A stretch of DNA of 64,000 nt from Mobula hypostoma (Eukaryota), in assembly GCF_963921235.1 (NCBI RefSeq), contig NC_086108.1, positions 59,026,001-59,090,000 on the forward strand, written 5' to 3'. The translations under genes were made by a program, and so were the position numbers. Below, piece by piece: positions 1 to 64,000 of the stretch. The notes beneath the pieces were generated by a model that worked only from the letters and a program-made list of their open reading frames with translations, had not been told where the DNA came from and did not search any database. Position 1 is the stretch's first letter; every line of letters starts with the position of its first letter.

Positions 1-1645
1 TGTCTGTCCTTCTGCTTCCTCAACACTACCTGCACCTCCACCTATCTTTGCATAATCCACAAATTTGCCCACAAAGCAATCAATTCCATCATCCAAATTA
101 CTGACATATAATGTAAAAAGAAGTGGTCCTAACACAGACCCCGGTGGAACACTACTAGTCACTGGCAGCCAATCAGAAAAGGCTTCCTTTATTCCCACTC
201 CTGCCAATCAGCCAATGCTCTATCCATGCTACTCTTTCCTAAAATTTCCTGTAACTTTATAAGCAGCCTCATGTGTAGCACTTCGTCAAAGGCCTTCTGA
301 AAATCCAAGTACACCACACTCACTGATTCTCCTTTGACTATTCTGCTTGTTATTTCTTCAAAGAACTATAACAGATTTGTCAAGCAAGATTTTCCCTTAA
401 GGAAATCATACTGACTTCAGCTTATTTTATCATGTGCCTCCAAGTACCCTGAAGTCAAATCCTGACAATCAGCTCCAACATCTTCCTAACCATTGAGGTC
501 AGACTAACTGTCCTATAACTTCCCTTCTTGAAGATTGGAATAACATTTGCAATTTTCCAGAACCATTCCAGAATCTAGTGATTCTTGTAAGATCGTTACT
601 AATGCCTCCACAGTTTCTTCAGCCACCTCTTTCAGAAGCCTAGGATGTACACCAGGTGATTTATCTACCGTCAGACCTTTCAGTTTCCAAAGCACCTTCT
701 CCCTAGTAATAGCAACTGTACTCACTGGGCACCCTGACATTCCTGAACTTCCAGCACACTGACAGTGTCTTCCACAGTGAAGTCTGATGCAAAATACTTA
801 TTCAGTTCATCTGCCATTTCCTTATCTCCTATTACTACCTCTCCAGCATAATTTTCCTGCAGTCCAATATCTTCTCTTGCCTCTCTTTTACTCTTTATAT
901 GTCTGAAAAAGCTTAGGTATCCTCCTTAATATTATTGGCTAGTTTACCTCCATATTCCATCTTTTGTCTCTTTATGACTTTTTTAGTTGCCTTCTGTTGG
1001 CTTTTAAAAGCTTTCCAATCCTTTAACCCCATTAATTTTTGCTCTATATGCCCTACCTTTGGCTTTTATGCTGGCTTTAACTTCTCTTGTTACCCATGGT
1101 TGTGTCATCTTGCCTGCAGAGTAACATTATCCAAAATAGTATACTTATTACTGAGGGGAATGGCCACAGGGCTACTCTGTACTGGCTGTCCATTTCCCTT
1201 TCTTCTCCTGACAATCACCCAGTTATCTGCCTTCTGCAACCTAGGGGTGATTATCTCCCTGTAACTGCTATCTATAACTTCCTCAGTCTCCCATATGAGC
1301 AGAAGGTGATCAAGCTGCAGTGCTAGTTCCTTAACATGTTCTCTGAGGAGCTGCAGCTCAGTGCACCTAACTTTGGAGAACACAGCACAGACTCTGGAGC
1401 CGTATTCACTGCACTAACTCTGCCCCAACAGATGACAAATGAAGAAGCTTCCAAATCCTCTAACTTCCCATTAATTTTTGCTCTATTATATGCCCTCTCT
1501 CTGGCTTTTATGTTGGTTTTGACTTCTCTTGTTACCCACGATTGTGCCATCTTGTCTGTAGAGTAACATTATCCAAAATAGTATACTTATTATTAAGGGG
1601 AATGGCCACAGGGCTACTCTGTACTGGCTTCCCATTTTTCTTTCT
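1..1645 (-). mobile_element. CR1 LINE fragments (RT/tether plus ORF1 pieces), internally deleted and partly duplicated
   Basis: Minus-strand peptides KLKGLTVDKSPGVHPRLLKEVAEE (CR1 RT N-terminus), WVTREVKTNIKARERAY (tether) and CTELQLLREHVKEL...PVAIPLSNKYTILD (ORF1). Same family as the copy at 44290-47180. Confidence 0.85.
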
Positions 1646-1659
1646 CACCCAAGCCTGAT

Positions 1660-1707
<48 letters not shown>
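1660..1707. repeat. (GAACCA)8 microsatellite
   Basis: Eight perfect hexamer units read directly. Confidence 0.95.
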
Positions 1708-2019
1708 AAGCCTCCCCAGTCTAACTTTGGCCCACCCACACAATGGCTACTCTGCATGCTCCTGCCTTATTTTTATTTGCCTTTCTTAATGAATCTCATT
1801 CACTGGTTGGACGCAGTTCAAACCCTAAAAACTGCTGCAAAGCACTGGGTGTGAGAAGGATAATAAATCAATTATGATGGAATGACAGAACAGACTCAAT
1901 GTGTTGAATGGCCTAATTTGCTCCTACGTCTTATAGTTTTATGGTCAGCAGATCAGGGACTCCGAGATGTTTCGATAGATTCCAGTGCAGTTTACTGATC
2001 GTTTGGAAAGTCACCCTGT

Positions 2020-3350
2020 GCTTATAGAATTAGGCAAATCTAACATAGATTTATGAATGGGAAATTATATTTTTCAAGCCCCCTTAGTTTTTTGAGGATG
2101 AATCTGGTCGAACTGTTAAGTGAAAACCAATGGATGTGATGAGTTGGAATTTTCAGAAGTCTCACATACCAAGTCAGTGTACAAACTTAAAGATTGAAAA
2201 TTGATCACAGAATTCAGAGAGTGGGTTTAAGTGGGTTTCTTTTGGAGTGGCAGGTGTTCCAGTAGGATACTGCAGGGATCAGAACATGATCCCTGTATTT
2301 CATAATATCAATGATTTTGCTGATGAAAATAATGTATACAGCATTTTAAAGTTTGTTGACAACACAGGACTGGATAGGGCTGAGTTCAGGAAGATGCAAG
2401 GAGGCTCTAAGGTGATTTAGACAAATTGAGCCTGTGAGCCAAATATAGAGGGTACAATATAACAGGCATCATGCCAGTTAATCACATTTGCACTTTCATT
2501 ATTGCTAGCATGTCATTCCTGTAGTGTAGCAGCCAGAACTGTAAAGAAAAGTCCAAGTGTGTCCTGGCCAATGTTTTGTACAACTGCAACATGACATCCC
2601 AGCTATTATATTCAATGTCTCTATGCCTATGAAAGCAAACATGCTGATTTGCTTATGCACTATATGATCCACCTACAGTGTACTTTTCAAGGAGATCTAA
2701 ACCTGCACCTCAAGGTCCCTCTGTAATTCAGCACTCCTGAGCGTCATGCATTTAGTAAGGCAAATTGTATGTATGTTTATGTTTACTGCAAGAAATTTTG
2801 AGTACAGTCTGTCTCTGTGCAAGTATACCCTATGCTATTGTGAGACCACAACTTGTGTGTTGTGTACAACTTTGGTCTCCCTGCCTAGAAAAAATTGTAT
2901 TGCCACAGATGGAATGAAATGGTTTGCTGTTCCCAGGGTGGAAAAACTGTCGTCTCATTAGACCGGTATTCATTAGAGTTTAGAAGAATGAGGAGTGATC
3001 GATTTGAAGTTCTGACAGGTCTAGGCAGACAGGAAGCAGTAAGGATGTTTTCCCTGGCTGGGAATCTAGAACCAGGGTTCATGATAGGGAAAAGGCATTT
3101 TGGAATGAAAAATGAAGAATTGTTTTCATTCAGCACAAGGTGAAACTGTGGAACTCTCCATACATAAATCAGTAGAGTCAAAGGCACTGAATATATATAA
3201 GGAGTGAGATATACTGTATTTCCAGCAGAGAGTATGGGGAAGGAGCAGGAATATGGTATTGAGACAGAGGATTGACCATGATTTTACTGAATGGTATAGC
3301 AGGCTAGAAAGGGCAAATAGCTTATTCCATCTCCTGGTTCTCTGCATTTC
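2020..3350. mobile_element. Cluster of old CR1 fragments (plus about 2020-2470, minus about 2500-2750, plus 3' end about 2770-3350)
   Basis: Degenerate RT and 3' motifs such as YSLEFRRMRSD and a CR1-like 3' UTR tail. Confidence 0.6.
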
Positions 3351-3914
3351 TATGCCAGGAAAGGTGGACTAGACACAAATAAAGCATGAACTGGTTGGGC
3401 TGAATGTCTTATTTCTGTGATGTAAGTCTTTGTATAATGCCCTGATATTCAACATAGTATATCATTGATCAAACACATTCATTAGCATGACATTTCTAGT
3501 TCCAGCAGCACTGAAATAGCCATGCTCCATACGGTACTCACTCATCTCTGTCTGTATGAATTAAATTAAATTTACATCGAACCACACTGCACTTTATTTA
3601 TTTAAAGGTACCACGTAAGGAAGGCATAGTACATCATTAATGAAGAAAAATCTCTGAGACTTGAATTGCAGATTTAATAATATTAATAATACTAATCTTA
3701 CTACATCATTTTTCATTAACCTTCCATCTAAAACCATTGCCTGTGGGTCTTTTTAAATGGATACGGAGTGAGCAGATGTTAAACCATGGAAAGAGACGTG
3801 AAGAAGATTGAAAGGATGGGCTTTGCGATGATTGTAAATGGGAGAGGAGTGGCGAGGTGAGGGGCTCAGTGATCTTCATCATACCATGGCAGCTGAAGGC
3901 TCCTCTACCAACAA

Positions 3915-5200
3915 TAGGAAGAACATATGAGTTAGGACCAGAGAACAGTCCACTCAGATCTTCAGGACTGCTCCTGCATTCAATAAATCTTGGCCAATCT
4001 GAGGGTAATATTAACTTCACCCACTTCCAATAAACATTAACCTCCTTGCCTATCATGGATTTATTTTCTCTGCAATAACTGCTTCTGCCACCCTATGAAA
4101 CATTCTAAAGATTCACAATGCTCTGAGAACAAATTCTACTTCTCTTTCTTATATGAATGACCTATTTTATTTTTAAGTGGGGGTCACTAATTCTATATAT
4201 TCCCTTCAGAAGAAACAGACTCTCCACATCCAATGTTGAAACCTCTTAGGAACTTATATATTTTAATCAAGTTGCCTTTCTTGCAAACTCAGTGAATACA
4301 ACCTGAACCTCACTAAAGGATCCATGCATTGTAGGCATTAATCTGATATACTATTTCTGAATTGCTTCCAGTACTTAAATCATTCCTTAAATAAAGAAAC
4401 TAATGATGAACAGTACTTTAAATCTAGTCTCATTAACACTCAATATAATTGATATATACCCTCAAATATAGCTGTATTCAATTCCCCTGGGAACATTTAT
4501 GTTGATTCTTCTTGCTGTTACAGTAATCATGTCGTGGGATACCCACATCTCTCTGTCTCTCATGATTTAGATAAAACTGCTTCTTTATTTGCAAAAGTGG
4601 ACAATCCCATGTTTTACCATATTAAATTCCATTTGATCCCTTGTTCAGCCCATGTACAGTACATTCCTTTCTTATATCATCTTTGCAACTTAGTTTCCTG
4701 CCTACCTTCATGTCACCACCAAAGGTAGCAACTATAGGTTTGGTGCCTTTAGCCAAGTAATTTATATACATATACTGTACATTATATATGTAAGATGTTG
4801 AGACCCCAGCACCAGTCTCTGTGGCATATTAATTATAATGTCTGACACCACTTAGGAGAACACATTTATTTCTGCTCTTTTTCCTGTTGCCCAACCAAAA
4901 TTTCATCCATACCAATAGGTTACTTACTGCGGTGTAAGCATTTCATTTCTGCAATAGCATTTGATTCTAATAAGATGGTCAAGCACAATTTCCCATTCAT
5001 GAAAACATGTTACCCTTTCTGGTTCACCTTGAATTTTTCCAACTACTTTGCTCTAACACCTCTAGTAATAGTTTCTAACAATTTCCCTGCAACACATGGT
5101 AAGCTAACATGTTGTGCTAACTGTCCTGCTTTCTGTCTCCCTCCCTTTATGAATAGAAGAGTTCTAATTGCTCTATTCCAGTTGAGTGGAATACCAATGG
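3915..5200 (-). mobile_element. Highly degenerate CR1 LINE
   Basis: Reverse-strand similarity to CR1 RT (KGGRQKAG...VSLPCVAGKLLETI) and to the 3' tail near 3915-3990. Confidence 0.55.
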
Positions 5201-5259
5201 GATTCAAATCTAGCTCAGTAATACGACACAGATCATCTTGCTGCAGGCCTGCTATTGTG

Positions 5260-6190
5260 ATGAGAAGTCTGCAACCAGGGGTGTGCCAAGAGACCAGGAG
5301 CCGGGACCCTTGTTGTTTATCAATATACATTAAAAAACTTAAATCTGAATGCAGCAGGTATGATAAGTAAGTTTGCAGATGACACAAAATTTTGTGGCAT
5401 TGTTGCTATTAGGAGGGCAGTCAGGCTAGAGAATAATATTGATCAGTTTGCAAGTTTGGTTGGGAAATGGCAGATAGAATTTAATCCTGACGAGGGTGAG
5501 GTGATAATTTAGGGGGGTTGGGTAGTCTAGTAAGAGAAATATACAATGAATTTAGGGCTGGAGTATTGAGGAAGAGAGGGACCTTAGTGTCCAAGTTGAA
5601 GGTGACAGCAAGGGTAGATAGGTTGGTGAAGAATGCATATGGGATGCTCAGCTTCATTAACTGGGGCATAGAGTACAAGGAAGCGAAAACTTGGCACAAC
5701 TTTATCAAATATTAGATCACAGCTGGAATATTTTGCACAGTTCTGGTCTCTACATAATAGGCAATATGTGATTGGACTGAAGAGGATGCAGGAGAAATCC
5801 AGCAGAACTTTGTTTAGGTGGAATATTTCAGTTAAGAGGAGAGACTTTATATGTTATTTTTTTTTTGGCTTGGAGTAGTAGAGGCCAAAGTGGAACCCGA
5901 TAAACTGTACAAAATGACAAGAGGCTTAGATAGGAAACTTTTCACCACGGCAGATGTGTCTAGTTGCAAGGACATAAGTCTAAGGTGAAGATTAAGAAAT
6001 TTAGGAGAGACCTGAAGAAAAATATTTTCAAATGAAAGAAGTCTACAATCTGGAGCACACTGTCTGAGGTGGTGGTAATAAAAGATACTCTCATAATGAT
6101 TAAGGAGTACCTACAAAAACATTTGCATTGCCAAGCTACAGCAGGCTATGGGATGAGTACAGATAGGCACTTGATAATTGACATGAGCCC
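5260..6190 (+). mobile_element. Degenerate CR1 LINE 3' half
   Basis: KFADDTK motif (aagtttgcagatgacacaaaa, about 5369) and VDRLVKNAYGMLSFINWGIEYK. Confidence 0.75.
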
Positions 6191-6570
6191 TTTCTTAAAT
6201 CTCTTCAGAAACAATGGTTAGAGTGGTACAAGCAGTGGGAGATACAAGACGGCAAGTTTTTAGAGAAGATCTTACACGGCTCAGTAGGCACCAAGGGATG
6301 TACAGTGAGAGGCTGTAATATTATTCAGATTGACAGCAGAAAGAAAGCTGCACAGAGGAACAGTCAAGAAATGACATGAAGAAGTGTAATAGGAAAGGAG
6401 ACTAGATAGAGGAAAAGTAGATCAGGAGAAAGAAGAGCAAAACTTTGGCTTGGAAGTGAGAATCAGTGAAGCAGGTGGTCAAAGTGTGCACATGAATTAA
6501 CATCAATGATGCCAAGAACAATATACTGAGCCTAATGGTGCAGAGAGATATTTTGATTTTTGGGCTAGAG

Positions 6571-7795
6571 CAGGGGTCCCCAACCTTTATTGCACTGTGG
6601 ACCGGTTTAATATTGACAATATTCTTGCGGACCGGCCAACCCGGTGGGGGGTAGGGTTGCCAACGGACAAGAGTGGCAGTCAAATACGTTGTGTTTACCC
6701 AGAGAAAGACTACAATGTCCATGAAGCCTTGTGCGGGCACCAGTGTGCATGCGTGACCTGCACGTGCATGCGCCTGCCGATTTTTTTTCTGCAAATTGTT
6801 TTTGCCGACTCTGTTCAGGGTGGGGGGGGGGTTAATCACGAACGGAATATCGGTGATAAGTGGCTAATACACTCAATTTCGTCTCTAAAAGGGTTTATCT
6901 AATGAATTTAATATTAAAACACACACCGCATATTTTCCTCGCATGAATACAGTGATAAGTCAGTTATCAGGGGAGGTCAGGGGAGCTTGAAGTAAGTGTT
7001 GAACGAACTTCCAGTAGAAGTGGCAGAAGCAGGTTCAATATTATCATTTAAAGAAAAATTGGATAGGTATATGGACAGGAAAGGAATGCAGGGTTATGGG
7101 CTGAGTACAGGTCGGTGGTCTAGGTGAGAGTAATGTTTGGCACGGACTAGGAGGGCCGAGATGGCCTGTTTCCATGCTGTAATTGTTATATGGTTATATA
7201 AGTCAATAGCATCATAACATTTTAAGTAAAGTTTGGATATTAAACACACAGCACATATTTTCCTCGTATGAGCATATAAAATCATTGCAACACACCAATG
7301 TCGCTGAATCAGTGGGAGCCCTGTGCTTGTTTCCCTGCAACAACACGATCCTATTGAGGGTTGATGGGAGACAGTGATACTCGAAGGGGGTTCCTTATGT
7401 CCAGTTTATTCCGCAATTTTAGTTTTCGTTGCATTCATTGCAGAAAACTCCGCTTCGCAGAAATATGTTGGAAGCAATGTTTTCAGTGCTTTTGTGGCTA
7501 CCTCAGGATATTTAGCCTTGACTTTGATCCAGAATGCCGGGAGAGATGTTATGTCAAACATACTTTTCAGCCCGTCGTCATTTGCAAGCTCGAGGAGTTG
7601 ATCTTCTTCCCGTGTTGACATGGATGACGCACGGGTAATGACCTCGCATGCGTAATGGCTCAACGGTGGGCGTGACAGGGAATGAGGATAGGTGCAGCGG
7701 ACTCATATCGCCAAATCATATCGTTGCCTCGCGGCCTGGTAGCGCATGCTTTGCGGACCGCTACCGGTCCGCGGCCCGGTGGTTAGGGACCGCTG
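6571..7795 (-). mobile_element. Non-autonomous hAT (Buster/Charlie-type) DNA transposon
   Basis: TIRs CAGGGGTCCCCAACC and CAGCGGTCCCTAACC (reverse complement of the right end). Perfect 8-bp TSD GGCTAGAG at 6563-6570 and 7796-7803 with central TA. Minus-strand remnant of the transposase C-terminal dimerisation region (SLPAFWIKVKAKYPEVATKALKTLLPTYFCEAEFSAM, 7406-7663). Confidence 0.92.
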
Positions 7796-8730
7796 GGCTA
7801 GAGGTTTCAACGAGACTAAATTTCATTTCACTGGCATCTGAGTGATGTATCACACTTCGAAGTGTGCTGGTTGTTCACATGAATAACTAGTTCTGTGACC
7901 GGTTTATCCCTAGAAAACATTCTCAGTGGACACAGATTCTGGCATATCGATCGGTAATTAATTAGTACCTTGGAACTAAGAGCCTATTCAGACGGTTCAG
8001 CAAAGAAGCCTATTACATCAGTCAGCCTAGAACTAACATTAGCAAGGCCTTGGCGTGGTGTTGTCTCCTCTTCGTAATTTAAACACAGCCATATGAAATA
8101 TAGGTGAAAGAGGGGTGTTACAGTATTTATCTAAATAATTAAAAGTTACTAATTATAATTTTTAGCTTGTCTGAGTAACTCCTCTGAACTTGAATGAAAA
8201 ATGGCTAAAATAGTCATTATAATTAGCTCCATTATAATTAGGAAAGGTGGAATAGGTTAGGACATTATTCCCTGGAGCGTAGGAGAATGAGGGGGGATTT
8301 AATTGAGATATACAAAATTATTAAATAATTAATTTAATTAGTAAATTAAATAGTAGTTAACTGGAAACTGGTTATGCCAAAAGCCTGAAATTAAAAACCC
8401 AAACTTCCAAGAATACACAGCAGATCAGGCAGCACCTAGGGAGAGAGAAAGAAAAAGAACCAGTTCTCTTTCTGTATGCCAGCATAGGGTCATTTCAACA
8501 ATGCTGGGCTACCTTTCTCAACATAGCTTCTTGGGATCAGAAGGAATAACCTCAGGAAAGAGAGCAAGGTACATCACTGTGGAAGGGTGAGATGCAGGAG
8601 GCTTTCAAGAATGCGGATGGCTGGGTTGTAAGATCTTGGGAGTGACAACAAGATAAGCAAATTTTTATGCAACACACATAAAAGTTGCTGGTGAACGCAG
8701 CAGGCCAGGCAGCATCTCTAGAAGAGGCGC

Positions 8731-8765
8731 AGTCGACGTTTCAGGCCGAGACCCTTCGTCAGGAC
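8731..8765 (-). ncRNA. Minimal type I hammerhead ribozyme motif
   Basis: Minus strand gtc-CTGACGA-agggtctcggcct-GAAA-cGTC-gac: catalytic core, stem II, palindromic ACGT minimal stem III, GUC cleavage triplet and a short stem I (gtc/gac). Confidence 0.7.
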
Positions 8766-9306
8766 ATGGCGATTGCAGGCGTGAATCCGACAGAGGATGA
8801 AATAACGGGTAGGACCATTACAGACGGCGAAGAAAGTGTCCCAAAGGTGTGGAAGGGTCTGGGATAGGGACACCAAGTACCTCCTCATGGTGGAGAGAGT
8901 CGCCTTCAGAGCTTGACGGGAGAAGTGGCGAGAGGCAGAGTCAATAAAATGTGAGTACCTGGGATCCTCAGAAGGTCCAAATTGAGAGGCTTGGAAATGA
9001 ATCCTAAAGCCAACTGGAGTAAGTTGGCGATGGAGGCACGTTCCAGGAAAGGATATATGGCTGTGATAGCGAGTCTGAGTCAAAGTGTGGTCGAAAAGTT
9101 GAAGAGCCGAAGAAATTACAGATGGGGAGCAGTGAGAGATGGTTTCACTGAACTCCCGTCGAAGAGAGGATCTAAACTTCTTCGGTGTAGGCATCACCGG
9201 AAGAGGCTTCGCAGTAGTGAATTCTGCAGATGCTGGAAATTCAAGCAACACACATAAAAGTTGCTGGTGAATGCAGCAGGCCAGGCAGCATCTCTAGAAG
9301 AGGTGC

Positions 9307-9341
9307 AGTCAACGTTTCAGGCTGAGACCCTTCGTCAGGAC
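9307..9341 (-). ncRNA. Minimal type I hammerhead ribozyme motif
   Basis: Minus strand gtc-CTGACGA-agggtctcagcct-GAAA-cGTT-gac. Confidence 0.65.
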
Positions 9342-9449
9342 ATTTTTATGTCTAGAGGGGTACAGCCCTGATCAAAGGAGTGGGCCAGATCTTAGTAAAA
9401 AAAAAAGAACAGTCTTAAAAATACCATTAATAATCTAATCTTTTGAGTT

Positions 9450-9650
9450 TACTGCAACACACAGAAAATGGTGGAGGAACTCAGCAAGTCAGGCAGCATC
9501 TCTGCAACTCAGCAAAGAAATGGGCAGAAGCAGAATAAGAAGCTGGGAGGAAGGGGGTGCAGTTGAAAGAGCAAAGAAATTACCGGAAGTTAGAGAAATT
9601 GATGTTCATGCCATTAGGTTAGAGACCACCCATATGAAAAATGAGATGTT
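9450..9650 (-). mobile_element. Penelope 3'-end fragment
   Basis: caacacacagaaaatggtggaggaactcagcaagtcaggcagcatc terminal motif, plus the reverse complement of the post-GIY-YIG region seen at about 10960-11020. Confidence 0.6.
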
Positions 9651-10199
9651 CAAGAGCTTTTTTAGATAGGCACAGGAATATACAAGACATGGAAGGATAT
9701 CAACATTGTGGAGGCAGAAGGGATTAGTTTAGTACAGCATTTGATTACTAAGTTATTCAGTTCAGCACAACCTTGTGGGCTGAAGGGCCTATTTCTGTGC
9801 TGTACTGTTCATATGTTCCCATTAAAAACAGAAGTATGTTTCAAGGTGACTATTGTGTCAGATTGTGTCGTGCCTGAGCATGTGTCCAACTCCCAACAGG
9901 CTATATTTATCTTTCGTGGTCCCTAGGAGCTCTTGGACAAGATGTCTGAACACTTCATTAAAGGAGAGTAGCTTTGAACATAGCAATGAGATCTCCAGCT
10001 GAGAAACTGATCTCTCCCAGCCCCAAACTCAGAACAGCTTGATGGCCTTTAGAAGCCTGCTGTAGCCAAAAGCATGTTTTCATTGTTTTTAAATGCCTCA
10101 GCTATACCAAGGCAATTGAAAACAGATCAAAGTGATTTAAATAATTTAACAAATAAAATTGTTTTTAGAAATCATGAAAAATAAAAATATTTAGCTTAA

Positions 10200-11705
10200 A
10201 ATGCATCCCCTTCTCTCAATTTCTCACCTCCGCCACTTTACTTGCAAAAATGCCACCCCCCCAATTCTTCTGTTTCCGCCGCGTCTGCATGATGAGTCTT
10301 TTCATTCCAGAATGAAAGAGAGGTCCTCCTTTTTCAAGGAAAGGGTCTTCCCTTCCTGCACCATCAATGTTGCCCTCAACTGCATCTGTTCCATTTAACA
10401 CAAGTCTGCCCTCACCCCATCTTTCTGCCACCCTACCGGGGATAAGAGTCCTCTTGTCCTCACCTACCACCCCACCAGCCTCCACGTCCAGCACATTTCC
10501 AACAGGATCCCACCACCAAGCACATCTTCCCCCCCACCCCCACCACACTTTCTGTTTTCTGCAGGGATCACTTCCTACTTGACTCCCTTGTCCATTTGTT
10601 CCTCTCCACTGATCTCCCTCCTAGCACTTATCCTTGCAAACGGAACAAGTTCTACACCTGGCCCTACACCCCCTCCTTCACTACCATTCAGGGCCTCAAA
10701 CAGACTTTCCAGGTGAGGCAACACTTCACCTGCGAGTCTGCTGGGGTCATGTACTGTGCCTGGTGCTCCTAGTGTGGCCTCCTGTATATCAGAGAGACCC
10801 AATGTAGATTGGGAGATCTACGCTTCATCCGCCAGAAGAAGTAAGATCTCCTGGTGGCCACCCATTTGAATTCCACTTCCCATTCCCATTCCAATATGTC
10901 TATCCATGGCCTCTTCTACTGCCACGATGAGGCCACTCTCAAGTTGGAGGAACAACACCTTATAATCTATCTGGATAGCCTACAACCTGATGGCATGAAC
11001 ATTAATTTCTTGAGCTTCCGGTAATGCCTCCCTTCACCATTCCCTATACCCTTTTCCCTTTCTCATCTCCCTTTGGTGCTTCTCCCCCTTTTCCTTCTTC
11101 CATGGCCTTCTGTCCTCTCCCATTAGTTTTCCCCTTCTCCAGCCCTGTATCTCCTTCACAATGAACTCCCCAGCTCTTTACTCACTCCTCCCCCTCCTAG
11201 TTTCACCTATCACCTTGTCTTTCTCCCTCCCCTCCCACCACCTTTTAAATCCACTCCCCATCTTTTTTTCTCCAGTCTTGCTGAAAGGTCTCAGCCCAAA
11301 AAGTGACCGGTTGCAAATGGTGAGGGAGTCTAGGAGAAGAGGGCACAGCCTCAGGATAGAGGGGCATCCATTTAAAACAGAGATGTGAAGAAATTTCTTT
11401 AGCCAGGGGGTGGTGAAATTGTGGAATTTATTACCACAGGCAGCTGTGGAGGCCAGGTTGTTGGGTATATTTAAGGCAGAGCGTGATAGGTTCTTGATTG
11501 GACATGGCATCAAAGGTCACAGGGAGAAGGCGGGGGGGGGATGGGGCTGAGGAGGGGAATAATGGATCAATCATGATTGAATGGCAGAGCAGATTTGACA
11601 GACCATGTGTCTTATGGTCTTATGGTGTTATGGAAATGTCAACTGTACTCTTTTACATAGATGCTGCCTGGCCTTGCTGAGTTCCACCAGCATTTTGTGT
11701 ATGTA
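10200..11705 (+). mobile_element. Penelope-like element (Neptune-type), 5'-truncated, with degenerate GIY-YIG endonuclease; interrupted by a CR1 tail
   Basis: QVRQHFTCESAGVMYCAWCS*CGLLYIRET (about 10710-10800) is the GIY-YIG/CxxC motif of PLEs. It is followed by a pyrimidine-rich UTR and a terminal repeat with a decayed hammerhead, split between about 11300 and 11633. Confidence 0.85.
11315..11630 (+). mobile_element. CR1 3'-end insertion nested in the Penelope terminal repeat
   Basis: MVRESRRRGHSLRIEGHPFKTEM and a (tcttatgg)n tail. Confidence 0.85.
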
Positions 11706-12869
11706 GCTGAAAATACATTTCTCTACAGTAAATTGAAAACAATATATAGTGAAATTAGAAATAATAAACAAAACATATTCAAAAAGTTACTTAAATAATC
11801 AAAGGTGCTACTTATATGCCAGGAGTGGTTGGCACAAAGCACAGAGCCGGATGACCCCAGACCCAATCAATCTGAAATTGGTGCTGTTCTGAAAGATGAG
11901 TCAGGCAATACTAACATCAACACCTGACCTCCAGCACCTTTCTGACCTTTGCACTGCAGCACACAGAAGCAGCAGTTAAAGACATGAACATTATAGATGG
12001 GCAGAGGCTAACTTGATCTATGCTTAATGAAAAGCCAAGCTTTTCTCAGTCTAGAAACCAACTGAAACCATAAGAGATTGTTATTAAAGATTTTTGTGAA
12101 GTAACAAATTGATTTTTAAAAAGTTTCTCCCTACTTTATGTTTCTGGCTCTATTTTCTTTCTCCGAATTAATTTTCTTCACTTTATGTGTGAGATTTATC
12201 AATAATTCAGCCAATTTCCATCCTTTTCTCCCACTAATATTTTTAATTGTTGATATCTCATTAGTTTGGAGTGTGGCCACAGGATCAGAGCCCAAGCCTA
12301 ATTTTAAATATATGAAAAAAAGGGGCCAGAACTGGTACTGAGCACCACAATTCCAGTTTATGCACTTTCCCTACCGTACACCAGACAAGTATCTCAGAAG
12401 TCTAACTTTCGGACACCAATTAAAATCAGATTCTTTCAAATGTTTATATTTTTCAGGAGTTTATTAGCTTGAGCTAAATTAAGTTGATATGTAGGAGGAT
12501 AAATTTAAGTTGCTTAAGATCAGTTAATTGCTTACATGTAAACAGAACCAGACTCCAGCATTAATTCAAAAAGGAAAGCTCACTGAGAAACACAGTGAAA
12601 AATTGCAGAATTATGTTATTTTCACATTTGACTAAAACTAGAAATAGAAGATATTCTCAAAGGATGAAGATCCGGAAATGAATGTGAGCATTTATGAGGG
12701 ATGCAAAATTGTCCAAGAACACACAAGCTTATTTGTCAAATTTATGCCATTTCACCATCATTTTATTCCAGTTCAGGATTAACAATGAAATCCTGCCGGG
12801 GCATTTTATGAATGCAGACAATAAAAAACTTTCTAAATTGGGGTATAGGATATCTGAGTCAAATTTTAT

Positions 12870-14372
12870 TTTAAGGGATACGTGAAAGCACACGATAAAA
12901 TAGGTTTAGGTCAGCATCATTTCTTTAAGGGGAAATCTAGTCTGACAAATCTGTTGGAATTCTTTCAGGAAATAACAGACAGGATAGACAAAGGAGAGTC
13001 ACTAGATGTTGTTTACTTGGATTCTCAGAAGGTCTTTCTCAAGGTGACACATATGAACTGCTAAATGATAGGACCCCATGGTAGTACAGAAGAGATACTA
13101 GCATGGCTGGCTGGTCGAAGGAAAAGAGTGGGAATAAAGGGGGACTTTTCTGGTTGGCTGCCAGTGACTAATGGAGATCCACAGGGGTTGATGTCGGGTC
13201 TGCTATTTTTCACGTTTTCTGTTAATGATCTGGATGATGGAATTGATGGTCTTATGGCCAAGCTTGTGGATGATACAAAAATAGTTGGAGGGCAAGTAGC
13301 ATTGAGGAAGTAGGGAGTCTGCCAACGGAATTTGATAGATTCGGAAAATGGACAAAGGAGTGGCAGGTGGAATGCAGTGCAGGGAAATGTGTGGCCATGA
13401 AGTTTGTTAGAAGGAATAAAGACAGATTTTCTAAGTGGAGAGTGAATTCAAAAATCAGAGGTGCAAAGCTTAACTTGCAGGCTGAGTTGGTAACAAGGAA
13501 GTCAAATACAATGTTTGTTCATTTTGAGAGGACTAGAAAATGAGCACAACAATGTGATGCTGAGGCTTTAAAAGGCATTGGTCAGATCGCACTTCACGTA
13601 CTGTGAGTCAGTTTTGGGGCTCCTACCTAAGAAAGGATGTGCTGGCATTGGAGAGGGTCCAAAGGGGATTTACGAGATTGGTCCTAGAAATGAAAAGGCT
13701 AACATGCAAGAAGTGTTTGATGGCTCTGGACCTGTATTTAGTGGAGTTCTGAAGAATGAAGGGATATCTCATTGAAACATTCTGAATATTGAAAGGCCTA
13801 GATAAAGTGGATGTGGAGAAAATGTTTCAGATTATGATCTCTAGGGAGGCTTTGCAATTACTTGCATGGTGGGGGTTGATGCTTTTGCTATTGTTTGTGC
13901 GTGGGAGGGGATGGGGAGGGACTTCGGGGTTCTAGAGTTTTTCTGTCGTTCATTCTTTGGGATTTTTCCTCAGTTTCATTTACATCTACGAAGAGTGAGG
14001 ATTTCAGGTTGCATACTGTGTACATTCTCTGTGTTATTAAATGGAACCATTGAACCATTGAAATAGTGGGAGATTCCAGGACCAGAGGACATGGCCCTAG
14101 AAGGAGATCTCTTTACAATGGAGATGAGGAGGAATTTATTTTCCCAGCGGGTGGTGAATCTGTAGAACATATTGCCACAGGTGCTAAGGAGGCCAAGTTA
14201 TTGGGTATATTTAAAATGGAGGTTGATAGGTTCTTGATTAGTAATGACATCGGTGTTTACAGGGAGAAGGCAGGAGTATGAGGTTGAGTGGGAATGTAAA
14301 TCAGATATGATTAAATAGCAGTGTAAACTTGATGGGCTGAATGGCCTAATTCTGCACCTGTCTTATGGTCTT
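12870..14372 (+). mobile_element. Degenerate CR1 LINE (RT to 3' tail) with a nested short element at about 13830-14062
   Basis: HDKIG..QH.F.KGKS.LTNLLEFF and LVDDTKIVGG motifs; tcttatggtct tail. The nested insert ends in (gaaccatt)2. Confidence 0.85.
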
Positions 14373-15360
14373 TATAATAACTGTTATTAAGAGAGCAGAG
14401 CCACAAATGAGATATTGCAAAGCATTTCAGTTGTTGTTGTGCTTATGGTAATTCAGACTCTCTTGATTGATAATAGGTGTCAGTATATTTTTACTCTAAT
14501 TTCCTGGTGCAATTGCATGAATAGGTAGGTGGATAAATAAAATGCTGTTGGTTAATACTTCTCTTGTGCTGAGTGCCTCCAGCATATAAAAGTTAAGCTG
14601 CATTTCATTTGGTAATGTAATATGATTCCATTATATACAGATATGATTTGGTTAATAATCAGTATTTTTCTGACTGAAGTTTGCCGGATAGTTTAAAATG
14701 TGGCAATTTAGACACATATATGAAACCTCAGAGCAAAGTGGCAATTTTAAGCTCAATTTCCATATGTGACTTCAATATTAAAAGGTTGAAGGTTTGTCCA
14801 ACACCCTCAGATAGGAGGGTATTTACGAGATGGCCTACACAATATCAGACAGGTGGCTCAGTGTGTGATTATATTAGCTACTAATTACTAATATTATCCA
14901 ATTCCTAGCAATACTCAACTAATTGCTGAAAGCAGGTTTGATTTTCAATTCAGCTAGGGCTGCAACTAACCAGATTATTCACTTAGGGCTATTCCATGAT
15001 GTAAGCGTTTCTTTTGATGCATTTATCTTCAGCAATACAATCAATATCTTGGACAGTTTATCATGTAACAAGGTGCATAATTGTCAATTTGTCTCTAAGT
15101 TAATGGACTGTCCTAAAGATACGCAGATGATTGATGGTCAAAGCTAAATTACTGAGAAATTATGCCCTGAGATGACATACTGCTACAAATTGAATTCGTA
15201 ATGGTGGTTGGACTGTTCACAATTCCCCAACATATGTGAAATGGCACCATTAAAGAGCAACCAACTATGCATTCTCCACTGGCAGCTAACTCTTGTAAAT
15301 ATTATAGAAAAGACGAAAAGATTTAGGTTGCAGCAGCAATAAAATAACAAGGGATGTCTT

Positions 15361-15495
15361 AAACACAAAATACTCTGCAGATACAGGGGTCAAAGCAAAA
15401 CTCACAACACGCTGGAGGAACTCAGCAGGTCGGGCAGCATCTGTGGAAACGATCAGTCAACGTTTCAGGCCGGATCCCTTCATCAGGACTGAAGA
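15361..15495 (-). mobile_element. Penelope terminal-repeat unit
   Basis: ctgcagat...acgctggaggaactcagcaggtcgggcagcatc family motif ending in the hammerhead. Confidence 0.75.
15453..15492 (-). ncRNA. Minimal type I hammerhead ribozyme motif, best-preserved stem I
   Basis: Minus strand tcagtc-CTGATGA-agggatccggcct-GAAA-cGTT-gactga: perfect 6-bp stem I and an intact core. Confidence 0.75.
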
Positions 15496-15542
15496 AGTCT
15501 CCAGCCACTTGGTATGAACATAGAATTCTCCAACTTCCAGTA

Positions 15543-18500
15543 ATTTTTATGTGAAAGTTTTTAGAGGCTTTTGTGTTTAGGTTTTGGGGTTCATTAGAAT
15601 ATGTTATGGGTTTCATTAAACATAAAACACCTTACTTTGTTTTATTTGCAAAAACCTACATTGGTTACCCTAATACTCTAGGATGATTCCAGAGTTACTG
15701 AACATGTCAGGCGATGCAGTTGTGTTGAAACTGCCAGAGTTTTGGGAGCAAAATACCATCGCTTGGCTTGTACAAGCTGAGGCACAATTCACGCTGCGAG
15801 AAATCTCCGCTGATAACACCAAATATTTCTATGTGCTAACATTGCACAGAAACTCCATGCTACAAGAGTGGAGAGTCTACTAGAACACCCACCTGAACAT
15901 GATAAATACCGATCACTGAAAACTCACCTCTCACAGACTTTTAGACTATCGGATTCTCACAGACTTTTGGACTATCGGATTCTGAGCATGCCAAACAGTT
16001 GCTGTCCATGCTCGGCCTTGGCACTGGTAAACCTTCAGAGCTAATGCACCACATGTTGTCTCTCCTGGGAAATCACCATCCTTGTTTTATCTTTAAAGAA
16101 CTTTTCATGCACCAAATGCCTGATGATGTTTGCATAGCCTCGCTAATGCATCTGTGAAGGACTATAAGGAGCCTGCTAAAATGGTTGATAGTCTACAGTC
16201 AGCTAGCCTGTTGTGCATAATTCCTCCTCCTTTCTCTGCCTTAATAAGCCCAGTCAGCAAGGCCCCCAGCATGTGGACGCCTGAAGCTGTGAAATTGACA
16301 ATGCCAGGTCTGAGTTTTTACCATGCTTGCTTTGGTAGGAACACTTGGAAGTGCCGACAGCCTTTCAGCTTTGACAGTACCTGTGCATCAGGATATCAGA
16401 GGTCTGTGATCACCATGAGCTCCAGCTGTCAGGGTCATCTACTGCTCATTATGAACACCCTTTCAGGGAGATGCTTCCTGTGTGACACGGGTGCTCAGAT
16501 GAGTGTGCTGCCAGCATAGCCTATTAATGAGAAGGCAAAGTGAGACAAACCTTGCTGGAGGCCACCAACAGCAGCAGAATCATGACAGAAGATGCTCTGC
16601 TTCTGTAGGTAATGTTACACATGGGACCATCCTAGCTAAAGAGGCTACACCTCTGCTTGGTGCAGATTTCCTGTGTGCCCAAGGACTGTTAGTTGATCGT
16701 AAGAACTGTCAGCTTGTGGATGTCAAGGACTTAGGGTCCCTCAGTAGGTTCCCCACAATGCCTCTGTCTAGCACAGGCACCACCTCATCAAGTGCACATT
16801 CTCTACTATAGTCACAAATCATGGGGTTGAGCACCGCATTCACACAACTGGCCTGACAGATCATGCCCGTGCACCTAGACTGGACCCAGAAAAGCTAGCA
16901 AATGTGCAGGCTGAACTTGCCAGTATGGAAAGGCTTGGCATTGTACGGTCATCGAATAGTCTCTGGGCTTCACTCCTCCATATGGTCTCTAAGTCCAATG
17001 CTGGTTGCTGCCGATGTGGGTAGTACTGATGCCTTATTGAGGCCACCACCCCTGACTGCGACCCAGGACCACACATCCAAGAGTCTTGGGCACGTTTAGT
17101 CAGAAAATTATTTTTTTCGAAGTCGATCTAGTTAGGGGCTACCATCAGGTGTCTTGTGCTCTGACGATATTCCCAAAATGGCTGTGGTAACCCCACTTGG
17201 CCTCTTTGAGTTTGTGCGCATGCCATTTGGGCTGAAAAATGCAGCACACACTTTCCAATAGCTGATGGATGCTACATTAAAAAACTTACATGTTTTCTCT
17301 GTTTACCTCAATGACATACTTGTTGCCAGTGCATCCAAATCCAAACACTTATCTAATCTCCACACACTTTTCCAGCACATAAGCCAACACAGGTTGATTA
17401 TTAACCCTGCTAAATGCCAGTTTGGGTTGTGGACCATTGACTTTCTCGGCCATCACATCTTCCACAAAAGACCCCATAGTCAATACAATAGATACCTCTG
17501 ACTATACTGTGGGTGCTGTGCAAAAACAATTGGCTGGAGGTGAGTGATAACCTTCTTCAGCTAGCAGCTTCGACCTTTTGAAAGGAAGTATATCATGTTT
17601 GACCATGAGCTTCTCAGTCTCTGTCTAGTTGTCCACCATTTTGGTTATCTTCTAGAGGGTTGCCAGTTCACAGCATTTGTTGACCACAAACTCCTTGTGT
17701 CTGCAGTGGCCAAAATATCAGACGCTTGGTCTGCATGGCAGCAACGTCACCTAGCCTACATATCCAAGTTCACAACTGATATTAAACATTTCAGGGGAAA
17801 AATAATGCTGTGGCTGATTGCCTTTCATGGCCAACGGTTGAGACTCTACACATAGGGATTGACTATACCGGAATGGCAACCAACCAAGTTACTGCCCCAG
17901 TTACGGCTTACTGAACAGCAGTCACAGGCCTGCGGTTGGTTGACATTAAGTTTGGGGAAGCTAGGGTTTCTCTCCCCTGCCATATTTCAACCAATCACCC
18001 TCACCCCATCATCACACCCACAAACTGCAACGGATTGGTTTCAATTCCATACATGGCCTCTCACATCTGGGCCGGAAGGCCTCACAGAAACTGGTTGAAC
18101 TAAAGTTTGTTTGGCATGGTCTCAGAAAGGACGTGGGTGATTGGACTGCAGCCTGTGTGGAGTGCCAGTTGGCAAAAATTAGCCTTCATGTTCAGGCACA
18201 ATTAGCACCTTTGAGGTCCCAGAGAGATGGTTTGAACATGTCAATGTGGATCTTGTTGGTCCTCTTACCCCCTCCTATGGTTTCACGCACCTTCTTACTA
18301 TGGTGTACCACCAGGTGGCCAGAGGTCATCCCTCTAGCATTGACAATGGCCACAGATGTGGCTTGGGCATTCATCAGCACCTGGATTGCTCAGGTTGACG
18401 TCCCATCTTGTATTTCCTCTGAACATGTCCCCAATTCATTTCAGACCTCTGGGCTGCAATGGCCCAGAACCTAAGCGTTGGGCTACCTCACAGCATGGCA

Positions 18501-19405
18501 TATCACCCGTAGATCAATGGCCTATTTAAGTGGTTTCACTGCTCCTTAAAGGCTGCTCTGAGGCCTTCCCTGATGGATGAATGTTGGTATGATCATCTCC
18601 CGTGGGTCCTGCTGGGATTCAGAACAACTCCAAAAGAGAACCTGCAGTTGTTCATGGCAGAGTTGGTCTACATGCAGCCTTTACAAGTGCCAGGAGATTT
18701 CATTCCTGATGCCATAACCGCCTGATCGGCCTCTCAATAGCGTTTCACCCTCCTCATTAAATTCAATTCCTTTTCACCTGTTCCTACATCCCATCATGCC
18801 ATACAGCACCCTTGGGTTCCTGTTAACCTACATTCCACCTCGTTTGTTTTTCTCCACCATGATACACACCAACAAATCCTTAGGCCCTCTCACGATGACC
18901 TGTTCATGTTTTGGAACAGGGAGAAAAGAAACTTATCATAGATTAGAAGGGTAAACCTAAATGTATTTCAGTAGATCGTCTTAAACCGGCCCACCAAGAT
19001 TTGGAGTATTCCACTGCCATGTTGCTGGTGTCACAACATGACCATGAGCCTGTGAATGTAGCTCTGGACGAGCCAGAGGTATCTGTTGTTCCTCCATCCA
19101 CGGAACACAGGATCCAAGCTGAGCGGCTTGTTCAAGCTTTGGATAGGCTCACAATGACAGTTTTAGGGAATTCTGGAGGTGGGGGGCAGGGAGCTTAGGT
19201 TGGATAATGGAATTGGGTGAAATGTACATAATTCACAACCACCAAAACCGAGTTTCACTTGAAGAGGCTGGTCTGATGTGATGATGTTTTTACATAAAGA
19301 TTTTTAGCATGCTTTTGTGTTTAGGTTTTGGAGTTCGATAAAATGTGTTATTGGTTTCATTAAACATAAAGCCACCTCACTTCATTATATTTTCGAAACC
19401 CTAAA
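15543..19405 (+). mobile_element. Decayed Ty3/Gypsy LTR retrotransposon (gag-PR-RT-RH-IN)
   Basis: Gag AVVLKLPEFWEQNTIAWLVQAEAQF; protease FLCDTGAQMSVLP; RT VYLNDILVAS; RNase H FDHELL...FVDHKLL; integrase CVEC and TTRWPEVIPL. LTR copies at about 15543-15660 and about 19195-19405 share gcttttgtgtttaggttttgg..ggtttcattaaacataaa. PBS-like TTGGTTACCC at 15661 and a purine tract at about 19165-19192. Many frameshifts, including a 26-bp tandem duplication at about 15930-15981. Confidence 0.9.
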
Positions 19406-19419
19406 GTTCCCTTTACTCT

Positions 19420-19590
19420 ACCTGTCAATACCATCACAGTCTCTATAAGAAGACTATGTACCAAGGACGTCAATCCAGGTGTTCTCAAACCGGAAACCAT
19501 CGATGAACCAGGAGATACATTCCCTACTGACATCTAGGTCTGCAGTAGTAAAATTAAGTGACCCTGATATTTACAAGAAATCAAGATATG
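19420..19590 (+). mobile_element. Rex1/Babar-like LINE fragment
   Basis: FSNRKPSMNQEIHSLL.SR.A.....D...YKKSRYEL resembles the Rex1 tether (FPNQKPWMN) region. Confidence 0.5.
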
Positions 19591-20460
19591 AGTTGGGCCT
19601 CAATCGTGATAGGAGAAAAGTCCACAGAATGACATGTAGGTATGGGAATGGGGAGTCGAATTGAAATGGATAGCTACTGTGAGATGCTGGTGTACAAAAC
19701 GAAGGTGCTTGACAAAATGATCCACTAATTTGCATCAGTTCTCATTGAGGAAGCTGGCCCTGGAGCACTGCATACAATAAATGACCCCAACAGACTCACA
19801 GATGAAACAACGCCTTACCTGGAAGGACTGTTTGGGCCCCTGAAGGGTGATGAGAGAAGAGGTGTAATGGCAGGTGTAGCACTTGTGACACTTGTGGGAA
19901 AAAGTGTCAGGAGGGAGATCAGTGAGGAGGGACGAATGGATAAGGGAGGCAGGATACCTTATATTCCATCTGGGTAGCTTCAAACGTGATAACATAAGCA
20001 TCAATTTTCTAACTTCTAATAATCACTGCCCTCTATTCCTGCCTCTCCCCCCCTTCTCCCTTTCTCCATTTCTCATTCTGATTAACCTCTCACCTGCCCT
20101 TATGACCTACTGATCACCTCCCTCTGATTTCCCATCTTTTACCCTTTCTTCCATAGTCCATTGTCCTCTCCTATTAAATTCCTTCTTATTCAGTTCTTTA
20201 CCTATTCCACCAATCACCTCCCAGCTTTTCATATTATCACCCTTCCCCCACCCTCACCTGGTCTCTCACATCCTCTGCCAGCTTGTACTCCATCCCCACC
20301 CCCACCATATTATTCTGGCCTCTGCTCCTTTCCTTCCCAGAAAGGTCTCTGCCTGAAACATCAACTGATCATTTCACTCCGTAGATTCTGCCTGACCTGT
20401 CTTCTTTCAACATTTTGTATGTGCTGCTCAAGAATTCTAGCATCAGCAGAATCTCTTGTG
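19590..20460. mobile_element. Penelope fragment with inverted 5' part (minus GIY-YIG about 19590-19950, plus 3' end about 19950-20460)
   Basis: Minus LQGPKQSFQVRRCFICESVGVIYCMQCSR; plus-strand pyrimidine UTR and decayed terminal repeat. Confidence 0.75.
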
Positions 20461-20624
20461 CGCATAAACAAAGACATAGGAACATAAGGAGTAAGAGCAG
20501 GAGTAGGCCATCTGGCCCATCGAGCCTGCTCCGTCATTCAATAAGATCATGGTTGATCTGATCATGGACTCGTGTCCATCTACCTGCCTTTTCCCCAGAA
20601 CACTTAATTCCCCACTCACCCCAG

Positions 20625-20975
20625 ATATTCTCTCTTCAACACATGTATTAAGCATAAGACACAAAAGCCAGAAAGCTCATACCACCTGGTTCAAGGATAG
20701 CTTCAACCCTGCTGTTACAAGAATACTACCTGGCTCTTTAATGCAATAACAATAAGATGGACTCTCGGCTTAATAATCTACTCATTAAGATCCTGTGCCT
20801 TGTTTATTTGCACTGTACTTTCTCTGTAGCTGTTATGGTTTGTTCTGCATTGCTATTTTTTTTTACCTTGTTCTACCTCAGTGCACTGTGTAATGATTTG
20901 ATCTGTAGGAATAGAATGCAAGGCAAGCTTTTCACCGTATCTTGGTATATGTGAGGAAAATAAACCAATTCCAAC
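20625..20975 (+). mobile_element. LINE/SINE 3' tail (Rex1-like)
   Basis: accacctggttcaaggatagcttcaaccctgctgtt (TT.FKDSF.P) followed by a UTR and aataaaccaattccaa tail. Confidence 0.45.
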
Positions 20976-21648
20976 TCCTTTCCCATCTCTCTACAACTGA
21001 AAACTTCCTTCTGCTTTCCCTACAAGAACATTCAATCATCTGGAAGAACTCAGAGCTTAAGAGGCATCTGTGGGTAATTGACAATATTTGGAATTGAAAT
21101 CCTGCATCAAGCTTCACTTTATTCACCCCCTCTTCCCCAGTTCCAATGAAGAGTCTTGGAACTGAAACATTTCCACAGACACAGCTTGATGCTGACTGTT
21201 TTCAGCATTTTATGTTTTAATTTCCCTTTCACAGCTTCTGTTTTTTTAAATTTTCATTTCCTGTAAATTCTCTGTTGCGTCTAACTTCTTGTCTGTACAG
21301 CTGGGAATAGAATTAAGCTGAAAATAACACACATGCAGCATTATACAGAAAATACAGGATCTCGAAAAGACCCATCTAGTAACTAATATTGTCATGGTAA
21401 CTCCATTCCCAAATTTATTCATGAAGGCCACTCTGGGAAAGATATTTTAATTCCAAGATCTGTGAGCTGAAGTTTAATTGTCGTGTAGTAGAGCTATCAA
21501 TCAACGTGCAATCAGCCATAAGTGGTCAAACATTGTTTCAAAATCTGGGAAAAAATGACTGCACTGCCACTGTGCTCTGATTTATGTATAGCAAATACTA
21601 CAGTCATATGTGAGAGGGAGCAACCATTTGCAGAAGGGTTTAAAATAA

Positions 21649-21881
21649 AGCAGCACACACTAAATGCTGGAAGAACTCAGCACGCCAGGCAGCATCAATG
21701 AAAAGAGTATAGTCAACATTTTGGGCTGAGATCCTGCATCAGCAGTACTGTTGAAGGGTCTCGGTCTGAAACGTCAACTGTACTCATTTCCATAGATGCT
21801 GCTTGGACTGCTGAGTTCTTCAAGCATTTTGTGTGTGTATGCTTGGATTTCCAGCATCTGCAGATTTTCTCTTGTTTGTGG
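21649..21881. mobile_element. Fold-back Penelope terminal-repeat dyad with TSD
   Basis: About 92-bp inverted arms around the palindrome CAGTACTG (21743-21750). TSD agggtttaaa(a/t)taa at 21635-21648 and 21882-21895. Confidence 0.85.
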
Positions 21882-22127
21882 AGGGTTTAAATTAATTTGG
21901 TATGCCCATAGATAATATTTGATTTAGATAATACATACTCTTTTATTTTTCATGTTACTTTTATTTCAGATTTTCCTGAAGGCAGATGTGGAGACGACCA
22001 AGGAAGGATAATGTAGTTTGGAGAGTCCTTGCTTTCTGAATGCCAAAGAATTAGCTCTAATAAAGTCTGTAGCAACAGTAGATGCAACATTCTAAGATAC
22101 ATAAATCATGCTTACCATGGTAAAGTA

Positions 22128-23830
22128 CATATCATTGACAGTGTTGTGAAACCACTGACTCATATTTGTAATCAGTCTTTGATTGCTGGAGAATTTCCCA
22201 ATAAAATGAAAATAACCGAGGTCATTCCAATATACAAAGCTGGAGATAAACATGTATTTTCAAATTATAGACCAGTTTCTTTGCTCTCACAATTTTCCAA
22301 AATATTGGAAAAATATTTGTTAGAAGGTTAAATGATTGCATAACAAAACATAATATACTCTGTGAACAGCAATATGATTTCAGAAAAAACAGAACCACTA
22401 CAATAACATTAACAGATTTTGTAGAAGAAATATCAAACTCTATGGAAAGAAATGAATACACAGTGGGAATATTCCTTGATCTTAAAAAAGCATTTGACAC
22501 CATTGACCATAAATTATTATTAAGAAAATTAGAAAGATATGGTATTAGAAGGGTGGCACATGACTGGTTAAGTAGTTATTTGGAAGACAGGTATCAGTAT
22601 GTACATATAAACAACTCGAATTCAAAAATTTTGAGGGTAACTTGTGGGGTTCCACAAGGTTCAGTGCTTGGTCCATTGCTGTTCATTTTGTATATAAACG
22701 ATATCTGTATGGTTTCTCAGATATTAAAATGTATATTATTTGCTGATGACACAACTATATTTTGTAGTGGGGAACATCTGAAACAACTTTTGGATACAGT
22801 GGAGAAAGAACTAAAAATTGTAAAGAAATGGTTTGATACTAACAAATTATCACTGAATCTAAGTAAACCTAAATTCATATTATTTGGAAACGGTGTACCA
22901 AACTCACATAGTAAACTTAGAATAAATGATGTTGAAATTGATAAGGTATCTGAAACAAAATTTTTAGGAGTGTAATAGATAATAAATTAAGCTGGAAACC
23001 ATATATAAATTATGTCAAAGCAAAAATGTCAAAATCTATTGCAATACTGTACAAAGTGCAAGATTTCTTAAATCAGGAATCTTAGTATACATTATTCTGT
23101 TCACTTATAGTCCCATTCATGGCTTACTGTGTAGATGTATGGGGAAATACATACAAAACAAATACAAACTCAATTTTTCTACTCCAAAAGGAAGTCATAC
23201 GAATTGTAAATAAGACAAGTTATTATGAGCCAACCAATCCACTATTTATTTAACTAAACACTTTAAAATCCAGAGATTTCGTAGATTTTAAAATAATACA
23301 AATTATGTATAAAGTAAAAAATGGACAGCTACTATAAAGTATTTAAATGTTGTTTAAAATGAGAGAAAGTCAACATGATTTGAGAGGAATATGTATATTT
23401 CAGAAACAGAGGATAAAAACAAATGTAAAAAATCATTGTATTTCAGTCAGGGGGTGAATCTATGGAACAGTTGTAGTGAGAATTTAAAAACATGCACCAC
23501 ACTTAACAAGTTAAAAACATTATTTAAAAATAATTGAATGAACAAATATAAAATATATGATTTTAAATGAATGGGAGTAATGTAAATAAATGACACTTGA
23601 AAGTGGATTTTGTGCTGAAAGATTATGAAATTTTTTGTTTTGATGTGATGATTGACACCAAATATGTTGTTGTATAAGTAAGAGGGGTAGGCGTAATAAG
23701 CTGTAGCTTCAGCCTACACCCTTTCGGTCTGTTTTAAAGAATATCTATTTTTTTGTTGTAATTTTGTCCTATGAAATCATTGTTGAAAATGATGCTTTTT
23801 GACCGAAATAAATTTCATTCATTCATTCAT
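22128..23830 (+). mobile_element. 5'-truncated L2/Crack-type LINE, comparatively young
   Basis: RT motifs NYRPVSLL, GIFLDLKKAFDTIDH, GVPQGSVLGPLLFILYIND, LFADDT; few disablements; AT-rich; 3' stem-loop; aataaa followed by an (ATTC)n tail at about 23816-23830. Confidence 0.9.
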
Positions 23831-24232
23831 ATGAAACAACACTAAATGTAAGTGGATTCTAAAATAGTAAAATATTTAAGAATGGAAATTATGCAAAACC
23901 AAATCGTGATGGAATGATTCCTTACCTAAGAAAGAGATTGAACTTGAATTACCCTACAGACGACTCCATCTCTCTCACTCTGATTTTCTCTCTCATGTTC
24001 ACTTGCTGCCTAAACCAATTACCCTGTTCCAGTTAGGCTCAGTGTAGCGTCCATTATTCCACTCTGTGTTGCTGTTCACAAAGTGCCATGATATAGCTGT
24101 CAGCAATGTATCCATCCTTTACTCAAGATAGTCACTGTAGTTAGAAGAAGGTTGACTGATGCAACAATGTTTTAAAAGCTATATCACATGGTATACAGTT
24201 CCTAAAGGTAAATACACATTCATGTATACTGC

Positions 24233-24331
24233 CTGGGACCTGCCTTGATGAAGGATCTCAGCCCAAAACGTTAACTGCTTATTCCTTTCCATAGATGCTG
24301 CCTGACCTGCTGAGTTCCTTCAGCACTTTCC
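24233..24331 (+). mobile_element. Solo Penelope terminal-repeat unit with decayed hammerhead and TSD
   Basis: ttgatgaaggatctcagcccaaaacgttaactg. TSD ttcat(g/c)tatactgc at 24219-24232 and 24332-24345. Confidence 0.7.
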
Positions 24332-25209
24332 TTCATCTATACTGCATTGGTTCAGCTTAAAAATGAGCCCATGTAGATCTTCAACTATCTGAAAATATGT
24401 TCAATTGAGCTAACGCTTAACTACTTCCATATGTGAAATTAGACATTTTATTATTTTATTATTCTTACTTTATATATTTCAATAAGATTGCCACTCATTC
24501 CGTTGAATTCAAGGGAATTAGACTCAATCTGCTTAACCTATACAGTACAACAAACTGGTAGTATGTGAATCTTCAATCATTAATTTGTGTTTCTGCATTC
24601 TCAATTGTAATCCTGTAATTGAAGATCACATTGTAATCTTCCTTATTTGGGAGCAATTCTATGTATAATCATCCTGATGTAGCTCCTCCAGTGCTCTATA
24701 TAATCAGCAGAAGTCTCTATTCGTGTATTCACATTCTCTTGCAAGAAAGGCCAATATACCATTTGCTATGTTCACTTTCAGTGACTTGTGTGGAAGAACA
24801 ACCAGGTTGGCTTTTGTATTTTTCACCATTTAAATGTATTGTTCCTTATTACTTTTCCTACATCACATTTTTCCACATTCTAACAAGTCTATCTGCCATA
24901 GACTTGTTTATTCATTTGCCTCTCCACATCTCCCCAGAGCCTCAGTATAATCTCCTCATTGTACACACTGTTAGCTGGAATTGTGTTGTCAGCAGGCTCC
25001 TATATTCTATCTCTTTCGTTGAAGGTAGTCAATGTTCATCTAACAGTAGAGGTTGGTATTGCATTGTATCAAAAAAGACACATAGTACTCAGTTCTCAAA
25101 GGTATGTGCACATATGGTTAGAGATGTTTTGTGATAATTGACATAGGACAAATAGAGATCAATGAATGAAATTTGTCGAGAGGAAAGAGGGAAGCACATG
25201 TTTCTAAAC

Positions 25210-25865
25210 AACAGACTCACAGGTTGATAGGACAGTAAAGAAGGCATATGGCAGTCTTGCCACATTAGTTGCAGAAATGAGCTCTAGAGTAGGGGAGTTA
25301 CGTTGCAGCTTTATAAAACTCTGGTTAGGCTGTATCTGGAGTATTGCTTTCACTTCTGATTACCCCATTATAGGAAGGATGGAGAGGGTACAGAAGAAAT
25401 TTACCAGGGTTCTGCCTAGATTATAGGATATGTGCTATAACGAGAGGTTGGGCAGGCTTGGGTTGTTCCGTCTGGAGCAGCAGAGGCTGAAGGGAGATCT
25501 GATTGAGATCTATCAGATTGTGAGGGACATAGATAGAGTAAGGAGCTGATATCTTCTTCCCAGAGGTGAAATGTCTAATACTAGAGGGCATGTATTTAAG
25601 GTGAGAGGGGGTAAATTCAGGGGAGATGTGTAGGGCAATTCTTTTTTTACACAGAGAGCAGTGGGTGCCAGGAATATGTTGCCAAGGGTGGTTGTGTAGG
25701 CAAATACAAAAGAAGCAATCATGAGGCTATTAAACAGGCTCATGAATTTGCAGGAAATGGAAGAATTGAGATTAGTTTAAACTAATTAAATTAGATTACT
25801 AATTTAGTTAGATCAGCACAATATCAGACCATTCAGCCCATGTTCCTCTGCTGTAATGTTCTAAA
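25210..25865 (+). mobile_element. CR1 3' fragment
   Basis: LYKTLVR..LEYC..F..P.YRKD motifs in degenerate form and a 3' UTR. Confidence 0.75.
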
Positions 25866-25914
25866 TTTACTAGGCCATTGCTATGAGCGAGAAAAAGAAA
25901 CTGGAAAATTATTA

Positions 25915-26455
25915 CAGAAACACAAAAAACATAGAAACCTACAAAATAGGAGCAGCAGCATGCTATTCAGTTTTTAAGCCTATTCCACAATTCAGTATGA
26001 TTATGGTTAATCATGCAAATTCAGTGCCCAGTTCCAGCTTTCTCACTATATTCACTGATCTCTCTTGCCCTCAAAACAGTATTTAACTCTTAAAGAAATC
26101 TATTTAACAATTAGACTGGAATTGCTTCTTGTGGTAGAGAATTTAATGAGCTTTGCACACTCTTGGAAAAGAAATTTCCCCTTATCTCGATCTTACTGAT
26201 GCTCCATTACCCACAGTTTGTCCTAGACTCCTGAACATTCTTTCTGCATCTAATCTTTCAGTACTGTCAAGTATCTGTGAGACCTCCTTTCCTTCTAAAC
26301 TCTAATATATATAAGCTTAATTGACCCAATCTCTCCTCGCATGTCATTCCTGATATACCCAGAATCAGTCTGGTGAACCTTCCCTGAAATCCCTTCCTAT
26401 CAAAAACAAGCTTCCAAAGATAAGGAGAACAAAGTTACACACATTGAGATGCGGG
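25915..26455 (-). mobile_element. Old CR1 3' fragment
   Basis: Reverse complement of the CR1 tail (aacatagaaa) and of the RT C-terminus. Confidence 0.55.
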
Positions 26456-27106
26456 GCTACAGCCATCTTTTGCTGCCTGGGAACTCAGTACATGACAGCA
26501 TTTCTGACTTGCTAACTGTCCAGGCTGTGAACTATTCACAGGAGTGGAACTTGATAGGACCTGTAAGGAGATAGTTGAACAAATGACTTTGGTTGAAATG
26601 CTAGATACTGAGGACTATCTTAAAGGAAAGAGAGGCAGAGAAGCAGAGAGATGCAAGGAAAGAATTTTAAATTATGCACGCGAAATGAATCACTAATTGA
26701 TGTGAATTTCTTTCTGAGCTGAGCAGTGTAACATTAAGCTGCCATACTCAATGCTCTCAAAACTGCACTGATGCAAAAACAATGGATCTAATATAATTGT
26801 GCCATGGGCTAATTCAGAGTTGAAAGGATTAAAACATGAAAGCAAAGGAAGTAACATTTAAAAAAAATGATGCAGATCAGAATTAAACACAGAAAATTCA
26901 TTTCTGAAGAGTACATGGCAAATGTGCTGCCCACACCTTAGAGAAATTAATGACTTGATTGACTAATTCCAGTTTCTCCCTCGATGTGAACTTTTTTATT
27001 TTCACGTTGCAAGACCTGTGGTAAGTTTCCATTATATTCTGTTTTCAGCAAAAACACTAAAATCCAGAAGTTGAAGTTTTACGTATACTTTTTAAAGGCA
27101 ACTTAC

Positions 27107-27241
27107 AATTCACTGTAATACGAACTGTTCGTGTATCTGAAATTGACACATCATTGTTTGCGATACATTCATAGACTCCAGCTTGGTTCCGAGTAATGCC
27201 AGAAATCTCGAGGTATTCACCTTCGCTGATAAAATCTTTTG
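27107..27241 (-). CDS. IgLON-family cell adhesion protein, next coding exon (second half of Ig domain 2)
   Basis: 135-bp exon absent from the ORF track. Acceptor tttttacatttcag|CAAAAGAT, donor GTGAATT|gtaagt, phase 1-1, in frame with exon 43686-43811. Translates (A)[44 protein letters not shown] with the Ig G-x-Y-x-C motif, matching IgLON YLEI.GITR.Q.G.YEC.A.NDV. Confidence 0.93.
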
Positions 27242-27974
27242 CTGAAATGTAAAAACAAATTTAAAAGATCAAAATATGTTTGGCTACAAGATTTATAATT
27301 TGAGATTAATACTTTGTGAGATATATTTTGATAAAATCATTTAAAATAACTCATATTCATGCATCGAGGAAAGCCAGACAGGTGACCTTTTGAAAAGAAA
27401 AACTAGTATTTAAATGTCGCAGACCAGGTCTGTATAATCATGATCCCTGTAACTGTTCCTGTACATATCTTTGAAACCTTGCACATACAGACCAGACTGC
27501 AACTATTCCTGTAATAGAGTTCAGTGACCCTTCAACAACGAGGATTTATTCCACCTTTAGAAATTTTTACATCAGGTAATCTGACATCAATGAAATGCAC
27601 TGAGAGGGAAACAGCTTTTCTTGTCTCAGGAACGCTAATATTAACTGGTTTTGTTTACTACATACGTACAAAGAAATGAAATACAGAAGTTCAATACAAT
27701 TACCTTTTTAAGCTTCTTAATCCATACGTAAAATATAGTAAAGGGACATCTTCATGGTTACTTTTTAAATTAATATCAGAAATATAACAAATACAATCGA
27801 ACTTCAGTCACTAGCTTGAGTAAATGTATTTAATCTTCGTCACTAGTACAGGAAGATCAATGTAATGGCCACCGTTCCAGCCTGTATTGAAGCTCAAGCT
27901 GCCTGCTGGAATGTAATTGGCATTTTATGATGAAGACCAATTAGTCTTCGATAATTTCTGCCTTATCAGATACG

Positions 27975-28143
27975 ATAGGGTCTTTTAAGAGATTCCTGGA
28001 TAGGTACATGGAGCTTAGAAAAATAGAGGGCTATGGGTAACCCTAGGTAATTTCTAAAGTAAGTACATGTTCAGCACAGCATTGTGGGCTGAAAGGTCTG
28101 TATTGTGCTGTAGGTTTTCTACGTTTCTATGTTTCTATGTTCT
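27975..28143 (+). mobile_element. CR1 3' UTR fragment
   Basis: ggataggtacatgg...cagcattgtgggctgaaagg and a (gtttctat)n tail. Confidence 0.7.
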
Positions 28144-28489
28144 AGTCTACACCCATTACTGTATGAATACTGATATAGATAAATAAAGGAGAGTGCAGAT
28201 TAAAAAATGCTTTCCTTTAACCATTATAAAACAGAATTTTAGGGTGTGCACTTTAAAAATCCTTGATCAAGACTCAGCCTTAATGGTTGTCTTCAACTTC
28301 TAGGTGGTTGGGTGGATGAATCACAGTTGTTTAACAGGAACATAAACAGGTGAATGACGAGGATGCTTCCATTCATCAAATTTTGCCTGGAAGTTTAGAA
28401 CTGCTTTTCTTATACAGTGTTTTAACCACAATGGGAGATTAACATAAATGTTTAAAAAGTTAGTTATAACAGGATATGGGGACAGCTTC

Positions 28490-31400
28490 TGTGACAGCAA
28501 TGGGTCACTACAGTGAAAAAGAGTTTTGACCGGCAACCAGTCGGCGTTTGGGATTGATTAGCAAAAGCAAGTTAAAGGAAGACAGGGGTAAGCAGAGAGG
28601 CCTTCGTCGCAGCGGCCATCATCTGAGTGGTGATCTTGAGGCTTAGCTTTCCGAGGCTTCAGTCAGAGAAATCAAAGAAAAGAAAAACTCTAGGTTAAAT
28701 TTTTTTCCCTTCCGTTCTTTATATCTATTCAGCTAGGACAAATGCCAGACTAGGTAGTTGAATGCTTCTTTTGCGAGATGTGGGAAGGCAGGGAGACCTC
28801 CAGTGTCCCTGATGACTACAACTGCAAGAAGTGCATCCAGCTGCAGCTTCTAACAATCCACGTTAATGAGTTGGAGCTGGAAATGGATGAACTCTGGATC
28901 ATCTGGAAGGCTGAAGGAATAATAGATAGGACGTATAGAGAGGTAGTTACACCCAAAGGGCAGGAGACAGAAAACTGGGTGACAGTTGAGGAAGGGTAAA
29001 GGGGTTAAGGAGCTAGTGTAGAGTACCCCGATGGATACTGTCAGGGGAGTTGACCTAACAGAGGAAAGTCACAGTGGTCGGGCATCTGGCACTGAGTCTG
29101 CCTCTGTGACTCAGAAGGGAAGGGTGGAGAAGAGGCACACTGTGGTGATAGGGGATTCGTTAGTTAAGGGAATGGACAGGAGGTATTGTGGATGAGAACA
29201 AGGTTCCAAGATGATGCCTCCTGGGTGCTAGGGTCCAGGATATCTTGGACTGAGTCCACAGCATTTTTAAGAGGGAGGGTGAGCAGCCAGAAGTCGTGGT
29301 CTATGTAGGTACCAATGAAATGGATAGGATGAGTGATACAGTTCTGCATAAGGAGCTCAGGGAGTTAGGTGCTAAGTTAAAGAGTATAATAAGAGAAAGA
29401 GAAATAAGTATTTTGCATCAGTCTTTATTGTGGAAGACACTAGTAGTATGGCAGAAGTTCCAGATATCAGGGGTCATGAAGTGTGTGAAGTTACCACAGC
29501 TAGACAGAAGGTTCTTGGGAAACTGAATGGTCTGAAGGTACTTAAGTCACCTGGAAAAGCTGGTATACACCCCAGTGTTCTGAAAGAGGTGATTGAAGAG
29601 ATTGTGGAGGAATTAGTAATGGTCTTTCAAGAATCACTAGATTCCAAAATAGTTCTGGAAGACTGGAAAGTTGCAAATGTCACTCCACTTTTCAAGAACA
29701 GAGAGAGGCAGAAGAAAGGAAACTACAGGCCAGGTAGTTTGATGTCAGTGTTTGGGAAGATGTTGGAGTCAATTATTAAGGATTAAGGCTCAGGATACTT
29801 GGAGGCACGTGATGAAATAGGCCATAGTCAGCATGGTTTCCTCAAGGGAAACTCTTGGCTGACAAATCTTCTGGAATTCTTTGATGAAATAACAAACAGG
29901 GTAGACAAAATGGAATCAGTTTATGTTGTGTACTTGGATTTTCAGAAGGCCTTTGACAAAGTGCCACACATGAGGCTGCTTAACATGTTATGAACCCATG
30001 GTATTACAGGAAAGATTTTAGCATGGAGCAGGACCTTCAGGGTTGTGACCTCAGGATTGCTTCACATGTGACCTGCTCATGAGGCCAGAACTAGGAAGAT
30101 TATACAGTTTAACACATGGCTAAGGAGCTGGTGTAGGAAGGAGGGCATCATTGGGCTCTCTTCCAGGGAAGGTGGGATCTGTACAGAAGGGACAGTTTTC
30201 ACCTGAACTGGAGGGGGACTAATATCCTAGTGGGAAGGTTTGTTAATTCTGCACAGTGGGGTTTAAACTGGAGTTGCAAGGGAGATGGGAACCAGAATGC
30301 CAGAACAGTTAGTGGAGAAATTGTGGCGGCAGATGTTGGTAAGACCTCAGACAATGTTAGGAATCAAAAGGTTGAACATGATGCGACTAATATCCTGAGC
30401 TGTGTATATTTCAATGCAAGAAGTATCATGGAAAGATGGATGATAGTGCTGAAGATGATGTAGCTGGTTTACAAACAGAGGCAATGTGTAGTGAGGAGAG
30501 GCTGTTGTTAGGGCAAAGTTGCAGTCAACAGGATGAATTGCAATGTAAAAGGTGGACAAAATTGAAAAGGATGAATACAGGACTGAAGGTGTTGTATCTG
30601 AATGCACACAATATGCGGAATAAGGTAGATGAAGCTGCAGCACAGTAACAGATTGGCAGGTATGATCATGGCTGAACGAAGATTATAGCTGGGAGCTTCA
30701 TGTCCAAGGACACACATTATATCAAAAGGACAGGCAGGAAGGCAGAGGAGGTTGTGTTGCACTGTTGGTAAAAAATAATCAAATAATTAGAAAGAGGTTA
30801 CATGGGTTTGGAAGGTGTTGCCACGTTGTGGATAGAGCTAAGGAACGGCAAGGGTAAAATGACCCTGATGGGAATTGTATACTGACCCCCAGACAATAGT
30901 AAGGATGTGGTCTACAAATTACAATGGGAGATAGAAAATGCATGCCAAAACGGCAATACTGCAAGAGTACAGTCGACGTTTTAGGCCAAGTCCTGATGAA
31001 GAGTCTTGGTCTGAAATGTTGACTATAGTCTTTTCCATAGATGCTGCCTGGTCTGCTGAGTTCTTCCAGTATTTTATGTGTGTGTTGCTTGGATTTCCAG
31101 CATCTGCAGATTTTCTCCTGTTTGTAAACGTTACAATAGTCATGGAGGATTTCAAAATGAAGGTAGATTAGGATGGATAAAGCAGTGGCTGATTGGCAGG
31201 AGGCAAAGAGTGGGAATAAAGGGAGCCTTTTCTTGTTGGCTGCCAGTGACTAGTGGTGTTCCACAGGGGTCTGCTTTGGGACCATTTTTTTTACATTATG
31301 TCCATGATTTGGATGATGGAATTGATGGCTTTGTTGCCAAGTTTACAGATGGTATGAAGATAGGTGGAGGAGCAAGTGGTTCTGTGGAAGTACAGAGGCT

Positions 31401-32195
31401 ACAGAAGTACTTAGACAGATTAGGAGAAAGGGCAAAGAAATGGCAGATTGAATACAGTGTTAGGTAGTGTATGGTCATGCACTTTAGTAGAAAAAATGAA
31501 AGAGTTGACTATTTTCTCAATGGCGAGAAAATACAAAAAAAGTTGAAGTGCAACGGGACTTGGGAGTCCTTGTGCAGAATTCCCTAGAGGATAATTTGCA
31601 GGTTGAGTCTGTGGTGAGGAAGGTAAATGCAATGCTGGCATTCATTTCAAGAGGACTAGAATATAAAAGCAGGGATGTACTGTTGAGACTTTATAAAGCA
31701 CTGGTGAGGCCTCACTTGGAGTATTGTGAGCAGTTTCAGGCCCCTTATCTTCGAAAGGATGTGCAGAAACTGGAGATTGTTAAAAGGAGGATCATGGAAA
31801 TGATTCCAGGATTGAATGGCTTGTCATACAAAGAACGTTTGATGGCTCTGGTGCCATACTCACTGGAATTAAGAAGAATGAGGGTTGGCCTCATTGAAAT
31901 GTAACAAATGGTGAAAGGCCTTGATAGGGTGGATGTGGAGAGGTTATTTCCTATGGTGGGAGAGTCTAAGACCAGAGGACACAGCCTCAGAATAGAGGGG
32001 ATAAGGAGAAATTTCTTTAGCCAGAGAGTGGTGAACCTGTGGAAATCATTGCCACAGGCAGCTGTGGAGGTTAAGTCTTTATGTATATTTAAGGCAGAGG
32101 TTAATAGATTCTTGATTGATCAGATCATGAAGGGATATAGGGCTGAGAGGAAAATTGGAACAGCCATGAGGAAATGGCAGGGCAGACTCAATGGG
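28490..32195 (+). mobile_element. Rearranged CR1 LINE with ORF1 (Cys motif plus SGNH esterase), endonuclease and RT segments out of order
   Basis: ORF1 MWE.RETSSVPDDYNCKKCIQLQLL and VVIGDSLV / VYVGTNE (GDSL blocks); RT segments at about 29400-30025 and 31170-32190; endonuclease LKVLYLNAHNMRNKVDE at about 30580. Confidence 0.9.
30958..31126 (+). mobile_element. Penelope terminal-repeat unit with short 5' inversion, nested in the CR1 endonuclease region
   Basis: Inverted piece aagagtacagtcgacgttttaggcc, then agtc-CTGATGA-agagtcttggtct-GAAA-tgtt-gact and the family 3' end. Confidence 0.8.
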
Positions 32196-33074
32196 CACTC
32201 TTCCAGCGGCCCTGGGAAGGAAAGAAAACTTACTTGACTTGTTGAGTGTTCCAGCGATAATTGTCTTTATTTCAGAAGCTCAACCCCAATGGCCCAGAAA
32301 TTCTTAGAAGAAGATAGCCAATTGTGCTTGCTGCTTGCTGCTTCCCTAACTGCAATGTCAGTACTTACCTGGTAAGGATTTGTGAGCCTCAATGTGACCC
32401 ACAGAACCTACATGACCTCGAGAAATGGTAAGTTCCACTCACAGAAATGGACTGACTGCTCACTAAGTCGCACATATCCACTAAGTGTCAAGCCTACCAA
32501 TCAAATGAATGCTTCTGAATATCTTTAACATTTACTAAGATATAAAACGCTATTGCAAAACAATGATGCTACAATCTTTTAAAGAAAATCACAAATACAC
32601 CACAAATCAACACAACATATTTAAGTTAACTAAGTTAATTCAAGTTGGTGTGAATTACAGTTGACTATCCATTTACCTTCTCAACCAGTTCTTCCTAATG
32701 TAATGATTATGCAAACAATATCAACCACTGAGAAACTGCCAGAAGACAACATTCTGCTCCTGGCCTCCATGAACAGTCCAATGTGAGAGAACAGTCAGAT
32801 ATTAAGTGGGAAGGATCAAGCAAATTTCAGGATTTCCATGTCACAAACAGAATTGCTGCTGTTTCTCAGTAATTTCTGGTTCATTGTGCCTTTTCCCCGA
32901 GCATTAGTACAATGTTATCCAAAAGCAATTGCTGATTAGACATGGACTAATGGACACAGACTGATTAGATACAGACTTATGGCTTTATTTCCTTAGGACT
33001 AATTTTAATTCCTTTCTCTTCTTCAGCAGTTCATCTGGAATGAGTATGACTTGGATTAACTTTCAGTATGCTCG

Positions 33075-33155
33075 CAGAAAAAAAAAACATGGTTGTATGT
33101 GGTGACATGTATGTACTCTGATAATAAATTTACTTTGAACTTTTGTAATTTGAAC
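33075..33155 (+). repeat. Short retroposon 3' tail with (actttga)n end; related copies at about 35215-35388 (+) and about 37555-37740 (-)
   Basis: Shared ggttgtata..tactttgataataaa.tactttgaacttt motif. Confidence 0.55.
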
Positions 33156-35459
33156 TGTGGTAGGTGCTTTGTGGAACCTGCAGAAATACCACTATTGGCA
33201 CATGGTGGATGAGTGGATGGTCTCCGAGTCAGTGTGTTACTTCCACCATTTACACAGAGCAACAAATTGATTTGCTGTTTTTAAAGCCGATTTTGAATGG
33301 CTGTGGTCCAGGGATACCAGCAGACAGTGGAAATGTTGGAGTTCTTCTTCCACCTGATAATCTCTTGTCTTGGTAGAGCTTGGAATAAATCACCGGCTTC
33401 TGGAGATTGCTATCAGGTATTCAAGCAATTTAGCCTGCCCAATGAAGCAACCATAATTATTGCCTTAATAGTGGGGATGTTGGCCTGGGAAAGAATACTC
33501 AAGGTTGACTCACTAAATGTGTCAGTGGATCTAGAGAAATTTGTTAAGCAACATTGGTGGTACCTCTCCATACAGTGAGACACCCACTGGAGGTATTCCA
33601 TGTTCAGAAACATATAGAACAATGAGAATCTTTGTGTCTGGGATTCTGATCTGGATCAGATGACAAAAAGCTGTGCTGGGACATTAATGGTGATGATGAA
33701 TTTCATCATCAATGTCTATATTTATAAAGAGCAGGCTCAGAAGCAACAGGAAATACTCCCAGTATTCCATCATCTGATCATAGGTTACAATTATGCCTTC
33801 TCTAATTGAAGGGTTCTTTAAAGTGATGCTTCTGGCGAGCACTGACTCCCATTGTATCCCCAATAAACTTTATCATCCTCTAGCCCTTGAGCACAAACTC
33901 AGCATGTTGCAGTCATTGTTACACACAGTCCATGACCAGAAGCTGCATTTTGGCCCCTGACCTCGAAAGAGCCCTGATCCTGAACAATATTGTTTTAAAT
34001 GATCAGATAAAACTCTTCAAGTGTTTTCTTAATTAGGGACACAAATTGTTTGCTAATTTGTTTTAGTTTCGCCCTTATGTAAGAAGATGTATTTTGTTGG
34101 ACACTATTAAAAGTAGTGCAATGTTTGCAATCTTGATAGGTTTCCCTTTATTTCCTTCTTTATGTTCATGCTTTATATTCCATTTTACTTGATCTAGCAA
34201 GCTGATGTGAAACGCTTGTATCTCCAAAATATTTGTTAAACATTGCATCGATCCCTCCATTGTAAAGAAGGTGGTATTTCAATGGCATGACAGATCAAAC
34301 TCATCACTGAGAGGTTCTGTGAATTGAAAGATTGCATGGAACAAATGCTGAGATTTGCTTCTGCAATTATACAATGATAATTACATACAATCACTGTGCA
34401 AATGCATTGTGCTCCAATCTTTGACATGAAGGGCTCAGATGGAAATTCAGCTTGACAGTCTGTGCACTTTTGGTGAAAATTTTTCACAGATGGATCCTGA
34501 ATTCTGCCTCCACATCCATTATTCTGCACCTCAAAAATACATAAAACAATATTGAATTTCTCCCACTGCACTTGGTCGAGGCACTTTTTATCCTCCTTAA
34601 TGTTTAATGTGGTATTACATCAGATTGTGATGCTCCTGCCTTAATTACTCTTAATTATTCAAACTAAGAACAAACACAGATCTTGATGCAACAGGTATTT
34701 TACAGTTTACTTAAACTCATTATTTATGCAATTTCTTCCATTAAGCTCATTACTGGAATTATGCCAGATCTCTCCTGTGTCTTAAAGCATGCTTTTCTAA
34801 AAATTGAAACAACTAACACAATATAGTTTTGAAGTCAAATTTAAGTAAATTTGTATTACATGTAAATTGCTAAATAGGCAAGAAAAAGCTTTGTGTGAGA
34901 GTAATTATTTCTTCAAATGCACTTCCAATAGCAAGTTAGAAGCATGTGCAAACATTAAGGTGAACATGAATATATTTTCTAATGTTGATCTAGGGACAAA
35001 CAGGTTAGGAGTTCAACAAAAGTAGCCAGGATGAAAAATTTATTTTGTGCCACATGACATGGAAAACATTACTTAGTGACTCATATTTTAGTTATTGCAT
35101 ACAGCAACTACAAAACACATGTTCAGTTAATTACACTGGATGTGAATCCCACTACTCAAACGTATTAAGACCTTCGTTATAAATAATACAATAACATGGT
35201 TTAGGCCAATGTTCTGGGACACAGCACACTTTGCATGATTTGTTTTTTTCTGCACATTGTTTGTTTGACGGTCTTTTTTAAATGGGTTCTATTGGGTTTC
35301 TTTGTTATGTGACTACTTGTAAAAAGACGAATCTGAAGGTTGTATAGAGTATATATACTTTGATGATAAATGTACTTTGAACTTTGATTAGCGGAGTAGT
35401 ACTGCTCTTACAGCAAGGACGGACATCTGTCACACTTGCTTGACATGACAGCTGTGCAT

Positions 35460-35775
35460 TTTTCAGTTCTCTTTCCCACAATCTAAATGTCTCTCCTTCT
35501 GATCTTGATTGTCTATCCTTCCTCACTCATTCAAAATTCCTCTCTTCAATCTGAACCTCTGAGTTCTCCATCTCAGTCTAATCTCCACCTCCTCCCAATT
35601 CAGATGCTCCTTTCTCCATTCTCATCCTCTAGTCCCCTATCCTCTTTCTCTGATATGTCTCTCCTCTCTCCCATTTCCTGTCTTTCCCCTTCAAGTCCCT
35701 TCCCCTTTCCTGTTTGAACATTTGTCTGCTATCCCTCCACCTCCCTGCTCCTTCATCTGCAATCTCCATCTTTCG
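35460..35775. repeat. Pyrimidine-rich low-complexity tract
   Basis: About 300 bp strongly C/T-biased on the plus strand. Confidence 0.7.
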
Positions 35776-36759
35776 TCCAATCTAGCAGCAAGGAACCAGA
35801 TGGAAAATAATTAACTTTAAAGTAAATCTTCAGAACTTTATATAAAACCTGATTACAATGACAGAAATAGACACTAAAAACATACAAGGGAGATGTAATA
35901 ACCTTGGAACAAAGTGCAAAAACACAAAACAAAACTAGGATGTCTTCTCCATGTGATATTTAATGTGCCTGTCTCTTTTGCAGCTCACTGGAGGATGTTC
36001 AGACTCCCCAGAAGTGTGTGCTCATACAGAAAGACTTTTTTTTGTCAGCCCTCAATATTGACACTGACAGCTCAACCAGAGGGCTGTTGAACTATCAATC
36101 CCATGAAACAAAGCACTGTTTGCTTGGTAAAATAATATCTTATTTAAGGAATGGATACAAATAGCTCTCGCCAATAACTACTAATGACCAGACAATTCAT
36201 GCCCAAATCACAAACAATTTTTCTCACTCAATAATTATTCCATGCAGTAGTTTAACAAAGCAAATGATGCTTACAGCTCCAGAACATCAGAAGAAAGTCG
36301 TCAATAACTTGCAAAGGGCAAATAGTCTGTAGGTGTATAAATAAATAGTGTATAACAATAAAACCCAGCAAGTTACTTTTGCTACTTTAAATTGTGTTCT
36401 GCATTAATGGAACTAGCAGCTGTATGTATATTTAAATGAATCTTTTGTTCTATTGGTCCGGTATTCTAAGAGATTAATCCAAACTTTTCATGTGCAGTTC
36501 TATTTTGTTTTCCTAGTTATGGACACGATATATTTTTGTTTTGTGTTTTTGCATTCCATTACAAAGTTGTTATACAGTATCTCCCTTTAGTTTCTGTTTC
36601 TCTTCGCTTAATTAGTTTTATAAGAAGTTCTGAAGATTTACTCTAAAGTGTTTTTTTTTTGTGAATAGTATTCAGGAGAAGGAGAAAGGTGTAGAAAGAG
36701 GTGGGAGATCAGCAAAAGGCTGTTAGAGATATAAGGGAGAAAGGGAGTACAGAGATGGA

Positions 36760-36890
36760 CCACAAAAGATTCTGCAGGAAATCTGGAGCAACACACACAA
36801 AATGCCGGAGGAACTCAGCAGGTCAGGCAGCGTTTATGAAGAAGAATAAACAGTTGACCATCTGGGCCGAGACTCTTCATCAGGACTCAA
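36760..36890 (-). mobile_element. Penelope terminal-repeat unit (decayed hammerhead)
   Basis: caacacacacaaaatgccggaggaactcagcagg...gggccgagactcttcatcaggac. Confidence 0.75.
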
Positions 36891-38687
36891 CTTCTGTCTC
36901 TTCATACTGGAAAGGAGTATCTGAGGAATTGCTGAGAGCATTTGAAATGAAGTGAAGAGATGGCAAAGAAACACAGTGAAGGTATAGTGGTCATCTGTAG
37001 TCGAGAAGCTGCGAGAATGACACACTTGTAGAAGGCATGAACAAGCTTTAACAATAATAGTATAAAGCATACAAATCTGGGAATATACAAAATATGGAAC
37101 AGTAATTCCCTTTCATCAAACTCTAGCAGATGGTAGAGAGAAAAAAAATTGCCAGCTGGAGCTAGGCTTCTCACCACAACATCATCAGTCTAGGGAGAGA
37201 GAAGAGCAATTGTTATCAGTAGAGCATAAATTCTTGACAATGATGTGACCAATCAAAAAACCCACAAGATTTCAATATTTTACAAGTCACTTTCCCATAT
37301 CAGTGAGGATCAAGAACAAGTGGCAACCTCACATTAGATCATGTACTAAATCACATAGTGAAATTCTCTAAATTTAAAGTCACACATTTTGTCTATATTT
37401 GAATATTTGCATTGCAGATATGTGTCAACAAATAGAATTGGAAAATCCACAGCAGTATAGTATCACTATTAGTAGGTGTACAGACCACCTTCACATCACA
37501 GGGATCAGGTGAGTGAGGCCAGCAGACAACTGAAGGATGGGAAGTCATGAGAATGGTTTGAAGTACAAAGTAAATTTAATATCAAAGTAGATATATGCTA
37601 TCGTACACTACTTTGACATTTATTTTCTTGCAGGCATTTACAGGGAAAAAAGAAATGTAATAAAATTTCTCAAAAAAATATATATAAGAAGACAAAGACT
37701 GGCAAACAACCAATGTGCAAAAGAAGACAAACTAATAAAAAATCTTGAGAACAAGAGTTCTTGATTGCTGAGTTTGTAGATTGTAGAATCAGTTCAAGAT
37801 AGTGGTGATTAAAGTCACCACTAGGTCTTATGAGAGACCAGAAAATTCTTGTAGGATCAGGAAAGGAGAAAAGATGGCAGAATGTTGAGGGATCAGGAGA
37901 GTAGTGAGGTCGACAGTCTTTTGAAGTAGAAACGGATATTGGCAGCAAATAGTGGGTGTCATGGGGTCAGGCATCATAAATTGTAATTCAAGGTGTGGGC
38001 AAAAGATTATTGCTGTTGCACTTGGGGAGGTGAGCAGGTGGAGAGATCCCAATGATGTGGGGAGGAACTTTATCACATTGCAAGCCTCCCAGTTTTACAG
38101 TGCAATATGTAGACCATATTATGCCAGAATTAACAGCCCAGAAAACCATAGTCCAAGATTCTGGTCAGTGCAAAAGGAGAATGGTGCATGGAATGCTATC
38201 ATCCAGTGCACATAAACTGGTGAAAGGCTAAAACATGGCCATGTATTTTCAAGATTAGCAAGTGACACAGCATGACCCAGAAATAATTAGACCATAAGCT
38301 ATAGGAGCAGAAGTAGGTCATTTGGCCCATCGAGTCTGCTCCGCAATTGTTAATTGTTACTGTCTTTTAATTTGGAAACAATTTTGATTTTGAATTGCAT
38401 AACCATAAAAAGTGTTGAGTAAATGCATCGCTATGCAGTAGTTATTAACTATGTTTGTGATGTACTAAATATCCTACACAATGTAATAGTTGGTGTCTGA
38501 CCATTCTTCAGTATAAGAAAACTACAAACATAAGAAAGTGTCAATTTTCAAACCTTAAACAAAGGGACAACAACCTTGTGTTGTCTGATTTTTATACCAC
38601 TGTAAATCTATAAAACTATAAAATCATTCCAAATACATTGTACAATCAAGATATTGTGTAATTATGTGTTGTCTGATTGGATAGGTT

Positions 38688-38830
38688 ACAGAAAATCTGA
38701 AGATGCTGGACATCCAAGCAACACACAGAGTCTTGCTGAAGGGTTTCGGCCCGAATTGTTGACTGTACTTTTTTTTACATCGATGTTGCCTGGCCTGCTG
38801 AGTTCCTCCAGCATTTTGTGTGTGTTGCTC
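38688..38830. mobile_element. Penelope terminal-repeat unit with 5' inversion
   Basis: agcaacacaca at left and tgtgtgttgct at right, flanking a decayed hammerhead gtcttgctgaagggtttcggcccgaattgttgactg. Confidence 0.75.
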
Positions 38831-39002
38831 AAAATAACTTTATTCACATAATGACATACAAGATGGAACTAACTAAGCATTTAAAGAGGAAAACATTTAA
38901 CAGCAGAAAAAGCAGGTTTAAAGGACTGTAGTACGTTGAAGTGTACAGTATATGGAGCTGGTCTAATATAGACATGTCTGGCCAGACAGCCATTTGAGAA
39001 AA

Positions 39003-39093
39003 CAAGAGAAAATCTGCAGATGTTGGAAATCGAAGCAACACACGCAAAATGCTGGAGGAACTCAGCAGGCCAGGTACGTCATTTTGTGTATGT
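39003..39093 (-). mobile_element. Truncated Penelope terminal-repeat unit with TSD
   Basis: TSD catttgagaaaa at 38991-39002 and 39094-39105. Confidence 0.7.
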
Positions 39094-39229
39094 CATTTGA
39101 GAAAATATTTTTATGTTTGTACAATTAGAAATCACTATTTACATTGCTGACATATGACTATTTCATTCCTCTAACTTTTTCTCTCTGTTAGTTTAGTTGA
39201 TGTGTTAGTCTGTTTTAAATAGGCAGCAG

Positions 39230-39505
39230 TGGGTGGCATGGTAGTATAGTGGTTAGCACAATGCTTTCCAGTAGCAGCGATTGGGTTCAATTTCTGCTGC
39301 TGCCTGCATGGAGTTTGTACGTTCTCCCCATGACCACGTGGGTTTCCTCTGGGTGCTGGGTTTCCTCCCATAGTCTAAAGACATACCAGCTGTTAGATTA
39401 ATTCGTCATTGTAAATTGTCCCGTGATTAGGCTAGGGTTAAATTCGGGGTTGGCTTGAAGGGCCCTCTCTGAGCTATATCTCAATAAAATAAATAAAAAT
39501 AAAAT
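39230..39505 (+). mobile_element. tRNA-derived V-SINE (HE1-like)
   Basis: A box-like ggtagtatagtggttagc, B box-like gggttcaattt, V domain ggagtttgtacgttctcccc..gtgggtttcct..ggtttcctccca, A-rich tail. Confidence 0.85.
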
Positions 39506-41835
39506 TTTAATTCTCTAACATTAAGATTCCATCACAAACAATTCTGAACTACTGAAGACTCATGAAATAACTTAAAGAATTTGCTTTTTTTTTGTAAATA
39601 TTAACCCTATTCCAATTTATCATGAGAACCTTGACCTTTGCTGGACTGGATTCCTATGGCCCCTCACCTCGGAAGCCAATCTTTGTGTGGGAGCCCTGCA
39701 GTAAATGTAACAGACATTTTAATCATGAAGAGCATCAAAGCTGAACCTGATGTTGTTTTTGCCAATATTCACAGCTGTCTAGTTTCTAGCAATCAAGACT
39801 GTTTCTTCCTCTCCCTGCCTTAAGGAACTAATTGCTCATTAGACTCCAAATCCGAGGGCATGCACAAGAAATTTAAATCTGACCGCTTTTCAAGGGGCAC
39901 ATTATGTACACACGTTATGCACATCATGTATACATGCTCATCCCTGGCATGCATAATGATCATAGGAGGAGGGATTGTAGCTCTGAACGCACTGTCCTTT
40001 GCATGCTGGAATCAATTCTATTACAGCTGATGTTAGTTAAGTCAGTAATCATTGGGATATGGATGCAGGAGTAGGACCTTCAGTTCTTAGAGCCTGAATT
40101 TGGTTAGATCAGGTTCCTCAGCTCCATTTACACACTCTTGTTTCATTTCCTTTGATGCTCTCACCTGGAATTAATAGAATCTCTGTTCACATCTGGTTTC
40201 CCATAAGACACTGTAAAATAATTCAGTCACTCTAAGGTAAAACAAATGCTTAATATTGTAGAAATTCTGCATTAAACAGACTCCAGAGAATCGCAATTCA
40301 AGTCAACAAAAGTTAGAAGTCATCATAAGCTCTGGAATGGCTAAAGAACATAAAAAAGGGCTGTGGAGAGACTGACCAGTGGACAGAACCTTGGCAGATG
40401 CAATTTGCTACAAGAAAGAATGAAGACGGTTGTCTACATTCTAAGGTTTGCAATTGGCTTATTCCCTGAATGTTAAAACTCCAGGAACCATGGAGGAGCA
40501 AAGGGATTTGGGGCATCGGTGTGCACAAAAGAACTTAAAGTGAATCAACTTGTAAAAGCAGAAATTATAAACTGAATGGAACTAATAGAATGTTGGTCTT
40601 TTTCAAAAAAAAGGCTTCATGCGATTAACAACACTAGAGCAAAACGAATTCAAATTTCAATGATTTTCCTCATATAGTGTTAACTACTAAAATAAACACA
40701 AAATGCAATTTTAGATTATTTGAAAAGTGTTTTGATTTTTCCTCCTTAGTACTTCTATTGTCTTTAATGTACAAATATTACTGATTTGCCCTTTTTTCTA
40801 AAAAGTCCTTATTTTCCAATGTAGCCCGGCACTTGCACTGTATTTTGAATGGTATCAAAATTCATAGTCACACTAAAATCTTTATTGCTAGTTTTGCAAC
40901 AAATCAATTGTGGAAGATGTTAAGAGTGATAGAGGTCAATCTTGTCCATTATTCATTGTAAGCTGGATGAGACTGCTATGGCTTGTTTTGCTGTTGTTGT
41001 TTTGCTGCTGTCATTCTGTTGTTGTTGTGTGTTTTGTTCTTCTGAACATTGTGGACACACCATGTTGGTGCTGGGATGTGTGCTGACACTTGTGGCCTGC
41101 CCCAGCATCTAATAAATTAAACAAATCTGAATCCGAATCCCAAAATGCTGGTCTTGGAAGGGATACACGGTTCAATTATCTTATTACCACAGTAGCTTCA
41201 AGGGTTAAGCTGTACCAGGTTGCAGTCCTTTGAAGACCAAAGGACAATTTAATTCAGGATTCTAAAAGATGAAAGAATTTAACAGGGCTAACCTGGGAAA
41301 GTTATTTCCTCTGGTATGGATTCCATAACAAGAAGACATAACTTAAAATTAAAGCTCAACTATTCAGGAATAAAATTGTACAAAGGAAAGTGTATATCTG
41401 AAACTCTTGCCTCTGAAAGGCTGCTGAAGCAGCATCAATTGGAATTTCCAAGAGTGATGCTGGTGATAATTCGTTCAGCTTGGGTTTCAAGTGATACAGT
41501 GAGTGGAGCAAAGATGCAGATTAAACATGATCTAAGTGAAAAACAGAGAAGGCTCAGAGTTAAATGACCTACTCTTGTTGATATGGTTCTATAATTATAT
41601 CGCAAACATACCCCAGTTTTAGAGACATAAATTTTTTTATACTATATAAAACAATAGATATGTTTAAAAGAAGTGTATTGATTTAACACTTAATATCTCC
41701 AATTTAATGATTGACTTTTCAACTTAATGTCATCAGCCACAATTGTATTGAATGGCAGAGTGAGCACAAGAAGCAGAATTATCCCACGCTGTTTCTATTT
41801 CTTCTATTCCTATGTTCTAACTCAGTCAATAATTT

Positions 41836-41965
41836 TGGCAACACACACAAATTGCTGGAGGAACTCAGCAGGTCGGGCAGCATCTATGGAAATGAATAAA
41901 CAATTGATGTTTTGGGCTGAGAACCTTCATCAGAACTGGAAAGGAAAGGGGAAGATGCCAGAATA
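41836..41965 (-). mobile_element. Penelope terminal-repeat unit
   Basis: gcaacacacacaaattgctggaggaactcagcagg...gggctgagaaccttcatcagaactgg. Confidence 0.75.
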
Positions 41966-42259
41966 AAATGGTTGTGCTTTTACAAAGTATTTCACATGGA
42001 CAGAATTGTAAAGCATATTTGGTGGCCAAAGTATTAAGAACTGAGGGATAAATACTTTTACCCCCATTTCTATCTCCATAATAATTATTCAAAATAATGA
42101 AAGTTTAAGTATATGTTGTCCATTGGAACAACCTACATCCCAAATGTGAATATAGAAAATATCCCCCTGAGTTAAGGCAAGGGATTTATAAGCTATCAGG
42201 AAATTACATATCACAATATAGTTTCAATAATCTGCCAGAGACAATATCTGGGTCCTTCA

Positions 42260-42990
42260 CATAAAACAGTACAGAATAAGAACAGGCCCTTCAGTACACA
42301 ATGTTTAATCCAATCATGATGCCAGTCCAGACTAATCCCATCTGTATGTACATGGTCAGTGTCCCTTTTCTGTGCCTGTTCATGTACCTATTTAAATTCC
42401 TCTTAAAAGATGCTATTCTATCTGCTTCTACCACTTCCCCTGGCAAAGCATTCCAGGCACCTTCCACTCATTGTGTAAAAAAACCCTGCCTTGTAAATCT
42501 CCTTTAAACTTTCTCTTGCTCATCTTAAATCTCTGCCCTGTGTATTTGATGTTTCCTCCCAGGAAAAGAGACAAACTACCTGTGCTATCTTTGCCTCTTA
42601 TGATTTTACACACTTCTTTCAGGTCACTGCTCAGCATTTGATACTCCAGAGAAAACAATCCAAATTTGTCCAACCTCTCCTTATAGCTAATGTGCTTTAA
42701 TCTAGGCAATGTCCTGGTGAACCATTCATGCATCCTCTCCAAAGTTTCAACAAACTTCCTCTAATGAGGAGATCAGAATTGCAATGCTCCAAATGCAGCC
42801 TAACTGAAGTTTTATACAGCTTCAACATAACTTGCTGATTTTTCTGATCAACGCCCTGGCCAATGAAGGCAAGAATGCCACATACCTTAGTTACCACCCT
42901 CTCTACTTGTCTTGCCACTTTCAAGGATCCATGGACTTGCACCCCAAGTTTCCTCTATATATCAGCTCCTAAAGGTCTAGTCATTGCAGC
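42260..42990 (-). mobile_element. CR1 3' fragment
   Basis: QVHGSLKVARQVERVV..GILAFIGQG..MLKLYKTSVRLHLEHC; SYKERLDKFGLFSLE. Confidence 0.85.
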
Positions 42991-43685
42991 TTTCCAGATA
43001 ATATATTTTTATTGAGTTTCACACAAATTTTGTCATACTATTTGTAAAATTTAGGTTAGTGTGCAGTTAACAGACTGATTTAAGATTTTAAACATTTTTC
43101 AGGACATGTTGAACTAGTCCAGCTCTTCTGAGAAATTACTCTGTTAAGTGATATTGGGTCAAGCATTCCAGGATGTAGATGCAGTGACAATGAAGGAACA
43201 GCAATATGCTTACAAGCTAGACAGTTTGTTATTTGGAGGGGAAGCTACAAGTGGAAGTGGTTGTAGGTTTGGGAGATGTTGTTGGAGTTTACTGTGAGTA
43301 CTGCTACTCACTTTTTAGATGTTGCAAACTGTAGCCACTGTGGTGGAGTTGCATACGTTTATGGTATTGAATAAGTGCCAATCAAATGGCTACTTTTATC
43401 CTGAATGGTTAAATAAAGAGATGTGCAGAATAATTTGACATTACATGTCCGTACTTTAATTTCTGACAAATGGATTGTGTTTAACCTAAATATGAAAAGA
43501 CACTTTTTATACTTTCATTATTTATTTTGCTGTTTTCTAGCAGACTTCAGAAGGTGACATTCTAATTTTCAAAAAGAGAATCACCTCGTTATGCCAAAAC
43601 CACATTTAGCGTAATGTGCTAAGTCGAAAGCAGAGTTTTGTAGCAAAGGATGCATGTAGCTATGGGGTGCTTCACTTTCTCTTAC

Positions 43686-43811
43686 CTGATGGTGATATAT
43701 GCTTCCAAGTTATGGTGGGCTCTGGTTTTCCATTTGCCTCACAGAAAAGAGTGACATTGCTGAATTCATTCACAACACAGCTAGAAGAAATGTCAAGAAT
43801 CTTTGGAGGAA
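43686..43811 (-). CDS. IgLON-family cell adhesion protein, internal coding exon (first half of Ig domain 2)
   Basis: 126-bp exon. Acceptor is a poly-pyrimidine tract plus AG (ttttttag|TTCCTCCAAAG); donor is CCATCAG|gtaag; phase 1-1. Translates (V)[41 protein letters not shown], recognisably similar to NEGR1/LSAMP/NTM Ig2 (VPPKI..IS....VNEG.NVTL.C.A.G.PEP.I.W.H..P). Confidence 0.93.
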
Positions 43812-44069
43812 CTAAAAAGAAAAAAAAAAGGAGACAAATGTCAATTACTCTATTATATAAATACATTATTAAAAAGTCACTGATATACAGTATCAAACAT
43901 TATTACTCATTGCTGACATCAACTGAATTGCAATCAGTGCAGAACCATGCTGCTAATGAATATTTGGCTTTATCAGGATTTCCATACAGTCAATATTGAA
44001 TAACTTGCAAGAACCCATTCAATTACAACCTACTGGAACCAAATTTGCAAAGAAGCACAGCTCTCTGCA

Positions 44070-44290
44070 AAGTAAACAATACAGATACTGCTGGACGTAT
44101 TAAAGCTTGTGGATATATCTATGGAGAGGAAAATAAAATAAAAGTTTCAGGTCAAACACCTGTGATTAGATCTCAGAACAGTGTTTCAATAGTATTCTGA
44201 GTCTTTGACCTGAAATGTAAACTCTGCTTCTCCATCTACAGATGCTGCCTGGTATGCTATGAAGTCTCATTATTTGTTTTCAGATTTCTT
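44070..44290. mobile_element. Old fold-back Penelope-type dyad; similar copies at about 47620-47870, 50590-50780 and 55370-55530
   Basis: Degenerate inverted arms (tttcaggtcaaa / tttgacctgaaa; tatctatggaga / tctccatctacagatgctgcc). Confidence 0.55.
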
Positions 44291-47180
44291 GTATGGTATT
44301 ATACTTAAATGCATGCAGCATAAGGAATGAGGTGGATGATCTTGTTGTACAGCTACAGATTGGCAGGTATGATATTGTGGCCATCACTGAGACATGGCTA
44401 AAGGATGCATGTCTCTGGGAGCCGAATATCCAAGCATACACGGTGTATTAGAAGGATAAGCAGGTAGGCAGAGGGGGTGACATGGCTTTATTGGTAAGAA
44501 ATTATATTAAGTCATTAGAAAGAGGTGACATAGGATCGGAAGGTGCAGAATCGTTATGGGTTGAGCTAAGAAATTGCAGGGGTAAAAGGACTCTGATGGC
44601 AGTTATTTATAGGCGTCCAAACAGCTGCAGTGATGTGGACTGCAAATTACAACAGGAAATAGAAAAGGCTTGTCAGAAGGGCAGTGTTATGATAATTGTG
44701 GGGGATTTTAACATGCGAGTAGATTGGGAAAATCAGGTCGGCACTGGATCTCAAGAGAGAGAATTTGTAGAATGTCTGTGAGATGGGTTTTTAGAACAGC
44801 TTGTTGTTGAGCCCACTAGGGGATCGGCTGTAATGGATTGGGTATTGTGTAATGAACCAGAGGTGATTAGAGAGATTGAGGTGAAGGAACCCTTAGGAGG
44901 CAGTGATCATAACATGATTGAGTTCACTGTGAAATTTGAGAAAAAGAAGCCGAAATCCAATGTGTCGGTATTTCGGTGGAATAAAGGAAATTACAGTGGC
45001 ATGGGAGAGGAACGAGACAAAGTTGACTGGAAAGGGATACTAGCAGGAAGGACGGCAGAGCAGCAGTGGCTGGAGTTTATGCGAGAAGTGAGGAAGGTGC
45101 AAGACAGATAGATTCCAAAAAAGAAACTTTCAAATGGAAAAAGGATGCAACCGTGGATGACAAGAGAAGTCAAAGCCAAAGTTAAAGCAAAGGAGAGGGC
45201 ATGCAAGGAAGCAAAAATTAGTGGGAAGGCAGAGGATTCGGAAGTTTTTAAAAGTTTACAAATGGAAACTAAGCAGGTCATTAAGAGGGAAAAGATGAAC
45301 TATGAAAGGAAGCTAGCAAATAATATCAAAGAGGATACTAAAAACTTTTTCGAGTATATAAGGAGCAAAAGACAGGTGAGAGTAGATATAGGACCGATAG
45401 AAAATGATGCTGGAGAAATTGTAATGGGAGATAAGGAGATGGCGGAGGAACTGAATGAGTATTTTGCATCAGTCTTCACTGAGGAAGACATCAGCAGTAT
45501 ACTGGACACTCAAGGGTGTCAGGGTCAGGGAAGAGAAGTGTGTGCAGTCACAATTACAACAGATAAAGTACTCAGGAAACTGAATAGTCTAGGGGTAGAT
45601 AAATCTCCCAGACCAGATGGAATGCACCCGTGCGTTCTGAAGGAAGTAGCTGTGGAGATTGCGGAGGCATTAGCAATGATCTTTCAAAAGTCAATAGATT
45701 CTGCATGGTTCTGGAGGACTGGAAGATTGAAAATGTCACTCCGCTATTTAAGAAGGGGGCAAGGAAGCAAAAAGGAAATTATAGACCTGTTAGCTTGACA
45801 TTGGTGGTTGGGAAATTGTTGGAGTCGATTGTCAAGGATGAGGTTATGGAGTACTTGGAGGCATATGACAAGATAGGCAGAACTCAGCATGGATTCCTTA
45901 AAGGAAAATCCTGCCTGACAAACCTATTGCAATTTTTTGAGGAAATTACAAGTAGGCTAGACAAGGGAGATGCAGTGGATGTTGTATATTTGTATTTTCA
46001 GAAGGCCTTTGACAAGGTGCCACACATGAGGCTGCTAAACAAGATAAGATCCCATGGAAATACGGGGAAGTTACATACGTGGATGGAGCATTCGCTGATT
46101 GACAGGAAACAGAGAGTGGGAATAAAGGGATCCTATTCTGGTTGGCTGCCGGTCACCAGTGGTGTTCCACAGGGTTCGTGTTGGGGCCACTTCTTTTTAC
46201 GTTGTGCATCAATGATTTGGATTATGGAATAGATGGCTTTGTGGCTAAGTTTGCCGATGATACAAAGATAGGTGGAGGGGCCGGTAGTGCTGAGGAAACA
46301 GAGAGTCTGCAGAGAGACTTGGATAGATTGGAAGAATGGGCAAAGAAGTGGCAAATGAAATACAATGTTGGAAAGTGTATAGTTATGCACCTTAGTAGAT
46401 GAAATAAATGGGTAGACTATTATTTAAATGGGGAGAGAATTCAAATTTCTGCGATGCAATGGGACTTGGGAGTCCTCGTGCAGGATACCCTTAAGGTTAA
46501 CCCCCAGGTTGAGTCGGTGGTGAAGAAGGCGAATGCAATGTTGGCATTCATTTCTAGAGGAATAGAGTATAGGAGCAGGGATGTAATGTTGAGGCTCTAT
46601 AAGGCACTGGCAAGAACTCACTTGGAGTACTGTGTGCAGTTTTGGGCTCCTTATTTAAGAATGGATGTGCTGATGTTGGAGAGGGTTCAGAGAAGGTTCA
46701 CTAGAATGATTCCGGGAATGAGAGGGTTAACATATGAGGAACGTTTGACCACTCTTGGACTGTACTCCCTGGAGTTTAAAATAATGAGGAGGGACTGCAT
46801 AGAAACATTTCGAATGTTGAAAGGCATGGACAGAGTGGATGAGGCAAAGTTGTTTTCCATGGTGGGAGAGCCTAGTACGAGAGGACATGACTTAAGGATT
46901 GAAGGGCGCCCATTCAGAACAGAGATGCAAAGAAAGTTTTTAGCCAGAGGGTGGTGAATCTGTGGAATTTGTTGCCATGGGCGGCAGTGGAGGTTAAGTT
47001 ATTGGGTGTATTTAAGGCAGAGACTGATAGCTATCTGAGTAGCCAGGGCATCAAAGGTTATAGTGAGAAGGCGGGGGAGTGGGACTAAATGGAAGAATGG
47101 ATCAGCTCATGATAAAATGGCGGAGCAGACTCGATGGGCTGAATGGCCGACTTCTGCTCCTTTATCTTATGGTCTTATAA
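44290..47180 (+). mobile_element. CR1 LINE, near-complete ORF2 (APE endonuclease plus RT) and 3' UTR, disabled
   Basis: LYLNACSIRNEVDDL, ITETW, GDFN, SDH endonuclease motifs; NYRPVSLT, KAFDKVPH, GVPQGS, KFADDTKIGG RT motifs; only a handful of stops and frameshifts; tcttatggtcttat tail. Confidence 0.95.
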
Positions 47181-48212
47181 TTTCACTTGTATACAACTAA
47201 ACAGGCATTTTCTGAAATGTCAACCCAACCTGTCAGATGAAATTGAGAGAGTTGGCAGATAAAATAGGACCGAAACTAGATGTAACTGGGTAAGGTACCT
47301 ATGTGAAACCTGCAGAATGCTAATTTGCAATTTAATTCAGTTTCAATGACACAATTAAGCCCAGTCAGTAAAATTAATATCAAGTTGTGTGGTTTTCTAT
47401 GGCAGCACATCCTTTTTAACATTAACTGTGAAAAGGGGTGTGCCTCCAAATCAACCATGAATATTTAGGCTCTGATGAAGTGACTCTCCACTGTTGGACA
47501 GCATTCATACCAGTGAACAGGTCATATCTGATTGGTTATGACAGACATTATCTCCGCAACTCAGAATTAAGTTTCTTACAGGTAACTGATTTTCTTTTAA
47601 AAACAACGAATATTGGAAGTCTTAAATAAGAACAGAAAATTCTGAAAACACTCTGCAGGAAGAGTGAAGAGAGAGACAGAATTAATGATTCCGGTCAAAG
47701 GACCTTCAATTAGTTCCTTTCCTGCTGAGATCTTCCAGCATTTTTATTCTGATTTGTTTTCTCACCTTTCCAGTTGTCAGGAAGGTTCTTCCATCTGAAA
47801 TGTTAATTCTGTTTCTCCTCCCATTGATGCTGTCTGACCTGCTGAATATTTCCAGCATTTTCTGTTTTTTTATTGCTTATTACGGAGAATAGAAATGTCT
47901 TTGTTTCTAATTCCCACTAAAAGACTGGAGATATGTTAATGAGATCTGTGACTAAAATTGCTGTAGTAGCTCAGGAAGCTAATGGACAGCACTGAAAACC
48001 TGCAAAGGTTAAAATTATCCATATTTTACTAAAAAGATGATAAAAGTGAATAATCAGCCTAATTAGAATGCACAATTAAACAAAACAGAGTGAAGCTGTC
48101 AAACCTGGAGTAGAAAGAATACAAATTTGTCTTACAACTTACATTTAAAATTTTATTGCTCAATTTATTTGACTCATTTTATGATCAACACATTTTTTAT
48201 TCTTTTCTGATA

Positions 48213-48616
48213 CAGGCAGTCCACAGGTTACAACAGGGCTCATTCCCTGAAGACTGTTCAGTATGTCAGCAATGAATAAGAACAGTGTATGGGAGACGAT
48301 CACAGAAACAGCTTAATGGAGAACAAGCAGACTCAGGAGGAGCAGCCGCTGGCCAGCCTCACCGACTCAGACAGCGAGTGAGAGTCTACTCAGTGCTGCT
48401 AGCTCAGCTGGGCTTCACACAGCCCCTGATTCCTGTAGCTTGGAAAGAGGATGTGGGTTTGGGGAGAGAAGGCATGCAAACTGCCCTGCTCCTGCCCAGC
48501 AGAAATCTCATGTAGCCTCTTCAATCCATCCCTATCCATTACACAGGTCCGCCAGATTTTTATTCGTATGTGCGGGGTGCCCATGAGTCAGGTATTCATA
48601 AACTCGGGAGGATTTG
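48213..48616. mobile_element. Possible Tigger/Tc1-mariner-type MITE
   Basis: TA-flanked ends caggcagtccacaggttac and taaactcgggaggatttg form degenerate inverted repeats; GC-richer interior. Confidence 0.4.
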
Positions 48617-48949
48617 TAGTCCTTACTTCTTCCTAGACTCGAGTTTCACAATTATTGAACATCCATCCAATGTCATGTACTAATGGTCAATGTACCAATG
48701 GAAACGTAGGAAGAAATGGTTTGTGTGTTGTTGGCCAGAAGAAACTACAGTATGCAATTAGTGTATTTGACGAATCAAGGACAGGGGAAGCAGACAAACC
48801 CATTGTCTTTGCTTCTCCCCATTTTGTGGACTCTGAACTGATTCCTGCTCTGGGATAATCTAATCAGAATAATTGAATGTGGACACAAGGAACTTCAGGT
48901 AATGTTCTGCTAAACCTGAGACCATTCTCAGATGAGTAGCTACTTATTA

Positions 48950-49499
48950 TGTAAAATGCCAGACCTACCAGAGAAGCTATTTGTAATCTTGTTAGACTCC
49001 GTATGAGTTGCCTCATTTAACTGGTTTGGACCAGTCAGAGTTGAAAGACATAAATACAGAAGGCTGAGATGGACAGAACCATGAAGCAATGTTGGCTGTA
49101 GCTTGTATAAGAACCAGTAGGAAGATGACCTAGGGAAGTGAGGTGACCTTGAGCCAATGGGATGGGGATTCACCAGTTCAGCTGATGAGGAACACTATAA
49201 GAGTCAGGAGCTCCAAATTAGCAGGAACGATAACTCTCCAGCACCCAGAGACCAACCATCGCAGATAAGGAGGACTACATGGACATGTGGAGATTGAGAC
49301 CACGAGGAATGCCTGGCCAGTGTAGACTCCTTTCCCAGGTAATACCTTTTCTATTCATTAACTATTCACAGAGGGTCAGGGATTCTACTGGGGTGCACAC
49401 AGGTAGTTAGTTTGTGAAACCACGTAAACGCTACTTGTTGGTAAAAAAAGATTCTCTGTGCCTCATTGATCTTTATTACAAGGGGTAATTCATGTAACA
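48950..49499 (+). mobile_element. Possible solo LTR
   Basis: TGTAAAATG...CATGTAACA termini (7/9 inverted match) and an internal TATAA at about 49196; no TSD seen. Confidence 0.3.
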
Positions 49500-50844
49500 G
49501 CGTGCACTTAGCCACATGCACACACATACTAACATATCAGATAAGCTGAAATATACAGTTCTTAAAAAATCACTTAGGTGAAGAACCCAAGCTAATATTT
49601 ATCAGCTAATCAAAAATATAATAAAACATATTGTTACAGCTTTATTTCCAAACATGTTAAGTCATAACTTCTAGTCATGTACATCTAATCTGATATGCCT
49701 ACTTATCAGGTAGTAAATGTTCTTTATTCCCCTTCCATCGCAATTATCATATTCAAAATGTTATGTTATTTAACTGTTCAGGTATAAAAGGAGTAGACTC
49801 CTTGCATGTAGAATGCATAGAGGCAAAGAGCATCCAATATCTGGCATCAGGCAATAAGTTGCAAATGAATGCTATGTGTCACCAGGCATTTTTCAATACT
49901 TGATGTGTGAAATCACTTATATCAGAATATATAAATTGGTGTGACTGTGTTACTAACTTATACTGAGAATCGATCCTTAAATCCTATGGTTTGCTTCAAG
50001 CCAATTCTTCATCCACTTTATTTTATCTTCTTAAATAATCACCTGTGTGGTATCTTGTTTAAGATTTTGTTAAAGTTCACATGCAACATGTCAACTATTA
50101 TTTTCCATCCATCATAGAACATTTTGGTTTACAAATACCAATTTTCATAATGCTGTGACAGCTTCTAATTACCTTGTCTATACTTAGTAGTTTCATATTT
50201 TATTAAAGGTTTCAAAAATTTCCTTACTGGAGATATTAAACTATCTGCCCAGTAATTACCCAAGACAGCTCTGCATCCCTCAAAGGTAAGTGTACACTAC
50301 ATGGTCTACACTTCAAATTAGTGAAGGAGCTAACTGATTTCTGTGACATCCATGCAGAAGCTGCATCAGATTCCTTGATTGTAGCCTGCTCTTAAATGAA
50401 TTTCAAAGCTTAGCTGGTTCATGCTTGAGGCTGTTGATAACAGTAATAAAGAGTATACAGAGCCACGGTTCATTCAATTTTACCAATTTCTCACCAATCA
50501 GATGTACACAATATATTTCAATCTTACAGATTCTGCCCGCTTCTAATAGAATGCCACTTAAACAACTCACCAAATTTTACAGAGACACAAGAAAATGAAA
50601 ATGTTGGAATGTGGACAACAATCAGCTGGAGTAACTCAACATGTCAAGCATCTTGGCCCTGATGCAGGATTTTGATCTGAAAGGTTAACAAGTCACACCC
50701 CTCTCCCACCACCACACCCCGCCATCACTCCCATCATCTCCCAGATGACGCTTAACCTGCTGAGCTCCACCAATAGATGGTTTATTGGACTATATGTCAC
50801 ACTCTGCTGAAATCAATGGAGAATAGTATTGCTGTGGGTTATAC

Positions 50845-51115
50845 TGATTTATTTAGAGATATAGTGTGGAACAAGCCCTTCTGGTCCACTGAGCCACACC
50901 ACCCAGCAACACTGACCTAATCACAGGACAATCTACAACCACTAATTAACCTACTAACCAGTACGTCTTTAGACTGTGGGAGGAAACCAGAACATCCAGA
51001 GGAAACCCACATGGTCACAGGGAGAGCATACAAACTGCTGACAGACGGCGCCGCGATTGAACTCCAAACTTTGGCACCCTGATCTGTAATAGAGTCAAGC
51101 TAACTGCTACGTTAC
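50845..51115 (-). mobile_element. V-SINE
   Basis: Reverse complement of the V domain: tctttagactgtgggaggaaacc..ggaaacccac..cagggagagcatacaaact. Confidence 0.8.
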
Positions 51116-51639
51116 CAGTGGAACCCCCAATATCTGATATTGCACCTGAATTAAATAATTTCCTTAGAAACTGGTTCAGTTCCTATAGCCTTAAAGCTTT
51201 CTGACCTATGTAGAACCTTGACTTCATGAAATCTAGTACTATACTTAGATATTTCAACTTCCATTGAGTCTCAAAGGGTAGATCTTACCAACATACCCAA
51301 ATAGCAAGAATTCAGTACATATTTTACATGGGTTAGATTAGAACATTATTATTTCACCAATGGTTGTGGCATTTCTACTTGCTACAGGAATTATAGCTGA
51401 GAAAGAAGAAAACATTAGATTTATGAAGATTGTGTTTTTTTAATCAAATCTTTGCTCTCTACAAACAGATTGACACACTTTCCAACATTTCTACTGGTTA
51501 AGCAAATCAAAAGTTTTTGCAGTGTCACTTAATCATATAATATACATAGAGGGAAGGGCAAATAAATGTTCAATGCAAGTAGGGAAGAACTATAGATGGA
51601 CACAATGTTGGACTTAAATTAGTTATTTCTCCATTTTAC

Positions 51640-52038
51640 TTTATATCCCTTGAAACGCAGAAGATTGAGGGGAAATTTGATGGAGGTATACAAAAATATG
51701 AGGGGTGTAGTTAGGGTAAATACAAGCAGATGTTTTTCCACTGAAGTTGGTGGGACTACAACTAGAGGTCATGGGCTAAGTGTGATAGGTAAAAAATTTT
51801 AGGGCAACATGAAGGGAAACTTCTTCACTCAGAGGGGCATGAGAGTAAGGAATGAGATGCCAGTACAAGTGGTGCATGTGAGCTTAAGATAAGTTTGGAT
51901 AGGTACATGGATGGTAGGGGTGTGGAGGTCTATGGTCCCAGTGCAGGTCGATGGGAGTATGCAATGTAATAGTTCAGCATGGAGTAAATGGGCTAAAGGG
52001 CCTGTTTCTGTGATGGACTTCTCTATGACTTGATGACT
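51640..52038 (+). mobile_element. CR1 3' fragment
   Basis: RRLRGNLMEVYK motif and a 3' UTR with ctatgact tail. Confidence 0.8.
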
Positions 52039-52704
52039 TACAAGTCTGTATACTTAGGCATTGGAAGATTCAAAATTTAGAACACTGCACTATACAATAT
52101 AAAAACTTAAAATATGGCATCTGGATCATTGATCTTGGAAAGTAAGCTTTGGCAAAATGAGTGGAGTAATTCAAAAATAGTTCATATAAATAAAATTCAT
52201 TTTCAGATGTTGCAAATATATAGGACTGACATACTAGTATGGTGCAGAATACATCTCATTGTAAAAAGGCATACAGTATGCAAATAAAAAGAGACTGTGG
52301 AATGCTTTACATGCAGATTAAATGTGAAAGCTAATGTTTTTAGAAGTATCAGTAGGGTCTGATATTTTTAGGTATATAATTTATTAATTCACAGTGTTTG
52401 TTCAATTAAGGCATATCCATTCTTTCATTTGAGACTGCTGCTGAAATATATTTTGCACATTCCAACAATGATTTATTTAACTGTGCAAATATGTTTTTTT
52501 TGGTTTCACATTTTATTGTCAAGAATAAACACATCAAATATAGCACATGACTAAGATCGTCGCAATAATTAAATGAGAACTCATATATGGATGACAAAGT
52601 CATATGGTTAGCAATCGTGAATTACATTCAGGAGCACAATGTCAAAACCAGAACTGAATGGATGCTGTGCTTCTTCATCAACTCTGATATTGAATTGTCA
52701 TAAT

Positions 52705-53130
52705 TATGATAAGTTCATTAGATTGATTCCTGGAATGACAAGTTTTGTCAATGAGGAAAGCTTAAATAAACTGGGTTTGTATTTTCTTAAGTTTGGAAGG
52801 AAGGGAGGCAATCTCACTGAAATTGGACAGGATAGATATGAAGTTGATACTTCCAGTGGCTATGGTGACTAGAACTGGGTTTTTTCAAAATAAGAGGGAG
52901 GGCATTTATAACAGAACTAGAAAAGAATTTATTCTCTGAGAGGGCGGTAGGCTTTTGAATTCACTGCCCAAGAGAAGTGAAGGCTCAGATGCTGATTATA
53001 TGGAAGGTCAAAATTAACAGGATTTTTGATATTAAAAGAATTGAGGGGCATGGCGTTCCTGCCAGAAAGTAGGATTAAAAGTGATAGATCAGCAACATGG
53101 GGCTAATGGTCTAATACTGCTATTTCTTAA
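52705..53130 (+). mobile_element. Old CR1 3' fragment
   Basis: FIRLIPGM....EE.LNKLGLY.L.F. Confidence 0.6.
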
Positions 53131-53334
53131 AGTGTCAATGAGTCCTGGTATGCTTATATTTGAGCTTTGCTAAGTGGAGCAATGACAAACATAGTTATAT
53201 AACTTCTTGTCGCATACTGTGTCTAGATTGGCATTATAAAAGATACAATGTAAAATTACTTCCACTCCGTCTTGAGAGTAAGCTTTACTCGTGCGAGACA
53301 CAAGAGACTGGAATTTTTTTACACTACATGCAGA

Positions 53335-53592
53335 ACCATAAGACCATAAGGTGTAGAAGCAGAAGTAGGCCATTTGGCCCATCGGATCTGCTCCTCCATT
53401 TTATCATGGCTGATCCAATTCTTCCAGTCATCCCCACTCCCCTGCCTTCTCCCCATACCCTTTGATGCCTTTCCTAATCAAGAACCTATCTATATCTGCC
53501 TTAAATGCACTCAATGATTTGGCCTCCACAGCCGCTCGTGGCAACAAATTCCACAGATTTACCAACCTTCGACTAAAGTTATTTCTCCACAG
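53335..53592 (-). mobile_element. CR1 3' fragment
   Basis: (accataag)2 tail and reverse complement of 46950-47175. Confidence 0.85.
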
Positions 53593-54902
53593 TAATTTCT
53601 ACTTATAACCTGGAGTTATAAGTAAGCTGCTAGAGGAAGTCGGTGGGTAAAATTGTATTTGTGAGGGCAAAAAGATATTTGGTACTTCGCATTGAGACCC
53701 TGCCTTAGTAATCCTAATATTGTGTTGCCAATAGGTCTCCTGCCCTGAATTCATTTGCAAGCTAGAACATTTGTCAGTGTTCCTCACCTGTCAAAATGCT
53801 TATCTCTATTTGCCATGGGCAGAACATGGGGAGCTATTCCAATGATGTCACTCAACTCATTTCAGAAGTAATAATGAGGAAAGAAAGAGTCTTTAAAAGG
53901 TGATAATTTAAAATCAGTCCCAAGAACAGCAGAAGCTTGTTTAAGCAAAATCACAACACAAGTGGAATAGAATGTAGACAGAAAATTGAATGCTTGGTAT
54001 TATTAAATATATATGTAAAGAATATAAAAGACAGAAGATAATGTTAACTTTTATAAGTTGTATTTGGGACTATTATGTATCACTTTGCATATCCAGGGTG
54101 TAAAAGGTGGATTAAGTACCAGTAAGAAAGGATTGCTATTATTCACCTAGATTTGAGAATTTATTGTATTAGAGATTAGAAAGTTAAGAGTCACTGGATG
54201 GAAGTCTCCAGGAGTACAGATAGATTTTTGTAAGGTAAAAAGTAATAGATTGTTTCTGCTGGATATTATGATAGTAACAAAAGGCACATTTATGCTCAGT
54301 ACAAAAGGAAATGAAGAGGAAGTTGGAAAAAATCTTTGTGAAGTTTAAGCTGCTTAATTCTCTTTGGATGTTATTGTTGAAGAAGAGCCTTTCGATTATC
54401 TATAAAGAGAAAATGATAGTTGGGTGAGAATATGGGATATTAAGGTACTAGAGTGAGCTGGAGAATGGAATTAAACTAGGCATTCAGACTGAAAGCACAT
54501 ACTGGTTTCATTCACCACAGATGTTATAAGTAATAGGCCAGAAATATTCACTTCAAGATATGTTAGAAGTTTGAGTGGAGATCATCAAATGAATCATGCA
54601 GTGTGAGTGAGATGAAGCAGTTGTTCATGGAATTAATAGTGAGTACTAGTTCAGAAAGGTCAGTTCTAGATATACAAACAAATGATCACTGAAATTAAAC
54701 TCCTTCCATTGAAATAAGTATTTAGCTATGAAACCTACATACCCAGGACTCACTCCCCTTAATTAGGTTTCTTAAAGTCATTTCTATAGCCAGGTTTCTA
54801 CCATTTTTCCATTTTCTCTCTCACATTTTGGAGAGGTGCTTATTCCAAGCCACAATCTATGATGAGCTCTGAGATTTAAATAATGTCAAGCTGTAAGAAG
54901 GC

Positions 54903-55360
54903 AAGACCTTAAGACATAGGGGCAAAATCAGGCCATTCAGCCCATTGACTCTGCTCTGCCATTCCATCATAGCTACTTTATCAACCCTCTCTGGCCTTTT
55001 GAATCAAGAGCTTATCAACCTCTGCTTTAAATATAACCAATGGCTTGGCCTTCACAGCCATCTGTGGCAATGAATTCCACAGATTCACCACCCTCTAGCT
55101 AAAGATATTCCTCCTAAAATCTGTTCTAAAGGGAAGTCCTTGTATTCTGAGTTTATGCCCTCTAGTCCTAGAATCTCCCACTATTCCACTCTATGTCGGC
55201 CTTTCAATATTCAATAGGTTTGAATGAGGTTCCCCCTCATTCTTTTAAATACCACCATGTACAGGCCCAGAGCCATCAAACACTCCTCAGACATTAATCC
55301 TTTTATTTCCAAGATCATTCTTGTGAACTTTCTCTGAACTCTCTCCAAAGCCAACACAAG
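54903..55360 (-). mobile_element. CR1 3' fragment
   Basis: Reverse complement of the RT C-terminus and UTR of the 44290-47180 family. Confidence 0.8.
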
Positions 55361-56842
55361 CTTTCAATACTAAAAAACAGATAATACTAGAAATATTCAG
55401 CAGGCCAGACAGATCTGTGGAGAGAAAACTGATAAAAATATAAACTCTTTTATTTTTTTAATAGTAGCCAAATAGCCCAGTGAGTATTTCTTGCATTTTC
55501 AGCTTTTATTTCAGATTTTAAATATTTGCTTTTTTTTACTTTTCAAATTATTGGTGTTTTATCCGCTTATTAGAAATCCACTCATTAATCTAATTGTTCA
55601 CACAGCACAACATAAATGGATGGCAAGCATTTCAAATGTCTGCTGAGAGGATAATTGCACAGACCTTACAGATTTTCCCTTTATTAGGCAAGCTACTTGC
55701 TTATATCAGACATTGAGTTCGGACACCAATGCTTTGGGCTTGACTGCTCTCTAATTCTAATAGCCCCAGGGTTTATGAAGCCAGGCTGCAGCACCCTTTT
55801 TCTGTCTATGTGGCATAACATTGACTGTACAATTGTTCATCAGTCATCAGAAAATGTATTTTCTTTTTGAAACATCTGCTTGCTACAACTAATCACATTG
55901 TCATTCTCGATAGGCATCATTTAGCTGCGTTTATCCTGGCAATGTTTTCAGATCCAATTTCCTCCACTGCTTGATTACTTATTGCAAAATACAAGAAATA
56001 TCATTTAGGGGAAGGTTGCAGAATTTATCAACAAATTTAATGCTGTATGCATTGGTTGGAAGTACCAGATACAAATACATGTTAAAGAACCTATAAACTA
56101 TGAATATGTAAGGATATGGATTTCTAATTGGCCGTGATTTTTTATTAATTTTCTGCTAACCTCTAATAGTTCAAATCATGGACATATTAAATTGGTGGGC
56201 CTGATTGATGCCATAATTCAATTTTTTCTCTTTGTCAGACACTGAAGGTGTGCCCTCTAGGTATTTCCCCTGCCACCATTCAAGAGGAAGTGGATGAGGT
56301 ACGTAATTAGATTCTGGTTAATCTAGTGGCCTTCTACTGATCATTTGTATCCAGGTAATCGTAGGGGATGGGGTTGTCAGAGATCTAGTTAGGTACATAA
56401 TATGTGTGGAGGTGAGGAACTGCTGACCTTGTCCAGACAGAGAAAGGAAAGATTGTTACACAGAAAAGTGTTTTTAGCCTTATGATTCACATCACTGAGA
56501 ACTTTGCTAAAATTACTGTTGGAGCCTCAGGTCAGATTAAGATGAGATTAACTTGAATTAGGTCCATAGCAGCTTCATGCAATTTAATGGCTGGTTCATT
56601 GTTGATTACATATACCATAAGGGTATGATTCCATGGCTATGAAATGGTGTGAACTCTTCAAGTTACCACAGATCAAAAATATTGCTGTGCTTGCATGATA
56701 TGATGTCATTTGATATCAATCAACAGAATCACATTGATAAATTACTATTATTTCAAGTATGAAATAGCAAGCATAGTGACATGAATAAAATTACATGAAG
56801 CTCAAGTCATCATGGAGCAATAAACTGGTACCATTAGTTCTA

Positions 56843-57067
56843 TGGCAACACACACAAAATGCTGCAGGAACTTAGCAGGCCAGGCAGCATCTCTGGGAAT
56901 GAGAACACAGTCAACATTTACGGCCGAGACCCTTCTTCAGGATTCTTGGCCCAAAACATCGACTGTTTACTCCTTTCCATAGATACTGCTTGGCTTGCTA
57001 AGTTCCTCCAGCATCCTGTGTGTGTCACTTTGGATTTCCAGCATCTGCAGATTTTCTCATGTTTGTG
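56843..57067. mobile_element. Fold-back Penelope terminal-repeat dyad with perfect 13-bp TSD
   Basis: TSD ACCATTAGTTCTA at 56830-56842 and 57068-57080; inverted arms meet at about 56935-56945 within the hammerhead region. Confidence 0.85.
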
Positions 57068-57759
57068 ACCATTAGTTCTAAAATTCCTCTGATCTTATTC
57101 AGAACCATGCAGCCATACACAAAAACTAGATGAAGAATTTGTACGATGTATGGAATTGTTCTTTATGATAGAATGGTTTTGAGGTTAAAAAGGTACACTT
57201 TAAAGAGATTGCAGAATTTGATGCACAGTTTGTAAAATACAAGTGAATAGTTTATTTAGGAAACCAGGCCTAATGAACTTATCAGAGATAACTGGAGCCA
57301 ACAGCTGAGCTGTACGTGTCAGTAGTGAAGAAACATGGTAGAGAGATTTTGTCCAATACTAGAAGGGAATCAGGAACTGATGTCCTGCTGCTGAAGATGT
57401 GCCCAGAGTGGAGAACCATGTGGATGAAAGTGAGAGATGTGAACATCAGCACTGCTGCAATTGGATCCACAGTCAGAGTCAGACAAGCTGCAAATGGAAA
57501 AAGTTCTGGTCTGGTTTCTCAAGAAAATAAGTTTGGTCCAGCCTGATTCCCTGAGAACATTAGAGCACAGCAATTATCACTGGAGATCCATGATTTGAAT
57601 GTCATTCAACTGAGTTGTAATGGTGTTAAGTGGACTGATGTATGTGTAGAATTATCACACAAAATCTGGATGAAACTTTGTAGTAAAAGGATCTTTGATG
57701 TCTGACCTGCTATAAGGGAGGGGTGGGTTGAGAAATGTTCTTACAGATTTAGGAATCCG

Positions 57760-58270
57760 AAATGGGATATTTATTTTCAGGAAGGGAAAGTCAAGGGAAC
57801 ACATATCAATCCTCTTCAAGGGATCAGCAGTGGTAAGGCTGAGCAGTTTCAAGCTTCTATGTGTCTATGTGTCAATATCACTGAAGATCTATCCTGGGTC
57901 CAACACATTTACACAGTTACAAAGAAGGCATGACAATGGCTGTATTGCATTAGGAGCTTGAGGAGATTTAGTATGTCACTAATGACTCGAGGAAATTTCT
58001 ACAGATACACCATGGAAAGCATTCTAATTGGTTGCATCACCTACTGGCATGGAGTGGCCATTGCACAGGATTGGAAAAAGCTACAGAACATTGGAAACTC
58101 AGCCAGCTCCATCATGGATACTACTTGCCCCAGCACTGATGACATCATCAAAAAAAAGATGTCTCAAAAAGGTGACATTTATCATTAAGGACCCCCAATC
58201 ACCCAGGACATACCCTCTTTTCATTGCTGCCAGCAGGAGGAGGTACAGGAGCCTGAAGACACATACTCTT
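57760..58270 (+). mobile_element. Rex1/Babar-like LINE 3' fragment
   Basis: GSAVVRLSSFKLL, NFYRYTMESILIGCITYWHG and RRYRSLKT motifs. Confidence 0.75.
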
Positions 58271-59224
58271 ATCAATCACCTCCAGCCAATTCATCCTGAA
58301 TCCCAGAGGACCGTCTATGAAGGAGTGCAAGGACACTTGTTTATTGTAAGACAGAAAGACCATCTAATTATAAATGGTTAATTGAAGGGAAAAAGCTATA
58401 TAAGTAAAAATTACAGTTTGAGCAGACTAGAACTTGATTGAAGAACAGTTTGAAAATTCACATGAGAACAATTTACTGAGAATGTGGGCTTATGAATTTA
58501 TCAAAAGCAAAGTCTTCCATTTTGCAGCCAATTTCTGAGGAACACATGACAACAACAGAGAAGCAGGGTATAGAGCCAACCAGGAACCTAACCAGTGGGT
58601 GATCATGTGGCCATAGCAGTGATAACAATGTTAAAGGTAAGGAGGTATAGGCATTTGCACTGCTGCAGGCAGAAATGTAATTGGAGAAATAGTCATTTAA
58701 AATTATGTATTATCTGGACTAACCACTTGAAGATGTGCAGGGTCAGATGCTATCAGCAAAGCTAAGGCCTTAAGGTATAGTAGCTAATGCAATTTGAACA
58801 TAAATGGTGACAAGGGAAAGAATATTGATATTACTTGAAGAATGTATCACCTGCAACCTCGGTAATGTTCTTTGGTTCAGTTATACTAATCCTCAGCCTC
58901 CTGCAAAATCAGGGTTTCTAAAGTGACAGAAGAGTTGGGAACAATTTGTTCCTACACTTGTAATATTCTCGGAAGATAGCATTTTCTTTGAATGACGTTG
59001 TAAAATTATTCACTTTTCTCTCACTATATATCTGGAATGGAAAGATTCCAGACAGGAATCTTTGTGTTTAAGACAGAGAGAGGATGGATCAGTTGGTGTA
59101 CAGGAGATGCACAGTGTAGAAGACTGTGAGGATGGATAGGAAGTGGATAGGGCATAATTGCAGTCAGTTGGATGGGTTGAAATGTTCTTATTTTAATGTG
59201 AGACTTATCAGTGCCACTCTTGAT

Positions 59225-61925
59225 AAGCTTAGAGAATGGATCAGTACATGAAACTATGACGTGGAGGCTGCTGAATGTTCTGGGGTTTAGATGTTTCAAA
59301 AGGGACGGAGGGGGAGGTAAATGAGGTGGGAGAGTGGCATTGTAATCAGGGATGGTATCACAGCTGCAAAAAGGGAAGATTTGTGGAGGGATCATCTACT
59401 GACTCAGGGTGGGTGGATGTCAGAAACAGAAAGGGAGCAATCATGTCCCCCACCCCCAACTCCACTGCCCCCCCCCCCACTCCCGCTTTCCTATGGCAAC
59501 AGGATACTGAGGAAAAGATCAGGACAGGCTTTGGAAAGATGAAAAAAAATAGCAGGGTTGTTGTCATGGATAACTTCAATTTCTCTAAGGAGTCCAGGAA
59601 GGATTCTTGACACAATATGTAGACAGGTCGACTAGAGGAGAGTCCATACTGGATCAAGTAATAGGCAGTGAACTTGGTCAGATGTCAGATCTCTTGGTGG
59701 GTGAGTATTTGGGAGACAGTGACCACAACTTCCCAATCTTAAGCATAGCTTTGGACATGGATAGGAGCAGACGGTATAGGAAAGTGTTCAATTGAGGGGG
59801 AAGGTGAATTTTGATGTTATAAGGCAAGAACTTGAGAACATAAATTGGGAACAAATTTACTCAAGAATATGCACAACAAAAATGTAGAGGTTGTTTAGGG
59901 AACACTTACATGGGATCCTAGATAGGCTTGTGCCATTGAGGCAGGGAAATGATGGTAGGGTGACAGAACCATAATTGACAAGAGAAATGAACCATCTAGT
60001 CAAGAGGAAGGAAAAAGCTGGCTTCAGGTTTTGGAAGCAAGTATCAGACAGGGCTCTAAAGAGTTACTACGCAGCCAGGAAGGAGCTTAATAATGGATTT
60101 AGGAGAGCTAGAAGGGGTCATGAGAATGCCTTGGTGAGTAGGATAAAGGAAACCCCTAAGGTATTCTACATGTACGTGAAGAACAGGAAGATGAGTAGAT
60201 TGAGGGTAGGATCAATCAGGGATAAAAGAAGAAACATGTGTCTGAAGTCAGACAGTGTAAGGTAGGTCCTTAGTGAATACTTTGCTTCAGTATTCACCAG
60301 TGAGAAGAACCTTAATGAATGTGAGGTCAGTGTAAAACAGGCTGATATGCTGGAACATGTCAATGTTAACAAAAAGGATGTGCTGGAACTTTTGTAAAAC
60401 CTTAAGTTAGGTAAGTCCCCTGGGGCTGGGCAAGGTATAATTCAGGTTACTATGGGAATTGAAGAAAGAAACAGCTCTACATTTGGCAAAGATTTTTACA
60501 TCCTAACAGGCCACAGGAGTAGTACCAGAAGATTGGAGGGTGGAAAATGTTATTCCTTTGTTCAAGAAAAGGAATTGTGATGACACACAAAATTATAGAC
60601 CAGTGTGTTTTGCTTCATGATGGGCAAACTATTGGAGAGGATCTTTACAGATAGGATTTACAAGCATTTGGAGGCTTTTTCTCTGATTAGGGATAGTCAA
60701 CACGGCTCAGTGAGGGCAGGTTGTGGCTCCATAGCCTGAATGAATTCTTTGAGGAAGTGGCAAAACAAACTGATGAAGGCAAAGCAGAGGATGTGGTGTG
60801 TATAGACTTTAGTAAGGCACTTGATGAGATTCACAATGGTAGGCTTATTCCGAAAGTCTGGGACATGGGATCCAGAAAAACATGGCTTCATGGATTCAGA
60901 AGTGGCTTGCCCACAGAAGGCAGAGGGTAGTAATGTTGCCTAAAGGTTGGTGACCAGAGGTGTTCTGTGATGATCTGACCTGTGACTCCAGCTCTTTGTG
61001 ATTTTTATAAATGACTCGCATGAGGAAGTAGAAGGCTGGGTTAGTAAATTTGCATATGGCACAAAGGTTAGTGGTTCAGAAGTTTGTTGTAGGTTATATG
61101 GGGCATTGATAGGATGCAGAGCTGGGCTGAGAAGTGGCAGATGGAGTTCAATCAGGACAACTGCGAAGTGAATAACATTGATAGATCAAATCTAAAGGCA
61201 GGATACAAAGTTAATGGCTCTATTACTAACAGTGTGGAGGGACAGAGAGATCTTGGGGACGTGCATATATAGATCCTTCAAAGTCATAGTGAACATTGAT
61301 AGGGTGGTTAAAAAGGCAGACGGTGTGTTGGTCTTCAATAATTAGAGGAATGAGTCCAAGAGTCAAGAGGTAATTTTGCAGCTCTATAAAACTCAGGTTA
61401 GACCACAGTTGGAGTTTGGTGTTAAGTGCTGTTGCCTCATTATAGGAAGGATAAGAAAGCTTTGTAGACCGTACAGAGGAGATATACCAGGAAGCTGCCT
61501 GGATTATAAAGCATGGTCAATGAGGAAGGGTTGAGCGAGCTAGGGCCTTTCTCTTTGGAGAGAGGGAGGATGGGAGGTGACTTGACAGAGGTGTACTAGA
61601 CCATAAGAGGCATAGATGGAGTGGATAGCCAGATACTTTTCCCTAGGGTGGAAATGGGTAATACAAGCTGGCGTAATTTTGAGGTGTTTGGAGGGAAGTA
61701 TAAGGGATGTCAGAAGTGTGTTTTTCTACACAGAGTGGCGGGTATGTGGAATGCGCTCTCAGGCCTGGTGGCAGAGGCAGGTTGGCATATTCATTAAAAG
61801 ATTTTTAGATTGGCACATGGACAAAAAAAATGTAGCACTTTGTGGGTGGGAAATGTTAGAATGGTCTTAGAGTAGGTCAAAGGTACAGTACAATGTTGTT
61901 GCTGAAAGGCCTGTACTGTTACTGT
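59225..61925 (+). mobile_element. Degenerate CR1 LINE ORF2 (different subfamily)
   Basis: TQYVDRSTRGESILD...LGDSDHN, IKETPKVFYMYV, DWRVENVIPLFKK and NYRPV motifs; many stops. Confidence 0.85.
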
Positions 61926-62489
61926 TGGACAGTAGCTCGTTCCTCTCAGCACTGTGTGTCTAAACAACCGACAAACTTTTATAAGCATCCGTACAGCTCC
62001 ATTCATGCTCAAGGATCCAGTTAGGAAACCCTCAGCTCATATGTTGAAAAACCACCCTTGCACAAAATCTGTACAATGCTGATAAAGCACATAGCAGTGT
62101 AGTCAATTCAATCACTGAAACAAACAAGAGGATGTGCCTTGCACTCAATATTTGCATAACAAAGATGATTGACCAACCTACTCTCACTGGACAGCACCAC
62201 TCTCTGACAACAAAGACTCATAGCAAGATCCCCTAATATGCAGACCAACATGAACCATCTTTTCTTTTTCAATATTTTTATTAATTACTTGCATAGACAA
62301 AAACAAAATACATTATGAATTATGGAAACAGAAACAAGATTGAAATGTCCCATAACTATGTATAGTACAAGGTATATTTTATTCTAATCTAAAGCAAAAT
62401 CAAAACCCCAAAACAAAACAAAACAAAAAAAAAAGAACCATCTTAAGAGGTATCTTTTAGCAAAGGCAAGGCAGATGTTACTGATAAAA

Positions 62490-62895
62490 TTCATCACAGC
62501 TTTAAGTCATCAGAGGAATATAATATTCGAAAGTCAAAACTACAAGCTTCATGCAAAACTCATGGATAAATAGCAGCTGTGATCTTTGTCCTCCAGAATG
62601 ATTCTGAAATTTGGACCATCTGCAGAAGGTAGATCACAGCACGACGGAGATAATACCAGTGCTATCTCTGAAAATTTGTCCCATCTACAGTCCGTATCCT
62701 CTGTAAATATATTTAGCATTGAGTCTGAATGATCCTCATCCAGCTCCACTGGACAGGCCGTGATATTTGCATGCTTGAGTGTCTGTAACAGACACTCTTC
62801 TGTGCTCTGTCATGAATAACAATTATGAAGTAGACATGGGAAAAGAGTCAAAGATCTTCTCAAAACTTGGTTGAAAAATGCAACACCCCCATTAT
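62490..62895 (+). mobile_element. Highly degenerate RTE-type LINE 3' remnant
   Basis: Discontinuous SEIWTI, QLHWTG, KRVKDLLK and KCNT motifs resemble the RTE C-terminus. Confidence 0.4.
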
Positions 62896-63329
62896 CCCTG
62901 CACCATGTCTATTCTTAGTGGAAAAGAAACTGAAAACTTCAAGTTCATGCCCCAGCAGCACACAGAAACGCAACGTAACCAGTGGAAAGAGCACACCTGA
63001 CTGCCCACCTAACTCTTCAGGCATTTCCTGTTCCATCTCTGGTAGTGTCAGTGCTTTCTACATTGGCTTCATCAGTCACCTCAAAACTGACAGAACTGGA
63101 GTGGAGGAAAGACATTCTTGGCGGCCTAGGTGGAAGAAAGATTCTAGTCTTTATAGTGATAACTTTACGGAAATTAAATGCAAGTTGCAATGCATAAATA
63201 AACATTCTCATAGTATCAAAGGGTAGAAATAGCCTTCACCAATTATTCTTCTTGAGGAAAACAAGTAAATCTATATGTGCCTGCAGATGAAGTGCAGAGG
63301 GGATGACAGCCAGGCATGATATTCTTGGT

Positions 63330-63430
63330 CCTGACGAAGGGTCTCGGCCCGAAATGTCGACTGTACCTCTTTCTAGAGATGCTGCCTGGCCTGCTGCCTT
63401 CACCAGCAACTTTGACGTGTGTTGCTTGAA
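63330..63430 (+). mobile_element. Solo Penelope terminal-repeat unit with near-intact hammerhead and TSD
   Basis: gtc-CTGACGA-a-GGG-tctcgg-CCC-GAAA-tGTC-gac. TSD ATTCTTGGT at 63321-63329 and 63431-63439. Same subfamily (ttcaccagcaacttt) as 8670-9341. Confidence 0.85.
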
Positions 63431-64000
63431 ATTCTTGGTGTAGCTTTGGCTACTTGATATGTCTCTTGTAATATTTTCACACCCAGTTAAAAAACATTCT
63501 CATAGGAAGCCCCGCATTCTAACTTGAAGCAGTAAATTCAGATGGTGCTTTGAATGTTGCCATTTGAAGTCAGTCTCACATAAGTTTAGTGGTCAATGTT
63601 GGAGTGCAAAAAGAAACATTACAAATTAATTACAAGGAATTATTTTCTGATTTGGTACTCCTGATGTGATTTGTAATTGGCAGCAAAGACTAGAATACAT
63701 CCCCTAATCCATTCTTGAAGAAGTACTATTTTATACATGGCATCTGTATCTGAATTAGTTCTTTATCTACCATTTCCAAGCACCTCTTTTATATAGTTTA
63801 ATTAAAAAGTTCATAGAGGCTGCACATATCTCGGGAAGAGTAAAGTATTGACCAGTTTAGCTCACAAATAACTGAAGTTCTACTTGAGAAAAGTAGCTGT
63901 CGGTTTCCCTTCCAATGATACACAACAGGTACATAACTGGAAACCAGGCATTAGTCATATTTCCAGATGGTTAAAAAATTAGTTACAAATAATAAGTGAT

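Follow-up and report, generated by a model that had tools for sequence, protein, structure and literature searches.

A single-copy, decaying Penelope-like element insertion with two hammerhead-bearing repeats in Mobula hypostoma and its probable origin by wrap-around reverse transcription

Anatomy of the insertion

The window analysed here, a stretch of 64,000 nucleotides from the genome of Mobula hypostoma, contains at positions 8670-9341 a 672-bp unit that is composed of pieces of a Penelope-like element (PLE) in minus-strand orientation (Table 1). In family numbering, in which the A of the PLE ATG is +1, the unit runs from -168 to +427 and then again from -168 to -71. Its two 96-bp direct repeats are offset by 576 nt and differ at four positions (8696/9272, 8728/9304, 8735/9311 and 8747/9323), all of which are CpG transitions that fall in repeat 1. 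Repeat 1 begins inside hammerhead stem I, and repeat 2 ends at the first of the two 3'-end sites of the PLE family. A 1-nt variant is common to both repeats; among 207 motifs it is carried by two, both in the window. The tail and leader segment has a 21-nt deletion at an AATTC microhomology (9219-9223), which takes out the second 3'-end site (-36). This deletion pattern occurs three times genome-wide and is confined to the window copy and to L156 (G000:C5:167.027 Mb), a separate array that has it in both rounds; the deletion was therefore already present in the L156 template.

Table 1. Features of the insertion and other PLE fragments in the window
Feature	Position	Strand	Basis
Target-site duplication (TSD), 5' copy in element sense	9342..9350	-	sequence; empty site retains one copy
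Repeat 1, PLE pseudo-LTR end, family -168 to -71	9246..9341	-	family comparison
Hammerhead 1, minimal type I, GUU triplet, predicted cut 9311/9310	9308..9341	-	core letters; no Rfam match
PLE tail and leader with 21-nt in-frame deletion	9195..9245	-	family comparison
Decaying start of the Neptune-type PLE ORF, 143 codons (+1 to about +429)	8766..9194	-	
Private junction, ORF +427/+429 to pseudo-LTR -168	8760..8771	-	no insert, not GT-AG
Repeat 2, pseudo-LTR end -168 to -71; holds TAG 8720-8718	8670..8765	-	
Hammerhead 2, minimal type I, GUC triplet, predicted cut 8735/8734	8732..8765	-	
TSD, 3' copy in element sense	8661..8669	-	sequence; empty site
Older PLE fragments	9581-9650, 10241-11023, 15418-15490, 19762-20016, 21744-21878, 24246-24317, 30989-31124, 38729-39074, 56845-57065, 63325-63434		

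The unit lies between two copies of the TSD ATTTTTATG. In a contig from a related species, window position 8660 is joined straight to 9342, so that the unit and one TSD copy are absent. Because of this exact empty site the TSD is genuine, and since the whole unit is skipped together with one TSD copy, the unit is one insertion. In contigs from a closer relative both flanks are joined to the element, and the insertion is thus older than that split. A previous reading of the same DNA, made from its letters without database searches (hereafter the sequence-only reading), had described the 672-bp unit, the 96-bp repeats with four CpG differences and the TSD, and had taken the unit for a single retrotransposed insertion; re-measurement and the empty site bear this out.

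That two separate PLE insertions came to lie head-to-tail at one site is the least probable of all the readings weighed here. PLE fragments are dense in the genome, and PLEs are said to insert into or beside existing copies (PMC6765202, in its available part), but a single TSD surrounds the whole unit and there is one clean empty site. Two separate insertions also sit poorly with the rare 1-nt variant in both repeats and with the 3' ends of the family, which lie at -70 or -36 and not at +427; a relative with repeat 2 alone was not seen in the 4 runs examined.

About ten older PLE fragments with 75-90% identity to the PLE family are also present in the window. As to a host gene, a Pfam scan of 105 of the 436 unmasked frames gave one low-complexity match only.

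The open frame

On the minus strand, the frame 9293-8718 has 191 codons without a stop; a Pfam scan gave no domain in it, in agreement with the sequence-only reading, which had noted a stop-free minus frame lacking reverse transcriptase (RT) and endonuclease (EN). Of the 191 codons, 33 stem from the 5' leader of the PLE and 143 from the start of its ORF, and the last 15 are read-through. The frame had been proposed to find its stop after circularisation; in the linear form it already closes at the TAG in repeat 2, 158 amino acids from the ATG. Its continuation across the junction (576 = 192 x 3), which the sequence-only reading had pointed out, would occur by chance in one case of three; sister copies have units of 120 to 2256 nt. 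Compared with the majority of 57 copies the frame has ten differences, of which the three common ones are silent and the seven rare ones non-synonymous. The frame is the decaying start of a PLE ORF. A private deletion as the creator of the open frame was ruled out, the deletion being 21 nt long and in frame.

The parent PLE family

Fetched copies, represented by L070, define a parent PLE with a 3512-nt unit and one 1016-amino acid ORF, to which the window pieces are 92-96% identical. The L070 ORF matches RVT_1 (E 3e-5) and, at its C-terminus, GIY-YIG (E 1e-3), both below the Pfam cut-offs. Between RT and EN it contains the linker CKRNKCYTC (CX4CxxC), and a CX2-5CxxC linker motif is described for Neptune and Nematis in the available part of PMC8557442. 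The parent thus fits a Neptune-type PLE by a motif that Nematis has too. The family has a pseudo-LTR with a minimal hammerhead, partial tandems and a tail of 30-40 nt.

In the 3.48-Gb genome, a search with the whole unit gave at least 41 matches (40 scored of 4074 candidates), most of which continue into the long ORF. The exact hammerhead 34-mer has 28,830 copies genome-wide and the exact ORF-start 24-mer 625, as expected if copying begins just 3' of the hammerhead and usually stops. Open frames of 1013-1016 codons are present in 11 of 60 fetched long loci (L067, L070, L075, L084, L089, L096, L101, L104, L105, L113 and L114), which indicates that the family is young. A subfamily (L045, L068, L071, L081, L116, L119 and L189) is marked by a duplication of about 210 nt (+640 to +851) inside the ORF, in its proline-rich part. 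In L070 a strong 3' splice-site-like signal ends at -172/-171, where it abuts the 5' arm of hammerhead stem I, and Penelope of D. virilis likewise has such a signal at the stem I 5' arm (PMC4209133, available part).

Hammerhead motifs and predicted ribozyme activity

Each repeat contains a minus-strand CTGACGA-stem II-GAAACGT(C/T) motif, i.e. the CUGACGA core and the palindromic ACGU of PLE minimal hammerheads, as which the sequence-only reading had recognised them. A search against Rfam, proposed by the same reading, gave 7 chance-level matches at E values up to 10, none of them a hammerhead; with Rfam silent, the ribozyme label follows from the core letters and from identity with the PLE pseudo-LTR. 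Stem I has 3 bp in both window repeats versus 5 bp in the parent family, and the cut-site triplet of repeat 1 has decayed from GUC to GUU. In a dimer fold, the stem I of repeat 1 comprises these 3 bp with -1.7 kcal/mol, while the 5' arm of repeat 2 could form a bulged extension with -3.3 to -3.8 kcal/mol, compared with -3.8 kcal/mol for the stem I duplex of an intact unit. The hammerheads are absent from the minimum-energy fold, which is a weak guide to a dimer fold. It is unlikely that a 576-nt monomer would be released efficiently. Helix I of the D. virilis PLE hammerhead has only 2 bp (PMC4209133, available part), so a short stem is no proof of inactivity.

The junction between the ORF piece and repeat 2 is a single copy in the genome, both as an exact sequence and with 3 mismatches allowed. 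The sequence-only reading had suggested a junction search for further copies and had placed a single-copy junction first among the findings that would speak against a new non-autonomous family. Two hammerhead repeats, an insertion and a TSD do exist as it described, and what falls away from its retrozyme-like element is the status of a family. What stands at the window locus is a single-copy product of a PLE, now dead, and no new retroelement family.

It is extremely unlikely that the unit is a non-autonomous retrozyme whose two hammerheads set free a 576-nt monomer or circle for translation and re-insertion. This reading draws on the two core motifs with an ACGU palindrome in direct repeat, on the bulged extension that brings repeat 2 near the intact unit, and on the 2-bp helix of D. 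virilis. It is opposed by the single-copy junction, by the short stem I and GUU triplet of repeat 1, and by the rare changes in the ORF, 7/7 of which alter the protein. Known activities point in the same direction: PLE minimal hammerheads cleave weakly (PMC4209133, available part), the anole PLE hammerhead needs protein and is dispensable for insertion (PMC11167929), and 8 of 9 tested Xenopus dimers stayed uncleaved (bioRxiv 10.64898/2026.07.22.740005).

A recurrent class of insertions with private junctions

The wrap-around layout of the window copy recurs elsewhere in the genome. Four insertions of similar length (L003, L004, L005 and L034) each have their own junction, those of L004 and L005 being one C apart at a microhomology. 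Two samples of ORF-start insertions were scored, with a junction cut-off of 1500 nt for the layout class. The first 100 listed of the 625 anchor matches gave 90 loci and, after removal of 2 duplicates, 88 insertions: 38 with the layout, 48 that continue into the ORF and 2 of other kinds. A second anchor with 405 matches provided a held-out sample of 43 insertions absent from the first; here, 10 have the layout (2 of them atypical), 27 continue and 6 are other. The layout is therefore present in 48 of 131 sampled insertions, almost all with their own junctions, and extrapolation from the exact anchors gives about 200 cases genome-wide. The window locus itself is ordinary, one among this estimated couple of hundred. 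L195 (G000:C2:177.56 Mb), a near-full-length copy with unit starts at -515 and -521 and a junction at +2889, was scored as continuing since its junction lies beyond the cut-off. Breakpoints were taken from BLAST against one real copy, with a possible error of a few bases, and as automatic insert sizing overcalls in copies with private changes, clear cases alone are cited.

TSD-like repeats flank 30 of the 38 layout insertions of sample 1, and all 38 have their 3' ends at -64 to -76 or at -26 to -38. Fragments anchored on the hammerhead end at either of two sites about 35 nt apart in 29 of 30 cases. The hammerhead cut coincides with none of the 48 junctions, 13 of which fall at -171 to -166. 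Of the 43 single-junction cases, 12 have unit starts no more than 3 nt apart (permutation mean 2.2, p 2e-5); away from the hotspot at -169 such matching starts number 6 of 23 (0.95 expected), and in the held-out sample 3 of 10 (0.7 expected). The -169 hotspot may be a start site, the product of a 3' splice site or a nuclease boundary. In 18 of 33 single-junction cases of sample 1, the first unit starts well downstream of the second unit's start, which fits a linear or a circular template alike. Inverted 5' arms meet within 10 nt of one base in 14 of 19 cases of sample 1 (5.0 expected); the held-out sample gave 1 of 2, too few cases for replication.

Several junctions carry untemplated A/T-rich letters, in one case TT plus an A9 run. 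Inspection by eye revealed no consistent occurrence of a cap-derived extra G at the junctions. Only 1 of 53 junctions is compatible with GT-AG, and splicing was rejected as their general cause. The idea of a preferred 3' end at about +400 to +430 was dropped, as the whole-unit search had selected for it: only 4 matches have an ORF anchor at 25-55 nt ahead of a hammerhead, and unselected ends cluster at +24 to +40 (cut off by the anchor) and at +97 to +163.

These statistics argue against hammerhead cleavage and ligation, and against internal deletion, as the source of the class. It is very unlikely that the window copy began as a full-length PLE with two pseudo-LTRs, from which the middle 2.9 kb went missing through a DNA-level deletion or a single RT skip. 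L078, L090 and L094 do fit internal deletion, and internally deleted rotifer PLEs have been described (PMC3846280, available part). Yet under a deletion the common start of both repeats at -168 would be a coincidence, and of 75 continuing copies only 1 begins at -171 to -166. For the 43 single-junction cases it predicts 0.35 matching starts and 27.5 first units that reach upstream of the second's start, but 12 and 3 were observed; moreover, the relatives examined show either the empty site or flanks joined to the element ends.

Wrap-around reverse transcription as the probable origin

Any account of the window copy has to start from its observed composition, single-copy junction, TSD with empty site, decaying ORF and recurring layout. 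For this single-copy, decaying insertion of the Neptune type, the likely explanation is that the RT of the element copied one short RNA about 1.2 times. The template would have been a linear PLE RNA extending from -168 to about +429. After a nick by the GIY-YIG domain at an AT-rich target, reverse transcription would have begun inside this RNA at the -71 site, and the enzyme would have run off the 5' end of the RNA, giving repeat 2. A jump to the free 3' end of the RNA would have let it copy the whole molecule as far as that 5' end once more, and from this second round would come the ORF piece and repeat 1. Run-off, jump and recopying are steps that we infer from the sequences. The hammerheads would be passengers, with no part for the cut site in forming the junction, which in the window does not lie at a hammerhead cut. 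Since its insertion the copy has decayed at CpGs, and no offspring was detected. Initiation at -71 with copying to the RNA 5' end would also give rise to the abundant solo fragments.

In vitro, the PLE protein of the anole initiates reverse transcription at two adjacent sites inside the RNA, for which RNA downstream of the start sites is needed and hammerhead cleavage is not (PMC11167929); the two 3'-end sites of the parent family resemble these internal start sites. A linear template is favoured because of the matching starts, the A/T-rich inserts (the window junction itself has none), the rare variant in both repeats and L050, in which one 3' end has two different 5' ends. A literature search confined to openly accessible main texts found no account of short PLE insertions in which the two repeats begin at one base, nor of a PLE enzyme jumping from the 5' end of an RNA to its 3' end.

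The alternative that the ends of a PLE fragment were ligated, not at the hammerhead, into a circular RNA that served for rolling reverse transcription is unlikely for the window copy. On a circle nothing would make the enzyme stop at the junction, but the window copy and 12 of 43 others stop within 3 nt of it; the two 5' ends of L050 and the scarcity of GT-AG compatible junctions, to which the window junction does not belong, also count against it. On the other hand, circular templates have been proposed for PLE copies of more than unit length (PMC4209133, available part), and multi-round arrays (L036, L051, L066, L125, L156 and L234) cross an identical junction 2-4 times and terminate at unrelated places. 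For these arrays a circular template fits at least as well, and one GT-AG compatible junction, that of L066 and L234, is found at two loci. Linear and circular routes may both operate.

L066 (G000:C2:157.8165-157.8177 Mb) and L234 (G000:C50:58.4125 Mb) consist of 310-nt tandem units with an intact 5-bp stem I. The two loci have one junction in common (+138 to -171), and each has a TSD, a 3' end and a 5' end of its own. They differ from one another at 4 sites, all of them polymorphic in the parent family. Their junction fits a GT donor, an allele present in 41 of 102 copies, and an acceptor formed by a pyrimidine-tract CAG just before stem I, which makes a spliced or back-spliced circle a candidate. 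This array, in which the hammerheads are intact, is a better retrozyme candidate than the window unit. A further observation concerns inverted solo pairs (L127/L128, L141, L146/L147 and L148/L149), whose arms end near -70 and near -36 (or shorter) and meet at one upstream base, which suggests that both strands were primed on one template.

Significance

How PLEs build their pseudo-LTRs and tandems is the wider question, and the junction class described here makes the tandem-forming step testable. The in vitro study of the anole PLE leaves the later insertion steps unvalidated (PMC11167929). The circle model rests on hammerhead cleavage, and the junctions of the class avoid the hammerhead cut. 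A young PLE family with hundreds of visible junctions provides a countable test, and its RNA ends can be mapped. In addition, screens for tandem hammerheads will label such one-off PLE products as retrozymes.

Tentatively, and as a possibility more than an expectation, the short insertions could be visible misfires of a normally seamless PLE step of internal initiation, run-off and wrap-around, and the same machinery acting on circles could produce hammerhead arrays. If so, pseudo-LTRs and partial tandems would arise by wrap-around to the RNA's own 3' end, with no hammerhead cut involved, and a circle, such as a GT-AG-joined 310-nt unit, would yield a hammerhead array in one insertion. Array formation from circles would then be a direct route from PLE to retrozyme.

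Comparison with known systems

Plant LTR retrozymes have type III hammerheads, true LTRs and a 4-bp TSD (bioRxiv 10.64898/2026.07.22.740005), and the type I motif and 9-bp TSD of the window copy rule out this class. Metazoan non-LTR retrozymes, defined in the available part of PMC7229834 by amplified tandem units and circles, likewise have tandem type I hammerheads a few hundred nt apart. The window hammerheads are in direct tandem at a distance of 576 nt, with about 1.2 units; in contrast to non-LTR retrozymes, the unit is not amplified, stem I is truncated and the spacer is the start of a PLE ORF. An origin of retrozymes from PLE pseudo-LTRs has been argued for vertebrates, including one cartilaginous fish, with birth by local tandem amplification of a terminal repeat as a suggestion (bioRxiv 10.64898/2026.07.22.740005), whereas the window tandem arises at insertion, inside one TSD.

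The minimal hammerheads of PLE pseudo-LTRs in the available part of PMC4209133 likewise have the core, an extra base before stem II and ACGU in place of stem III. The circle proposed there, by cleavage and ligation, puts junctions at the cut, where 0 of 48 are found here. PLE copies with partial tandems, tails, inverted arms or internal deletions have been described before (PMC8557442, PMC3846280, PMC8969392, PMC6765202 and PMC6431247, each in its available part). Within the available parts of PMC8557442 and PMC3846280, the partial tandems of EN+ Neptune-type PLEs share with the window copy and its sister copies the 5' truncation, the TSD, the inverted arms (in sister copies) and two 3'-end sites about 35 nt apart. 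In contrast to those tandems, the repeated unit in the window is a 576-nt 5' fragment and not a 3.5-kb element, its repeats start at one base, and its junction is visible and private. The Poseidon PLE of Anolis carolinensis (PAc), which belongs to another clade, likewise has a pair of adjacent internal start sites in agreement with 3' ends in the genome, an AT-rich target and insertion without hammerhead cleavage; its main text contains neither a jump from the RNA 5' end to the 3' end nor short wrap-around products (PMC11167929).

By its features, the window copy is classed as a fragment of an EN+ PLE, with a parent that combines RT and GIY-YIG in one ORF and a pseudo-LTR with a hammerhead. 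The reverse transcriptases of R2, group II introns and DRT2 run off their template and then switch to an RNA end, in some cases adding untemplated letters, so that tandem cDNA results. The jump proposed here for a PLE differs from these in that it is deduced from genomic footprints and would lead back to the 3' end of the same, internally primed RNA.
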